A stretch of DNA of 64,000 nucleotides from Nitrosopumilus sp. GTDB lineage: Archaea; Thermoproteota; Nitrososphaeria; Nitrososphaerales; Nitrosopumilaceae. A model generated the notes under the pieces. That model was not told the origin of the DNA. It searched no databases and saw nothing but the letters and a program-made list of their open reading frames with translations. This document shows positions 1 through 64,000 of this stretch, in pieces. The stretch covers positions 928,001 through 992,000 of the forward strand of contig OZ245003.1 of assembly GCA_965223425.1 (NCBI GenBank), in the 5' to 3' direction. How positions within the stretch are numbered: the first letter of the stretch is position 1; each line of letters opens with the position of its first letter. The position numbers and the translations under genes are program-made.

Positions 1-140
1 AAGACCTGGTGGTATCTCTCCAAGAAATCGTTGCAGGTACTTGTATAGTGTCTTTTTGTTCCAGCATTTTTTATGCCGTCAAGAAACTTTTCATAGGGGA
101 TACCGTCCTGAGATATTGTCTTCAAATCAATTTTTAACAT
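1..140 (-). pseudogene. Probable N-terminal part of a tyrosine integrase, frameshifted, running off the window edge
   Basis: Manual translation from ATG 140 gives MLKIDLKTISQDGIPYEKFLDGIKNAGTKRHYT, continuing in a shifted frame as KYLQRFLGEIPP. This resembles the N-terminus of thaumarchaeal integrases and starts ~40 bp from an att-like repeat. Confidence 0.4.
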
Positions 141-176
141 ACGTTTTCCATGCCTAGAATCTAATTTAAGCACTCT

Positions 177-196
177 AAGGGTAATGGACCGGATGG
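177..196. repeat. att-like direct repeat of the tRNA-Val 3' end
   Basis: aagggtaatggaccggatgg (177-196) vs aaggggtatggaccggatgg (3653-3672): 18/20 identical, with a 13-bp exact core atggaccggatgg. Confidence 0.6.
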
Positions 197-619
197 TGTC
201 ACAGCCCACAGTGGGTTCAGACCGTCTTTTCATACGACGGCAGAAAGCGATTGGGGCGCTTACAATATCCCTATTTCTTATTTTTTAATCGGTGTTGGTT
301 AAAATAGTAATAACAAGAATATGGATACATGGATAGAGACAAAAAAAAGCCAGAAAGAGAATTTACCGTAATCCGACACAACCTAATGGTGGAGGCAACT
401 GCACCAAAGCGCCCAAAGCCTGTTGATACCAACACATCTGACTAGGTTCCAGCAACTTGCCCTTCTTTTCTTATGCCTTTGTGCACTAAAATCTGAAAAC
501 TTGGCATCTGACCTGATCATAGAAATCTGTGTTTATCAGTTTCTAGCTAATTGACACGATGTGTTTATATATAATTAGCTTAGGCAAAAGCTAATTATCC
601 AAACAAACATTACCAAATC

Positions 620-1892
620 ATGGGCATTTTGGGCGCCTCTCAAAAATATCTTACAACATGGCTTGTGGAATATACTGATGAGTTCTTTGTCTTGCTGTAT
701 TATGATATAGGGGGAACTGCAAAGTCTACTGCCAAAGAAGTCTTTGATCACGGCAGGAGTTTGGTACTTTATGGTGGCAGGGGCATTGGCAAAACGACTC
801 TTATGCAAGGCATACTGTGGCACGGATTAAAAAACCATGGAAATACGGGAAAGAAATTTCTTCCAGTAAATGTGGTAATTACGGGTGCAAATACGGTCAC
901 TACCATGAGTGATTTAGAAGACAAATTCTACCAATCTGTCTTGGAAGGGATTTACTTTACACTGCACGTAGAATCAAAGTACAAAAAAAATAAACCACAT
1001 GTTAGAAAGAATAACTCCATGGCTGGGGGCCGGAGCAATCACTGCAGCTGGAATGGTCTATCCCTCGGTGGCCCTAGCAGCAGGAATAGTACAAAAAGGT
1101 CTTGAAAACCTGATCAAAAAAATCAAAGTAGATAACATTGATTCATTAATTCTGTCCAAGGATGTAAATCCAAAGATAGTAGTAAATCAGGTCTTACAGC
1201 AGATAGAAAAAGACGGCATAATTCCCATATTTACGATTGATGAACTGGACAAAATAACCGATGATGGCCTGCTTTCTGATTTTTTTGAAGGGCAGCAGGG
1301 ATGGTTTCAAGGAAAGCGATGTTTGATTTCACTGTCTCACACATACGGACAGTCATTGAAGAACGCCACGATACATTCTGTAAAGCGGTTTTGTGCTGTA
1401 CAGGAGATCCATGGAGTTACTACAAAGGAGAATTTTGACAATATAATTCAAAAGCGCTTCCAGCTGGGAATCTCCGAAATTGAGAATAACAAAAAGGTTG
1501 TGGAAAAACATTCAAAGAACATCATAACCAATCATATCTCAACACAGATAATCAACAACTTTACCCCACACATCAACCTGATGCTGGAAGAGGTCTATAC
1601 AGGAATAAAAAATGCCCTAAGGAACAACAGTACTATTCTCAGGATTGATGACTTTCCAATATTGAATAGAATGGAGACAGAACATCCAACAGAGCTGGAG
1701 CAGTTGATTTTAGATGAGCTTGCAGGGGGTAAAAAACAGCCCAACGAGCTGGCAACCACCCTTGCAAAGAACCCATCCGTAATATCGCGCAGTCTTACCA
1801 AAATGAAGAAATCCGAATGGGTTGGTTCGGAGGGATCTAGGACAAAAAATTATTTTATCAAGCAGAAAGGCGAAGCTGCCAGACACAGATAG
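620..1892 (+). pseudogene. P-loop ATPase with C-terminal winged HTH, split by a frameshift in an A8 run
   Basis: ORF 620-1105 has Walker A GGRGIGKT. ORF 999-1892 has Walker B IFTIDELDK and a C-terminal HTH (ELATTLAKNPSVISRSLTKM). Removing one A from 983-990 joins the two frames (KYKKINHMLER). Confidence 0.6.
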
Positions 1893-1965
1893 GAAAAATG
1901 ATGGCTAACTGACTGCCAAGTGAACAGAGGAATTCAAAAAGATCAATTTCTGAGTTTTTTCAAAA

Positions 1966-3219
1966 TCATGCATCAAGACGGCTCCAATCCCTATCGTCTG
2001 TTCCGCCGGTGATAAACATGGCCCCGACCAGAGTCAAATCTCCCTCTTTTGTATTATCATCTTTGATGTTTTTTTCCTTTTCGTGCATTCCCATCTTGTT
2101 TCCAATCTGCCTTATTGATTCGACCAGATTTGCCACATCGTGATCATCATCATAATCTTTGAGAATGTTAGACACATTACTTTCCCATGCCCTCATATCA
2201 GGTGACTCTATTATGCTAAATATTTCACTGCCTTCTTCATCAGATAAAATTCCTGCAGAACCTGTAATCAAACCCATTATTCTGTCTATGCTCCTACGGT
2301 ATTGTGTATTTTCAGAACGCATTTGGTTTATGGTCTGAGTATCATTTACCATTCTTTGCCTTATTGCATCCCTTGCAATCTTGTCGATAAACAGCAACTG
2401 TTCAAAGGATTTACCATAATCTTCATCATCCATCGGCAGGTGCTTGTCAGTATCTTCTGTACATACTACTATCTTAAATGCGTCTATATCATCAATTACG
2501 GTTGCCTTTCTTGTCTTGTAATCAAATAATACTGCATGAAAGCGTCTCTTTGGATTCTCCTGAATATATGCTACAATTACCGTATTCTCATGTCCTTTTT
2601 TACCGCTTCTCCTTCCCATGGGAATCTTTAGCATTTGATCAATTCCAGTTTTTTTGACATACTGGTTTATCTCGTTTAATGGTGATATTGCAGGCATCAA
2701 GTCCGATTCATGTTCAAGTTTCTCAGCGGTGTTTTTTACATCGCCGTTGCCTGCAAACGCACGTATCTGATTTGCCGTGCTGCCGTTGAATTGTTTTGGA
2801 TTTGCACCTTCACCCAATATTCCAGTATCCAAACCTATTGTATCATCGATGGTCTCAATCTTTTCAATCAGCCTTCCCACAAGCTTCAACAGTTCGTCTA
2901 GTCCCTTGTCTGGAAAACATTCCCTAGAGTGTACCATATCATAACTGCTTGTGAGTCTGTCTATCCTACCTATTCGCTGAACTATCCTCATTGGGTTCCA
3001 CGGCAGATCATAGTTTATGACATAGTTGCAGTCCTGTAGGTTTTGACCCTCTGATAATACCTCCGTTGAAATCAAGATATCTGCCTGTTCTTCTGGCATT
3101 GGTTCGTCTTCTGTGGTGTTTGCCTTGGGTGCGAATTGTTTTATCATGTTCTGTCTGGTCTTTTTTTCAACCTCACCTGTAATCAGCAAGATCTTCTTTG
3201 AGGGAAACTTCTCTTCCAT
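1966..3219 (-). pseudogene. C-terminal half of an SNF2/SF2-type helicase, 5'-truncated at a MITE
   Basis: Helicase_C motifs STEVLSEGQNLQ and NYDLPWNPMRIVQRIGRIDR are present. The N-terminal ATPase domain is absent and the ORF begins exactly at the MITE boundary. Confidence 0.75.
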
Positions 3220-3318
3220 AGACCTTATGCGTAATCGACTAAGAATTCAAAATCAAATTGGTTTACTAAGGTAAAAATCATCTAGCAACATTAGTTTGAT
3301 CGATTACGCATAAGGTCT
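3220..3318. mobile_element. MITE family A, copy 1 (99 bp)
   Basis: Perfect terminal inverted repeats agaccttatgcgtaatcga / tcgattacgcataaggtct; no coding capacity; a second copy lies at 20252-20350. Confidence 0.9.
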
Positions 3319-3320
3319 AA

Positions 3321-3646
3321 TACACCACAAACAAGGGCATCCTGCCAGATGCACTCGTTGTCGAGATGCGCGAATCCTTTACACGCTCCGAAGAGCTGCT
3401 TGACTTGGAGATGTCAAAGGAGGATCCGATACTGGATCAAAAGCAGGAACTGCAAAACACCATACAAAACGCAACGCCAGACGAGCTTGGCTCCATGCTA
3501 GAGATGATTCAGGTTCTGAACATCGGCAAGACGGGCCAAGCCAGACGGTAGTTGCAGCAGACCAGGTCAAAGACATGTTGGTGCAAGGTTACAGGTTCAT
3601 AGGCGTACTGCCAGACGGACAGGTTGTTTTAGAAGGTACGGTTTGA
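3321..3646 (+). pseudogene. C-terminal remnant of an archaeal tyrosine integrase
   Basis: Translation YTTNKGILPDALVVEMRESF (catalytic-Tyr region typical of archaeal integrases), then in another frame the tail QTVVAADQVKDMLVQGYRFIGVLPDGQVVLEG. It ends 14 bp from the tRNA 3' end. Confidence 0.65.
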
Positions 3647-3660
3647 ACCCACAAGGGGTA

Positions 3661-3754
3661 TGGACCGGATGGGATTTGAACCCACGACCTTTGCGGGAAT
3701 TACTTCCTTACGCAGTGTGAGTGCGTCATCCAAACCAAACTAGACGACCGGTCC
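3661..3754 (-). tRNA. tRNA-Val(CAC) with a ~19-nt intron in the variable region
   Basis: Reverse complement has acceptor stem GGACCGG...CCGGTCC-A, anticodon arm ACGCA-CTCACAC-TGCGT and T-arm GTGGGTTCAAATCCCAT. An extra 19 nt containing the hairpin GGAA-GTAA-TTCC follows the anticodon arm. Confidence 0.92.
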
Positions 3755-3838
3755 AATAACTTTACAAAAACCAAGCTTTTGTGTCTTTAGATTCTGTAAT
3801 TACCTTGGCCTTTAGTACTGAAATTATATGATCTCCTT

Positions 3839-4087
3839 ATGTCCCTACAAGAGTTTGATGCTTTAATTGATAGAATGAAATTGGCATGTGAGTATGCTGA
3901 AAATCTTGGACAATACACTGATGCTGCTAAGGTTCTCTTTCAGATGAACGAGCAACTGCCTGATGATCTGCAGCTAACCCTTGACGAATTAGAAAATCAT
4001 GATGCTGCAAAATCATTTGTCACACAACACAAATCTGATATAAAATCTGCAATTGTGGAGCACAGGCAAAGACTGATGAGTTTTTAG
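3839..4087 (+). CDS. Hypothetical protein
   Basis: 82-aa ORF with host-like composition. Confidence 0.65.
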   Translation: MSLQEFDALIDRMKLACEYAENLGQYTDAAKVLFQMNEQLPDDLQLTLDELENHDAAKSFVTQHKSDIKSAIVEHRQRLMSF

Positions 4088-4089
4088 TT

Positions 4090-4257
4090 CTACTTCTTAA
4101 CGCCGAGATTTCTGTTCTTTAGTCTCAAGTATGGATTTCTGCATTTTCTACATCTTGTTGCCCCGATATCATTTCTGCATCCGCAGTTAAAGCAAATTCT
4201 CATCACAAGACGTGCTTGTTGCGCAATGCGTTTTTTTTCAGGGTCAGTAATTGGCAT
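4090..4257 (-). CDS. rpl40e: 50S ribosomal protein L40e
   Basis: Not in the ORF track. Manual translation: MPITDPEKKRIAQQARLVMRICFNCGCRNDIGATRCRKCRNPYLRLKNRNLGVKK (C4 Zn ribbon). Confidence 0.9.
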   Translation of the reverse strand: MPITDPEKKRIAQQARLVMRICFNCGCRNDIGATRCRKCRNPYLRLKNRNLGVKK

Positions 4258-4288
4258 TAGTCTTTCTCCAAAACCTCTCTCTTTTATT

Positions 4289-5206
4289 CTAATCGGATTT
4301 TTCCATCTTTCCTGCTAGCAATACAGGTACTTCTGCAGGTCTTTTTGCTACTGGAATGTTGGCTTTGTTAAACATGGATACCTTGGATTCAGCAGAACCG
4401 TAGGTTCCCATAACGATTGCTCCTGCATGCCCCATTTTTTTTTCTTTGGGGGCTGCTCTTCCTGCAATGTATGCTACAGTTGGTTTGTTAAAACCGCTAT
4501 CAATAATTCTCTGCGCTAAAATTTCTTCTGAATCTCCGCCAATCTCTCCTACAACCACCAACCCCTCTAAATCTGAAATGTCTTTTACCATTTCAAACGC
4601 GTCAATGAGTCTTGTTCCGTTGACAGGATCTCCACCAATACCTATTGTGATTAACTGTCCAAATCCTGAATTAGTTAACGCATCTGAAATCTCATAAAGC
4701 AGCGTTCCGCTTTTTGACAAGACTGCAATATTTCCTGCCTTGAAAGGCATTGGTGGCATAATTCCAACTTTGATTAGTTCTGGTATCATGATTCCGGGGG
4801 TGTTTGGCCCAATTACTATTGCCTCTTTTTGTTTTGCCAACCCCAGTATCTCCATGGTATCCCTAATTGGAACATGCTCTGGAATTGCAACTAGTAGTTT
4901 GATTCCCGCCTCTAGTGCATCTTTTGCGGCTCCAAGGAAGAATTTGGCCGGAACATAAATGATTGAAATTTTTGCACCAGTGGCATCTACTGCCTCTTGC
5001 ATGGTGTTGTAAATTGGAACTTTGCCGTCAAATTTCTGGCCTCCTTTGCCAGGTGTGACCCCTGCGATAACGTTGGTTCCATATGCTATCATGTTTCTTG
5101 CATGCAGCGAACCGTATGCCCCCGTAATTCCTTGAACGATCACACCTTTTTTCTCATAATCTGAATCCCCGGGTTTTCCTTTGAGCAGCTCAAAGATGTC
5201 AGTCAT
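4289..5206 (-). CDS. sucD: Succinyl-CoA synthetase alpha subunit
   Basis: VIVQGITG, GVTPGKGG, IGPNTPG and MGHAGAI motifs. Confidence 0.96.
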   Translation of the reverse strand: MTDIFELLKGKPGDSDYEKKGVIVQGITGAYGSLHARNMIAYGTNVIAGVTPGKGGQKFDGKVPIYNTMQEAVDATGAKISIIYVPAKFFLGAAKDALEAGIKLLVAIPEHVPIRDTMEILGLAKQKEAIVIGPNTPGIMIPELIKVGIMPPMPFKAGNIAVLSKSGTLLYEISDALTNSGFGQLITIGIGGDPVNGTRLIDAFEMVKDISDLEGLVVVGEIGGDSEEILAQRIIDSGFNKPTVAYIAGRAAPKEKKMGHAGAIVMGTYGSAESKVSMFNKANIPVAKRPAEVPVLLAGKMEKSD

Positions 5207-6308
5207 TTTTTATTCCCATCACTGCTGCGTTAATTGCCTCTTCAACTGAATCATAAATTTTGGTTCTAGAGCCCTGCAACATCTCTTGTGCTTTTTCTGA
5301 TTCTGCCCCCTTTAGTCTTGAAAACACTGGCAAATCAATTAGGTTGTTCTCATACGCCTTTAGAAATGCTTCAGCTACCACTGTTGTCTTTACGATTCCT
5401 CCGTAGAGATTTACTAGAATTCCCTTTACCTTGCCAATTTTACTAATCAAAGTCAACGCTTCATACACTGATTCTGTGGTTGCGCCACCGCCCACATCTA
5501 AGAAACATGCCGGCTTTCCACCATTGTCTGATAGCATGTCCAGTGTTGACATCACAAGCCCTGCACCGTTTCCGACAACTGCAATGTCTCCGTCTAGCTC
5601 CACTAACGAGAACCCGCTTTTTTCTGCCCTTTCTTCTATCTCTGATTTTTCTTGATACTTTTGTAATTCACCGTGTCTGAAATTACTATTGTCATCTGTG
5701 ACAAATTTTCCATCAAGTGCCACTATTGAATCGTCCTGCATTACTGCAAGTGGATTAATTTCTGCCATCTCTGCTTCTTTTTCAACAGTAAGCCTTGATA
5801 ATTTTTTCAAAGTATCAACTAAGCTGTCTGCTGTCTTTTCTTCTAACCCCATCTCTTTTGCAACTTCCCTTGCAACATCGTCTGAGACTTTTCCTAGTCC
5901 CACTTCTTTGATAATTTGATTTTTCACTGATTCGATTTCGACTCCGCCTTCAGCTGATGCAATAACTGTATAGCATCTTTTTGAGCGGTTCAGAAATAAT
6001 GACAAATACAACTCTTTTTTAATGTCTGCCATTTTCTCAAGTAAGATGGCTCTTGCCTTTTCCCCCTTGATTGTCAAATCCATGACTTGGGGATATTTCA
6101 GCTCAAATTCATCATCGTTTTGGCATGTTTGAATTCCTCCGGCCTTTCCTCTTCCGCCCACCGGAACCTGAATTTTAATCACAAATGGGTATCCTAGCTC
6201 TTTTGCGTGCTTTCTGCCTTCCTCTATGTTGGTGGATGCCTTGCTATCAAGTAAACTGATTCCATATTCCCGAAATAGCTCCTTTGCCTGAAATTCTAGT
6301 AAACGCAT
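5199..6308 (-). CDS. sucC: Succinyl-CoA synthetase beta subunit
   Basis: MRLLEFQAKELF, GGRGKAGG, EINPL, GNGAGL and FLDVGGGA motifs; overlaps sucD. Confidence 0.96.
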   Translation of the reverse strand: MRLLEFQAKELFREYGISLLDSKASTNIEEGRKHAKELGYPFVIKIQVPVGGRGKAGGIQTCQNDDEFELKYPQVMDLTIKGEKARAILLEKMADIKKELYLSLFLNRSKRCYTVIASAEGGVEIESVKNQIIKEVGLGKVSDDVAREVAKEMGLEEKTADSLVDTLKKLSRLTVEKEAEMAEINPLAVMQDDSIVALDGKFVTDDNSNFRHGELQKYQEKSEIEERAEKSGFSLVELDGDIAVVGNGAGLVMSTLDMLSDNGGKPACFLDVGGGATTESVYEALTLISKIGKVKGILVNLYGGIVKTTVVAEAFLKAYENNLIDLPVFSRLKGAESEKAQEMLQGSRTKIYDSVEEAINAAVMGIKND

Positions 6309-6348
6309 GCAAAAATCTTGAATTTTACGGTCTTTATTAATTATGATA

Positions 6349-6678
6349 TTACTTTAGCTGCTCCTCAAGAAAATCAATCATCTCCAAAAAGCGATCCTTG
6401 CTTTTTCTTAACAACTCTTGAGGATACTCTCCAATAGTAAACACTGATTGTTGATGAAAGCTTGGAACCAAGACTCCTCCTGATGTAACCATTTGTTCAA
6501 TCACATATCCCTTGGTAATGGTGCATACAATTTCTTCATACGACTTGTCATTTTCTTCTAAGGTCTGTCTGTACAAAACAATGGGTCTGTTTGTTTTCTC
6601 AACAATGTTTGAGCCTTTTTCTAACAGATCTGATAGATGCTGGATTTGCCAAGCATCCAAACTAATCTGTTTTACCAT
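6349..6678 (-). CDS. Conserved hypothetical protein
   Basis: 109-aa ORF co-oriented with sucCD. Confidence 0.7.
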   Translation of the reverse strand: MVKQISLDAWQIQHLSDLLEKGSNIVEKTNRPIVLYRQTLEENDKSYEEIVCTITKGYVIEQMVTSGGVLVPSFHQQSVFTIGEYPQELLRKSKDRFLEMIDFLEEQLK

Positions 6679-6792
6679 ATTCTTAATACATGATTTTTCT
6701 ATTTAACCGTGATAAAACAACGCATATTCACTCTTTGTCGTCAATAAAGTAACACTAGCCATGAATTGAAAATAAAGAAAGTGATTTGGCGT

Positions 6793-7377
6793 TTATGCCA
6801 TATCAAGCGCTCTAGAATGTTTTCTAGTATGCGGTCTTTCTCCGGCATACTTTCTTCTCATGTGTCCTGATGGTCGTCCATAGATTAACTCTAAGAACCA
6901 AGACTCGTGTTCGATCTCTTCGGCCAGAATATCTTTTGCAATATCGTATGTTGCAGGATCTTTGCCTGATGTCATTTTGCAAATTTTATCCCAGTTTACA
7001 ATTGCACCTTGCTCTGCCTTGAGACATTTTTCTAGAATTGCCTTGTGATCTGTTGGATTTGCTGGAAGTTGTAGGAACTCGCAACCAGAAATTTTGATAA
7101 ATTCTGTTGCGTCGTTTGGAAGGGCTCCGCCCAGCTGGTAGATTCTTTCAATACATGATTCAAAGTGGCTAAGATCCTCTAATCTTGCATCCTCGATAAT
7201 TCCTTTGAGTCCCTCACCTTCCATGCCTGTACAATGTGCTCTAAGATTGGTGAAATAGTAATATGCTGTAAATTCAACTGCAGCATTTTTGATTAGCTCT
7301 TTTACTAGCTCATCAACATCCAAGCCATTTTGTTTGAGGATATTAATTCCAACAACGTTTGGGTTTGAGTCAGACAT
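6793..7377 (-). CDS. Dps-like (DPSL) ferritin-family DNA protection protein
   Basis: AAVEFTAYYYFT, EDARLEDLSHFE and ILAEEIEHESWF di-iron motifs; start set at MSDSNP. Confidence 0.88.
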   Translation of the reverse strand: MSDSNPNVVGINILKQNGLDVDELVKELIKNAAVEFTAYYYFTNLRAHCTGMEGEGLKGIIEDARLEDLSHFESCIERIYQLGGALPNDATEFIKISGCEFLQLPANPTDHKAILEKCLKAEQGAIVNWDKICKMTSGKDPATYDIAKDILAEEIEHESWFLELIYGRPSGHMRRKYAGERPHTRKHSRALDMA

Positions 7378-7430
7378 TTCTTTGTACAATTATTGATTGC
7401 AATAAAAATATTACATTGGATTCCAACAAG

Positions 7431-10400
7431 CTATTCTACAGATATTCTGATTTTCTGACCGTCAATATCCTCGTCTTTGCATTCCTTACGGGATTCTGTA
7501 AAATTCACTTGCTTTACTCTGACTAAAAATGCCAGTTCTTCTGCTTTGTCTTTTAACATTTCAAGCGATTCCTCATCTAAATCTAGAATTGACGCAACGC
7601 CTAGTACATCAGTTGGGCTAAACCCCCTCTCTTTTCTAAGCGTTTGAATCCTTCTTGCAACGTCTTTTACCAATCCTTTTGCCATCATCTCTCTGTCTCG
7701 CGCAGTTGAAATAAACACAATGTAGTTGTCTCTTTTTGATACTGCAAAGTTTTCATCTGCATCAAAATCTACTACAAAGTCCTCGCTGTCCAATGAAATG
7801 GTTTCCCCGCCAACATCAAAATCATATTTTCCATCTTTTTGTAACGATGAAATAATTTCTTCAGGATTCGTTTCAGAAAACATTGCGACTAGTTTTCCCA
7901 CGTGCTGCTTTGCTTTTGGCCCTATTCTTTTTCTTTCTAACTCCATCACAGCTTTGACAGGCAATCCTAATTGTTTTAATTCCAAGATTTGTTCCAGTCC
8001 CGACTCTTTTTCTGTTTCGACAATGCTGAACTTTTCTACGTTCAGCTGGCTTTGTAACAAGTCAGACAATGACTCTAGTTTATTTTTCTGATCTTTTCTT
8101 ACGCAAATTTGTGCTTCATTTAACGGCCATCTTCTCTTTAGTTTTACTTTCGTTCTTGCAGCAGATGATACAGACACCACATCTTTCATGATGTCAAATG
8201 ACTCTTCAATCTCTTTGTTTACAAGTGATTCCTGATATTGAGGCCACTTGTCAAGCAGAATGCTTTGTTTTTCATCAAAGACTGTTTGATAGAGGTATTC
8301 ACTTGAAAATGGACAAAATGGATGAATCAGAATGTCTAGAGTTTTGAGTACCTTGCTTAGTACTGCGTAAATTGACAGTCTCCTGCTTTTCTTCTCTTCG
8401 TCCTCGTCCCACAATTCTTCTTTTGTAATTGGGATGTACACTTTGCTTAGATTATTTATGATAAAATCATCGACTGCTTTGGCACTTTCATGGAATCTGC
8501 AGGTTTGATTTTTTTCTGTAATTTTTTGGACCAGTTTTTCAAGTTTTGATAAGAGCCAGATGTCTGGGGATGTCAGCAGATTCTCTTGTTTTGCCCATTT
8601 AATGGTGGTCTTTGACTGCTCAAAGTTGTCATATTCGCTATTTTGCTTAAAGTAGAGATGTATGTTGAATAACGTGTTAATTACCTGATATGGCCTTGAC
8701 ATTAGCTCATCTGTACTGAAACTTAGCGGCTCAATCGGGCTTGCCTTCCACATGAAATAAAACCGTACGAGATCTGCTGGGTATTTTTGCAGCAAATCTG
8801 CCCCCTCCAAAACGTTTCCTTTGCTTTTGCTCATTTTGCCCCCTTTTTCATCAAGAACATGCCCTTGAAACAAAAATGCACTGTAAGGTGGGGCTGGCCC
8901 ATTGTTTAGGATTACATTTTCAACAAGTAGAGTGTATGCCCAGCCCCGGGTCTGATCAATCCCTTCGGTAAAAAATGGTGCAGGAATTTCTTTTGAATAT
9001 TCCTCATCTGTCAATGATGCATATGGTGCAGAACCACTGTTGTGCCATGTGTCTAAAACGTATTCTTCTCTTTTGGTTTTAGTACTGTTACATTTTTTGC
9101 ATTTTATCGCAATGTTGTCAATCCATGGTCTGTGTAATTCAAAATCTGGGCCATCTGGCAGATCATCTGCCGCATCAACTATCTCTTTTCTTGAAAAGAG
9201 CCAATTTTTTTCGCCACAGTCCTTACAGCCCCACACAGGTAATGGACATCCCCAAACCCTTTCTCGTGAGATGCACCAAGGATGCCTCTCTTTGACTATC
9301 CCTAGGAATCTGTTTTTTGGCTGTTCAAAAAAGTACTCTACACTTTCTGCAGCATCAACTGCTTTGCTGTCCAGTCGATCCAGCTTGTAAAACCAGCCTT
9401 TTCTGGCAAGCCAAACAATGGGATGGTGTGATCTCCAACACAGTGGATACTTGTGTCTTATTTTCCCAATTCTTACAAGGGCGTTGCACTCTTTTAGATC
9501 TTCAACAATAGTTTTGTCTGCATCTCTGACAAACATTCCTGAATATTTGCCTGCTTGAGAAGTAAATTTTACTTCATCATCAATGGGGCTAAAAATTTTG
9601 ACATTTCTTTTGTTTGCTATTTTGATATCCTCTTCACCGTTTGCAGGAGACAAGTGAACCAGGCCACTACCGGTGCTGGCATCCACAAATGTTTCTGAAA
9701 CTGCTACATGATAATTATCCAATTTTGAATGCTCTTTTAATTCTGGAATTAAACCCAGCAACGGATGAATGTATTTTTTACCTTCAAATTCTGACCCTTT
9801 TGCAGTTTTTTCAATTTTATAGTCTTCAATTTTTACTTCTGCCATGAATTCTTCTAGTCTATTTTTTCCAACAACCCAAGTCTCGCTCTCTACTTTGACA
9901 TAAACATAGTCTTCTTCTGGTTGTAGGCCAACCATTGCATCTGTGACTAGAGTAAATGGCATTGTGGTCCACACAATCAGACATGCGTCTTCATCTACTA
10001 GTTTTACTTTGTAAAATAATGAAGGATCTTTTACTTCCTCATACCCTTGATTTACTTCTGCATGACTTAATGATGTCTGGCAGCTTGGACAATATGCAAT
10101 TACTGTAAAGTCTTCTTCTAAAATCCCATTCTCATGTGCTTTTTTTAGAATCTGCCACTCTCTTTCAATAAATTCATCTCTAAATGTCCAATATGCTTTC
10201 TCATGATTAAATGACATGCCAAGTAATTCATCAACTTCCACCCATGTTTTGTTGTATTTTTCTACAACTTTTTTGCATTCGGCAACAATTCTCTCAATCC
10301 CAAATTGCTTTATGGCTTCAGTCTTTCCTCCTGTGACTCCCAATTCTTTTTCCACCTGTAACTCCACTGGAAGACCCTGTGTGTCCCACCCTCCATTGAA

Positions 10401-10631
10401 TTTAATTTTTTTTCCTTGTAATGTATTGAATCGGTACCACAAGTCTTTGATGACCCTGCCTCTTAGATGTCCTGCATGTGGGATTCCATTCATTGTTGGG
10501 GGACCTTCGATGAATCTTATCTTTTCAGGCTTGTCTGATGCAAAAATCTGTTTTTCTAAATCTATTGATTTGATGTATTCTTTTACTTGAGATTCTATTG
10601 CTTTTGCATCAAACTTTGTAGAAAACTCCAT
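7431..10631 (-). CDS. ileS: Isoleucine--tRNA ligase
   Basis: EGPPTMNGIPHAGH (HIGH-like), WTTMPFTL, WCISRER, EGIDQTRGW and KMSKS motifs. Confidence 0.97.
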   Translation of the reverse strand: MEFSTKFDAKAIESQVKEYIKSIDLEKQIFASDKPEKIRFIEGPPTMNGIPHAGHLRGRVIKDLWYRFNTLQGKKIKFNGGWDTQGLPVELQVEKELGVTGGKTEAIKQFGIERIVAECKKVVEKYNKTWVEVDELLGMSFNHEKAYWTFRDEFIEREWQILKKAHENGILEEDFTVIAYCPSCQTSLSHAEVNQGYEEVKDPSLFYKVKLVDEDACLIVWTTMPFTLVTDAMVGLQPEEDYVYVKVESETWVVGKNRLEEFMAEVKIEDYKIEKTAKGSEFEGKKYIHPLLGLIPELKEHSKLDNYHVAVSETFVDASTGSGLVHLSPANGEEDIKIANKRNVKIFSPIDDEVKFTSQAGKYSGMFVRDADKTIVEDLKECNALVRIGKIRHKYPLCWRSHHPIVWLARKGWFYKLDRLDSKAVDAAESVEYFFEQPKNRFLGIVKERHPWCISRERVWGCPLPVWGCKDCGEKNWLFSRKEIVDAADDLPDGPDFELHRPWIDNIAIKCKKCNSTKTKREEYVLDTWHNSGSAPYASLTDEEYSKEIPAPFFTEGIDQTRGWAYTLLVENVILNNGPAPPYSAFLFQGHVLDEKGGKMSKSKGNVLEGADLLQKYPADLVRFYFMWKASPIEPLSFSTDELMSRPYQVINTLFNIHLYFKQNSEYDNFEQSKTTIKWAKQENLLTSPDIWLLSKLEKLVQKITEKNQTCRFHESAKAVDDFIINNLSKVYIPITKEELWDEDEEKKSRRLSIYAVLSKVLKTLDILIHPFCPFSSEYLYQTVFDEKQSILLDKWPQYQESLVNKEIEESFDIMKDVVSVSSAARTKVKLKRRWPLNEAQICVRKDQKNKLESLSDLLQSQLNVEKFSIVETEKESGLEQILELKQLGLPVKAVMELERKRIGPKAKQHVGKLVAMFSETNPEEIISSLQKDGKYDFDVGGETISLDSEDFVVDFDADENFAVSKRDNYIVFISTARDREMMAKGLVKDVARRIQTLRKERGFSPTDVLGVASILDLDEESLEMLKDKAEELAFLVRVKQVNFTESRKECKDEDIDGQKIRISVE

Positions 10632-10710
10632 CTGAATTTTGATATGTATGTGTGGCATTATAAAGCTAAATTGATCTTGGATTATATAATTGAGAAAAAG
10701 ATAATTTTTG

Positions 10711-11145
10711 TTGGCAAATGTTCTGGCAATAGGTTCTAGTAGGCAAGAACATGCATTGTCATGGAAATTGGCTCAAAGTTCTAAAATTGATACTGTCTTT
10801 ACTGTTCCTGGAAATGGCGATCATCTGTGACTTTACAATCTTGAAAAATTCAGTCTGCAGTATGTGTTGTTTTGGCACCTGAAGGATATCCAGAATCATA
10901 TCCAAACAATGAAGAAATCTCTGATTTTGATTCTGTTTCAAATGAATCCTGTGTTTTTCATGCTGGAACAAAAAAAAAATCAGATGGAAAAACTCCCTCA
11001 ATAACAGACAAGTTTTAGGAGTTGCAGCATTAGGCAATTCTTTGGAACCTGCAACTGCAGACGCATATGCTGCATTTGAGAAAACCCCATGGCCCCGCAA
11101 ATATTATGGAAAGGATATTGGCAAAAAGGCCTTTCCTACCTTTGA
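10711..11145 (+). pseudogene. purD: Phosphoribosylamine--glycine ligase remnant with a large internal deletion
   Basis: N-terminus ANVLAIGSSRQEHALSWKLAQSSKIDTVFTVPGNG lies directly next to C-domain pieces SAVCVVLAPEGYPESYP, VFHAGTKK, RQVLGVAALG and KDIGKK. Frameshifts are present and the ATP-grasp core is missing. Confidence 0.85.
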
Positions 11146-11699
11146 GTTTTTAAAATTCTGTCTTCGGTTGCAATCCAATCAATGGTAATATCATGTTCTG
11201 ATTTTGGAATGTTTTTTACAATCTGTTTTTCCAGAGTCAAAGATATTGTCAAACTTTTGTGTTCTGCAAGAAACTTGTCATAAAACCCATGACCATATCC
11301 TAATCTAGTCCCGACAGGAGATATCCCTACCGTTGGAATCAAAATCACATCTAGATTATTGTCTGTCTCACAGTTGTCTTTGGGCTCCATTATGTCAAAA
11401 CTACCTTTTTCTAGGCTTGAAAAATCAATGATTTTTCTAAACTCCATTCTTTCCCCTATCACTTTGGGCAAAAACACATCTTTTCCATTACTTAGTAACT
11501 CTTGGATGATATTTTGTGTCAAAATTTCACTTCCGATTGGAAAATACGCTCCAATCTTCTGAGCGTTTATGAACCCATCAATTTTTTTTATTTTTTTTTG
11601 TATCTTTTCACTTGCAATACTCAAAAAATCAGCAGATGTGTTGTCTCTTTTTTCTAAAAGAAGATTTCGAAGTGGTTTTTTTTCAGGACTGTCTTCCAA
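11136..11699 (-). CDS. 5-formyltetrahydrofolate cyclo-ligase
   Basis: DVILIPTVG, RLGYGHGFYDKFL and EHDITIDWIATE motifs. Confidence 0.92.
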   Translation of the reverse strand: MEDSPEKKPLRNLLLEKRDNTSADFLSIASEKIQKKIKKIDGFINAQKIGAYFPIGSEILTQNIIQELLSNGKDVFLPKVIGERMEFRKIIDFSSLEKGSFDIMEPKDNCETDNNLDVILIPTVGISPVGTRLGYGHGFYDKFLAEHKSLTISLTLEKQIVKNIPKSEHDITIDWIATEDRILKTQR

Positions 11700-12552
11700 T
11701 TTGACTACTCAAAGATGCTGCAATAATTGTATTTTTTAATAGCATGGCAACTGTCATGGGTCCGACCCCTCCTGGAACCGGTGTTGCAAAAGATGCTTTT
11801 TGGATAATTTGCTCATAGTCTGAATCTCCCACCAGTTTTTCTTGGAGCCTTGAAATTGCAACATCGATCACGATTGCACCTTCTTTAATCATCTCCGGCG
11901 TTAGAGTGAACCTGCTTCTGTCTCCTACAGCCGTAATTATGACATCTGCGGCTTGGCAAAGTTCTGCCAAGTTTCTAGTTTTTGAGTGACACGTCATTAC
12001 AGTTGCATTTTTTTCTAATAGCAAATGATAAAGTGGTTTTCCAACAAGATTGCTTCTATTAATTATCACGGCCGTTTTTCCATTCAAATCAATTCCGTGA
12101 TAATCAAACATCTCCATAACTCCTAACGGAGTACATGCAACCAGTGCTGCTTTTTTCATTGCAAGTAATCCTGCATTATGTGGCGTTAGTCCGTCCACAT
12201 CTTTTAGTGGTGATATTCTTGATGTCGTAGTAAATTCGTCTAATTGTCCGGGCAAAGGTAATTGAACTAGGATCCCATGAACGGAATTATCATTATTCAA
12301 ATTTTCAATAATTTCATCGAGTTGTGTCTGTGAAACGCCTGCACCAAGTTTATGATCTTTGGTAATGATTTCCACCTCCTCACATGCCTTGTGCTTGTTT
12401 TTAACATATGTGGCAGATGCTGGATTGTCTCCCACTAGAACTGTGGCAAGACATGGGTTGATCCCCTGGGATTTCATTTCTTTTACTGCCTTCCTTATTC
12501 TGTCTTTTACTGACTGGGCAATGACAATGCCGTCAATTTTAGTGCCAACCAT
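11683..12552 (-). CDS. folD: Bifunctional methylene-THF dehydrogenase/cyclohydrolase
   Basis: YVKNK, GILVQLPLP, KDVDG and TPVPGGVGPMTVAML motifs. Confidence 0.96.
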   Translation of the reverse strand: MVGTKIDGIVIAQSVKDRIRKAVKEMKSQGINPCLATVLVGDNPASATYVKNKHKACEEVEIITKDHKLGAGVSQTQLDEIIENLNNDNSVHGILVQLPLPGQLDEFTTTSRISPLKDVDGLTPHNAGLLAMKKAALVACTPLGVMEMFDYHGIDLNGKTAVIINRSNLVGKPLYHLLLEKNATVMTCHSKTRNLAELCQAADVIITAVGDRSRFTLTPEMIKEGAIVIDVAISRLQEKLVGDSDYEQIIQKASFATPVPGGVGPMTVAMLLKNTIIAASLSSQIGRQS

Positions 12553-12643
12553 AATCTATTTCTGATTTGTAGATATTTAATTCTTGGAATTTCTTACGAG
12601 CATCTCAGAAAAGAAATTAAATGGTCGCTTTTCTAGTCATAAC

Positions 12644-12928
12644 ATGTTTGTAATGATGGCAGATGTTCAACTCAAAGAAGGTGCAGAAGATGAATTCAAA
12701 AGTTGGTTCTCTGAATCAAACAAAGTATTGTCCGCCTTCCCTGGCTTTGTATCTAGGCGATTTCTAAAATCTGCAGATGGAAGCTATAAGATAATTGTAG
12801 AACATGAAAGTAAAGAGACTTTTATCAAAATGCACCAGAGTCCCGAGCATGAAAAACTCCATCCAAAGGGGCATTCCTTTATGAGTGCGGATCCTGTAAG
12901 AAAAACATTCACCGTAGCTGCTGAGTAA
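12644..12928 (+). CDS. Antibiotic biosynthesis monooxygenase (ABM) family protein
   Basis: Short ferredoxin-like pattern FPGFVSRRFLK...HQSPEH. Confidence 0.7.
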   Translation: MFVMMADVQLKEGAEDEFKSWFSESNKVLSAFPGFVSRRFLKSADGSYKIIVEHESKETFIKMHQSPEHEKLHPKGHSFMSADPVRKTFTVAAE

Positions 12929-12929
12929 A

Positions 12930-13250
12930 TTGAAACTGGAATTTGATTTATCTGCATCTCTTGAAAAAATTAAGAAAAGTAACTCCTATTTTCACACCTT
13001 TATCAACAAGGACAGTCTAGCTGCAGGCGTATTGGTTCTTCAGCCCGGAGAAGAAGATACGCAGGCACCTCATGATAATGATGAAATGTATTATGTTATT
13101 TCAGGTAACGGATTTTTGAAAATTAAAGATAAGGATTACAAAATTTCAAAAGACAAGTTGTTTTTTGTTGCAAAAGACGTTGAACATTTCTTTCATGGGA
13201 ATACAAAGGAACTCAAAGTTTTGTATTTTTTTGGCGGAACTGATTCCTAA
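12930..13250 (+). CDS. Cupin domain protein
   Basis: PHDNDEMYYVISGNG and FVAKDVEHFFH cupin motifs. Confidence 0.85.
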   Translation: MKLEFDLSASLEKIKKSNSYFHTFINKDSLAAGVLVLQPGEEDTQAPHDNDEMYYVISGNGFLKIKDKDYKISKDKLFFVAKDVEHFFHGNTKELKVLYFFGGTDS

Positions 13251-13864
13251 CTAATAATTGCCCTTCTTCCAGAAACTCTGATTCTTTTTCTTGCAAACAA
13301 ATTGACTGCTTCGGGGTATATCCTGTGTTCTTCTCTTAGAATTCTTTTTGATAATGATTTTTCAGTATCGTTCTCTTTTACTTTGACTGCTGATTGGATT
13401 ATTATCGGCCCTGTATCCACTCCTGTGTCGACAAAATGTACTGTGCACCCTGAATATTTAGCACCATGTCGCAGTGCTTGCTTTTGTGACTCTAATCCTG
13501 GAAATGCTGGGAGCAACGCTGGGTGAATGTTGATAATTCTGTTCTTGTATTTTTTTACAAACTGTGGACTGATGACTCTCCTAAATCCTGCAAGGCATAC
13601 TAGGCCATTTCTTGGAGTAACCCCGTGTTTTGTTAAAACTGTAATTATTTTTTTGTCATATTCTGCTCTGCGCCCCTTGAAGTTTTCACTTTCAATAACC
13701 TCTGTGGTAATCCCTAGTCTTTCTGCAATCCTCAGACCCCCTGCGCCTGGCTTGTTTGAAATGACTACTGCTGGGCTGATTGGCACCCTTTTCTTCTTAA
13801 TTGACTTTAGAATGGATTCCATGTTGCTCCCGCGACCTGAGATCAGAATTCCTAGATTTAGCAA
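13247..13864 (-). CDS. purN: Phosphoribosylglycinamide formyltransferase
   Basis: ISGRGSNM, INIHPALLPAFPG and GCTVHFVDTGVDTGPII motifs. Confidence 0.95.
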   Translation of the reverse strand: MLNLGILISGRGSNMESILKSIKKKRVPISPAVVISNKPGAGGLRIAERLGITTEVIESENFKGRRAEYDKKIITVLTKHGVTPRNGLVCLAGFRRVISPQFVKKYKNRIINIHPALLPAFPGLESQKQALRHGAKYSGCTVHFVDTGVDTGPIIIQSAVKVKENDTEKSLSKRILREEHRIYPEAVNLFARKRIRVSGRRAIIS

Positions 13865-13940
13865 CTAGTCAATAGTAGATCAAACCTGCAATTTATATCA
13901 AATCTAATTGTCTTCATTCTCATTGCCTAGACAAGTCAGG

Positions 13941-14903
13941 ATGACAAAAAATGGAATCCTGTATGAAGTCAGTGGTAAACGCGTTTGCTTGGATCCAAAA
14001 AACACTGATGCTACGGGAGTCAATTTTGTCTCTCACGCACATTCTGATCATCTTCCAGCAAAGAATGGAGGTACAATACTGTCCTCACTTGAAACAAGCG
14101 AAATTGCTAATCTTCGTGGATTCAAAATGGAAAACCACGTTGAATCCCTTGATGATTTTTCTCTAATTGATAGCGGTCACATACTTGGAGCAAAGGGTTT
14201 GCTTTTTGATGATGCCTTCTACACTGGGGATATTTGCACCAGAAATCGCGGATTTCTTCAGGGAGCAAAAGTTCCAAAATGCAAAACCTTGATAACTGAA
14301 TGCACGTTTGGTCTTCCAGAATTTATCTTTCCCCCAATTGATGAAGTTCAAAGACAGGTAAATGAATTGATTTCTGAGCTTTATGGAAAAGGAGTTCCTA
14401 TAATTTTAATGGGATATCAATTAGGAAAAGCGCAGACTCTTACTCAGCTTTTTGGTCATTGGGCACCATTGTATTTTCATGACTCTGTAAAAGAGATGAA
14501 CTCGCTTCATCAAAAATTGGGGATTCCTCTCAATGATGGGATTGGTCATACTGAGGCTGAAAAAAATGGGTTGCTAGAAAAAAAACCCTGGATAATGGTC
14601 GCGCCGTTCATGTCTGCCAAAAATAAATTCATTCAGGACATGAAATCAAAATATGATGCAGTAACAATAGGGTTTAGCGGTTGGGCGCAATCTTCAAGAT
14701 TTCCTTTTGTACGGAGATCTGATTATTTATTTCCTATGAGTGATCACTGTGATTTTAACGAACTTGTAAATATGGTGACACAATCCGAAGCTGAGCAAGT
14801 TTACACCATACATGGTTTTGTTGACGAGTTTGCCGAATATTTGCAAAAAATAGGCATTAACGCACAACCGTTACTTGAAAACTCTTTAGATGATTACACC
14901 TAG
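13941..14903 (+). CDS. MBL-fold/beta-CASP exonuclease
   Basis: SHAHSDH, SGHILG, YTGD, ITECTFG and SDHCDF motifs. Confidence 0.85.
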   Translation: MTKNGILYEVSGKRVCLDPKNTDATGVNFVSHAHSDHLPAKNGGTILSSLETSEIANLRGFKMENHVESLDDFSLIDSGHILGAKGLLFDDAFYTGDICTRNRGFLQGAKVPKCKTLITECTFGLPEFIFPPIDEVQRQVNELISELYGKGVPIILMGYQLGKAQTLTQLFGHWAPLYFHDSVKEMNSLHQKLGIPLNDGIGHTEAEKNGLLEKKPWIMVAPFMSAKNKFIQDMKSKYDAVTIGFSGWAQSSRFPFVRRSDYLFPMSDHCDFNELVNMVTQSEAEQVYTIHGFVDEFAEYLQKIGINAQPLLENSLDDYT

Positions 14904-15136
14904 TTTGTAAATTTACTACACTCACATTCTGCGACTAGACATGTTTCTGAATTTCTAATGTGATCATGTGAGAAATGCTTGCATTTTTCATTTTTACAAA
15001 TTCTTCTTTGTGCTTCTTTTTGCACAACTGCTTGTGCAATTGCATTTGCCTTGTCTTTACCATATCCTTTTTTATCGATATAGTAATGAACAATTCTGTT
15101 GTAAAGTAAATCTGGATTGAATTGTTTTTCTAACAT
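14900..15136 (-). CDS. Hypothetical protein with Cys/His-rich C-terminus
   Basis: CKNEKCKH...CLVAECECSKF. Confidence 0.6.
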   Translation of the reverse strand: MLEKQFNPDLLYNRIVHYYIDKKGYGKDKANAIAQAVVQKEAQRRICKNEKCKHFSHDHIRNSETCLVAECECSKFTN

Positions 15137-15231
15137 GGCGTTTCTACATACTATTACGCAATTATTGTATTTCAACTAGTCTTTTTTTTGGATAACCATT
15201 TGTTTAGTTTAGGTGTGAATTTTGGATATTT

Positions 15232-16506
15232 TTAACGTAAAATCACGCCTATATCCATAAGATTTGTGTGAGTAAAGTCAGTTACAATGTTTGCCTTTTG
15301 TTTTTGAAAGAATCTGCCTGAATCACTGTTTTTGAGAAACTCTTTGGCCACTTTTGAGTCAACTCTAATATTTTCAGTAATTGCCCCTGCAAAAATGGAG
15401 TTTCCGTCAATCCCATCTGTACCCATAGACGCAATGACGATTTTTTTTAATTTTTGTGTGTTCTTTAAAATTCTTAGAACCAACTCTTGATTTCTTCCCC
15501 CCATTCCTTTACCAAGAACTCTTACTGTTGTTTCTCCACCAAAAACAAGACATGTTTTTTGATCCTCTGAAATGTTTTCAAGAATTTTTGTGACTGCATC
15601 TTTAATGTCCCCAAAAACCTGCATTGTGGTTACCTTGTAACCCTTCTTCTTGGCCGTTTCCTGCATTTCTTTCAAACAACCGCTATTATTTGCAATGATA
15701 TAGTTTTCAATTTTTGGCTTCTTTGGCGTTTTTGTTTCTTTGTGCAATCCTTTTTCTAAAACCTGCAAAACCTCTAAAGGAATTTTTCTTTTTAACTTGT
15801 ATTTTTCTAAAATGTCTAAAGCGTCTGAAAACGTTGTATCATCCATGTGTGTTGTGCCTGATGCAATAGATGACAGATCATCCCCTTCGACATCTGACAT
15901 TGCCAGACCTATTCCTTGGCATTTCATGTTTTCAATTAATCTGCCGCCTTTGATTTTTGATAGATGCTTTCTGATGCAATTAAATTCTTGGATTGTCGCC
16001 CCTGATTTTAACAACAAATCTGTAACATGGATTTTGTCATCAAGAGTGATTTCATTTGGCATTGCAAGAAGTGATGAGCCTCCTCCCGAAACAAGAAAAA
16101 TTACTAGTTCGTCACTTCGTTTGTTTTGAAGAAATTTTATGACTTCTTTTGCAGCCCTTACGCTTGTTTTATCTGGTTTGGGATGTCTGGAATTGAAAAT
16201 CTGGAATTTTTTACCCTTAATTCTGGACTTTGAGCCCTTGGGAATTACTACAATTCCACTTTTTATTGGAATTATTGCATTGAGTGCTCTAGTCATAGAA
16301 TCTCCGGCCTTTCCAAATGCTATGGAATAGATGTTGGAGTATTTCTTAATCCTGATTGACTTGTCTCCAATCTTGATTTCACCTGGTGTTACAAACTTTG
16401 GAATTATGTTTTCCGGATCTGCTGCACGAAGACCTGCCTCTAAAATTTCCAGACACTCTTTTTTCTTATCAGTAGCTGCCAGATCTTTGAAATTTTTGAT
16501 AATCAT
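15232..16506 (-). CDS. Glycerate kinase (DUF4147/MOFRL type)
   Basis: FGKA, HPKPD, LVSGGGSSL, IASGTT, GGETTV, GGRNQE and GTDGIDG motifs. Confidence 0.92.
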   Translation of the reverse strand: MIIKNFKDLAATDKKKECLEILEAGLRAADPENIIPKFVTPGEIKIGDKSIRIKKYSNIYSIAFGKAGDSMTRALNAIIPIKSGIVVIPKGSKSRIKGKKFQIFNSRHPKPDKTSVRAAKEVIKFLQNKRSDELVIFLVSGGGSSLLAMPNEITLDDKIHVTDLLLKSGATIQEFNCIRKHLSKIKGGRLIENMKCQGIGLAMSDVEGDDLSSIASGTTHMDDTTFSDALDILEKYKLKRKIPLEVLQVLEKGLHKETKTPKKPKIENYIIANNSGCLKEMQETAKKKGYKVTTMQVFGDIKDAVTKILENISEDQKTCLVFGGETTVRVLGKGMGGRNQELVLRILKNTQKLKKIVIASMGTDGIDGNSIFAGAITENIRVDSKVAKEFLKNSDSGRFFQKQKANIVTDFTHTNLMDIGVILR

Positions 16507-16558
16507 ACACATTCCCAATAGTGCAAGATATATAATCATCAATGATTTTTTTTATTTT

Positions 16559-17503
16559 ATGCACACAGTACGTATTCCAAAAGTTATCAAATTTGGTGAA
16601 AACGCACTTGGTGAAACAGAGTATCCAAAAAACGCTCTTGTAGTAACTACTGCCACTCCGGAACTATCTGGAAAGTGGCTTGATAAAATGGGCATTCAAG
16701 ACTACATGCTTTATGATAAGGTAAATCCAGAGCCATCAATTGATGATGTTAATTCATTAATTGCTGAATTCAAAGACAAAACGCCATCTGTCTTAATTGG
16801 ACTAGGCGGTGGAAGCTCATTAGATGTTGTAAAATATTCTGCCCAAGACTTTGGAGTAGAAAAGATCCTGATTCCAACTACATTTGGGACAGGAGCTGAA
16901 ATGACGACATACTGCGTTTTGAAATTTGATGGCAAAAAGAAACTCTTACGTGAAGACCGATTTCTTGCAGATATGGCCGTAGTTGATTCATACTTTTTGA
17001 AAGGCACTCCACAACAAATTGTAAATAATTCAGTTTGTGATGCTTGTGCCCAAGCAACCGAAGGATATGATAGCAAACTTGGAAATGATTTGACAAGAAC
17101 ATTGTGTAAGCAGGCATTTGAGATTCTTCATGATGCAATTATGAATGACAAACCAGAGAACTATCCGTATGGTTCAATGTTGTCTGGAATGGGATTTGGA
17201 AATTGCTCAACAACGCTTGGGCATGCATTGTCGTATGTATTCTCAAATGAGGGAGTCCCACATGGTTATTCATTATCATCTTGTACTACAGTTGCACACA
17301 AGCACAACAAGTCAGTTTTCTATGATAGATTCAAAGAAGCTATGGACAAGCTCGGTTTTGATAAACTAGAACTCAAAGCTGATGTTTCAGAAGCCGCAGA
17401 TGTTGTAATGACTGATAAGGGACATTTGGATCCAAACCCAATTCCAATATCCAAAGAAGATGCCATGAAGTGTCTTGAAGATATCAAAGCAGGCAATTTG
17501 TAA
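16559..17503 (+). CDS. Fe-containing alcohol dehydrogenase, probable malonic semialdehyde reductase of the thaumarchaeal 3HP/4HB cycle
   Basis: GLGGGSSLD, IPTTFGTGAE and GHALS..GVPHG motifs. The MHTVRIPKV...IKAGNL sequence matches my recollection of N. maritimus Nmar_1110 (verify by BLAST). Confidence 0.85.
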   Translation: MHTVRIPKVIKFGENALGETEYPKNALVVTTATPELSGKWLDKMGIQDYMLYDKVNPEPSIDDVNSLIAEFKDKTPSVLIGLGGGSSLDVVKYSAQDFGVEKILIPTTFGTGAEMTTYCVLKFDGKKKLLREDRFLADMAVVDSYFLKGTPQQIVNNSVCDACAQATEGYDSKLGNDLTRTLCKQAFEILHDAIMNDKPENYPYGSMLSGMGFGNCSTTLGHALSYVFSNEGVPHGYSLSSCTTVAHKHNKSVFYDRFKEAMDKLGFDKLELKADVSEAADVVMTDKGHLDPNPIPISKEDAMKCLEDIKAGNL

Positions 17504-17599
17504 AAAACACAAATTTATTTTTACCTTTTTTATATTTTCTTGGTAAACTGCGAAATTGGCAGCTTGTCTAAACTTATTTATGCTAATATTCAGACCTAA

Positions 17600-18706
17600 A
17601 TGTACTTGACTCAAAACAAGCTAAAATTTGGTATTCAAAACGGACTAAACGTTGCAAGGGCCGGTTATACCGAAGACCAAATCTTGACGGCTTGCATGCT
17701 TGCAGACAAGACAGGTTACGATTCAATTTTTTATATGGATCACACAAATGTACCACAGTGGAAAAACGCAATTGTTTTGGATCCTTGGGTTATGTTATCT
17801 GCAATAGCTGCAGTAACAAATAATGTGGAACTGGGAACTTGTGTAACTGATGCAATTAGAAGACATCCATCTAACATTGCGCTGGCTGTAATCACACTTG
17901 ACAGAATTTCAAAAGGAAGAGCAATTCTTGGTATTGGCGCAGGCGAGGCTCAAAATCTAAAAGAATTCTGTATTCCATTTGAAAAACCAGTCTCAAAATG
18001 GGAAGAACAGATTGAAACTATTCACACGTTATACGAATCAACCCCTGATAACACCGTAAATTATGATGGAAAATATTACAAACTTGAAGGAGCATGTCTG
18101 CAAGCCCCGCCAATTAGAAAACCACGCCCACCAACTTACATGGCCGCCGGTGGTAAGAGAACCCTTGGATTAACAGGAAAACTTGGTGATGGTTGGCTGC
18201 CTATCGGTTACACTCCAGAACTTTTTGAAGATCATGCAGCACAAATTAAAAAATCAATGGATGACAACAACAGAACTCAAGAAGCAAAAGATAACTTCCA
18301 ATATGCACTTGACATTGACGTATACTTTTCTGAAGATGCTGAAGAATCATGGGCAAGAATGAAAGAAGCAGTGAAAGTTAGTTTGTTCAAGCCTGAAATC
18401 TTGAGGGTTCATGGATTAAAAGAGATCGAAGGGTTTGACTTTAGAAAATACTTTACAGAATACTCAATGTCTAATCAAGATTGGATTGTAAAAATGAGAG
18501 AAGCTGCAACAAAAATTCCTGAACATGTTGCTCGTTCTTCGACTGCAGTTGGCACACCAGATGACATCATTCCAACATTCGAAAGATTCATGGATGCTGG
18601 TGTTAATCACTTTGTAATTAGATTCTGGGGTAAGAATTACTTTGGTTCTGTTGACAAGTTTGCAAGTCATGTAATGCCTGCACTTAGAGAAAAAGCCAAA
18701 CAATAA
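17600..18706 (+). CDS. LLM-class (luciferase-like, probably F420-dependent) oxidoreductase
   Basis: GYDSIFYMDH, DPWVMLSAIA, TLDRISKGRAILGIGAG and GDGWLP motifs. Confidence 0.9.
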   Translation: MYLTQNKLKFGIQNGLNVARAGYTEDQILTACMLADKTGYDSIFYMDHTNVPQWKNAIVLDPWVMLSAIAAVTNNVELGTCVTDAIRRHPSNIALAVITLDRISKGRAILGIGAGEAQNLKEFCIPFEKPVSKWEEQIETIHTLYESTPDNTVNYDGKYYKLEGACLQAPPIRKPRPPTYMAAGGKRTLGLTGKLGDGWLPIGYTPELFEDHAAQIKKSMDDNNRTQEAKDNFQYALDIDVYFSEDAEESWARMKEAVKVSLFKPEILRVHGLKEIEGFDFRKYFTEYSMSNQDWIVKMREAATKIPEHVARSSTAVGTPDDIIPTFERFMDAGVNHFVIRFWGKNYFGSVDKFASHVMPALREKAKQ

Positions 18707-18762
18707 GACGCTCGATGCTATAATATGCCGAAAATCATTTACTATGCTGGTTTTGAGAATAT

Positions 18763-18996
18763 ATGATGGATGACGATCTTCCTGAAACAGTAAAAAAATG
18801 TCTTGATATTTTAGAAGAAAATGTCGAAATTTTAGCAAATCTTGAGCTGGATTTAGAGGACGAAAAGGAAGATGAGCTAATTTCAAGTCTTGCACTTTAT
18901 CAGCTTTATGACATGACTGAGGATGTTGCCGAATCTGCAAAACTCAAACGCGCCGAATCCAATTTTGCAAGACGACAAGCTGAAGATTCTTTATGA
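18763..18996 (+). CDS. Small acidic hypothetical protein
   Basis: 77-aa ORF. Confidence 0.5.
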   Translation: MMDDDLPETVKKCLDILEENVEILANLELDLEDEKEDELISSLALYQLYDMTEDVAESAKLKRAESNFARRQAEDSL

Positions 18997-19472
18997 TTTG
19001 TGTGGCCTTTTGTTTTTGCTTTTGTAAGTGATTTTGCTCTACGTTTGATTTTTTTTAATTCCTTGTGATGTTTCGTAGCGGTGCTTGCAGATATCTGTAG
19101 TTCCACGCGTCTCTCCAAACCAGATGAGCTTTGACTCTGCATTGTCCTCTTCTGGGACATCCAACACTGGGTTTGTCGTATCCTCAAGCGCGTCATCCAC
19201 CCCATGCATGAACGTCTTGAACTGTTCGTATGTTTTAGCGATTTTGATTAATGAAAAATTTGGATGAAAAAAGTCAAATTTTAGAATGTTTTCTATTTTT
19301 GATTATTTTTGTAATGATTTGCTATGAGCGTAGAATTAAAAAGTGAATGCACAGCATTAGAATGCAGAATTTTAGAAATCAAAGCATTAGAAAAAGAATT
19401 AGACGAAGAAAACTAGATCTGTTTTTTGGGGAGCATGTTTGCTCTGGATTTATAAAATGATTTTTCATAATT

Positions 19473-20111
19473 TTGATATTGAAACTAGTGGGAATATTAC
19501 AAATCAAATCATATGAAAAAATCAAAGAATTTCTACAGGAAGAACATATTGGAAGAATTTCTAGTATTGATAAAAATGGGTTCCCTCAGATCATTCCAAT
19601 GAATTTTGCTTTTCTAAATGATGCTATTTACATGCATTCTCATGTTAAGGGTGAAAAATTAGATAATATCTCCAAGAACAACAAAGTTGGTTTTGAAGTA
19701 GATAGGGAACTGGAGTTTCTGCCATCTTATTTTGAGGATCCTTGTGATGCATCTTTGGCAGATACTTTGTACATTAGCGTTGTAATCAAAGGATTGGGTT
19801 CTTTTGTTGATGATGGAGAAGAAAAAACACTTGCCCTTAACGGACTAATGGAGAAATATCAGCCTGAGGGACAGTATGAACCAATAAAGCCTGACATGCA
19901 AGTCTTAGATCACGTCACAGTAATCAAGGTGACCACACAAACATTGCATGGGAAATACAAAATTGGTCAGAATGTAAGCCCTGAAAAAAGAATGGACCTG
20001 GCACAAAAAATTCTGAAAAGAAATTCCCCCACTGCTAGACAAACCTTGAAAATTATGGGATTTGAGATCACTGACGATGGTCTAAGAATGGTTGATGAGC
20101 CTGTCTGGTAA
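19473..20111 (+). CDS. Pyridoxamine 5'-phosphate oxidase-like flavin-binding protein (NimA-like)
   Basis: IGRISSID, PQIIPMNF, GEKLDNI..NNKVGFEVD, YISVVIKG and GKYKIGQN motifs. Confidence 0.85.
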   Translation: MILKLVGILQIKSYEKIKEFLQEEHIGRISSIDKNGFPQIIPMNFAFLNDAIYMHSHVKGEKLDNISKNNKVGFEVDRELEFLPSYFEDPCDASLADTLYISVVIKGLGSFVDDGEEKTLALNGLMEKYQPEGQYEPIKPDMQVLDHVTVIKVTTQTLHGKYKIGQNVSPEKRMDLAQKILKRNSPTARQTLKIMGFEITDDGLRMVDEPVW

Positions 20112-20251
20112 GTTAGTTTGATACTGCCATTGCTTTAAATTCAGTTTTAGCCACAGTTTTTCGCCACATTTAATTAATGAAATTCAGTATTTTGTGCCTA
20201 GATTTGTCATATTTTTTATCGGTGTGGTCTGTCTAATAATGCGGATACAGA

Positions 20252-20350
20252 AGACCTTATGCGTAATCGATCAAACTAATATTGCTAGATGATTCTTGTC
20301 TTAGCAAACCAATTTGATTTTGAATTTTTAGTCGATTGCGCATAAGGTCT
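20252..20350. mobile_element. MITE family A, copy 2 (inverted relative to copy 1), 3-bp TSD AGA
   Basis: About 7 differences in 99 bp from the reverse complement of 3220-3318; flanked by aga (20249-20251) and aga (20351-20353). Confidence 0.9.
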
Positions 20351-20365
20351 AGACATGAAATACGG

Positions 20366-20567
20366 ATGCTGTATCTTCTGTTTGTCTTGCGACGTATCTG
20401 GTTGCGCAGCTTTCGCGGAGTCGGCGTGTTCTTTTTGCAAAGCCTGTCGGCCAGCTTTTCTATCAATGCGTACAAGACGTCCGGGCTTTTGCCTCTTCCT
20501 GGCGCGTCCCGGAGGCCATCTGCGCCATATTTTCTGAACCTGCATACCAACAGCTGGACTGTGCGTT
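20366..20567 (-). mobile_element. Internal fragment of the IS630 element
   Basis: Near-identical reverse complement of 21626-21827. Confidence 0.92.
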
Positions 20568-20645
20568 AGTTTGTTGCATAACTTGGATCCTAGGCACGAA
20601 ATTTACCCAACTTTTGACTGGCTTAGGCGTGTTATGCAACAAACT
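20568..20645. mobile_element. MITE family B (~78 bp)
   Basis: Perfect terminal inverted repeat agtttgttgcataac / gttatgcaacaaact; truncates the IS630 fragment. Confidence 0.75.
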
Positions 20646-20717
20646 AGAAGATAAGGCGGGAACTCGCAGGAATTCTTGACTCCTAACATTTTTTAGGATG
20701 CAGAAAATAGAAAGGAC

Positions 20718-20969
20718 ATGTCTGAAACCAAGACCGTAAACCCCTTTGACTTCCTTCCAGAAGACAAGATGAAGATAATCAGGGAAGATTTTGAGAAAGA
20801 TGAAATCTCCAACACCAAAACATTTGAGCAGTATCTAAAAGCACTACATGAAGAAGACGAACTAATCCCAGAAGAGGTATTGGACATCATTGAAGCGCGA
20901 AAAAGCACAGATTGGAAGACATTTTCCACCGCAGAAGAATTGTTAAAAGACTTGCATGAAGATGACTAG
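20718..20969 (+). CDS. Putative type II antitoxin
   Basis: Small acidic protein ending TFSTAEELLKDL, overlapping the downstream RelE-like gene. Confidence 0.65.
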   Translation: MSETKTVNPFDFLPEDKMKIIREDFEKDEISNTKTFEQYLKALHEEDELIPEEVLDIIEARKSTDWKTFSTAEELLKDLHEDD

Positions 20970-21231
20970 ATGGAAGATCATAAGAGAAAACACTTTCAAA
21001 AAGCAATACAAAAACATCGGGCATAAAAGACAGGCAGATGTGGATAATGCAATATGTGAGCTTTCATCATCTGTAAATCCTGCAGATATTGGAAGATACA
21101 AACAACATCAAAAGGTATTCGCATATGAACTTGGAAAAAACGACAGACTGATTTACACCTTGGATTATTTTTACAATAAAATAATTCTGCTTCGTGTATG
21201 TGATCACAAGTCAGTATATGGCAAGGACTGA
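20956..21231 (+). CDS. RelE/ParE-family toxin
   Basis: Basic 91-aa protein: FKKQYKNI...DRLIYT...IILLRVCDHKSVY. Confidence 0.72.
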   Translation: MKMTRWKIIRENTFKKQYKNIGHKRQADVDNAICELSSSVNPADIGRYKQHQKVFAYELGKNDRLIYTLDYFYNKIILLRVCDHKSVYGKD

Positions 21232-21408
21232 TGCAGTCTTTACTGACTGTATTATCCAAACCAGTCTTATCTTGAAACGGAAGAACCAACTGAGTGGACG
21301 GGTATTGACAAATCATATGACAGTTCTGGAAAATATTTTTCAGAAAATACGGATGCAGACACTCTGCAAACAACAAAAAAACCAATCAACAAAGGAGGTT
21401 GATGACTA

Positions 21409-22505
21409 GAGTGGCGATTATAATTAATTTCGCCTCTCCAGACAGGACTGAACAGAAAAGCTTATTGATCACCAGATCAGCTGCAAGCTGTGAACGAAGT
21501 ACAGGCACTGACGGAGGCCATGCGTGCAGAGAAGAACATCAAGATTCGTGACAGGATGCCGGCAGTGCGCGGAGTCCTCATGGGACACTCTACGGCAGAT
21601 CTTGCAGATATTGCCAACGTAGACCAACGCACAGTCCAGCTGTGGGTATGCAGGTTCAGAAAATATGGCGCAGATGGCCTCCGGGACGCGCCAGGAAGAG
21701 GCAAAAGCCCGGACGTCTTGTACGCATTGATAGAAAAGCTGGCCGACAGGCTTTGCAAAAAGAACACGCTGACTCCGCGAAAGCTGCGCAACCAGATACG
21801 TCGCAAGACAAACAGAAGATACAGCATGTCCAACATGCGCAGGATAATGCGCGTCTTTGGATTCTCCTGCAAGACATCCACGACAGTATACGGGAACAGT
21901 GCAGGCGCCGACGAGGTACGACGGTGGCAAAAAGACGCCTCAGCAGTCATTTCACGTGCAAAAAGGCGTGGATTCCGGATTGCGATACAGGACGAGTCGA
22001 TATTCATAAGGATCGGTGAGGACGGCAAGAGGCTGTGGTCGCGCATAGGCGATCCCGTGGAGATAGAAAGGTCAGGACGCAGGGACAAGACAGTCGTATA
22101 CGGGGCGCTTGCAGATGACGGCACCAGACTGATGCGCCTGTATGACAAGTTTGACGGCCCTACGTTTGTGAGGTACCTGGCAGAGGCCCGCCGCAAGTGG
22201 GGCAAGGCGCTGCTGATAATGGACAATGCCGGCCAGCACAAGACGGCGGCGGCAAGAAAATACTTGGAGGATCACAAGGGAGAGATCGAGATACTCTGCC
22301 TGCCTGTTGCCACTCCGAAGCTTAGTGCCATCGAGGCGTTGTGGAAGCAGGCCAAGTACAGGCTGATCACGGCAGCACACTATGACACGCTTGAAGATCT
22401 CAAACACACAGTGTCAGAGTACTTTAGGACATGTTCCATTAAACTTGACATCTACAGGTATCTAGCTCGTTGTGTTTGAGGCGAAATTTTCAATGATCGC
22501 CACTC
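21409..22505 (+). mobile_element. IS630-family insertion sequence, apparently intact
   Basis: Imperfect ~28-bp TIRs (gagtggcgat...aatttcgcctc / gaggcgaaatt...atcgccactc), TA duplicated at 21407-21408 and 22506-22507, palindromic target gacTAgtc. Confidence 0.93.
21490..22479 (+). CDS. IS630-family transposase
   Basis: N-terminal HTH; DDE motifs QDES, IMDNAGQH and PKLSAIEALW. Confidence 0.93.
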   Translation: MNEVQALTEAMRAEKNIKIRDRMPAVRGVLMGHSTADLADIANVDQRTVQLWVCRFRKYGADGLRDAPGRGKSPDVLYALIEKLADRLCKKNTLTPRKLRNQIRRKTNRRYSMSNMRRIMRVFGFSCKTSTTVYGNSAGADEVRRWQKDASAVISRAKRRGFRIAIQDESIFIRIGEDGKRLWSRIGDPVEIERSGRRDKTVVYGALADDGTRLMRLYDKFDGPTFVRYLAEARRKWGKALLIMDNAGQHKTAAARKYLEDHKGEIEILCLPVATPKLSAIEALWKQAKYRLITAAHYDTLEDLKHTVSEYFRTCSIKLDIYRYLARCV

Positions 22506-22636
22506 TAGTCTCAGTCCTGGTTTTGCCGTATCACTGGATCTGCACCACTCCGGACGTACTTTGCACCATCATTTTCTTTATGCCTGATTCACTGCAGAAG
22601 ATTTTTAGTAAATTCAGTTTTCAAGGATTGTATCTA

Positions 22637-24589
22637 TTGAAACAAATATCTGAATTTGAATTAGCATCTGATTATACCCCTACTGGAGACCAACCTCAGG
22701 CAATTGATGAGCTAGTTGATGGTGTTAAAAAAAGAACAGTTCAAACCTTGATTGGAGTTACTGGAAGTGGTAAAACTTTCTCAGTTGCAAATGTTATTGC
22801 TAGAACTGGTAAAAACACTCTGGTTATCTCTCACAACAAAACTCTTGCAGCACAACTTTATTCCGAGTTAAAACAGTTTTTCCCAAAAAATAATGTTGGA
22901 TATTTTGTATCTTACTATGATTATTATCAGCCGGAAAGCTATCTTCCACAAACTGATACTTATATTGAAAAAGACACTCAAATCAACGAAAAAATTGAAA
23001 AACTAAGGCTGGAGGCTACTGCCATGTTGCTTTCAGGTGAGCCTACAATAATAGTATCAACTGTTTCTTGTATTTACTCTATTGGAAATCCTCTAGATTG
23101 GGAAGACTTTACAATTACAATTAACACTAATGATGAAATTAAACGAAATAAGATTATCCGAAAATTTATTGATGCCCGATATGAAAGAAATGACACTAAA
23201 GTTGCACCAGGAAATTTCCGAGTAAAGGGAGACACAATTGATGTTGTTCCTGCATATTCGGAGGATATAGTTAGAATTTCTATGTTTGGAGATAAAGTAG
23301 AAAAAATTACTTTGCTTGATCCTGTTTCGTCAAAAGAAAAACGAAAAATCTCTCAAATCAAAATTTTTCCTGCCAAACATTATCTCATTGCAAAAGATGC
23401 AAGAGAAAAAGCCATCAAGTCTATCAAAGAGGAACTAAAACATCGTTTACCTGAATTAAATGAATTAGAAAACCAAAGACTACAGATGCGAACAAACTAT
23501 GATTTAGAAATGATTGAAGAATTGGGTTATTGTTCCGGAATTGAAAACTATTCCAGACATTTTGATGGAAGAAAACCTGGAGAAAAAGCATTTTGTTTGA
23601 TGGATTTTTTTGGCGATGATTATCTTTTGGTCATTGATGAGTCACATGTGACATTGCCTCAGCTTCATGGAATGTACAAAGGTGATCATTCAAGAAAAAA
23701 AGAACTTGTTACATATGGATTCAGGCTGCCAAGTGCATATGATAACCGCCCATTAAAATTTGAGGAATTTGAAAAATACATTCAAAATACCATATTTGTT
23801 TCTGCCACCCCTGCCGAATATGAGAAAAAAATATCATCAAAAATTGCCGAACAGCTAGTTCGACCTACTGGTTTACTTGATCCAATCGTTGAGATTAGGC
23901 CAACCAGAAACCAAATGGATGATTTAATACTGGAAATTAACAAAAGAGCGGAACATTCTGAGCGTGTTTTAGTCACCACTTTGACTAAAAGAATGGCAGA
24001 AGATTTGGCCGAATATCTCTCAAAAAAACAAGTTAGGGTTCGATACATGCATTCAGAAATAGAAGGACTGCAAAGAACTGAACTAATCAGGCAGTTGCGT
24101 CTGGGTGAGTTTGACGTACTAGTCGGAATTAACCTTCTTCGAGAAGGACTAGACATTCCGGAGGTCTCTCTAGTGGCAATTTTAGATGCAGACAAGGAAG
24201 GATTTTTGAGAAATTTTACCAGCCTTATCCAGACATGTGGCCGTGCCGCAAGAAATGAAAATGGGTCTGTGATAATGTATGCTGACACTACAACGCAATC
24301 TATGAAAAATGCCGTGGATGAAACTAACCGTCGTAGAGAAAAACAAATGCAATACAATCAAGAACATAACATTGTTCCTAAAACAATCATAAAATCTGTT
24401 CCAGAACAGGTTACAACGTTGGATGATTCAAAGCTAAAGTCCACTCATGATCTTGAAGCTGACATTATTGACTTGGATGCGCAAATGAAAACATATTCTG
24501 ATGATTTGGACTTTGAGCAAGCAATAGAATGCAGGGATAGAATAAAAAGACTAGAAAAGGAGATTCAATTAAAAGATGACCGAAAATAA
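22637..24589 (+). CDS. uvrB: Excinuclease ABC subunit B
   Basis: PTGDQPQAI, GVTGSGKT, YYDYYQPE, DESH, GINLLREGLD and GRAARN motifs. Start set at TTG 22637 because the longer track ORF runs into the IS630. Confidence 0.97.
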   Translation: MKQISEFELASDYTPTGDQPQAIDELVDGVKKRTVQTLIGVTGSGKTFSVANVIARTGKNTLVISHNKTLAAQLYSELKQFFPKNNVGYFVSYYDYYQPESYLPQTDTYIEKDTQINEKIEKLRLEATAMLLSGEPTIIVSTVSCIYSIGNPLDWEDFTITINTNDEIKRNKIIRKFIDARYERNDTKVAPGNFRVKGDTIDVVPAYSEDIVRISMFGDKVEKITLLDPVSSKEKRKISQIKIFPAKHYLIAKDAREKAIKSIKEELKHRLPELNELENQRLQMRTNYDLEMIEELGYCSGIENYSRHFDGRKPGEKAFCLMDFFGDDYLLVIDESHVTLPQLHGMYKGDHSRKKELVTYGFRLPSAYDNRPLKFEEFEKYIQNTIFVSATPAEYEKKISSKIAEQLVRPTGLLDPIVEIRPTRNQMDDLILEINKRAEHSERVLVTTLTKRMAEDLAEYLSKKQVRVRYMHSEIEGLQRTELIRQLRLGEFDVLVGINLLREGLDIPEVSLVAILDADKEGFLRNFTSLIQTCGRAARNENGSVIMYADTTTQSMKNAVDETNRRREKQMQYNQEHNIVPKTIIKSVPEQVTTLDDSKLKSTHDLEADIIDLDAQMKTYSDDLDFEQAIECRDRIKRLEKEIQLKDDRK

Positions 24590-27395
24590 ACTAAAGATTC
24601 GCGGTGCACGACATCATAATCTGAAAAATTTAGATGTAGATATTCCAAAAAATAACCTGGTCGTAATAAGTGGATTGTCTGGCTCTGGAAAATCCACACT
24701 GGCCTTTGATACCATCTATGCTGAAGGTCAAAGACGATATGTAGAATCTCTTTCTGCATATGCTAGACAATTTTTAGAAATGATGGACAAGCCAGATGTT
24801 GATTCTATTGAAGGACTCTCGCCTGCAATATCTATTCAACAAAAAACTACTAGTAAAAATCCCCGTTCTACTGTAGGCACCACTACTGAAATTTATGACT
24901 ACATGAGGTTGCTTTTTGCCAGAATCGGAATTCCATATTGTACAAATTGCAAAAGAAAAATTTCTACCCAGTCAATTGAGACAATTTGCGATTCTGTTCT
25001 CAAAGATTTCAAAGGAAAAAAAATCCTTGTTTTGGCTCCCATAATTCAAAGAAAAAAAGGAACGTATGAGAAATTATTTGAGCAAATCAAAAAGGATGGA
25101 TATTCCAGAGTACGCCTAAATGGGGAAATTTTGAGCCTAGATGAGGAGATCCCTCCCTTAGACAGGCAAAAATGGCACAATATTGAGATTATCGTTGACA
25201 GAATCGCCACTGAGAAATCTGAAAGATCTAGACTTTTTGAAGCAATACAGACTGCAATCAAAGCATCAAAAGGAGACGTAATGATTGCATTTGAAAAAAC
25301 AGAAAAAATTTTCTCACAAAACAACGCATGCCCCTATTGTGGTTTAACTGTGGGTGAGTTAGAACCAAGAACATTCTCATTTAATTCTCCATTTGGTATG
25401 TGTAAAAAATGTAATGGGTTGGGCGTTAAGATGGAATTTGACGCTGATTTAGTAATACCTGATAAAACAAAGTCCATTTTGGACGGTGCCATTGTTCCTT
25501 GGAGTGGCAGATTTTCATCATTTAGAAAGCAAGCGCTACGGGCCGTTGGAAAAAAATTTGGATTTGACTTGATGACTCCGATTGAAAAAATAAGACCAAA
25601 ACATCTTGATATTATTCTATCTGGAACAGATGATCTAGTTGATTTCAAGTATCTTTCAAAATCAGGAGATTCCTCTTGGCAGTATACTAACGCATTTGAA
25701 GGGGTGCTGGAGAATCTACAACGTGTTTTTATGGAAACTGATTCTGAATCAAAACGTGAATGGTTAAAGCAGTTCATGCGGGACACTCCTTGTGCTGCAT
25801 GTAATGGTAGAAAACTAAAACCAGAATCCCTTGCAGTTAAAGTAAACAACAAAGGAATTATGGATGTTTGTGATATGTCAATTGATCATTGTTATGATTT
25901 CTTTTCTACGTTAAAACTAACTGAAAACGAGCAATACATTGCAAGAGATGTTCTAAAGGAAATTAAAGAACGTTTAGAGTTTTTAATGAATGTTGGATTG
26001 AACTATCTTACATTAAATCGATCAAGTTCTACACTGTCTGGTGGTGAATCTCAACGAATTAGATTGGCAACTCAGATTGGTTCTAATTTGACTGGTGTCT
26101 TGTATGTTCTTGATGAGCCGACAATTGGCCTGCATCAACGTGATAATGAAAGACTCATTAAAACGCTAACAAAGCTACGAAATCTTGGAAACACTGTGAT
26201 AGTTGTAGAGCATGACGAAGAAATTATACGAAATTCGGACTGGATAGTTGATTTGGGTCCTGGCGCAGGCGTACATGGCGGTAATGTGGTTTTTGAGGGA
26301 ACAGTAGATAAAATCCTCAATGATCACAAATCTGTCACTGGTGATTATCTCAAAAACCATTCTTTAATCAATTTAGAAAATAAAATCCGCAATCGTTCTA
26401 ATTCATTAATTGTCAAGAAAGCATCAGAAAACAATCTAAAAGGCATTGATGTTGAAATCCCGTTGGGGCTTTTTGTCTCTGTCACCGGTGTTTCAGGTTC
26501 TGGAAAATCTACTCTGATAAATGACATACTGCTCAAGACACTACAAAATCATTTTTACAAATCAAATGTAAGGCCTGGAAATCATAAGGAAATTGTTGGT
26601 TTGGAGAACATAGATAAGGTAATTGCAATTGATCAATCACCCATTGGTAGAACCCCGCGTTCCAATCCTGCAACTTACATTGGTGCATTTACTCCTATAA
26701 GGGAGCTTTATGCAAGTACTGAGTTATCAAAAGAGCGCGGATATGCGCCAGGACAATTCTCATTTAACGTAGCTGATGGAAGGTGTTTTGCATGCGGTGG
26801 TGATGGTGTAAAACAAATTGAAATGCAGTTTTTGTCTGATGTTTATGTAAAATGTGATGAATGTAAGGGAAAGAGATACAATTCTGAAACCCTTTCTGTA
26901 CTGTATAAGGGCAAAAATATTTCTGATATTTTAGACATGACAGTTTATGAGGCATTAAATTTCTTTGAGAATGTTCCTGCAATAAAACGAAAATTACAGA
27001 CAGTTTATGATGTTGGCCTTGGTTATATAAAACTGGGGCAGTCATCCACAACATTGTCTGGCGGCGAAGCCCAACGGGTAAAACTTGCATCAGAATTATC
27101 AAAAAGAGGCACTGGAAAAACCCTCTATGTCTTAGATGAACCTACCACCGGCCTACATTTTGCAGATGTTCAAAAATTATTGGACGTATTAAACAGGCTG
27201 GTAAACTTGGGAAATACTGTAGTGGTAATTGAGCATAACATGGATGTGATTAAGAATTCTGACTGGCTAATTGATCTTGGACCTGAAGGTGGCGACGAAG
27301 GAGGCAGAGTCGTATCTACTGGAACCCCCCATGATGTTGCCAAAGCTCCGGGAAGCTATACTGGAAAATACCTGAAAAAATTATTAAAAAAATGA
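24576..27395 (+). CDS. uvrA: Excinuclease ABC subunit A
   Basis: GARHHNLKN, two ABC cassettes ([21 protein letters not shown]) and Zn fingers. Confidence 0.98.
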
Positions 27396-28978
27396 CTTTT
27401 GCCATCTCCAAAATCACAATTCCTACCTCTCCTGGAATTTATTTGATGAAAGACTCTAATGAAAAAATTATCTATATTGGTAAGGCAAAAAATCTAAAAA
27501 ATCGAGTAAAATCATATTTCCTAAAAAACCAAAACTACAAGACTCAGAAACTAGTCGAAAATATCTCTGATATTGAATTTGTTTTGACTGACAATGAAAG
27601 TGAGGCCTTTCTTTTAGAGTCTAACATGATCAAAAAACATCGTCCTAAATTTAACATTGAATTAAAAGATCAGCAAAGATACACATACCTTCGAATTTCT
27701 GATGAAAAGTATCCCAGATTATTAGTTGCAAGAAGAACCAGAGATGGAAAATTTTTAGGTAGGGGAAAAATCTTTGGGCCCTTTACACAAGGCAGCTCAA
27801 AACTGCTTACAATTGGCACACTACGAAAAGCGTTCCAAATCCGAATCTGTAAAACCTTGCCAAAAAAAGTATGTCTGGAGTATCACTTGGGAAATTGTGA
27901 AGGGCCATGTGAGTTCAAAGTTGCACAAGAGCGATATCCACAACATGTTGCTGCCTTGGGAGAAGTACTAAAAGGAAAAAACCAAACTAAAATTTTTACA
28001 AAAAAACTAGAAGAAGAAATGCATCAGGCAGCAAAAATCCAACAATTTGAGCGTGCAAAAGACATACGTGACACTCTGATTAGACTTGGCAGTCTACACA
28101 CTAAACAAAACATGGAATATGTTAAAAATTCTGATGAGGAGTATTTTGGTATAGGCATACAAGAACAAACTGCCACAGTCATGAACTTTAGAATGATTAA
28201 TGGTGTAATCCGAGATAGCGACAAGTTCTTTTTTGATCTAGTTGGGGATAACTCCTTTTCAAATTTTCTTTACCAGTATTACTCTACACATAAAGTCCCA
28301 AAATTTGTTTTTGTTAGTACGACTCCAGATGATCACAAATTATTAGAATCGCTACTTTCAGAACAAGCTGGGTTTGCTGTAAAAATTCAGGTTCCAACCA
28401 AAGGAAAGAAGAAAGACATCGTAAATTTAATCTTGAAAAATATTAAATTAATTCACTCCAAAGGCGGCGATCCTGGACTAGCTGAATTAAAAGAAATTCT
28501 AAATCTGCCTGTGATTCCTAGAACCATCGAGTGCTTTGATATTTCAAACCATGGTGTAGATTTTGCAGTAGGTTCGATGTCCAGATTTGTAGATGGCCAG
28601 CCAAGCAAGTCTGGATATAGAAAATTCAAAATTAAAACTGTATCTGGAAGAGACGATTTTGCAATGATTGAAGAAGTTATCAAAAGAAGATACTATAGGC
28701 TATTAGAAGAGAACTCTGAACTTCCTGATCTGATAGTAATAGATGGCGGCAAGGGACAACTAAACGCTGCTTTAAAATCACTCAAATCCCTTGGATTAAA
28801 AATTCCCTGCATATCTCTTGCCAAAGAAAATGAGGAGGTATTTGTTCCAAAGAATAAAGACCCAATAATAATCTCTAAAAACAAACCGTCGTTGAAAATT
28901 TTACAGCACGCCAGAGATGAAACTCATCGATTCGGCGTTGCATACAACAGAGCTATCAGGAAAAACCAGATAAAATAA
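27392..28978 (+). CDS. uvrC: Excinuclease ABC subunit C
   Basis: GIY-YIG (PGIYLM..IYIGKAKNL), ECFDIS, IDGGKGQ and RDETHRF motifs. Confidence 0.96.
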   Translation: MTFAISKITIPTSPGIYLMKDSNEKIIYIGKAKNLKNRVKSYFLKNQNYKTQKLVENISDIEFVLTDNESEAFLLESNMIKKHRPKFNIELKDQQRYTYLRISDEKYPRLLVARRTRDGKFLGRGKIFGPFTQGSSKLLTIGTLRKAFQIRICKTLPKKVCLEYHLGNCEGPCEFKVAQERYPQHVAALGEVLKGKNQTKIFTKKLEEEMHQAAKIQQFERAKDIRDTLIRLGSLHTKQNMEYVKNSDEEYFGIGIQEQTATVMNFRMINGVIRDSDKFFFDLVGDNSFSNFLYQYYSTHKVPKFVFVSTTPDDHKLLESLLSEQAGFAVKIQVPTKGKKKDIVNLILKNIKLIHSKGGDPGLAELKEILNLPVIPRTIECFDISNHGVDFAVGSMSRFVDGQPSKSGYRKFKIKTVSGRDDFAMIEEVIKRRYYRLLEENSELPDLIVIDGGKGQLNAALKSLKSLGLKIPCISLAKENEEVFVPKNKDPIIISKNKPSLKILQHARDETHRFGVAYNRAIRKNQIK

Positions 28979-28992
28979 GAAAAAAGTTTTGG

Positions 28993-29568
28993 TTAGTTCA
29001 CCGTAACACTGCCCACCATCCATGGATGAACAATACAGAAATAATCATAGGTGCCTGCATCCTCAAAGTCAAATGACCATGAGTCTGAGCTTGGCATCAT
29101 TAGATCACTATGAAACACTTCTAATTTTGCATCCGCTGGTGTGCCTGCTGTTACTGTATGTACGGCTGAATCAACATTAATCCATGTTACCGTATCTCCA
29201 GCATTAATTGTGATGTCTGCTGGTGTATAACATTCGTTTGTTTCTTCACATCCTTGAACTCCTGTACCTACTGGAATATCCACTTGGTGTGTTTGTAGAC
29301 TCGTTGGTTCCTCCATGGACATCTCTTTGTCAAGTACTACTGGCTCTTCCTCGATTTCTAGCGGTTCAACTGGATCTGACTTTACTTCTGCGGCCAAATC
29401 TGCAAACGGATCTGTTTGCATTGGCTCTTCAGTTTCAGTTGAAACAACTGTGGAAGGAGCAGAGACTGTTGGAGCACTTTGTAAGGAATCTCCACTAAAT
29501 GCAATTCCTACACCGATAGCAGTAATTGCAATAGAAAATGCAATTGCTGCTTTGTCTATGTTTGCCAT
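28993..29568 (-). CDS. Plastocyanin/azurin-family blue copper protein with N-terminal membrane anchor
   Basis: GDTVTWIN..HTVT and YDYFCIVHPWMVG type-1 Cu ligands. Confidence 0.92.
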   Translation of the reverse strand: MANIDKAAIAFSIAITAIGVGIAFSGDSLQSAPTVSAPSTVVSTETEEPMQTDPFADLAAEVKSDPVEPLEIEEEPVVLDKEMSMEEPTSLQTHQVDIPVGTGVQGCEETNECYTPADITINAGDTVTWINVDSAVHTVTAGTPADAKLEVFHSDLMMPSSDSWSFDFEDAGTYDYFCIVHPWMVGSVTVN

Positions 29569-29871
29569 AATTGATTCATGGCTTGCTATATGGTAAATAA
29601 ATCTAATCGTTGTTATCACGTATGTAATTTCATTTTTACACTCAACTGGGATTTATCATAAATTTACTATTACTTTGATGCTAATTTTTTCTTAAATCTT
29701 GATTTTTTGATATTTTTCAAATATTTACAATATTTTCAAAAATCAATTGAAAATTTCACATGATCGCTTTAATCAAACGTTAACTGTTGTCAATGATGTT
29801 GAACAATTCTTTCTTTTATGAATCTAGTACGTAGTGCTATTACATAACGCAAATGGGCTGTCACCAAGTAA

Positions 29872-30279
29872 CTAACCGTTTTTGGTCTTAAGCTCTTTTG
29901 CATTGATATTTTTTTTGGCTAAATTTGCATCCATGTTGATTATTTCAAATTCTATTTTTAATTTTCTTTGTTTGATTAATTGTTTTATGAATTGTATTGA
30001 TTTTTTGATAAGTTCATCTTCAATTTTTACATTAGATGTAAAATGATCATACATTATTTTTTTATCTAATTTTATTCTGACTGTGCGTTCATTTTTTATA
30101 GCGATGTTACAATTCCCCAAAATAAACCAACATGTAGTGCGATATACTTTGATTGTAAATTTGTCCCTGCCATTATAGATACCTGCATGAATTCTATTTT
30201 GTTTAACTACAGAATCATTGGTTTGGACAACTCATGAAATTCTCTTTGCATTTTCATATGAACAAAGAACATGTTCCAA
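29872..30279 (-). pseudogene. Degraded conserved hypothetical gene
   Basis: Protein-like fragments across frames (EHVLCSYENAKRIS*, LQSKYIALHVGLFWGI, KIKLDKKIMYDH..IKQLIKQRKLKIEF) with a stop and frameshifts. Confidence 0.45.
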
Positions 30280-30340
30280 TTGTCAACCAAAAAGGGGTCT
30301 TTTGTCTATATAATTTGAATACGTCACTTATGATCATAGA

Positions 30341-30562
30341 TTGAAAGATGTATTCATGCTTGAATCCCACGCCTTCTTCTCAAAGATGGTCGATGAACTA
30401 GTAGAGTTCTCCGAATATGATCCAGAATTAGCAGATGGAATAAAATGGCTAGATGATCAAGCACAGAAAAAAGGTATCACATTTTATGATATGGTTTTTG
30501 AAGTGTTATACAAACACGATGTAAACTCTAAAGCAAAAGACTGGCTTAGTACAAGAAATTAA
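30341..30562 (+). CDS. Conserved hypothetical protein
   Basis: 73-aa ORF DPELADGIKWLDDQAQKKGITFYDMV. Confidence 0.7.
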   Translation: MKDVFMLESHAFFSKMVDELVEFSEYDPELADGIKWLDDQAQKKGITFYDMVFEVLYKHDVNSKAKDWLSTRN

Positions 30563-30565
30563 AAA

Positions 30566-31729
30566 TTATTTCCTCAGGTCTAGTGTTTTATATTCACAAC
30601 CTTCTGGGCCGCAGTACTTTCCAACATAGGTAGCTTTTGGTCTATACAGCGCAGGCTTTGGTGCTGCCTCTGCAAATTTTTCTTCAATAATGTGAGCTGC
30701 CCATCCTACAACTCTGGAAACTGCAAATATTGGCGTATTTAGATCCATTGGAATTTTTAACATATAGTAAATTGAAGCGCTGTACAAATCTACATTTGGA
30801 TAAATGTCTCGGTTTTTTCGTGATTTCATCTCAGAAATAGTTGAAGCTTCGATTTTTTCTGTAATTGCAAACCATGGTTCTTTGGTTTTTTCTGCAAGTT
30901 TTCCTGACAGTTCTTTTAGAACCTGTGCGCGTGGATCATATGTTCGATAAACTGCATGTCCCATTCCCATGATTCTTTCACCTTCATTTATTTTCTCTTT
31001 AATCCATGGCTCAACTTTTTCTATATCGCTAATTTCTAATAGCATCTTCATAACTTCTGTATTGGCTCCCCCGTGTAATTCCCCACTTAATGCCCCAATT
31101 GCAGCACTTGACGCCGAATACATGTGTGCTCTTGTTGATGCAACTTGCCTTGCCGTAAATGTTGATGCATTGAAGGTATGGTCAGCATGAAGAATTAAAC
31201 ATACATCGAAGATTTTTTCTACTTCGGGTGCAGGTTTTTCACCCGATATCATGTATAGAAAATTTGCTGCATGGCTCAGAGAAGGATCGGGATCTATGAT
31301 TTCTAATCCATTTCTAATTCTTTGCCAACTTGCAACAATGGTTGGAACCTTTGCAATTAGATTAATTGCTCTGTCATAACTGGCCTCTTTATTTGAAAAC
31401 TCTTCATCATAATATCCTGCAAGTGCCGCAACAAATGCCTGGAGCATATCCATAGGATCTGCATCTTTTCTCCAATTTCCCATGTTCTTTTGCATTTGCT
31501 TTGGAACAAATCTAGCCTCAACCATCTTTTTCTTAAACTCATCTAGTTGTTGCTTGTTTGGCAGAATATCATAGAGTAGCAGATATGCTGTTTCTTCAAA
31601 GTTTGAATTTTCTGTAAGATCTAAAATATCATATCCGCGATAGATGAGTTTGCCTTTTTCCCCATCAATATTTGAGATTCTAGTATCTGCAATCTCAATT
31701 CCTCTCAGGCCTATGTTTTTAGTCTCCAT
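30566..31729 (-). CDS. gltA: Citrate synthase
   Basis: GKLIYRGY, HADHTFNAST, LHGGAN, MGMGHAVYRTYDPRA and PNVDLYS motifs. Confidence 0.96.
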   Translation of the reverse strand: METKNIGLRGIEIADTRISNIDGEKGKLIYRGYDILDLTENSNFEETAYLLLYDILPNKQQLDEFKKKMVEARFVPKQMQKNMGNWRKDADPMDMLQAFVAALAGYYDEEFSNKEASYDRAINLIAKVPTIVASWQRIRNGLEIIDPDPSLSHAANFLYMISGEKPAPEVEKIFDVCLILHADHTFNASTFTARQVASTRAHMYSASSAAIGALSGELHGGANTEVMKMLLEISDIEKVEPWIKEKINEGERIMGMGHAVYRTYDPRAQVLKELSGKLAEKTKEPWFAITEKIEASTISEMKSRKNRDIYPNVDLYSASIYYMLKIPMDLNTPIFAVSRVVGWAAHIIEEKFAEAAPKPALYRPKATYVGKYCGPEGCEYKTLDLRK

Positions 31730-31823
31730 ACTGAGCATATCAAAAAATCTTCTATTATGTTTTCGCCATGATTATGTCTGTGAAGTTTAGTAATTAGTCT
31801 AAAATGGCAACTTTTGATCATAA

Positions 31824-32039
31824 ATGAAAATTTTTGATCAAAAACTAATGAACATCAAAGAGCGTGAACACTTGAAAAAACTGGATGAACTGGTGCTTGC
31901 TGCATCTCCTGAAGAGTTAGAAAAAATTCAAGACATTGACCATCAAACCCAGATGGAGGGATTGTCATTTTATGATGTATATCTTGACTCAAGCTCCTTG
32001 ATTAATCAAAGCATCAAAAAACCGACAAGGAAATCTTAA
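31824..32039 (+). CDS. Small hypothetical protein
   Basis: 71-aa ORF sharing a G[LI][ST]FYD motif with 30341-30562. Confidence 0.55.
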   Translation: MKIFDQKLMNIKEREHLKKLDELVLAASPEELEKIQDIDHQTQMEGLSFYDVYLDSSSLINQSIKKPTRKS

Positions 32040-32086
32040 TTTCCCATATTTCATTTAAATGAGGGTGCATAATTTTTCCATTCATA

Positions 32087-33166
32087 TTGGCCGCTTCTAA
32101 AACTAAGAAACCTACAGCCAAACAAACCGTAAAAAAAGTTGCTAAAAAAACTCGAGCAAAAAAAGTTGCTAAAAAAACTGTCAAGAAACAGCGAACAAAA
32201 ACAATCTGTATTTCTCACAAGGAAGATGCAGATGGAATCAGCTCTGCAGCACTAATCAGACAAGCATTTGGCGGTGATGCAATACTAGTTGATTATCCCG
32301 GTCAAATGGAAGCGCTGCAACAAGTGGTTTTAGATGAAAAACTAAAAACTTTATTCATTTGTGATCTGGGTTTGAGCAAAAAGACACAAGATGAGTTTAT
32401 TGACATCATGGCTACTTTGCGAAAAAACAAGGTCTCAGTTACTTACATTGATCATCACGACATTGATCCTAATGTTGTAAAATCTCTCAAAAAACTCAAA
32501 GTCAAAGTAGTTCATGACATCAACGAATGCACTGCCGTACAAGTCTATTCTGCATTCAAATCAAAACTAAACGATCATGCTTCATTTGTTGCAGCATGTG
32601 CTGCAATTACTGACTATATGGAAAACAGGCCAATTGGAGCAAAACTACTTCAGATTTATGACAGACAATTTGCATTGATTAATGCAACAGTGCTCACTTA
32701 CAACATTGTAGGCCGTCAAAAAGAACCCGACTATTTGTTGTATTTGGTAGAAGAGCTCGCAGATTCTAAATTCCCGCATGAAATTCCACATGCTTTTGAA
32801 TTTGCTCAAATCCAAGTCGATAAACTGGCGCAGATGATTGCCAAAGTAAAGAAAGGAATGAAGACCATGAAGAATCTCGGATACATGGAAATCCTAGATG
32901 CAGGTGCCAGTGGCGCAGTTAATTTTGTTATGGGCTTGTCAGGAAAAAATGTCGGTGTTGCATACAAAGAGCGAGTTGATCATGGCATTTATGCTGTCTC
33001 AGTTAGAGGTTCAAAAGACTGCAAAGTCCATTTGGGCAAGATTGTAAATATATTGGCAACTGATCTTGGTGGCTCTGGCGGTGGACACGATAAGGCATGT
33101 GGCGCAGTAGTCCCAAAACCAAAAATAAAAAAATTCATTACAGAATTAAATAAAAAAATAAAATAA
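32087..33166 (+). CDS. DHH/DHHA1-family phosphoesterase
   Basis: HKEDADG, ICDLG, IDHH and SVRG..GGSGGGHDKACG motifs; Lys-rich N-terminal tail. Confidence 0.9.
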   Translation: MAASKTKKPTAKQTVKKVAKKTRAKKVAKKTVKKQRTKTICISHKEDADGISSAALIRQAFGGDAILVDYPGQMEALQQVVLDEKLKTLFICDLGLSKKTQDEFIDIMATLRKNKVSVTYIDHHDIDPNVVKSLKKLKVKVVHDINECTAVQVYSAFKSKLNDHASFVAACAAITDYMENRPIGAKLLQIYDRQFALINATVLTYNIVGRQKEPDYLLYLVEELADSKFPHEIPHAFEFAQIQVDKLAQMIAKVKKGMKTMKNLGYMEILDAGASGAVNFVMGLSGKNVGVAYKERVDHGIYAVSVRGSKDCKVHLGKIVNILATDLGGSGGGHDKACGAVVPKPKIKKFITELNKKIK

Positions 33167-33340
33167 TCGCGCAAAAATCTAGGAATCTTTTTTACGACAT
33201 GTGAAGTTGACACTCTTCTGGTTCTGCAACAACAACTGCAAGAACTGCAGCTGTGTATTCCAATGCTGACTAACCTTTATCCAAATCCAAGTAAAGTTGG
33301 AACAATTTTTTAATATTTTAAATACTAAAACTATTCAAAA

Positions 33341-34453
33341 TTGAATCTAAAGGTTATTGCATCTGTTCTTGTAATTGGTGTGGCACTTGCGATATTAGCT
33401 GTTTCTTTTCAAGACGAGTCTGCCAAGACAGTTATTGCTAGTTCTACTACGACAACTGATTCCCAGCCCTCCGAACTAATCATAATGAAGACAGATGGCG
33501 TAAAACATAGTATCCCACTTGATAAGATCAAAGGAGGCGGCCCACCAAAAGATGGAATTCCATCAATTGACAATCCTGTGTTTGCCAATATAGAAAATTC
33601 CCAATTCATGTCTGATTCTGATACTGTAATTGGATTGGAAATTAATGGTGAATCAAAAGCTTATCCTCTCTTTATCTTGGTTTGGCATGAAATAGTTAAT
33701 GACAAAGTAGGTGAGACTCCCGTCTCTGTTACCTACTGTCCATTGTGTTATACTAGTCAAGTCTTTGAGAGAATCATTAATGGACAAGAAGTAGAATTTG
33801 GAACTTCGGGGAAATTATACAACAGTAATTTGTTGATGTATGACAGATTTACCGAGTCTTATTGGAGTCAAGCGCTTGGAATGGCAGTAAAAGGTGAGTT
33901 AACTGGCCATCAATTAGATTTAGTCCCATTTGATGTGATTACTTGGGGTGATTGGAAGGCACTTCATCCTGATACATTGGTATTGACAACTGATACAGGT
34001 CATATTCGTTCGTATGCCACTGATCCTTATGGGGACTATTACGCAGAACCACGAATAATGTTTCCAGTAGAGCACAGCGACGATAGAATGCACCCTAAAG
34101 AAATTATTCTTGGGTTTAAACAAGATGAAATCTACAAAGCTTACAAACAAAATGATGTTGAATCAAATGTGATAATCAATGATTCTATTGGGTCTGTTCC
34201 TATGCTGCTGGTATCGCTGTATCCAGAAAACTCTCGTGCATTTGAGAGAACCATTAATGATCAAGTATTGGATTTTGTATATGCTGATGGAAAAATTGTT
34301 GATACACAAACTAATTCTGAATGGAACTATGATGGGCTGGCAATATCTGGTGAATTTGGAGGAAAGCAGTTAGAAAGACTGCCTATTGAGCCTGGATTTT
34401 GGTTTGAATGGATTGCGTTTCATCCAGAGACTCTAGTTTATGGCGGTGTTTAG
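33341..34453 (+). CDS. DUF3179-family secreted protein
   Basis: Signal peptide; GGPPKDGIPSID, WHEIVND, TYCPLC and FGTSGKLYNSNLLMYD motifs. Confidence 0.88.
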   Translation: MNLKVIASVLVIGVALAILAVSFQDESAKTVIASSTTTTDSQPSELIIMKTDGVKHSIPLDKIKGGGPPKDGIPSIDNPVFANIENSQFMSDSDTVIGLEINGESKAYPLFILVWHEIVNDKVGETPVSVTYCPLCYTSQVFERIINGQEVEFGTSGKLYNSNLLMYDRFTESYWSQALGMAVKGELTGHQLDLVPFDVITWGDWKALHPDTLVLTTDTGHIRSYATDPYGDYYAEPRIMFPVEHSDDRMHPKEIILGFKQDEIYKAYKQNDVESNVIINDSIGSVPMLLVSLYPENSRAFERTINDQVLDFVYADGKIVDTQTNSEWNYDGLAISGEFGGKQLERLPIEPGFWFEWIAFHPETLVYGGV

Positions 34454-34933
34454 TTGAAATCCACTCAAAAAGCAACGCTGGTTGGGGTAATTACCATGGC
34501 TGTGTATCTTTTGGTAGTTGTAATAACAACTCCTGCATTAGAGCCACTTGTTGCAGTAAGTGCAGCATTTCAACTAAACTCTATAGTGATTGTTGGAATG
34601 GGAATCGGAATCGGCTTGCAAGTTTTCTTGTCTGAGAAAAGCAAGTCGTTAGGATGCAAACTTTCTGTAAAGAAAAAAGCCTTTGGAGGAAATTCTGGGA
34701 GTACAGCTGCCACATCTTTCCTTTCATTTTTCTCTCTAGTTCCGTTAGGGTGTTGTGGTTGGTGGCTTTATGCACTGTCTTTGCTTCCAAGTGTTGTTGG
34801 AACAGGAGTGTCTGCTGTATTGATAGAGCATAGCCAGGTTTTGGCCTATGTGGGATTGGTAACCATCTTTGGATTTGCAGTATTAACTGCATACAAACTA
34901 AGACAAGAACAAAAATTACAAAAAATTGCCTAG
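34454..34933 (+). CDS. Membrane protein with CC motif
   Basis: Several hydrophobic segments and GCCGWW; directly follows the DUF3179 gene. Confidence 0.65.
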   Translation: MKSTQKATLVGVITMAVYLLVVVITTPALEPLVAVSAAFQLNSIVIVGMGIGIGLQVFLSEKSKSLGCKLSVKKKAFGGNSGSTAATSFLSFFSLVPLGCCGWWLYALSLLPSVVGTGVSAVLIEHSQVLAYVGLVTIFGFAVLTAYKLRQEQKLQKIA

Positions 34934-35298
34934 TCTATTTTGATTGAAAATGCAAAGAGTTCTCCCTTGCTTTTACTCATGAATTTTGCAATTTTAGCTA
35001 TGAATCCATACTTTTTGTCTCTCTCCTTTACTGCCGTTTTGGTTTGAGATTCATCTAAACTTGTTGCAGTACCTGCTATCCATTCTCCTGTAACTTTTCC
35101 CTTTATGGTACATAATGCAAATTTTACTTGTAGGTTATTTCTAAGGCGTTTTGCTTTTCCTGTTTGATCTCTAGTTACAACATAGACCAGGCTATCTTTT
35201 ATGAAAAACCAGACTGGAGTTCTTACCGGATTCCCGTTTTTTCGATACGTTTCAAGTGAAATGTATTTTTCTGATTTAATCTCTTCTAAATTATACAT
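34930..35298 (-). CDS. PPOX-class F420-dependent oxidoreductase
   Basis: YISLETYRKNG.PVRTPVWF and GKAKRLRNN motifs. Confidence 0.88.
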   Translation of the reverse strand: MYNLEEIKSEKYISLETYRKNGNPVRTPVWFFIKDSLVYVVTRDQTGKAKRLRNNLQVKFALCTIKGKVTGEWIAGTATSLDESQTKTAVKERDKKYGFIAKIAKFMSKSKGELFAFSIKID

Positions 35299-35446
35299 AT
35301 TGTATGATGTTTTCTAGATCATTTAGACTTTCTTTTTTGAAGGAATTTCTTGACTTGCTATGGCCTAAGCTGGAGGAGCGCAATAAACACGTCCTATTTG
35401 TGAAATTGAACAGCAACAAAGACGCTGACATCTTCCTTTTTCATGA

Positions 35447-35644
35447 TTACATTCTTGACAAATCATGTTTTTTATTTCTTGGTTTTGATCTTAATCTAGT
35501 TTTACAACATGGACATGAAATTTCTTCAGTAAGCAAAAACAATGCGCACAAAGAACACCACTTTTGACCTATTTTGTACCGCAGATTATTTGTAAATGAA
35601 GTTGATTTCAAACGCTCACACACCCCATTACACGTTTGAATCAT
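35447..35644 (-). CDS. Small Cys-rich Zn-finger protein
   Basis: CNGVC, CSLC and CPCCKTRLRSKPR. Confidence 0.7.
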   Translation of the reverse strand: MIQTCNGVCERLKSTSFTNNLRYKIGQKWCSLCALFLLTEEISCPCCKTRLRSKPRNKKHDLSRM

Positions 35645-35689
35645 GAGTAAAACACTCAAAAAAAAATCTATTTAAGAAAATTTCCAAAT

Positions 35690-36145
35690 CTATTCTTTGA
35701 ATTCTACAATTGCATCAATTTCAGTCATAGAGTCTAATGGTAAGCTGGAAACTCCTACTGCAATTCTGGAGTGTTTTCCCTTGTCCCCGAATATTTCAAA
35801 AAACAAATCCGAAGCTGGATTGATAATTTTTGGCTGTGCTGCAAAACCTGGAACAGAATTCACAAATCCTGACAGTCTTACTATCTTTGATACCTTATCC
35901 AAACTTCCAAGCTCCCTTTTGATTTGGGCAAGTAAGTTAATTGCACACATTCTTGCAGATTTTTGAGCAGTCTCTAAATTCTCATCTGAAACTTTTCCGG
36001 TAAAGACTACTTTGCCGTCCTCCATTGGAATCTGTCCGGAGATGAATAGCAGGTTTCCTGTTCTTACTGCTGGAACATATGATCCTGCCGGTGTTGGGGG
36101 ATTTGGTAATTTTATCCCTAAAGACTCTAATTTTTCTTCAATCAA
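35690..36145 (-). CDS. RidA/YjgF-family protein
   Basis: YVPAVRTGNLLFISGQIP and GKHSRIAVGV.SLP motifs. Confidence 0.9.
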   Translation of the reverse strand: MIEEKLESLGIKLPNPPTPAGSYVPAVRTGNLLFISGQIPMEDGKVVFTGKVSDENLETAQKSARMCAINLLAQIKRELGSLDKVSKIVRLSGFVNSVPGFAAQPKIINPASDLFFEIFGDKGKHSRIAVGVSSLPLDSMTEIDAIVEFKE

Positions 36146-36172
36146 GAATATTTTGCATAATTTTGTCTGATT

Positions 36173-37333
36173 TTAGTTTTTACTTATCTTGATGTGGACT
36201 TTTTCGCCCTTGTTGGAACTGTTTTGAAAGACGGTTCTTGTCCTGTATCCTTGTTTTTGAAGGCATCCATCCAAAATAGAAACCCATGGCAGGGAATGTC
36301 CGCTATTTAGCTTTGATTCTATTGTGATGTTCTTGGTGTTTGCCTCAAAATTAACATGTCCTGAGCATGTTATCTGCATGATTACATCCATTATCTCTAT
36401 GACATCATCAAGTGATTTTGATTTTAGTGAAATCCCATTTTTCTCTAATAATTTGAACATGTCTGATTCGGGCTTTTTTGATATCATCATGGAGTTTAGC
36501 ATATACATTAAACCAGTATCATTGACTGTCTTGATAATTTTGTAGATTTCTTGGGCTTCTGTTTTTGTCATATCTGCAAGAGCTTTAGTCTTTGTTGCAG
36601 TTTTCCATATGTTGGAGAATATCTTTTCCTGATTTACTCCTAAGACATCCGTTGATGAAAATATTGCGCCTTTTCCATTTGTGTTGTTTACCATTAGTAA
36701 TTCTGTTTCATCAAAGACAAAGCAATTCTGAGTAATCTCTGATGCTCTAATATCCACTCCGTCGGGAATTGCTCTGTATGCTTCAGAGCAAATCTGTGTT
36801 GGTGAAACTAGAAGTTTGACTTCTAGGTTTCTGCGTAAGACAGCTATCAACTGTTCTTTGCACTCAGCTAGTAATCCCAAGCCCCATTGGTCTGCTATTA
36901 TCTTAATTGATGATTTTGAGCCTTCAACCATTGTTTGAAGTTGGGTTACAACATTGTTTGCACTAATGTGAAAGTATCTTTTTTCTTCTGAACCCCTTGA
37001 TTTTCTACTCTCCTCACTTGCTTTTTTCAAATTTGATACTAGCGTATTCATTGCGTTTACTTTGTTGATTTGCTCATGAATTATTCCATCAAATGCATCT
37101 TCAGGTGCAATTGCAGTGCACATTATTGGTTTACTTTTTGAGATAATTGCTAGTTTCTTGTTTTCAAGTTTTAGTAAAGTAGGATAAATTTTGGTTCTTG
37201 GAATTTCTGAATAGTATGCTAATTCTCCGGCTGAAATTGTCCCCCTGGCAACCAAGGCAACATATGCCTGAGCCTCGTATTTGCTTAATCCAAATTCTTC
37301 TAAGCTGACTGTTAATGCGTGTTCATTTATCAT
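36173..37333 (-). CDS. TrmB-family transcriptional regulator
   Basis: LEEFGLSKYEAQAYVAL...IPRTKIYPTL HTH. Confidence 0.9.
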   Translation of the reverse strand: MINEHALTVSLEEFGLSKYEAQAYVALVARGTISAGELAYYSEIPRTKIYPTLLKLENKKLAIISKSKPIMCTAIAPEDAFDGIIHEQINKVNAMNTLVSNLKKASEESRKSRGSEEKRYFHISANNVVTQLQTMVEGSKSSIKIIADQWGLGLLAECKEQLIAVLRRNLEVKLLVSPTQICSEAYRAIPDGVDIRASEITQNCFVFDETELLMVNNTNGKGAIFSSTDVLGVNQEKIFSNIWKTATKTKALADMTKTEAQEIYKIIKTVNDTGLMYMLNSMMISKKPESDMFKLLEKNGISLKSKSLDDVIEIMDVIMQITCSGHVNFEANTKNITIESKLNSGHSLPWVSILDGCLQKQGYRTRTVFQNSSNKGEKVHIKISKN

Positions 37334-37492
37334 GATTTTACTCGATTTGTTATTAGGTAAAATTGAGAGCTAAATTCCTTTACACAAGTACTCAAAAAAA
37401 TTCAAAATTGTATCTGCACGTGGGTGTAACTGTGGTTACTAAATTAATTGTTACAATGTCCTCAAATACAAAATTTTGATCAGTAAACTGGT

Positions 37493-38056
37493 ATGTTGGT
37501 TAAATGCGAAACTAACGCATTAGAAGATGAAAACATCTCCCATTCAGTTACGCTGGTTCCAAGATTGGGATATTCTTTGAATTTGTTAGATGAGATTACT
37601 GGAGTTCTCAAGAAAAAAAGAGATGTTATAAAAAAATCAAACAAAGACTTGATTGTAGATTTTGATGAATCAGACAAAACCCATCTTGCTGCAATCAAGC
37701 TAGAGCAAACAGTATCTGTTTCTTTTGAAGTTTTATCTCAAACAAAGAAGAAAATAACCCGAATATCTGGCATAAATAGCATTCCCGAAGTCCTTCCTTC
37801 GTTAATTCCAATGATTAGAACAGTTAGTGCACAACTCTATGATGTAATTCCTCACTGCAGTCAGAAACTATCTGAGCTATCTGTTCATTTAGGCAGTATA
37901 GTGCTGGATTCTGCTGCCCTAACAAAGGCCAGATTTGATTTTAGTCTCTCCAATGTGGAATCTGCAATCCTGCTTAATGAAGTAAAATTGATGGTAGACT
38001 CTAAAATAAGTAAGCAGTACCCTAATCTTGATTTTTTTAAAATATGCAACACATGA
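37493..38056 (+). CDS. Divergent ESCRT-III/CdvB-like protein
   Basis: Helical Snf7-like pattern (PSLIPMIRTVS..LSELSVHLGSIVLDS..ISKQYPNL); located upstream of cdvC. Confidence 0.55.
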   Translation: MLVKCETNALEDENISHSVTLVPRLGYSLNLLDEITGVLKKKRDVIKKSNKDLIVDFDESDKTHLAAIKLEQTVSVSFEVLSQTKKKITRISGINSIPEVLPSLIPMIRTVSAQLYDVIPHCSQKLSELSVHLGSIVLDSAALTKARFDFSLSNVESAILLNEVKLMVDSKISKQYPNLDFFKICNT

Positions 38057-38544
38057 CAATACTGAGTTCTAAACGGAGTTTCACAAAGGATATTGAACGT
38101 GTAAAAGCAATATCTTCAAAAATTGATAAAAAATTATCTGAGGTCAAATCATCTGATGCTAAAAAAATAGACAAGCTTACTCTAGACGAATTACAGGATT
38201 TGAATAAAATTGTTGGAATTGCTGATTTTATGCTATGCAAATACGCTGACAATAAAGAGATGCACTCAATTCTGAAACATTTTGCATCTATTATTTCTGA
38301 TACTGCAAAATCCCTTGATGATATAGATGATGAAATCTCTGAATTGATACTCTCAGCTGAAGATTCTATTAACAAAGTAAAAGATATTCATGCCCACGTT
38401 TCTGACAGATCTCAAATCAAAAAGAAGTTTCATCACGGGCCTGAGTATGATGAGCGTGAAACAAGTGGAATTAATTTAACCAATTTTGCGACAGAGATTA
38501 ACACACCTGAATACCAACAAAATTCTCAAGAACAGACTGCATAG
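38044..38544 (+). CDS. Coiled-coil hypothetical protein
   Basis: 166-aa helical ORF between the CdvB-like gene and cdvC. Confidence 0.65.
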   Translation: MQHMTILSSKRSFTKDIERVKAISSKIDKKLSEVKSSDAKKIDKLTLDELQDLNKIVGIADFMLCKYADNKEMHSILKHFASIISDTAKSLDDIDDEISELILSAEDSINKVKDIHAHVSDRSQIKKKFHHGPEYDERETSGINLTNFATEINTPEYQQNSQEQTA

Positions 38545-38553
38545 GTAATTAAG

Positions 38554-39747
38554 ATGAGTTTGGCCCCACAAGAATTAGAAAACACTGCTAGTAAATATGC
38601 CTCTGAGGCTATCAAATTTGATTCTCAGGGTGCACGTGGTATGGCAATTACCCATTACCAACAGGCTATAGATTCACTTGTAAAACTATTACAACTTTAT
38701 CCTAACAGTAAACTAAATCCAATTTACAAAGAAAGATGTAACTCTTATCATAACCGAATTCAGGCATTACAACAGGCTCATGGCGTAGACCCAGCAGTTG
38801 ATCCTAAAGCATCTCCAGAAGAGCAAAAGAAATCTGTTCAAAGACAAGAAGTAGAAAATGATTTTGAGGATCTTGTAATGAAAGAAAAGCCAGATGTTGT
38901 TTGGAACCAGGTAATCGGTTTAGAGGACGCTAAAAATGCATTGTGCGAATCAATTGTTTATCCTACAAAAAGGCCCGACTTGTTTCCGCTTGGATGGCCA
39001 AAAGGAATGCTACTCTATGGCCCGCCAGGTACTGGAAAGACAATGCTTGCAGCTGCTACTGCAAACGAGATGGATGGCTACTTTATCAATGTTGATGCAT
39101 CATCCATGATGAGCAAGTGGTTAGGCGAAGCAGAGAAAAATGTTTCAAAATTATTTGACATGGCAAGACATTATGCAGAAAAAGAAGGCAAGCCAGTTAT
39201 TCTGTTTGTAGATGAAGTTGATTCTTTGTTGGGTTCTAGAAACAGTGAAGTTGGTGGGGAAGTAAGAACCAAAAACCAATTCCTAACTGAAATGGATGGT
39301 ATTAATGACAAAGGAAAAGACTTGATGTTGTATGTTATCGGGGCAACAAACAAACCGTGGAGTCTTGATTGGCCATTTTTGAGAAGATTTCAAAAGAGAA
39401 TCTATGTCTCGCTTCCAACCCAAGAGGCCAGACAGAATCTGTTTGAGCAATACACTGCACCTCTAAGAAAAGATCTTAAAGTTAATCCTGCCGAATTAGC
39501 AAAACTCTTCGATGGATACAGCGCAAGTGACATCAAAGACGTGTGTCAGGCAGCACAAATTAAGACAGTCCATGAAATCTTCAAATCTCCAGACTACCAT
39601 GAGCCAGTTGAGGGTGAAGAGCCGGTGCAGCCAAGGGAACTAACCACGACTGATTTCAAAGAAATCATGGCAAGAAGAAAACCAAGTGTCTCATTAGAGA
39701 TGATTCGTGCCTATCACAAGTGGAGCGAAGAGTACAAAGCACTCTGA
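38554..39747 (+). CDS. cdvC: Vps4-like AAA ATPase CdvC
   Basis: N-terminal MIT domain; GPPGTGKT, SKWLGEAEK, FVDEVD, ATNKPW and RRFQKRIY motifs. Confidence 0.92.
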   Translation: MSLAPQELENTASKYASEAIKFDSQGARGMAITHYQQAIDSLVKLLQLYPNSKLNPIYKERCNSYHNRIQALQQAHGVDPAVDPKASPEEQKKSVQRQEVENDFEDLVMKEKPDVVWNQVIGLEDAKNALCESIVYPTKRPDLFPLGWPKGMLLYGPPGTGKTMLAAATANEMDGYFINVDASSMMSKWLGEAEKNVSKLFDMARHYAEKEGKPVILFVDEVDSLLGSRNSEVGGEVRTKNQFLTEMDGINDKGKDLMLYVIGATNKPWSLDWPFLRRFQKRIYVSLPTQEARQNLFEQYTAPLRKDLKVNPAELAKLFDGYSASDIKDVCQAAQIKTVHEIFKSPDYHEPVEGEEPVQPRELTTTDFKEIMARRKPSVSLEMIRAYHKWSEEYKAL

Positions 39748-39827
39748 TCATCGGCGATCATATGTTCTCATTTCCAGATTGAACAAAAACTTAAATTCAG
39801 ATTGTTATCGACTTTACGAGGGTCACA

Positions 39828-40967
39828 ATAACCACAAAGAAATCAATCCACGCAAAAAAGTATGGAAAGCTGATCTTTGATGATGGGACTGTTCTTGATG
39901 GCCAGGGTTTTGGTTATTCTACAACTGTTTTTGGTGAAATTGTATTCAATACTGGAATGGTTGGATATACAGAAGCACTCACTGATCCGTCTTACAATGG
40001 CCAAATCCTTACGTTAACTTATCCACTAGTCGGAAATTATGGGGTTCCAGATCCTTCTGAAGTTGATGAGGATGGAATATCAAAATTCTTTGAATCCGAT
40101 AAGATGCAAATCCAAGGTTTAGTAGTCCATGAACTATCACTAACTGCTAGTCATTGGAATCTCTCAATGACTCTTGACGAGTGGATGCATAATGAAAAAG
40201 TCCCTGGACTTTCTGGAATTGATACTAGGGCAATTACTAAGAAACTTCGAAGTGGCGGTGTCATGATGGCTGCCCTTGTTGTATCAGATTCTGAGATTGA
40301 TGTTGAAGCAGTCAAAAAGGAATTGGCATCAGCTACTGACTACAATTCTGAACAATTCATGGATAAAATCTCTACAAAAGAAGAAAAAGTCTATGGAAAT
40401 GACAAAGAAGCAGTTGTAGTGATCGATACTGGTGCAAAAAATGCGATACTGCGAAATGTTCGTGAGCTTGGCTACAAGGCAATATTGCTTCCTTGGAATA
40501 CTACATATGAAAAAGTAATGTCTTACAAACCAAAAGGCGTAGTGCTTAGCAGCGGACCTGGAGACCCACAAAACTGTCCTGACACGATTGACACAGCTAA
40601 AAAATTAATCGAAAACAATATTCCAACACTTGGAATTTGTTTGGGTGCACAAATAATTGGCATTGCAGGAAATACTGAAACTTACAAACTAAAATATGGG
40701 CATCGAGGACAAAACAAACCTTGTGTTAATTTAGAAAATAGCCAAGTCTATGTTACAAGTCAGAATCATGGTTATGGAATTAAACCTGAATCTCTAGAGA
40801 AATCTGATTTTAATTTATGGTTTACAAATGCAGATGACAAAACAATTGAAGGAATAAAACACAAAAAACAGAGTTGTATTGCAGTACAGTTTCATCCCGA
40901 AGCTGCACCTGGCCCTTTTGATTGCAAGTTCGTCTTTGAAGAGCTAAAACACCTTATGGAGAAGTGA
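39828..40967 (+). CDS. carA: Carbamoyl-phosphate synthase small subunit (start codon uncertain)
   Basis: GEIVFNTGMVGY, LTDPSY, GICLG, HRGQN and QFHPEA motifs. The conserved N-terminus lies upstream of the first in-frame ATG (39957). Confidence 0.93.
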   Translation: MTTKKSIHAKKYGKLIFDDGTVLDGQGFGYSTTVFGEIVFNTGMVGYTEALTDPSYNGQILTLTYPLVGNYGVPDPSEVDEDGISKFFESDKMQIQGLVVHELSLTASHWNLSMTLDEWMHNEKVPGLSGIDTRAITKKLRSGGVMMAALVVSDSEIDVEAVKKELASATDYNSEQFMDKISTKEEKVYGNDKEAVVVIDTGAKNAILRNVRELGYKAILLPWNTTYEKVMSYKPKGVVLSSGPGDPQNCPDTIDTAKKLIENNIPTLGICLGAQIIGIAGNTETYKLKYGHRGQNKPCVNLENSQVYVTSQNHGYGIKPESLEKSDFNLWFTNADDKTIEGIKHKKQSCIAVQFHPEAAPGPFDCKFVFEELKHLMEK

Positions 40968-40971
40968 ATAA

Positions 40972-43900
40972 TTGCCAAAGAATGAATCGTTAAAGAAAAT
41001 TCTTGTGCTGGGAAGCGGGGCTATCAAGATTGGGGAAGCTGGAGAATTTGATTACTCTGGAAGCCAATGCCTCAAAGCAATACGTGAAGATGGACTGAAA
41101 AGCGTGCTAATCAATCCAAACATTGCAACAATTCAGACTGATACCAGGTTTGCAGATCAGGTGTATCTTCTCCCAGTAAACCCTGAGTATGTGGAATCCA
41201 TTATCGAAAAAGAAAGACCAGATGGGATTATGCTGGCATATGGCGGACAGACTGCACTGAACTGTGGTGTTAAACTGGAGGAATCTGATATTCTTAAAAA
41301 GTATGGTGTCGGCGTTCTTGGAACTCAGGTAAAAGGTATTCAGAGTACTGAGGATAGGCAGCTTTTCAAGGACTCTATGAAGGAGGCAGGCGTGCCTGTA
41401 CTTAAAAGTAAAACAGTTACAAATTTTGATGATGCCAAAAAGGCAGCAGAAGCACTACGCTATCCAGTCATTATTCGAGTAGCCTATACGCTTGGTGGAC
41501 GGGGAGGGGGCGTTGCCCATAATGAAATTGAACTTCACGAGATTGTGGAGCGAGGCCTCAAGGCAAGCCTTGTTGGCCAAGTTCTAATTGAAGAATACAT
41601 TGGACACTGGAAACAAATTGAATATGAAGTAATGCAAGACTATGATGGAAACAACGTAATTGTCTGTAATATGGAAAATGTTCTTTCAATGAAAGTTCAT
41701 ACCGGTGATAACATTGTAGTTGCCCCCTCACAAACAATTGATAATCATGAATACCACATGTTGCGTTCTGCAGCACTACGTGCAACAAAACATGTTGGAA
41801 TAGTAGGCGAATGCAATATTCAATATGCGCTAGATCCTGATTCGGATAGATACGTTGCAATTGAAATTAATCCCAGGCTTTCACGTTCTTCAGCTTTAGC
41901 TAGTAAAGCAACTGGTTATCCGCTTGCATACATGTCTGCAAAAATTGGATTAGGATATAATTTGTCAGAATTAGTAAATAGAATTACTAAGAGTACTACT
42001 GCATGTTTTGAACCTTCCCTTGACTATATAGTATGCAAACATCCTAGATGGGATTTTGCAAAGTTTGAACTTGTGAACCGAAAACTTGGCCCTACAATGA
42101 AATCAGTTGGTGAAGTAATGGCAATCGGTAGGACATTTGAGGAGTCACTCCAAAAATCAATTCGAATGTTAGATATTGGAAACGATGGACTGGTTCTAAA
42201 CCGTTCTAATGGAAAGACCTACACTGAAGAGGAAATTGAAAGCAAACTTTCTCATCATGATGATCTAATTTTGTACAATGTGGCAGTCGCATTAAAAATG
42301 GGAATTTCAGTTGAGAGAATTTACAAACTCTCCACAATTGATCCTTGGTTTGTCGAAAAAATAAAAAATATAATAGATATTGAATCAAAATTAAAAGATT
42401 CTGAGCTTGACGAGTCTCTTTTATGGAAAGCCAAAAAAATGGGTTTTTCAGACAAGCAGATTGCCCGCTCTAAAGACAAAACCCCTGATGATGTGCGTGA
42501 TTTACGCAAGAAATTAGGCGTTTTGCCTTCTGTTAAGCAAATTGACACGCTTGCAGCTGAATGGCCTGCAGTCACTAACTATCTGTATCTGACATATGGT
42601 GGATATTCTCATGATATTGAGGTTTCATCAGATGAGAAGGGAATCGTTGTTGTTGGAGCCGGACCTTATAGAATTGGAAGCAGCGTGGAATTTGATTGGG
42701 GTACTGTGAACATGGTTTGGGGTCTACAAGAAAATGGTGAAAAAAATATCTCAGTGGTTAACTGCAATCCTGAAACCGTGTCGACTGACTATGATATTTG
42801 TACGCGACTATATTTTGAGGAACTGACTCAAGAACGACTCTTAGATATCACTGAATTTGAAAACCCTAAGGGCGTTATTACCTGTGTTGGAGGTCAAACT
42901 GCAAACAATCTGACTCCTGGCCTTGCACAACATGGCATCAATATTATGGGAACTAGTGCAGATGATGTTGACCGAGCAGAAGATCGCTCAAAGTTTAGTG
43001 CAGAACTTGACAAACTGCACATCCAACAACCACGTTGGCAAGCATTTTCAAGTCTTAATGAGGCAAAAAACTTTGCACAAGAAGTTGGATTTCCTGTAAT
43101 TGTTCGACCATCTTATGTTCTGTCAGGTGCTGCAATGAAAGTTGTTTGGTCTCAAGACGAATTAAAAACATATGTTAAAGAAGCCACTGATGTTTCACCT
43201 GATCACCCGGTTGTGATATCAAAATTCATGCTAAATTCGCTTGAAGTAGATGTTGATGGAATCAGCAACGGAAAAGAAGTTGTTATTGGTGCAATAGTTG
43301 AACACATTGACAGTGCTGGTGTCCACTCTGGTGATGCAATGATGTGTATTCCGCCATGGCGGCTGAATAATAAAATTATTGAAACCATAAATGATTATAC
43401 AAAAAAGATTGCGTTGACTTTTAATGTCAAGGGCCCATTTAATCTGCAATTTTTAATTCATGATAATCACGTTTATGTAATTGAGCTGAACATTCGGGCA
43501 TCACGTTCCATGCCGTTTGTTTCAAAACTTGTCAAAACAAACCTGATTTCCCTTGCATCTAAGGCCATCTTGGATAAACCATTGCCTAAAATACCTGAAA
43601 ACAAGTGGCAAAAAATTCACAACTATGGAATCAAAGTTCCGCAGTTTTCTTTCATGCAGTTAGATGGTGCTGATATTGCTTTAGGCGTTGAGATGCAGTC
43701 TACTGGTGAGGCCGCATGTTTTGGCAATAGTTTCTATGACGCACTATCAAAAGGATTGACGTCTGTTGGTTACAACTTGCCTGATAAAGGAACTGCGCTA
43801 GTAACTGTTGGCGGAGCAACAAACAAAGAAAAACTTGTTACAACCATTGCTAAACTCAAACATCTTGGATTCAAAATTTTGGCTACTGAGCATACTGCAG

Positions 43901-44214
43901 AATTTTTTGAAGAAAAAATTGGACAAATAGAAATTGTTCACAAAATTTCAGAGCCTGAGCGAAAACCAAACATATCTGATCTTCTTTATGAGCGAAAGAT
44001 TGACTTTATCATAAACATCCCTAGTACTTTGTCTTTAGAAAAATATGTTGGAATGCTGGATGATGAATATCAAATTCGCCGAAAGTCTTTGGAATTGGGA
44101 ATTCCTGTATTGACTACAATTGAATTGGCAGACTCTTTTGTGAAAACTTTGGAATGGTTAAAGGATAATCAAACCACCAAAGATCCAATCGAGTCTTATG
44201 ATAAAATAGAATAA
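40972..44214 (+). CDS. carB: Carbamoyl-phosphate synthase large subunit
   Basis: GEAGEFDYSG, two ATP-grasp halves (EINPRLSRSS, NIRASRS) and an MGS domain. Confidence 0.98.
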   Translation: MPKNESLKKILVLGSGAIKIGEAGEFDYSGSQCLKAIREDGLKSVLINPNIATIQTDTRFADQVYLLPVNPEYVESIIEKERPDGIMLAYGGQTALNCGVKLEESDILKKYGVGVLGTQVKGIQSTEDRQLFKDSMKEAGVPVLKSKTVTNFDDAKKAAEALRYPVIIRVAYTLGGRGGGVAHNEIELHEIVERGLKASLVGQVLIEEYIGHWKQIEYEVMQDYDGNNVIVCNMENVLSMKVHTGDNIVVAPSQTIDNHEYHMLRSAALRATKHVGIVGECNIQYALDPDSDRYVAIEINPRLSRSSALASKATGYPLAYMSAKIGLGYNLSELVNRITKSTTACFEPSLDYIVCKHPRWDFAKFELVNRKLGPTMKSVGEVMAIGRTFEESLQKSIRMLDIGNDGLVLNRSNGKTYTEEEIESKLSHHDDLILYNVAVALKMGISVERIYKLSTIDPWFVEKIKNIIDIESKLKDSELDESLLWKAKKMGFSDKQIARSKDKTPDDVRDLRKKLGVLPSVKQIDTLAAEWPAVTNYLYLTYGGYSHDIEVSSDEKGIVVVGAGPYRIGSSVEFDWGTVNMVWGLQENGEKNISVVNCNPETVSTDYDICTRLYFEELTQERLLDITEFENPKGVITCVGGQTANNLTPGLAQHGINIMGTSADDVDRAEDRSKFSAELDKLHIQQPRWQAFSSLNEAKNFAQEVGFPVIVRPSYVLSGAAMKVVWSQDELKTYVKEATDVSPDHPVVISKFMLNSLEVDVDGISNGKEVVIGAIVEHIDSAGVHSGDAMMCIPPWRLNNKIIETINDYTKKIALTFNVKGPFNLQFLIHDNHVYVIELNIRASRSMPFVSKLVKTNLISLASKAILDKPLPKIPENKWQKIHNYGIKVPQFSFMQLDGADIALGVEMQSTGEAACFGNSFYDALSKGLTSVGYNLPDKGTALVTVGGATNKEKLVTTIAKLKHLGFKILATEHTAEFFEEKIGQIEIVHKISEPERKPNISDLLYERKIDFIINIPSTLSLEKYVGMLDDEYQIRRKSLELGIPVLTTIELADSFVKTLEWLKDNQTTKDPIESYDKIE

Positions 44215-44439
44215 TTTTAAAAAACATCAAACATAACTACACTAACAGTTAACGTGGCAGAAAAATTCTCAGATGATGAACCTGGCTAGGTATTAAGCAA
44301 CATGTATCAAAAAGTTCAAGACAACAAAAGCACAGATCAAAAAAAGAGCAAAACAAGTAATATATACAGGCCGTGAAGAAAATTATGAGATTAATCTAAA
44401 TTACGTAATGAAGAATTTTTTCTAAACTCAGAACTATAC

Positions 44440-45687
44440 CAGCTAAGCGAAATCTGCTCTAATTCGGGCCAAATCGGCTACAAAATGCAAACAGATCAAT
44501 GAGGGTACGACCCCATGATTTCTGTTGTTCACACAAAAAACCAGACAGGGCCGCGAACTGTTAAACAATCCACGCATATATGAAGACGTTGCAGACGGCG
44601 CCAAAAACATGCTTGCATGCGCCAACACATCAGACAGGTACAACGCAACGTTTGGACCAGATGATCTGAACTGCGGCATGCTAAAGGCTGCCACCATGAT
44701 TCTTCTGTAGCAGATGCGCAAAGGCGAAGGCACAAACGCTGCAGTACCCCGTCTGACAGGTGGATTGCATCGGCAATCAAGGGAATTGAGCAGGATGCAA
44801 TCCAGCACACGCTTGAAGGCCAGATAGCAAGGCATCTTGAAACCCTCAAAAGACTGGGCAGGTTTCCAAAAAAAGGACTGGACATGGCAATCGACTTGCA
44901 CCTCATACCGCGCTATGACAGGGTACCGGGGGCGGAGCTGACACGTTCCAAATACAAGAACGGAACCAAATACTTTGAGCGTTACATGAGTCCAGTGCGT
45001 AAATGACAAGATGCGTATCGTTCTTGCCGCATCATACCTGAAGATGCTTGAATCCGTGCCTGATTACGTGGATGCCGTCCTCAAAACCATGGCAGGGATG
45101 GGGGCATCAGGATACACCTGGCGTTGCTTGACCGTGAGTTCTTCTCAGTTGATGCGATAAGCAAGCTGCAGGAAAACAACGTAAAGTTTCTGATGCCGTG
45201 CAGGAACACGTACAACGTGGTGGCCGCCTGCGAGAGTTTGCACAGGGGAAAAGAGGAAAGATCTCAGGGAACGTAATTGAAAACAACCTGGGTTCTGCTG
45301 CTGAATATTCCATGATAATAACTGACAGAAAAAAGGCCAAAGACTCTGATGACCCAGAGGGAGGTATACATCGGGTTTGCAACAAACCATCCCGCAGTCA
45401 GGATCGAGGTCTATGCCAAAAGATGGGGGATAAAGATGAGTACGGCAAAATCGAGGAGTGCAGGGCCAAGACACGGATCACAGACATGGAATCGCGGATG
45501 CTGTGCTTTTACCATTCTCGGGTATTGTACAATGAATGGGTGATTGTCAGGGCACTGCTTTCTGATGGCACTGAAAGGCAGAGTGTCATGGCCATGCTGA
45601 CGTTTAAGGTGCAGCTGGAATCGCTTCCCATACGCCAATCCAAACCGCCTACATGATCTCAGGCTTGGGACACATTTCGCTTAGCTG
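44440..45687 (+). mobile_element. ISH3-family IS with frameshifted transposase
   Basis: Perfect 14-bp TIR cagctaagcgaaat / atttcgcttagctg. Transposase motifs are scattered over several frames: MAIDLHLIPRYD, LDREFFSVDAI..NVKFLMP, YAKRWGI. Confidence 0.85.
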
Positions 45688-45920
45688 ACCTCTGAAAAAA
45701 ATATATAAATACCAAAACAAAAGCATCAAGTTGTTGAGTCACACCTTTCAGTTATCTGCTTTCAAGAAGCCGTCGCTAGCCGTATTGCGCTTATGTCATT
45801 CCTGCAGTAATCTTGCCTTCCCTGCCACAATGTTGCCTGACATCGGGGGGGGGGGTGGAGGAAGGATTAGCAGCAGCAGTAATGGTATTGGGAGAAGGAG
45901 AGTACAGGAGAGTCTGACAG

Positions 45921-48900
45921 TTGCGACGATTGATAAAACCGCCGTTGCTTGCAACGACAACAACGACAGCAGCAGCAATAGCGGCACTTGTTCTTCTGAT
46001 TCCCCTTTGCATTCCCCTTGCTGATGCTGCGATAGATTCGCCTGTTCCAGTCGCCTCCTTTGATGACGGAGACACCGTCACAGTCGGCATGACAAACAAG
46101 ACATTTGACGAGCTTGACCAAGCACATGACATCACCACGGTAAGGATAGGCACCGGCACGTACGCCCTGGTCGTATCATTAACTGACTCAGGTGTCCAGA
46201 TAATAGACATTACAGATCCCGCAAGCCCCGTCCCGACTGCCTCCTTTGAGGACGGGGACACAGTCGAAGTCGGCGGGACAAACAAGACATTTGACAAGCT
46301 TTTCAACGGACGGGACATCACCACGGTAAGGATAGGCTCCAGTACCTACGCCCTGGTCGCAGCAACCCTTGACCACGGCGTCCAGATAATAGACATTACA
46401 GATCCCGCAAACCCCGTCCCGACTGCCTCCTTTGAGGACGGGGACACAGTCGAAGTCGGCATGACAAACAAGACATTTGACGAGCTTAGGCAACCATATG
46501 GCATCACCACGGTAAGGATAGGCTCCAGTACCTACGCCCTGGTCGCAGCAAACCTTGATGACGGCGTCCAGATAATAGACATTACGGATCCCGCAAGCCC
46601 CGTCCCGACTGCCTCCTTTGAGGACGGGGACACAGTCGAAGTCGGCGGGACAAACAAGACATTTGACGAGCTTGATGGCGCACGGGGCATCACCACGGTA
46701 AGGATAGGCTCCAGTACCTACGCCCTGGTCGCAGCATACTTTGATGACGGCGTCCAGATAATAGACATTACGGATCCCGCAAGCCCCGTCCCGACTGCCT
46801 CCTTTGAGGACGGGGACACAGTCGAAGTCGGCGGGACAAACAAGACATTTGACGAGCTTGGGAAAGCATTTGGCATCACCACGGTAAGGATAGGCTCCAG
46901 CACCTACGCCCTGGTCGCAGCATACGTTGATGACGGCGTCCAGATAATAGACATTACGGATCCCGCAAGCCCCGTCCCGACTGCCTCCTTTGAGGACGGG
47001 GACACAGTCGAAGTCGGCGGGACAAACAAGACATTTGACGAGCTTGATGGCGCATTTGGCATCACCACGGTAAGGATAGGCTCCAGTACCTACGCCCTGG
47101 TCGCAGCATACTTTGATGACGGCGTCCAGATAATCAACATTACGGATCCCGCAAGCCCCGTCCCGACTGCCTCCTTTGAGGACGGGGACACAGTCGAAGT
47201 CGGCGGGACAAACAAGACATTTGACGAGCTTGATGGCGCACAGGGCATCACCGTAGTGGATATAGGTGCCAGCACCTACGCCCTGGTCGCATCATACGTT
47301 GATGACGGCGTCCAGATAATAGACATTACCAATCCCGCAATAGATCCCCCCAGGTTCGTCTCAGCCGAACTAGACGAATTAACTGGTGTGCTGAGCGTCA
47401 CCTTTGACAAGACAATCGACGCATCCAGCGTCGATGCCACAATGTTCCACATAAGAGAGCCCGAATCCATCACGGGAGGAGTGACCCTGTCTGCACCGGA
47501 GCTTGACACTGCCGCTATTGCTACTACTGACGGCACCGCGCTCTCATTTACGCTGACTGGCCCGAACCGCGACGCAGTCATCGCGCTAGATGACCCGCAG
47601 CTGGAGATAGGGGAGGGCGCCGTGGCCGACGCCAATGGCACCAAGATAACTGCAGCCTTTGATATACGGACTGCCAGGTTCGCCGAGTCTTTTGCTTTTG
47701 GGACGATAGATAATGGTGCCAGAGCCATCGCCTTCTCAAATGACGGCCTGAGGATGTTCCTGGCAGGCATCAATGGTGATTCTAACGCATACCAGTACGC
47801 CCTGCCTGCGGCATTTGACGTGTCAGGTGCCAGCCTTACCCGCTCTGTTACGCTTTCAGACGCTCCTTTCATAAACGGAATCGCCTTCTCAAATGACGGC
47901 CTAAGAATGTTTACGGTCAATAGGTTAACTGATACCGTATACCAGTACGACCTGCCTACAGCATTTGACGTGTCAGGCGCCAGCCTTGCTCAATCCCTCA
48001 ACATCCAATCTCAGCAGACAGGCCCAACTGACGTCGCCTTTTCAAACGACGGCCACAGTATGTTCGTGATAGGGGCTTTCGAATATAAGATAGACCGGTA
48101 CGACCTGCCTACAGCATTTAACGTGACAGGCGCCGAACACGTCGGCGTTTTCTCATTAGAACAAAGGATAGAGGGTAATGTGTATGGCCTTACCTTCTCA
48201 AACGACGGCCACAGGATGCTCGTTACATATGGACTGGGGGACTTCGCAACCAACGACTACAAATCCGTACACCAGTACGATCTGCCTGCAGCATTTAACA
48301 CGACAGGCGCCAGCCTTGTCGGCACCTTTGACCTCTCTCCACATGCGCCGAGATTGAGAGGCACCGCCTTCTCAAATGACGGCCTTGGGATGTTCAATAT
48401 AGACTCCTCTAACAGTACCGTACACCGGTACGACCTGAGGCTGCTCTACGACATAAACAGGCAGCCAGTCGCAGAGGCAGGCCCAAACCAGCACGTGCAG
48501 GAAAGAGACACGGTGACCCTTGACGGGACCAACTCGGCGGATCCTGATGACGGCGACACCACCCTGACGTACTCGTGGTCCCAGACATCCGGCTCCCCTG
48601 CCGTATCCCTGACAAACGCCAACACAACAAGCCCCACATTCACTGCACCGCAAACCGGCAGTACTGCCGCCCTAGAGTTCACGCTTACGGCAAGCGACTC
48701 CTCCTTGTCAAACGGCACTGACACGGTAACTGTCACAGTCTACGACGACCAGACAGTCTTTGCCAGGTCTGCCACGTACTATGAAAACCACGGCATCCTC
48801 GGCATAACCTTCAACAGGGACATCGATAGACTGCCAGGTATTTTATTTGACTTGTTTTCTATCCGCGAGTCCGGCTCTAATTCTGGCGGCTCGGATCTTG

Positions 48901-51900
48901 CCTCCTCTGAATGGCTGGAAAACACGGCAGCGCGCAGCACGATGATCTTCATGCTTGACCCGTCCACGGATGACGCAGTCAGGGCTTTGACATCCCCGCT
49001 GATTGACATAGAGGCTTTTGCCGTGTCTGGCACAAATGGCATCCCATTTATGTACGACCAAGTCGAACTGCCAGTCGTCAAAAGCGGCGCATTTCTTCCG
49101 CGGGTAACCACTGCTGTTGCCTCGGCCCAAAGCGAGATCACCGTGCGCTTTTTGTCCAACGTCGACACGGACATAACCAACGGCACGGGATGGTTCGTGG
49201 GCGCCTCCGTGGACGTGGGCCTGGAAGAAAACCTTGCCGTAGAGTCAAACTCGGATCCCGGCGGGATGACAGACACCATGACGCTTGCGCTAAACGGCTC
49301 GCTGCCAACAGGATTCAGGTCAGGTGCCATCTTCCTTGACTACCAGAGGCCGTCTGATGACGGCACCGGCATCTTCAACGGCACCGAATACCTGGGCAGC
49401 ACCAACCGCATCTTGCTAACTGACGGCATACCACCGGTAATAGTCAATGCCAGCGCAGCTTCTCCAACTGCCACGTCAATAACCCTGACCTTCTCAGAGA
49501 GGATCACAGGCAAGTCTGATGCCGAAAGCTTTTCGCTCTCGCGTACGGCAGACAGCGCCACCACGACGCCGGTGCCTGCAGTGGTGTCGCAGGTGGAAGC
49601 CGGCTCATCCCCCACCATCACGCTTAACCTTAACGGCACCATCGGCAACAACGACCTGGTTATCGGCTACAACCGGGATCTGGGAGGCGACAGCAGCATG
49701 GCAGACATTGCAGGCAACCCCGTGGCAAGCTTTGCAGACATACCGGTGGCCACGCCGCCTGCGGATCCCGTTCTGCCGCCACCACCGGAAGACGACAGCT
49801 ACGCGATAGATTCGCCTGTTCCAGTCGCCTCCATCACTGAAGGCCAGACCCATTCTAACGGCAAGACATTTGACGAGCTTGACGGCCCACGGGACATCAC
49901 CACCGTGGATATAGGTACCAGTACCTACGCCCTGGTCGTATCAGACCGCGAGCTCACTCCTTTCAACGGCGTCCAGATAATCAACATTACCAATCCCGAA
50001 AACCCTGCCCCCGTCGCCTCTATCACTGACGGCCAGACCCATTCTAACGGGAAGACGTTTGACGAGCTTAGCGGCCCACGGGGCATTACCACAGTAACTA
50101 TCGGCACCAGTACCTACGCCTTGGTCACAGCATACTTTGACCAAGGCGTCCAAATAATCAACATTACCAATCCCGCAAAACCCGTCCCGACAGCCTCCTT
50201 TGATGACGGGGACACCGTCCCAGTCGGCAATGCAACCCGGACATTTCACGAGCTTCGAGGTGCACAAGACATCACCACCGTAACTATCAGCACCAGCACG
50301 TACGCCCTGGTCACAGCAGGACTTGACGACGGCGTCCAAATAATCAACATTACCAATCCCGCAAAACCCGTCCCGACAGCCTCCTTTGATGACGGGGATC
50401 GCGTCACAGTAGACAATGCAAACAGGACATTTGACGAGCTTGACGGCGCACAAGCCATCACCACCGTAACTATCGGCACCAGCACGTACGCCCTGGTCGC
50501 AGCAGGATTTGACGACGGCGTTCAGATAATCGACATTACCAATCCCGCAAAACCCGTCCCGACAGCCTCCTTTGATGACGGGGATCGCGTCACAGTAGAC
50601 AATGCAAACAGGACATTTGACGAGCTTGACGGCGCACAAGCCATCACCACCGTAACTATCGGCACCAGCACGTACGCCCTGGTCGCAGCAGGATTTGACG
50701 ACGGCGTTCAGATAATCAACATTACCAATCCCGCAAGCCCCGTCCCGACAGCCTCCTTTGATGACGGGGATCGCGTCACAGTAGACAATGCAAACAGGAC
50801 ATTTGACGAGCTTGACGGCGCACAAGCCATCACCACCGTAACTATCGGCACCAGCACGTACGCCCTGGTCGCATCATTAGATGACGACGGCGTCCAGATA
50901 ATCGACATTACCAATCCCGCAAACCCCTTCCCGACAGCCTCCTTTGATGACGGGGACACCGTCAAAGTCGGCGGGACAAACAAGACATTTGACGAGCTTG
51001 ACGGCGCACGGGCCATCACCACCGTGGATATAGGTTCCAGCACGTACGCCCTGGTCGCATCACTCACTGACAACGGCGTCCAGATAGTCGGCATCTCGTC
51101 AAGATCTATTACAAACCAGCCCACTGTAGCCCCAACCCTCGTATCTGTTGAAAGGCACGACCCTGCCACACAGAGCACAAACGATACCACCCCGACCTTC
51201 AGGGCAACCTTCAGCAAGGCAGTAACCAACGTGGACACATCAGACTTTGAGACCGCAGGTGATGCCACAGCGACAGTCTCTGCTGTCACCCCGGTATCTG
51301 ATACGGTATACCACGTGGAGGTAAACGTGACTGCAGACGGCATAGTCAACCTTGGCATTGATGCAGGACACAACATCCAAGATGCCGCAGGCAACTCCCT
51401 GTCCGGTACTGAGCCTACCGATACAGACGAGCCATACACCATAGATACTGCTCCGCCAACCCTCCTGGCCGTTACAAGGATACACCCTGCAGCAGAAAAC
51501 ACAAACGATCGCAACCCGATCTTCAGGGTCATATTCGGCGAGGCAGTCACCAACGTGGACAAGGAAGACTTTGAGACCTTGGGCAATGCCACTTCAACAG
51601 TCTCTTCGGCCACCCGCATATTTGATACCCAATACGACGTGCTGGTAACGGTAACTGCAGACGGCACGGTCAACCTTGGCATTGATGCAGGACACAACAT
51701 CACAGATGTTGCAGGCAACGCCCTGTCAGACACGACACCTACCGGAGCAAACGAGCCATACACCATAGATACCGTTCAGCCAACCATCCTGTCCATTAAA
51801 AGGCATAACCCCCTCACAGAAAACACAACTGATTCCACCCCGACCTTCAGGGTAACCTTCAGCGAGGAGGTACTTGAGGTGGACAAGCCAGACTTTGCGA

Positions 51901-54900
51901 TCACAGACAGCAGCAGCGCCAACGCGACAGTCTCCACAGTCACCCCTGTACCCGGCAGTACGGTATACGACGTGGGGGTGACCGTAACTGCAAACGGCAC
52001 AGTCAGCCTTGTGCTTGCAGGATCACACTATATCATTGATACTGCAAGCAACTCCCTGTCTCCTGCGGATCCGCCCGTCAGCGAATCATACAACGTCTCC
52101 CTCCTCCCGCAGGCAGAAAACCGGCCTCCGACAATCGACCTAACCGGCGTTAACCCTGCAACTGCAGAAAGGTACGTCGCGTATACAGATGCCGGGGCAG
52201 CCTGCACCGATCCTGACGGCGATACCACAATGCTTGCCAGCTCCTCCAATGTGGACACGGACACAGTATCTTTGCCGGCATCTCCTTACCGGTACACCTA
52301 CTCGTGTACAGACCAACACGGGCTTGCCGCGACAAACAAGACCAGACTCGTCAGTGTGGAGGATACCGTGAAACCTGTGATTACCCTTATCGGCCCGGCA
52401 TCAGTACCGCTGACAGTGGGCGACACATACACGGAAGAAGGGGCAACCTGCACTGACTCTGGCCGTCTGCTTGGTGCTGCCAGTATCGGCGGCGCTACGG
52501 TGGACACGGCTGTCGTCAACGAGTACGATGTGGTGTATGCCTGCTCAGACGGGTACAACAACGCTATTCCGGTAACCAGGACCGTAACTGTTACAGAGCC
52601 CACGCCACCACCACCACCACCACCGGACGTCAACGTCCCCCCATCTGCGTCAATCAGCGCGCCTCCCCGGGCAGCAGAGGGAACGCAGGTAACCCTTGAC
52701 GGGAGCGGCTCTGCTGACACTGACGGCACCATACAATCATACAACTGGACTGCCAGCAACCCGGCAGTAGCCATCACCGGCAGCACCCAGCCAACTGCAT
52801 CATTTATTGCGCCCCAGGTCACAGAGGACACTTTTCTGGCCATCACGCTGAAGGTAACTGACGACGACGGCGCCACAAACTCTGCACAGCACAACATGAC
52901 CATAACCAACGTAAGCCCGCCACCTGACGACAGTGCCGCCCCGACGTTTACTGCCAGGACCGGCCCTGCCACAAACCAGATAACTGTCACCTTCTCCAAG
53001 AACGTCAACAGCACTGCTGACTCCCACGCAGCATGGGGCGTGGCAGGAAGCACGGTCACCGCAATCACCGGCCTTGACGGGACAGGCAATACTGCAACCC
53101 TGACGCTGCAAAGCCCGGTACAGCCGCCTGATGCAACGCCTGCCGTAACATACAATGCCGATGCGGGGAGCGTCTCAGATGCGGCAGGCAACGCGTTAGC
53201 TACTGCAACTGTCACCGCTACTGCGGGACATCCTGCAGGTCTTCACATCCACCTGATCGGCGATGCCTTCCTATACCACACATACGGGGAACCGTACACC
53301 GACAAGGGCGCCCTGTGCCATGACGCAGACGGAAACGACATAACTGACACCGGCGACTATGAAACCCTGCCGTACCTGAATCAGACGCAGACAATAAACG
53401 CCACCCTTCATGCAGATACCGTTCTTAATTTTACCCACCAATCCCAAAACGAGTACCGCCCCTTTGATCCGCAGGAGGTAACATACAAGTGTGCTACCTC
53501 GCCGTCTGAATTCGTAGAGGAGTCCAGGCAAGTAGCCCTGCGTGATGACACACCTCCTGAAATCCGACTAAACGGGCCACGCGACGTGGATCTGGAGATA
53601 GGCGAGACATTTGAGGAGACTGCCACATGCACTGACGCTCCTCTCAAATACCAGACAGAACTTCTAAACGCCGCATTTTATCTGACTTTTCGCATCTCTT
53701 TCCTCCCTGACGGGTACCAAGACACCGCAGGAGAGCACACGATAAGCTACACATGTTCGGACTCTAAAGGCAACGACGCAGAGGATACAAGCAGGACGCT
53801 TCATGTAGGCACGCCTGACAACACGCCACCCGTGCTTGCAGTCAACCCCGGCATAGTGACCACCCTGGCAAACGGCACGCATGTCGTACGGCAGGATGTC
53901 GGCTTTGCAGCAGCAGGTGACGGCGGCGGCCTGCAGTCCGCAGTATCATGCACCGATAACAGGGACAGCACCCCTGCAATCACGCTGGATCCTGCCACGG
54001 TGGACACCTCAGTTAGCGGCGCCCACACCATAACGTACTCCTGCACGGATGCTGCCGGCAACCCATCTAATGATATAACAGTAACCTGGGATTTCGGTCC
54101 TGCAGCCCCCGTGCTTGCAGTAACGCCCGCAGACACCCAAGTCACGCTGGCACTCGACGCGTCATACGAGATCCCCGCAGCATCCTGCACAGACCACAGG
54201 GACGGCGACATCACCGGCACCGGGATTGTAACTGTCATCTCGTCTGGAGGCCAGCCAGTCGACGAAATAGACACCTCCTCTGCAGGCACATACGGTATAA
54301 CGTACTCCTGCACGGACTCTGATGACAACACCTCAGAGCACAACGTGACAGTCACAATCCTGCCTGCCGTAGTTGACAGCACGCCGCTTATCGTAGTGCT
54401 AAACCCGCCTGAAATCATATTTGTTCCAGTCGGGGGCAGCTTTGCAGATGCTGATACCGGCGCCCTCTGCATTGATGGCCAGGGCAATATCATAGAAGGC
54501 AGAACCACCGTGGATGCCACCGCACTTGACACGGCCGTTCTTGGCAACCACACCGTGACGTACTCCTGCACGGTTTCTGAAGAAAACCCCCAGTCTAGCA
54601 CCATATCAAGGACAGTCAGCGTGTACGGATTCACCGTAAACGGAAACATCGCCGACTTTGCAACTGACATCACCACCTCTGATGACTACGAGGAAGGCAT
54701 AATCCAAAACATTACGAATATTGAGAATCCATACCAAAGCATAAAGTATTACGATACAGCCGGGCAAGACACCGACTCTTTTGACAATCAAACACGCCCG
54801 GCAGGAACCTATACCGTACAGTATACCGTGTCTACCCCAATGTCGTCCCCGCCCATAACCTACACCATCACAGAGACAGTAACCGTGGTAAACGCCACCA

Positions 54901-57695
54901 CGCAGCCAGACGGCAACACGCCCCCAATTGTGGCAATCAGCGTAGTACCTGAAGTAGAGGCAGCAGAGGGAACGCTGGTATCCCTTGACGGGACTAACTC
55001 GAGGGATGATGACGGCACCATATCATCATACGCGTGGACCACCGACGATGCGTCCATCGCAATAACTGATGCTGACCGGCCAACTGCATCATTTACGGCG
55101 CCTCAGGTCACAGAAGACACTCCTCTGCTCATCACGCTGCGTGTAACTGACAACGAAGGCGCTCCAGGCTCTGCACAGTATACCCTGATCATAACTGACA
55201 GCGAGTCTCCTGTAGTACCTGACACCACGCCTCCAACATTTACGGTAGACGGCCACACAGGCGACTTTGAGACGTCCCTAACAGAAGGCCAGACCTACAG
55301 GAACGGCAAGATAGATAACATCAACGAGACTGGCAGCCATCCGACCAGCACGGAGATAAGGTACTACAGCGGCACCGGCGATGTCATCACCACCACTGAC
55401 GAAAACAAGATCAGCTCCATTAACAATACCATGCCTGCCATCGGAGGCTACACCATACAGTACCGCGTCTCTGACTCGGCCGTTTCACCAAACACCCACA
55501 CAATCACAGAGACACTCACCGTGCGCGCACCTGCCACGGTAACCATAGGGGCAATCGTCTCGACTACCGGCTCCATCTCGTCACTTGGCATACCTGCAAA
55601 TGACGCCATACACCTGGCAGTAAATGACTTTAACGACAGATACCTTGCGCCAAAGGAGACCTCATGGAGGCTTGCAGTGTCTGGGTATGATGACGGGTCT
55701 ACTTCTGAGGGCGCAATTGCAGCACTGGAACTGCTTGCAGGCAGCAACATAACCTCCATTGTGGGGCCCCTCACAAGCGATGCGCTGTCTGCAGTAAAGG
55801 GCCACGCCCTGTTTGATGAGCCGCCAAGGCTTGCCATAAGCTACGCATCCACTGCGCCTGCGGAGGATCTCAAGCAGAAAGACGACCGCGTCTTTAGGAC
55901 AGTCCCTGATGATTCCAACATCGTCAGGGTATACGTCAGCCTCTTTGAGGCAGACTCTGTGGATTACGTGATTCCGGTGTTCCGCAACGACGCGTGGGGG
56001 ATAGCACTGAACCGGACCCTTGCAGATGAAATTGATGATCATAACAACAACAACAACAACAACAACGAAATAACCGTACACGGCGGAATACTGTACGACC
56101 CTGACACCGTGTCACTTTCTGCCAACACAACGCTTGCCTTGCTGAATGACACGCTAAGTCGGGATTCCGTCAGTGAAAAGGCCCCCGCAGTGGTGGTGTT
56201 CGGATTTAGCGAGACCCTTGACATACTCGACGAGGCTGCAGCCACTGCAAACCTGCCTGCAGCAAAGTGGTACGGTAGCGACGCCGTGGCGCCATCAAAG
56301 CTGCTTGAGGGTGATACCCCACAGGACGAGAATCGCAGGGCATTCCTTGAGCGCACCGACTATAACGTGCTCACCCTTGCAATAGACGAAAACGAGGCAA
56401 ACAAGAGGATAGACAGCTCTGTGGACAACGCTGACGTATACTCTTATGCGGCATACGACGCAGTATACATACTCGGCACTGCCATACACCTCAACGGCGG
56501 CCCTGCAGGCAATATGGTCAACGAGGGCCTGATTGGCAACATCGCGCAGGTAGCAGACAACACAAACGGGCACTACACAGACCCTGCCATGGGCAACACC
56601 GAGCTCAACGAGTACGGCGACCTGAAGCAGGCTGATTACTTTGTCCTCTCCCTTGATCCTGGCAACGACAGAACCCCCGCATCCTTTGAGCCAGAATTCC
56701 GGTATGATCACTCATCAGGCACCCTTGGGAGCCTTGTCTCCTCTGGCGGCGGTGGCAGCAGCGGAGACGTCTCTGCCCCCTCAATCCGCACGGGCTTTGA
56801 TGCAAACCAGTACCCCCTGGTATACGACGGAGTAAAGTACGGCCCTGACACGATTGACTCTCCCCACACTGCCACGGTACGCGCAGGCAGCGGCGAGAGG
56901 CTTTTCAGCACCCTCACAGTATACGAGGACGGCGGGGCGCAAAACGTGCGGCACGTCGACATGTTTGTCGCACACGACGGCAGGACAATACACAACGACG
57001 GCACGGAAACCCACGTGACATACGATTCAGGCAACGTCCGGATAACTGATCCGCACGGCCTGATTGCCAGCGCCACTGTGGATGCGTCTGCCATTGATGC
57101 CACAAAGGCGCAGTTTGAGTTTGCCATAACCTTTGCCAAGAAGGTTCCGCTCTCTGACGTGCTGTACCGCCTGTGGGACACCAGCAGAAACGCGCTTTAC
57201 ATCCACCTTGAGGACGCCCTTGTGGTGTCTGAGGGAAGGAAAGGCGGCAGCAGCAGTGGCGGCGGAGGCGGTGGTGGCAGCGGAGGCGGTAGCAGCAGCA
57301 GCAGCGGAGGCGGCAGCAGCAGCAGCAGCAGCAGCAGCAGTACCGCCACCCCAGCCACCGGCAGCGGCAACGGCACAACAACAACAACCACCACCACCGC
57401 TGGCAACGGCACCGCAGCTGACACTGCAGACAAGCAGCAGCAACAACAACCCCGACAGGGCTTTACCGCAGAACAGCTTGACACCCTAAAGCAGTGGGGC
57501 GGATTTGCGTCCCAGTCCGCATCTGACTCGCAGCTTTTAGCCCAGTTCGGAATAGAGGGCACCAGCATCCCCGCATACTTTAAGCAGACAGCAAAGTGGT
57601 TCCTCGATGCAGATGACGGCGATGGCGGCCTGACTGCGCAGGAGTTTGTCGCAGCGCTGTCGTACCTCGGGCAGCGCGGGCTGCTGCTAAACTAG
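45921..57695 (+). CDS. Giant (3924 aa) secreted/surface protein: beta-propeller repeats, PKD/Ig-like arrays, type-1 periplasmic binding domain, C-terminal thaumarchaeal surface motif
   Basis: Hydrophobic signal peptide, LVIVD-like repeats, AFSNDG repeats, TLDG.NS.D PKD motifs, DUF5011-like repeats (YSCTD), IVGPLTS..ISYASTAP..FRTVPDD, and C-terminal IPAYFKQTAKWF..EFVAALSYL. Visibly GC-richer than the backbone. Confidence 0.92.
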   Translation: MRRLIKPPLLATTTTTAAAIAALVLLIPLCIPLADAAIDSPVPVASFDDGDTVTVGMTNKTFDELDQAHDITTVRIGTGTYALVVSLTDSGVQIIDITDPASPVPTASFEDGDTVEVGGTNKTFDKLFNGRDITTVRIGSSTYALVAATLDHGVQIIDITDPANPVPTASFEDGDTVEVGMTNKTFDELRQPYGITTVRIGSSTYALVAANLDDGVQIIDITDPASPVPTASFEDGDTVEVGGTNKTFDELDGARGITTVRIGSSTYALVAAYFDDGVQIIDITDPASPVPTASFEDGDTVEVGGTNKTFDELGKAFGITTVRIGSSTYALVAAYVDDGVQIIDITDPASPVPTASFEDGDTVEVGGTNKTFDELDGAFGITTVRIGSSTYALVAAYFDDGVQIINITDPASPVPTASFEDGDTVEVGGTNKTFDELDGAQGITVVDIGASTYALVASYVDDGVQIIDITNPAIDPPRFVSAELDELTGVLSVTFDKTIDASSVDATMFHIREPESITGGVTLSAPELDTAAIATTDGTALSFTLTGPNRDAVIALDDPQLEIGEGAVADANGTKITAAFDIRTARFAESFAFGTIDNGARAIAFSNDGLRMFLAGINGDSNAYQYALPAAFDVSGASLTRSVTLSDAPFINGIAFSNDGLRMFTVNRLTDTVYQYDLPTAFDVSGASLAQSLNIQSQQTGPTDVAFSNDGHSMFVIGAFEYKIDRYDLPTAFNVTGAEHVGVFSLEQRIEGNVYGLTFSNDGHRMLVTYGLGDFATNDYKSVHQYDLPAAFNTTGASLVGTFDLSPHAPRLRGTAFSNDGLGMFNIDSSNSTVHRYDLRLLYDINRQPVAEAGPNQHVQERDTVTLDGTNSADPDDGDTTLTYSWSQTSGSPAVSLTNANTTSPTFTAPQTGSTAALEFTLTASDSSLSNGTDTVTVTVYDDQTVFARSATYYENHGILGITFNRDIDRLPGILFDLFSIRESGSNSGGSDLASSEWLENTAARSTMIFMLDPSTDDAVRALTSPLIDIEAFAVSGTNGIPFMYDQVELPVVKSGAFLPRVTTAVASAQSEITVRFLSNVDTDITNGTGWFVGASVDVGLEENLAVESNSDPGGMTDTMTLALNGSLPTGFRSGAIFLDYQRPSDDGTGIFNGTEYLGSTNRILLTDGIPPVIVNASAASPTATSITLTFSERITGKSDAESFSLSRTADSATTTPVPAVVSQVEAGSSPTITLNLNGTIGNNDLVIGYNRDLGGDSSMADIAGNPVASFADIPVATPPADPVLPPPPEDDSYAIDSPVPVASITEGQTHSNGKTFDELDGPRDITTVDIGTSTYALVVSDRELTPFNGVQIINITNPENPAPVASITDGQTHSNGKTFDELSGPRGITTVTIGTSTYALVTAYFDQGVQIINITNPAKPVPTASFDDGDTVPVGNATRTFHELRGAQDITTVTISTSTYALVTAGLDDGVQIINITNPAKPVPTASFDDGDRVTVDNANRTFDELDGAQAITTVTIGTSTYALVAAGFDDGVQIIDITNPAKPVPTASFDDGDRVTVDNANRTFDELDGAQAITTVTIGTSTYALVAAGFDDGVQIINITNPASPVPTASFDDGDRVTVDNANRTFDELDGAQAITTVTIGTSTYALVASLDDDGVQIIDITNPANPFPTASFDDGDTVKVGGTNKTFDELDGARAITTVDIGSSTYALVASLTDNGVQIVGISSRSITNQPTVAPTLVSVERHDPATQSTNDTTPTFRATFSKAVTNVDTSDFETAGDATATVSAVTPVSDTVYHVEVNVTADGIVNLGIDAGHNIQDAAGNSLSGTEPTDTDEPYTIDTAPPTLLAVTRIHPAAENTNDRNPIFRVIFGEAVTNVDKEDFETLGNATSTVSSATRIFDTQYDVLVTVTADGTVNLGIDAGHNITDVAGNALSDTTPTGANEPYTIDTVQPTILSIKRHNPLTENTTDSTPTFRVTFSEEVLEVDKPDFAITDSSSANATVSTVTPVPGSTVYDVGVTVTANGTVSLVLAGSHYIIDTASNSLSPADPPVSESYNVSLLPQAENRPPTIDLTGVNPATAERYVAYTDAGAACTDPDGDTTMLASSSNVDTDTVSLPASPYRYTYSCTDQHGLAATNKTRLVSVEDTVKPVITLIGPASVPLTVGDTYTEEGATCTDSGRLLGAASIGGATVDTAVVNEYDVVYACSDGYNNAIPVTRTVTVTEPTPPPPPPPDVNVPPSASISAPPRAAEGTQVTLDGSGSADTDGTIQSYNWTASNPAVAITGSTQPTASFIAPQVTEDTFLAITLKVTDDDGATNSAQHNMTITNVSPPPDDSAAPTFTARTGPATNQITVTFSKNVNSTADSHAAWGVAGSTVTAITGLDGTGNTATLTLQSPVQPPDATPAVTYNADAGSVSDAAGNALATATVTATAGHPAGLHIHLIGDAFLYHTYGEPYTDKGALCHDADGNDITDTGDYETLPYLNQTQTINATLHADTVLNFTHQSQNEYRPFDPQEVTYKCATSPSEFVEESRQVALRDDTPPEIRLNGPRDVDLEIGETFEETATCTDAPLKYQTELLNAAFYLTFRISFLPDGYQDTAGEHTISYTCSDSKGNDAEDTSRTLHVGTPDNTPPVLAVNPGIVTTLANGTHVVRQDVGFAAAGDGGGLQSAVSCTDNRDSTPAITLDPATVDTSVSGAHTITYSCTDAAGNPSNDITVTWDFGPAAPVLAVTPADTQVTLALDASYEIPAASCTDHRDGDITGTGIVTVISSGGQPVDEIDTSSAGTYGITYSCTDSDDNTSEHNVTVTILPAVVDSTPLIVVLNPPEIIFVPVGGSFADADTGALCIDGQGNIIEGRTTVDATALDTAVLGNHTVTYSCTVSEENPQSSTISRTVSVYGFTVNGNIADFATDITTSDDYEEGIIQNITNIENPYQSIKYYDTAGQDTDSFDNQTRPAGTYTVQYTVSTPMSSPPITYTITETVTVVNATTQPDGNTPPIVAISVVPEVEAAEGTLVSLDGTNSRDDDGTISSYAWTTDDASIAITDADRPTASFTAPQVTEDTPLLITLRVTDNEGAPGSAQYTLIITDSESPVVPDTTPPTFTVDGHTGDFETSLTEGQTYRNGKIDNINETGSHPTSTEIRYYSGTGDVITTTDENKISSINNTMPAIGGYTIQYRVSDSAVSPNTHTITETLTVRAPATVTIGAIVSTTGSISSLGIPANDAIHLAVNDFNDRYLAPKETSWRLAVSGYDDGSTSEGAIAALELLAGSNITSIVGPLTSDALSAVKGHALFDEPPRLAISYASTAPAEDLKQKDDRVFRTVPDDSNIVRVYVSLFEADSVDYVIPVFRNDAWGIALNRTLADEIDDHNNNNNNNNEITVHGGILYDPDTVSLSANTTLALLNDTLSRDSVSEKAPAVVVFGFSETLDILDEAAATANLPAAKWYGSDAVAPSKLLEGDTPQDENRRAFLERTDYNVLTLAIDENEANKRIDSSVDNADVYSYAAYDAVYILGTAIHLNGGPAGNMVNEGLIGNIAQVADNTNGHYTDPAMGNTELNEYGDLKQADYFVLSLDPGNDRTPASFEPEFRYDHSSGTLGSLVSSGGGGSSGDVSAPSIRTGFDANQYPLVYDGVKYGPDTIDSPHTATVRAGSGERLFSTLTVYEDGGAQNVRHVDMFVAHDGRTIHNDGTETHVTYDSGNVRITDPHGLIASATVDASAIDATKAQFEFAITFAKKVPLSDVLYRLWDTSRNALYIHLEDALVVSEGRKGGSSSGGGGGGGSGGGSSSSSGGGSSSSSSSSSTATPATGSGNGTTTTTTTTAGNGTAADTADKQQQQQPRQGFTAEQLDTLKQWGGFASQSASDSQLLAQFGIEGTSIPAYFKQTAKWFLDADDGDGGLTAQEFVAALSYLGQRGLLLN
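46030..47340 (+). repeat. Seven tandem 186-bp (62-aa) coding repeats, propeller module 1
   Basis: acatttgac recurs at 46101, 46287, 46473, 46659, 46845, 47031 and 47217. Confidence 0.95.
49803..51090 (+). repeat. Seven tandem ~186-bp coding repeats, propeller module 2
   Basis: The same repeat recurs at about 49866, 50055, 50241, 50427, 50613, 50799 and 50985; the module opens with the same gcgatagattcgcctgttccagtcgcctcc as module 1. Confidence 0.93.
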
Positions 57696-58061
57696 GGACG
57701 CCAAAAGGCACCACCTGCCAGTCAAAGACAGATGCCCGCCGCAGATCGCCGGGAACGCGGCCAGGATCCGCTTGTCTGGCACCGCGCACACAAGGTTTTA
57801 TCAAACCCCTGTGCAGTCCCCAGTTGAGCCTGCAACCGGATTGCGGCACATCATCATCATCATCCCATATGCGTTGTTTTCCCTGGCCGTTCCAAACAGC
57901 AATATTCTTTTCAAGATATTTGGCTGCAGTATTCTAGATGCTTTGCAGGCTGCCAAGAGGGGAGACTCTCCACTGCAGAATCACACACGCCCAGAGTCTG
58001 CAGGATCGAATCACTGGTTACAGTTCAGAGGAGAACCTGGTACTTTTGTGAAGGCTTTCTC

Positions 58062-58159
58062 CAGCTAAGTGAAATGAAATGTGCCCTAACTAAGGAACCA
58101 CTCTCATGTGCAGAACCAACCGCTGATCTGATCTCAGATTTGAGGCATTTCGCTTAGCT
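58062..58159. mobile_element. ISH3-derived MITE (family C), right TIR interrupted by an IS5/ISL2 element
   Basis: cagctaagtgaaatg ... catttcgcttagct; the sub-terminal tgatctcag also matches the right end of the IS at 45654-45687. Confidence 0.85.
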
Positions 58160-59228
58160 AGACCTGATCTGTAATTACTAACAAAACCTGACGTTTCACC
58201 AAACTGATTCCTTGTTACGTCATGGTATCACAACGAAATCGCGCGTCTTCAGCTTGTAGTTGATCAGGCCGCAGATTATGGCATTGATGCAGTCATACCT
58301 GCACAGTCTGTTCCTAAACTTGTCCCTCATTATGCCGAATTTCTTGATCCTTGAGATGACATGCTCCACCAGTACCCTTGCTCTGGACAGCTCCCGGTTG
58401 AATTCCTTCTGCGCATCATCAAGCTTGCCGCCCCTTGGCTTCTTGTACGGGATCAACACGTCAAGCTCCGGATAGTCCTTCCGTATCCCCTGATATCCAA
58501 GATCCACAAGGATTTTCAGATCTCCTGAAAGTTTTGGGCACTTTGACTTGAAGACAGAATAGTCATGCCTGCTTCCAGGCGAGTGCGGCGTCCTGTGCAT
58601 AATCATGCCGTCTGCGTTTACAACGTACTGTGTCTTGACCGTATGCATCTTCTTTTTGCCCGAATAGTGTGTCTTTCTCATGGACTTGTTCTTGGGCCTT
58701 TGAATCTGCTGCTCTGATGCGTCAATGATTGCGTGCAGCCCAGGAAAGGCGCATGCCAGCTCCCGAATGTCTGATATCTGTCTGGTCTCTGCAAGCTTTT
58801 TGTCAGGCAGTGACAGTGCAGATTTTATGGCAGGCTCCATGTATCGTATGCCGGTGCTGACATTTGACTGGCTCAGGTCAAAAAGCAGGCTCAGGAGACC
58901 CTGTGTGACGTATGTCCTGTAGTGGATCAGTGCCATCAGGATTCTGTCCCTGCGGCAGTGTTTGAACCTGCGCCCTGCGCCGATGTCTCGGATTCTGTTA
59001 TTCCTGGAGAGGCGTCTTTCCTCCGTTATCTTGTACTGTGACTCTATCTCCGGGCACAGATCATAAAACTGCCCGGGGGTAACTCCCGTCATGGACAGGA
59101 ATAATTTTGGTTTTTTTGCCAGCTTTTTGTGGTTTAACATGACATGCATGGCATTTTGCCTGTTTTGGATCTAGTTGCGAACAAATATCTGGAAAATGGT
59201 AAAATTATGTTAATAACGGATAGGGTCT
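58160..59228 (-). mobile_element. IS5-family (ISL2-group-like) insertion sequence, 3-bp TSD GCT
   Basis: Imperfect TIRs agacctgatctgtaatta vs rc agaccctatccgttatta (14/18); gct at 58157-58159 and 59229-59231. Confidence 0.85.
58220..59149 (-). CDS. IS5/ISL2-type transposase (HTH_Tnp_4 plus DDE_Tnp_4-like)
   Basis: IIDASEQQIQRP, YSGKKKMHTVK, VDLGYQG, PYKKPRGGKL and RVLVEHVISRIK motifs. Confidence 0.92.
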   Translation of the reverse strand: MHVMLNHKKLAKKPKLFLSMTGVTPGQFYDLCPEIESQYKITEERRLSRNNRIRDIGAGRRFKHCRRDRILMALIHYRTYVTQGLLSLLFDLSQSNVSTGIRYMEPAIKSALSLPDKKLAETRQISDIRELACAFPGLHAIIDASEQQIQRPKNKSMRKTHYSGKKKMHTVKTQYVVNADGMIMHRTPHSPGSRHDYSVFKSKCPKLSGDLKILVDLGYQGIRKDYPELDVLIPYKKPRGGKLDDAQKEFNRELSRARVLVEHVISRIKKFGIMRDKFRNRLCRYDCINAIICGLINYKLKTRDFVVIP

Positions 59229-59446
59229 GCTGTATACACAGATATTTTCATAATATGCTGGTCTTGCCAATTGACTTGTAGTTGATTCTGCAATACTAGC
59301 AAATCCGTTACGGATGACAGCATTGGTGCTCCTAGTAAAGACGCTATATCATCCCAAATGCTTCAACTGCAGATAATTCCAATTCTTGGTATTCTACGAC
59401 ATTGTAGCTAGAATCAATCCCATGCATCTTCTTCCTAATTATCTGA

Positions 59447-60199
59447 TTAAATTACTTGATCAATTATTGATTCGTTTCCAATAATGGAACCATCAAGTGT
59501 AACTATTCTTGCAGTGGATATTGATTTTATCTTGTCAATTATCGGAGATATTGATTTTTTATATTGCCTCCTATGTGTTGCATAAAAATACTTGTTAAAT
59601 GAAGGAATAATTGTAATTTCTAATTCTCCTGACTTGTTTGGAAAAATGTTTTCTTTTTCTGTTTTTAGTGATATCCAAACTCTTTGTCCATTTACCACCG
59701 AGTCTTCTTGAAAAAATACTGGATGAACATGGCCCATGATAATTTTATCAACATGAGAAAAATTCTCTGAAGGCATTGTGTGTCCGTGTGTCAACAAAAC
59801 ATTTTCTTCAACCATTCCAGTTGAACTAATCATGGAAATATTCTCCGGAACCAACCTCTGAATATTTGCATCATGATTTCCAGGAACCAAAATTACGTCA
59901 CATTTTTCTCGAACCTTTTCAAAAAACATTGGAACCTCATCCCATTCATTTTTTGAAATGCTTTTTATGCTTGATTTTACATCACCTAGTAGAATTACTG
60001 AGTCCGGATTTTCTGCATCGATAATTTCTAAAAGATCTTGAATTGTTTCCTTAATTGTAGAGTTTTTACCTATGAAAATCCCATTTGAGCTCATACTACT
60101 TTCAAATCCTATGTGAATATCTGTAACAGCAAGATACTTTTTTCTACCTTCTAGAACTAGTGCTGGCTTTGAGGAAACTAATCTTGTTTGTAGCATCAA
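59447..60199 (-). CDS. Metallophosphoesterase
   Basis: DIHIG, LLGDV, GNHD, THGH and GHVHP motifs. Confidence 0.9.
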   Translation of the reverse strand: MMLQTRLVSSKPALVLEGRKKYLAVTDIHIGFESSMSSNGIFIGKNSTIKETIQDLLEIIDAENPDSVILLGDVKSSIKSISKNEWDEVPMFFEKVREKCDVILVPGNHDANIQRLVPENISMISSTGMVEENVLLTHGHTMPSENFSHVDKIIMGHVHPVFFQEDSVVNGQRVWISLKTEKENIFPNKSGELEITIIPSFNKYFYATHRRQYKKSISPIIDKIKSISTARIVTLDGSIIGNESIIDQVI

Positions 60200-60230
60200 A
60201 GTTATACCTCAGGTATGTGATTAAATCCTT

Positions 60231-60533
60231 GTGAATGTAGATTCTGAGAAAATAGAGTCTGTTGTATCTCAAAAACGTGTAAAACTACATATTTTTGAGC
60301 CCAGCCAAAGAAAAATCTGGACAGTTGTGGGTAAAGGAAAGGAATACTGGGTCGATCCCGAATCCGGTTATTGTTCTTGCCCTGCATTCTATTTTGGAAA
60401 ACTAAATGGAAAAGATTCTTGTTACCATCTGGAGTCTGCTCAATTAGCCAACAAAGAAAACAGTTTTGAAAAAATTAATTTTGCTGATGCTGAGTTTTCG
60501 GATTTTATTTCAGGATTACTTTTAGATCTTTGA
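60231..60533 (+). CDS. SWIM zinc-finger protein
   Basis: YCSCPAF....CYHL. Confidence 0.8.
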   Translation: MNVDSEKIESVVSQKRVKLHIFEPSQRKIWTVVGKGKEYWVDPESGYCSCPAFYFGKLNGKDSCYHLESAQLANKENSFEKINFADAEFSDFISGLLLDL

Positions 60534-60571
60534 TTCAAACGTGTTAATAACTAGAAATTTTATTGAAAATT

Positions 60572-60829
60572 ATGGATGAGGCGCAACACAATTCTGAAAT
60601 TGAAAAGATTGCAAATGAAATGATTCATGATGATCTGCCTGTAGATGAACAAGATACTTCAAAATTAGAAAAATACAAAAATCAAGTCAAAGAAGACTGT
60701 GGTCTTAATGATGATGATGATGATGCAATGAAGCTAGTTTATGAGGCGCTTCTTTACAGGACATTAAAAAATTCTGATTCTGGAGACATATTGGAAAAAG
60801 GTAATGATTTTGGTGCTGGATTCAGCTAA
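60572..60829 (+). CDS. Acidic hypothetical protein
   Basis: ORF ending DFGAGFS. Confidence 0.6.
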   Translation: MDEAQHNSEIEKIANEMIHDDLPVDEQDTSKLEKYKNQVKEDCGLNDDDDDAMKLVYEALLYRTLKNSDSGDILEKGNDFGAGFS

Positions 60830-61131
60830 CCTTGTTCTAGCGGTATGGTGTCAATGTCGTCTTTTGAAACACCTTTCCAAAGACCGATCATTCCTTCAGG
60901 CTCTACCTCTTCAACCTTGGTGATTTGTTGAACCTTGATGTGATCTGGGTTTGGCGGCATCCATAACATTGCCATGTAGTCGCCAACATTTCCAACTTTA
61001 CTTGGCAAGGCCATGATGACTTTGTCTTTTACAAATCCTTTTCCAGTTAGTGCATTCATTGCCTTTTCATTTAGATCCATTCTTCCATGTAGGAATAGAT
61101 AGACATCTTTTTCTGTATTGATTTCTGCCAT
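60826..61131 (-). CDS. Conserved hypothetical protein
   Basis: 101-aa ORF with host-like composition. Confidence 0.7.
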   Translation of the reverse strand: MAEINTEKDVYLFLHGRMDLNEKAMNALTGKGFVKDKVIMALPSKVGNVGDYMAMLWMPPNPDHIKVQQITKVEEVEPEGMIGLWKGVSKDDIDTIPLEQG

Positions 61132-61219
61132 AAATTACATGATTTTTCAAACTAAATCAACCTTGCTGATCTGATTGCTGCCAAAAAGGGTTAAATTAGA
61201 ATGGACAAAAATTTCAATT

Positions 61220-61513
61220 GTGAAAATCTTTACTGTGGGAAGCAAATCATTTGTAACTAGTTTTCAACTAGCTGGCGTTCCGGGAATCATATCTGACACT
61301 CCTCAAAATGCTCTACAAGAAATTACAAAATTAACAGATGATTCTGATGTGGGATTAATTCTTGTCAGTGATGATATTACAGAAAAAATCAACGATGAGT
61401 TAACGGCACTTCGAGCTGAAAAATCTACTCTTGTCTTTGCATTGCCTTCAACTGGAAGTGAAAAAACCGAAGTTGATTACAGAGTGATGCTCAAGAAGAT
61501 TCTTGGTGTGTGA
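61220..61513 (+). CDS. atpF: V/A-type ATP synthase subunit F
   Basis: VTSFQLAGVPG, DVGLILVSD and LKKILGV motifs. Confidence 0.85.
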   Translation: MKIFTVGSKSFVTSFQLAGVPGIISDTPQNALQEITKLTDDSDVGLILVSDDITEKINDELTALRAEKSTLVFALPSTGSEKTEVDYRVMLKKILGV

Positions 61514-61554
61514 TTCTTTTAATCTACTTATAATCAACATTCTGATGTTTTAGC

Positions 61555-62583
61555 ATGAAAACTGCGTCTGTCAAAGAGCCATCAATAATCTCTGTTGATG
61601 AAACAGAAGAACCAACATTGGGTTCTGGCGATATTTTAGTTCAAATGCAGGCTTGTGGAATTTGTGGTTCTGATTTGGAAAAGGTCTTTGGCCAGTACGG
61701 ACAACCATCCATGCGGTTAGGCCATGAACCTGCTGGAATAGTTTTGGATGTTGGCTCTGATGTAACAGAATTCAAAAAAGATGATAGAGTGTTTACCCAT
61801 CATCATGTACCTTGTTATGATTGCCACTTGTGTAATCATGGCAATGAGACAATGTGTCCAAAATACTATGAAACAAATCTTTCTCCGTGCGGATTGTCTG
61901 AACAATATGTTGTGCCTGCATGGAGTGTTTCTCATGGCGGGGTTCTCAAAATTTCTGATTCTCTAAGTTTTGAAGAAGCTGCAATGGTTGAGCCTCTTGC
62001 ATGTTGTGTACGGGCATGGACAAAATATCCTTATCACGAGGGCGATTCTGTTGCAATTCTTGGCGTAGGGCCTACAGGAATGATGCATGTGATGCTGGCG
62101 CATTCCAAGAAGTTCTCCAAAATCATATGTTTTGATGTTAATGATTTTAGGCTAGATTTTGCAAAAAAATTCAACATTACTGAATCGATCAACTCCAAGG
62201 ATGAAAACAGAAAACAAAAGATTCTAGATCATACTGATGGTAGGGGAGTGGATGTGGCAATTGTCGCAACTAGTAGTCTAAAGGCTCTAGACGATGCAAT
62301 TGATATGGTAAGAAAAGGCGGTGCAGTTATGATGTTTGGCGTTCCTTCAAAAGGAACTAAATTAGATTTGGATATGAGTAAAATCTATTCTAAAGAGATT
62401 ACTCTTGTCACTAGTTATGCTGCATCTGACAAGGATACTAAAGAAGCGCTGGAACTCATCGAATCTTCCCAAATTGATGTTAAAGAATTAATCACTCACA
62501 CCTACCCAATTATTGATTCTCAAAAAGCATTTGATCATGCGCGTACCGGTGATAACGCAATGAAAATAATCATCACAAAATAA
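61555..62583 (+). CDS. Zn-dependent alcohol dehydrogenase (threonine/sorbitol DH-like)
   Basis: CGICGSD, GHE, CYDCHLC..C and GVGPTG motifs. Confidence 0.9.
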   Translation: MKTASVKEPSIISVDETEEPTLGSGDILVQMQACGICGSDLEKVFGQYGQPSMRLGHEPAGIVLDVGSDVTEFKKDDRVFTHHHVPCYDCHLCNHGNETMCPKYYETNLSPCGLSEQYVVPAWSVSHGGVLKISDSLSFEEAAMVEPLACCVRAWTKYPYHEGDSVAILGVGPTGMMHVMLAHSKKFSKIICFDVNDFRLDFAKKFNITESINSKDENRKQKILDHTDGRGVDVAIVATSSLKALDDAIDMVRKGGAVMMFGVPSKGTKLDLDMSKIYSKEITLVTSYAASDKDTKEALELIESSQIDVKELITHTYPIIDSQKAFDHARTGDNAMKIIITK

Positions 62584-62620
62584 GAAAGGCTTAAGAAAGG
62601 TATTTCAAAATCGAAGAAAC

Positions 62621-63454
62621 ATGGATTGGGGACTAAAAAATAGATTATCCAGCATCATCAAGCCACAAAATAGCCGTGCATTAATGTTGGCAGTTGACCA
62701 CGGGTATTTTCTTGGCCCAACTGAAAAATTAGAAAACCCAAAAAAAGTCATTGGACCTCTTTTGAAATATTGTGACTCTTTGATGCTTACCAGAGGCGTT
62801 CAGAGAACGTCTGTTCCTGCAACAACTAGCACTCCGATGGTATTGAGAGTCTCTGGAGGCTCTAGCATTATTGGTGAGGATTTATCTCAAGAAGAGATTA
62901 CCGTTTCTATCCAAGATGCAATCAGGCTTAACGCCAGTGCACTTGCAATGTCTATCTTTGTTGGCTCAAAATATGAACACCAAACCATTGTGAATCTTGG
63001 AAAATTAGTAAGTGAAGCCGAGCAATATGGAATTCCTGTTTTAGCTGTTACTGCGGTTGGAAAAGAGTTAGGGAAAGATGCACGATACCTTTCATTAGCC
63101 TGTAGAATTGCAGCTGAGCAGGGTGCACATGTTGTTAAGACATACTATTGTGATGATTTTAAGAAAGTTGTAGAATCATGTCCTGTTCCAATCATTGTTG
63201 CAGGTGGTAAGAAGATTCCAGAACGTGATGCATTACAATTAACGTACAACTCAATCAAAGATGGTGCTGTTGGCGTTGATATGGGTAGAAACATCTGGCA
63301 ATCAGAACACCCGGTAGCTATGATCCGAGCAGTTAGAGGCATCGTTCATGGAAATCTAAATGCTGAACAAGCACTCGATCTTTACAAACGTCTATCAAGC
63401 AATAACCCAAAAAAGGAAAAAAATCAAAACAAACCTAATCCTGATAAAAAATAG
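62621..63454 (+). CDS. lsrF: Class I aldolase/thiolase, LsrF-like
   Basis: MDWGLKNRL, LAVDHGYFLGP, VKTYYC, IVAGGKK and GVDMGRNIWQ motifs. Confidence 0.85.
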   Translation: MDWGLKNRLSSIIKPQNSRALMLAVDHGYFLGPTEKLENPKKVIGPLLKYCDSLMLTRGVQRTSVPATTSTPMVLRVSGGSSIIGEDLSQEEITVSIQDAIRLNASALAMSIFVGSKYEHQTIVNLGKLVSEAEQYGIPVLAVTAVGKELGKDARYLSLACRIAAEQGAHVVKTYYCDDFKKVVESCPVPIIVAGGKKIPERDALQLTYNSIKDGAVGVDMGRNIWQSEHPVAMIRAVRGIVHGNLNAEQALDLYKRLSSNNPKKEKNQNKPNPDKK

Positions 63455-63456
63455 AA

Positions 63457-63861
63457 CTATCCTTCTACCTTCGATAGATGGATGTGTGCAATCTTCCATG
63501 TTGGCTGCTTTACTAAGACAAATGTTGCACGTCCATTAACTGTCATGTGTTCTCCGGTGTATGCTTTGTTATCCACCAGCATCCCTTTTTGAGTTAATTC
63601 CAATGCAACAACTGCAGCATCTCCAAATATGCTGATTTTTGGATTTTTTATTTCATAAGTATAATCAGATATGCTTACAAATCGCAACTCTTCTAACTCT
63701 ATTGTCGTTTGATAATCTTTTAGATCATATGGTGGCAAGTCACTAAAACTTGAAAACTTTGGATCGTTGAGATGAATGTCTTTTAGTACAGATAGATCTT
63801 TTGTTACTCCAGCCTGAAATAATGCCTCAATAATTTTTATAATCTCTTCACTGTCTGACAA
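63457..63861 (-). CDS. SnoaL/NTF2-like protein
   Basis: C-terminal GRATFVLVK...WKIAHIHLS. Confidence 0.75.
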   Translation of the reverse strand: MSDSEEIIKIIEALFQAGVTKDLSVLKDIHLNDPKFSSFSDLPPYDLKDYQTTIELEELRFVSISDYTYEIKNPKISIFGDAAVVALELTQKGMLVDNKAYTGEHMTVNGRATFVLVKQPTWKIAHIHLSKVEG

Positions 63862-64000
63862 TTACTCCTCTCAAATACGGAAATTAGTTTAAATCTTCTG
63901 CATCGTGATGCGCAAATTGCCCTGTTTGTGTGGTTAATACAAATCATATCGCTAAAACTAAGAAAAACAGCCTCAATCACTAATTTTATAAACAATCTTT

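Follow-up and report, generated by a model that had tools for sequence, protein, structure and literature searches.

The block between positions 44440 and 59232 of the window, by which we mean the whole 64-kb stretch of DNA that was analysed, is probably a non-autonomous composite transposon that moved as one, most likely from within the same genome. Composite transposition is well supported at the level of sequence. The initial annotation had proposed a single event that used one end of an insertion sequence (IS) and one end of a miniature element (MITE). For the two outer ends, this proposal is borne out by the TATAC duplication around the unit, by the genome-wide recurrence of the same signature, and by the empty site of a sibling unit in five of five relatives.

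Structure of the unit and its insertion site

The left boundary is formed by a decayed ISH3-like IS of 1248 bp on the forward strand (44440 to 45687), which has perfect 14-bp terminal inverted repeats, CAGCTAAGCGAAAT, and whose outer (left) end is the left end of the composite. When up to two mismatches are allowed, this motif occurs four times in the window, at 44440(+), 45674(-), 58062(+), and 58147(-). The chance expectation is 0.45, and none of 100 shuffles gave four matches; with about 0.45 expected per 64 kb, two-mismatch matches to the motif were discounted as mostly noise. On the right lies a MITE of 99 bp with the same 14-bp ends, of which bases 1 to 98 occupy 58062 to 58159 and base 99 is found at 59232. 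Its left end reads CAGCTAAGTGAAAT, and its right end, ...ATTTCGCTTAGCT, is interrupted by an IS5-like element. It is non-coding and multicopy, carries the terminal repeats of its parent IS, and makes the same duplication. The outer ends of the IS and the MITE are inverted relative to each other, as in a composite transposon, and are counterparts of the two different ends of an intact IS in a relative, G018.

The cargo lies on the forward strand. It consists of a 5′ region (45688 to 45920), a putative giant secreted surface-protein gene (45921 to 57695) with a TTG start and a single open reading frame (ORF) of 3924 aa, and a 3′ flank (57696 to 58061) that is common to two sibling units, p535 and p729, as far as the MITE. 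Within the 5′ region are an A/T-rich, TATA-like stretch from 45691, which is common to all paralogs examined, and a poly-G tract of 11 bases (45845 to 45855). The GC content is 0.53 to 0.60 within the block versus 0.34 to 0.41 outside it, and the step from 0.38 to 0.55 falls exactly at the outer ends in all three units (window, p535, and p729).

The sequence reads TATAC, IS, and ACCTC at the left boundary and TTCTC and MITE at the right boundary. No duplication belongs to the IS or to the MITE alone; their inner flanks are ACCTC and TTCTC. The only duplication of family length surrounds the whole unit, where TATAC at 44435 to 44439 is identical to TATAC at 59233 to 59237 once the IS5-like element is removed, as had been noted from the sequence at the outset; the limits given then, 44435 and 59237, are exact. 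The IS5-like insertion (58160 to 59228, reverse strand, 1069 bp, AGACC...GGTCT) has terminal inverted repeats and a short duplication, as in the IS5 family. It encodes a 309-aa transposase (58220 to 59149, reverse strand) that matches Pfam DDE_Tnp_4 above the cut-off (E value of 8.6e-31) and NCBIfam IS5_4 with an E value of 3.1e-27 and 95.7 bits, under the cut-off of 140. Its limits are secure because the length (1068 to 1069 bp), the termini, and a 3-bp duplication are fixed by five of five genomic copies, which are about 99% identical to one another. The duplication of the window copy is GCT; the second GCT and the final G of the MITE terminal repeat occupy 59229 to 59232. Once the element and one GCT are taken out, the MITE regains a perfect ...ATTTCGCTTAGCTG end, and TATAC comes directly after it. 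The IS5-like element arrived after the unit, in agreement with the initial annotation.

The insertion point lies 11 nt beyond the 3′ remnant of a DUF6036 nucleotidyltransferase gene (44297 to 44424, forward strand; Pfam DUF6036, E value of 5e-13), of which the last 43 codons are left. Of 150 further genomes in the genus, 11 contain matches to this remnant with 77 to 88% identity, and the genomes G048 and G151 have an intact 169-aa ORF ending in ...YEINLNHVMKNFF. In these two genomes, the immediate flanks of the unit (as far as 44426 on the left and from 59240 onwards on the right) adjoin each other, with spacers of 20 and 18 nt versus the 15 predicted and a diverged spacer sequence. In four of the five relatives examined, carB adjoins a metallophosphoesterase gene with a gap of 8 to 420 bp and no cargo; a giant gene at this site without IS ends, which would have spoken against the move, was seen in none of these four. 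G010, the remaining relative, has no phosphoesterase gene. The carB-phosphoesterase intergenic DNA of G007, G003, G012, and G009, the closest syntenic relatives, cannot be aligned to the immediate flanks of the unit. A small CxxC ORF is present between the two genes in three of these four genomes.

Both outer junctions of the assembly are bridged by short contigs, the left flank being joined to the IS in three samples (X1, X3, X4, X5) and the IS5-like element to the right flank in two (X1, X4); X1 may be the sample behind the genome assembly. Among the contigs of four runs, no joint skipping 44440 to 59232 was found in the best 15 of 35 joints, and the pieces listed include none across the IS-cargo, cargo-MITE, or MITE-IS5 junction. 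Exact-match searches of metagenome contigs gave no hits for 25 nt of the left flank and none for 23 nt of the cargo-MITE junction.

The terminal elements and their transposase

The transposase frame of the window IS is broken, and its fragments match the NCBIfam model transpos_ISH3 with an E value of 3.8e-6; Pfam alone gave them no class. The element is 97 to 98% identical to other copies in the genome, and of 80 further genomes in the genus, 6 carry its family. G018 has an intact IS, flanked by the 5-bp duplication CCGTA, in which a 380-aa transposase is encoded as a single ORF (L029:1532-2674, minus strand). This protein aligns to positions 11 to 298 of the 298 positions of NF033541 (transpos_ISH3) with an E value of 1.2e-33 and 116.6 bits, which lies below the curated cut-off of 225 bits; the second-best family is IS4 (E value of 2.4e-5). 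The assignment as ISH3-type is therefore right as to the best family by far for the G018 homologue, but not as to a score above the cut-off. ISH3 elements range in size from about 1.2 to 1.5 kb. In one source, duplications of 5 bp are described as “typical for ISH3-type transposons” (PMC7002104). Duplications of this length are found at five simple MITEs, at one IS-length copy (C1:1309674-1310750), and at the G018 IS, and the 5 bp around the unit fit this habit, as had been expected.

As a point against the proposed move, no working transposase for these ends was found in the genome. When the IS-length copies were compared against the G018 protein, all nine had frame changes or in-frame stops, and the majority consensus of the copies has no long ORF. 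A second ISH3-like IS, present in about 25 copies and with an intact 428-aa transposase, is an unlikely source of the activity, its protein being about 30% identical and its ends, CAGTAGTTCCCAGATGTAGATTT, sharing only CAG. Programmed frameshifting is likewise an unlikely rescue, given that the breaks vary by copy and include in-frame stops and that the G018 homologue is a single ORF.

The move would have been made by a trans-acting transposase, whether supplied in the past or from elsewhere. We propose that an ISH3-like transposase bound in trans to the outer ends of the defective 1.25-kb IS and the 99-bp MITE, at a locus that was most likely elsewhere in the same genome. The excised segment would have comprised the IS, the MITE, and between them the 12.4-kb giant gene, which brings its own promoter region. 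It would then have entered the short spacer on which two gene remnants converge downstream of carB, with TATAC duplicated in the process. Afterwards, the IS5-like element would have entered the last four bases of the MITE end. Judged by its sequence, the unit is now immobile, frozen in place since the IS5-like element has hit the MITE end and none of the cognate IS copies is functional any longer.

Sibling units and competing explanations

Identical outer 5-mers mark 9 of the 35 local left-right end pairs in the genome. At spacings of 120 bp or less there are 14 pairs with these ends, five of which, the simple MITEs, have 5-bp duplications. Among the end pairs longer than 1.3 kb, 4 of 15 have identical outer 5-mers (12.7, 5.5, 1.6, and 13.7 kb). 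The background for distant, unrelated pairs is 1 in 1002, which by our own arithmetic gives a binomial probability of about 1e-9.

Other giant genes bracketed by these ends, which the initial annotation suggested looking for, include siblings p535 (C1:535292-547957) and p729 (C1:728928-739403). In p535, the right MITE (C1:547856-547957), its inner flank, and the MITE-cargo junction are the same as in the window unit, and the cargo is 91.9% identical over 12.5 kb. The empty site of p535 has a single TTTAA in five of five relatives, where the flank matches overlap by exactly 5 bp. An empty site joined at one copy of the duplication had been predicted for the unit in the window; it is realized precisely at p535, whereas for the window unit the flanks are contiguous in G048 and G151 but the spacer has diverged. 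For p729, the alignment with the window unit passes through the MITE to C1:739400, and the flanks are contiguous to within a few nucleotides in five of five relatives. At least three family members share a downstream MITE junction at separately duplicated target sites. It weighs against the proposal that their left-end elements differ: the window unit has an IS, and p535 and p729 have MITE-A together with MITE-B or a fusion of the two, so that the captures have to be taken as separate events. A donor copy in which an IS adjoins the promoter, or whose inner flank is ACC, was not found.

Two other candidates were set aside. One is a possible second composite at C1:792900-794483 (TCTAA), whose right flank is not conserved in the five relatives tried (one has a weak match elsewhere). 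The other is an apparent left end at C1:1030824, adjoining another giant gene, which was rejected because the paralog p2227 has the same sequence without the CAGCTAA part.

It is highly improbable that the IS and the MITE inserted independently at a resident giant-gene locus and that TATAC matches by chance. The match is of 5 bp only, in an A/T-rich context, and its right-hand copy is visible only once another element is removed; the limits of that element are, however, fixed independently by all five copies, and the background match rate is too low to make such an accident attractive. Moreover, a chance match would have to coincide with the lack of own duplications at both the IS and the MITE, with a syntenic site that has no cargo in relatives, with flanks that are contiguous in other genomes, and with a GC step at the outer ends. 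Somewhat less improbable, yet still unlikely, is a recombination event in which the IS alone entered TATAC and the cargo and MITE were later copied in from another IS-cargo-MITE locus by homologous recombination or gene conversion, with the IS body as homology on one side and short terminal homology on the other. Such an event would be in keeping with the segment exchange seen among the paralogs, where patches of 79 to 90% identity interrupt a pair that is otherwise 98 to 100% identical, and with the lack of any duplication at four of six full-length IS copies, which suggests IS-mediated rearrangements. The right-hand homology, however, would be merely about 14 to 35 bp, and recombination leaves unexplained both p535, with its different left ends and precise 5-bp empty site, and the matching 5-mers of the long end pairs.

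Origin and significance of the cargo

The cargo protein has a signal-peptide-like N terminus, and its gene has two arrays of 186-bp repeats. Its Pfam domains comprise five Bact_surface_Ig-like domains, three K319L-like PKD domains, PKD_4, weak LVIVD/SGL matches, and an ANF_receptor domain (residues 3227 to 3579). Ig-like, PKD, and LVIVD-like repeats and ANF_receptor are generic for surface proteins, and this domain content suggests a surface or adhesive role. The genome has a family of 11 giant, GC-rich paralogs, of which the cargo is one and which makes up roughly 5% of the genome. The nearest paralog is 97.6 to 100% identical to the cargo over most of its length, and the MITE-cargo junction of the two is identical. 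The mosaic patches in this pair indicate that the paralogs clearly exchange segments. The poly-G tract of the cassettes is also variable, with 11 to 16 G.

A move from one locus of this genome to another is most likely because the nearest in-genome copy of the cargo is mostly 98 to 100% identical. The initial annotation had instead pointed to a donor elsewhere and to a route of spread between symbiotic archaea, a reading that is not supported in that form. Direct horizontal delivery, in which the composite came from a GC-richer organism and the window copy is the primary import, is unlikely, if less so than the two explanations weighed above. In its favor, the third-position GC content (GC3) of the giant genes, 0.61 to 0.62 (0.62 in the cargo), is near that of the IS transposases (0.64 to 0.65), versus 0.23 to 0.34 in host genes; a search of 80 further genomes in the genus gave no cargo homologue with more than 46% identity; and the distribution of the IS family implies that it was moved or inherited across species. 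Against an import at this site, the 11 in-genome paralogs have the same composition, the nearest copy shares the MITE junction, and IS-bearing genomes such as G018 lack the giant-gene family. The C-terminal 830 residues matched only five proteins (2158 to 6867 aa), two of them from the cargo's own genome and the other three (P0002 to P0004) with C termini that are 96, 92, and 86% identical, and no donor lineage was found. Of the compositional argument, the difference from the host genes (GC3 of about 0.3) holds, but it led to no donor. The GC3 values hint at an older foreign origin of the giant-gene family as a whole.

The unit that we interpret as having moved within the genome can be compared with four known systems. 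In Acinetobacter, class 1 integrons lie between two MITE copies, and copies of MITE-297 surround a 76-kb region (PMC6382973, citing Gillings et al. 2009). There, too, miniature non-autonomous ends flank a cargo and need a transposase in trans. The window unit differs in its unlike ends (a dead full-length IS and a MITE), in its host, an ammonia-oxidizing archaeon, in carrying one 11.8-kb surface-protein gene and not resistance genes, and in having several siblings, one with a precise empty site. Tn5 is bracketed by a pair of IS50 elements, one of them, IS50L, being defective (PMC10969869). As in Tn5, two IS-derived ends act as one element with one outer duplication, and one flank may be defective; unlike in Tn5, neither flank of the window unit encodes a working transposase, and one flank is merely 99 bp. 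With the haloarchaeal ISH3 family, the IS family of the unit shares a DDE transposase best matching transpos_ISH3 and a 5-bp duplication (PMC7002104), and it differs in the score below the cut-off, the thaumarchaeal host, and the decay of all copies.

The fourth system is the one thaumarchaeal proposal that we found in the literature on archaeal composite transposons, in which amoAB on a soil-group fosmid would form a composite transposon between IS copies (PMC3379541). Both cases concern IS-flanked genes in an ammonia-oxidizing archaeon. In the available part of that source, two near-identical full IS copies are the sole basis of the proposal, the region between them is said to show synteny with other genomes, and no duplication or empty site is mentioned; the window unit and its siblings, in contrast, have duplications, empty sites, and a MITE end.

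Composite transposons with MITE ends are known from bacteria, chiefly in association with resistance genes, and are barely described in archaea. The present units provide nucleotide-resolution evidence which suggests that two non-coding or dead ends are enough to move 12 to 14 kb and that such moves were repeated for one giant surface-protein family. They offer a concrete mechanism for the multiplication of very large surface-protein genes in an IS-rich archaeal genome, and the G018 transposase together with CAGCTAAGCGAAAT ends is a testable transposase-end pair. More tentatively, the giant-gene cassettes, each with its own promoter and poly-G tract, may have been multiplied or relocated by composites of flanking ISH3-like ends (a dead IS or a MITE) and diversified by patchwise exchange, forming a system of cell-surface variation that was perhaps imported as a package. 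Since the cassettes and the IS share a foreign codon signature, the whole package may have been taken in from an organism of the same habitat with a higher GC content. If this is true, the archaeon would possess a transposon-driven system for varying its cell surface.

Architecture of the unit and genome-wide test of its ends

The window corresponds to positions 928001 to 992000 of C1, the chromosome of the source genome (G000), which was assembled as two contigs of 2.51 Mb (GC 0.41) and 123 kb (GC 0.47). The 123-kb contig, C2, differs from the chromosome in GC. An archaeal amoA gene in the genome identifies the host as an ammonia-oxidizing archaeon.

Four copies of the sequence CAGCTAAGCGAAAT are present in the window as two inverted pairs, against 0.45 expected by chance, and this count was reached in 0 of 100 shuffles. 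The first pair bounds a decayed insertion sequence (IS) of 1,248 bp (44440 to 45687) and the second a 99-bp MITE beginning at 58062. The IS lies between TATAC and ACCTC, the inner side of the MITE is flanked by TTCTC, and the terminal bases of the MITE are split by an IS5-like element. The limits of this element (1,068 to 1,069 bp, AGACC...GGTCT) were set from five genomic copies, all of which have a 3-bp duplication beside them, GCT at the window copy. When 58160 to 59228 and one GCT are taken out, the MITE regains a perfect end, with TATAC right after it (59233 to 59237), the same 5-mer as at 44435 to 44439. The GC content is 0.53 to 0.60 within the unit (44440 to 59232) versus 0.34 to 0.41 outside, and in this unit and its two siblings, p535 and p729, it rises from ∼0.38 to 0.55 precisely where the outer ends lie. 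The initial annotation of the IS, MITE, ends, TATAC repeats, and cargo was right to the base, and the GC content and single-ORF cargo agree with it.

A search of the source genome for these ends, allowing at most one mismatch, gave 35 left and 30 right ends, with 14 left-right pairs within 120 bp that are MITEs. The outer 5-mers match in 9 of 35 local pairs, versus 1 of 1,002 background pairs made of unrelated left and right ends more than 30 kb apart. The nine comprise five simple MITEs and four long structures: C1:535292-547957 (12.7 kb, TTTAA), C1:755104-760633 (5.5 kb, CTCTT), C1:792900-794483 (1.6 kb, two complete MITEs, TCTAA), and the window unit (13.7 kb plus the IS5-like element, TATAC). 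Matching 5-mers are thus found at 4 of the 15 end pairs longer than 1.3 kb, for which the chance at the background rate, by arithmetic from these counts, is near 1e-9. Outer matches of 6 bp were observed at two further pairs (an IS at 449435 and 728928-739403). A duplication of 5 bp is given as typical of ISH3-type transposons in a section of PMC7002104. An IS630-like transposase (DDE_3) lies in the C1:755104-760633 unit alongside unknown ORFs, and the two MITEs of C1:792900-794483 enclose an ORF of 298 aa whose DDE match is weak.

The ISH3-like element at the left end

Translated fragments of the window IS and of a copy at C1:841989-844609 match the NCBIfam profile transpos_ISH3 collinearly (E-values of 3.8e-6, 1.1e-11, and 6.9e-7); Pfam alone gave almost no match for them. 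No intact transposase frame was found in the IS copies examined in the source genome, and ORFs on the transposase strand do not exceed 129 aa even in a majority consensus built from nine copies. All nine IS-length copies carry frame changes or in-frame stops when compared with the intact protein of the relative G018. DNA related to the IS occurs in 6 of 80 other genus genomes. The G018 copy is full (1,255 bp, 82% identity). It carries these 14-bp ends, is flanked by a duplication of 5 bp (CCGTA), and encodes an uninterrupted ORF of 380 aa. The protein matches positions 11 to 298 of the 298 in the ISH3 profile (E 1.2e-33), and the second-best family is IS4 (E 2.4e-5). The earlier designation “ISH3-type” is therefore correct as to the best family, but the score of 116.6 bits lies under the curated cut-off of 225, so “ISH3-like” would be a fair name for the 1.25-kb IS. 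Internally, the ends of the G018 IS are unlike each other, and the window composite has one of each type.

A second ISH3-like IS (C1:842026-843397; 2026 to 3397 of the fetched piece L005) is nested in a copy of the dead IS. It has an intact 428-aa transposase (NF033541, E 8e-39), ends CAGTAGTTCCCAGATGTAGATTT, and a 4-bp duplication (ATGT), and tblastn revealed ∼25 near-full-length copies with 95 to 98% amino acid identity.

Insertion site, sibling units, and empty sites

In the relatives G007, G003, G009, and G012, carB is directly followed by the metallophosphoesterase gene with a gap of 8 to 420 bp; the latter gene is missing in G010. None of these five genomes has a giant gene at the carB site, and their intergenic DNA (carB 79 to 84% identical) could not be aligned to the immediate flanks in the window. 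An ORF of ∼140 aa with two CxxC pairs lies between the two genes in G007 (1100 to 1500 of the fetched piece L017), G003, and G012 and is missing in G000 and G009. Positions 44297 to 44424 in the left flank hold the 43 final codons of a gene for a DUF6036 nucleotidyltransferase, which is present in 11 of 150 other genus genomes. In G048 and G151, the left flank (to 44426) adjoins the right flank (from 59240). The flanks of the proposed empty site thus join there, but the spacer has diverged and measures 20 and 18 nt, respectively, where a single TATAC predicts 15. Short contigs from public sequencing runs bridge the left flank-IS junction in three samples (X1; X3 and X4; X5) and the IS5-right flank junction in two (X1 and X4), of which X1 may be the source sample of the assembly.

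Other giant genes bracketed by these ends, for which the initial annotation suggested a search, were found in G000 at p535 and p729. The cargo region (45695 to 58159) is 91.9% identical to C1:535531-547956 over 12.5 kb, with the downstream MITE shared between the window unit and p535 and the inner junction (...GGCTTTCTC followed by CAGCTAAGTG) identical. A distinct member of the same MITE family forms the left boundary of p535, and TTTAA is the outer 5-mer on each side. In all five relatives compared (G007, G009, G012, G003, and G017), the matches to the p535 flanks (2.2 kb left, 1.7 kb right) overlap by exactly 5 bp, and the site reads ...CTTTTGG TTTAA AATTAAATATTGA..., with one TTTAA copy. 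For this 12.7-kb MITE-cargo-MITE unit, the relatives offer a textbook empty site. The flanks of p729 (728928-739403) join within a few bases in 5/5 relatives, but its putative TTGGTT duplication is blurred there by an additional element of 88 bp and a spacer that varies. The right MITE is common to all three units, and the left side is a dead IS, MITE-A plus the second-family MITE-B, or a MITE-A-MITE-B fusion.

A third small inverted-repeat element (∼88 bp, C1:728838-728925, ends CCGTAGTGTCTTTG) lies beside p729 and is absent at that site in the five relatives. MITE-B (∼140 bp, ends CAGTCTTCCCAGAAGTAC, similar to those of the intact ISH3-like IS) is found directly upstream of the promoter region at three giant genes (C1:535386-535525, upstream of C1:2196512, and partly at C1:728946-729053); at a fourth giant gene, C1:2490791, it lies downstream.

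The giant cargo family, its probable source, and its proposed transposition

The cargo (45921 to 57695) is a single ORF of 3,924 aa, and its product is predicted to be a secreted multi-domain protein. The N terminus resembles a signal peptide, and two arrays of 186-bp (62-aa) repeats resembling LVIVD units are accompanied by Ig-like, PKD, and ANF_receptor (type 1 solute-binding-like; 3227 to 3579) domains and a conserved tail; from these features, it may be an adhesin. As described in parts of PMC7848895, transposases are enriched in sponge-associated Thaumarchaeota, and LVIVD surface-protein domains occur in three of the sponge-symbiont genomes compared.

Eleven giant genes of one family (1,484 to 7,841 aa, GC 0.55 to 0.57) are present in G000, sharing the promoter region, a signal-peptide-like start and, in most, the C terminus; a twelfth giant gene has a GC of 0.53. 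For the C-terminal 830 residues, G000 has nine matches (seven full-length, two partial), and the eight other than the window copy are 89 to 98% identical. Among 80 other genus genomes, the top match has 46% identity over ∼170 residues. In a large protein collection, only five proteins (2,158 to 6,867 aa) match this region, two from G000 and three others at 96, 92, and 86% identity. All paralogs (eight, compared with the window copy) can be aligned from the same base, window 45691 (TCTGAAAAAAATATATAAATACC), upstream of which their sequences form four or more classes that are unrelated to each other; the IS end in the window is only 3 bp ahead of it.

A poly-G tract of 11 to 16 bases lies on the coding strand 48 to 153 nt upstream of the ORF in 12/12 giant genes (window 45845-45855; C1:535681, 711921, 729211, 1030985, 1218504, 1341530/1341607, 1951544, 2116817, 2196344, 2227822, and 2500285). 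In nine aligned leaders, the lengths are 11, 13, 14, 15, 12, 14, 13, 14, and 11, as given by the assembly, in which homopolymer lengths can be wrong. Giant genes account for 13 of the 34 C1 G/C runs of at least 9. The tract looks like a slipped-strand (phase-variation) tract. Poly-G/C runs at the extreme start of DNA methyltransferase-like ORFs (e.g., ...DPPFNKG...; C1:1623314, 1643967, and 1832258) are reminiscent of phase-variable restriction-modification genes.

Direct delivery of the cargo from a foreign donor, as suggested in the initial annotation, is disfavored relative to a move within the genome. The closest copy, p535, lies in G000 and is 97.6 to 100% identical to the window copy in most 500-bp bins and ∼98.5% over 55188 to 58160, MITE included, and the immediate source was therefore most likely G000 itself. 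Patches of 79 to 90% identity break up this alignment, as would follow from exchange with further paralogs. No donor of the window copy was found. Composition agrees with the annotation in part, since GC3 is 0.61 to 0.62 in giant genes and 0.64 to 0.65 in IS transposases, versus 0.23 to 0.34 in host genes; the whole family, together with its mobile elements, may plausibly be of older foreign origin. Patches of 79 to 86% identity at 49688-50687, 51188-52187, and 54188-55187, in a pair otherwise 98 to 100% identical, suggest segmental exchange or gene conversion among giant paralogs.

Composite transposition of the window unit is well supported. The proposal of a single event using the outer IS end and the outer MITE end is upheld by TATAC on both sides, the 4/15 versus 1/1,002 frequencies, and the p535 empty site. 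The unit is best read as a non-autonomous composite transposon that an ISH3-like transposase, from a then-active copy or one since lost, would have mobilized in trans. The three siblings share the right MITE and differ on the left; it seems that whichever compatible end lay upstream of the gene was enough. The unit has lost its mobility: the IS5-like element splits its right end, and no cognate transposase is left.

The mechanism itself is familiar. In the portions of the sources consulted, Acinetobacter MITE pairs that enclose integrons or a region of 76 kb are likened to composite transposons (PMC6382973), one IS of Tn5 is defective (PMC10969869), and a possible IS-flanked amoAB composite is proposed in a soil thaumarchaeon, with no duplication or empty site mentioned there (PMC3379541). 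No archaeal IS-plus-MITE composite was found in the literature searched on composite transposons, MITEs, and archaea/Thaumarchaeota. The archaeal host, hybrid dead-IS/MITE ends, giant cargo, repeated use, and base-precise sibling empty site are distinctive, and they make the window unit a clean and useful case.
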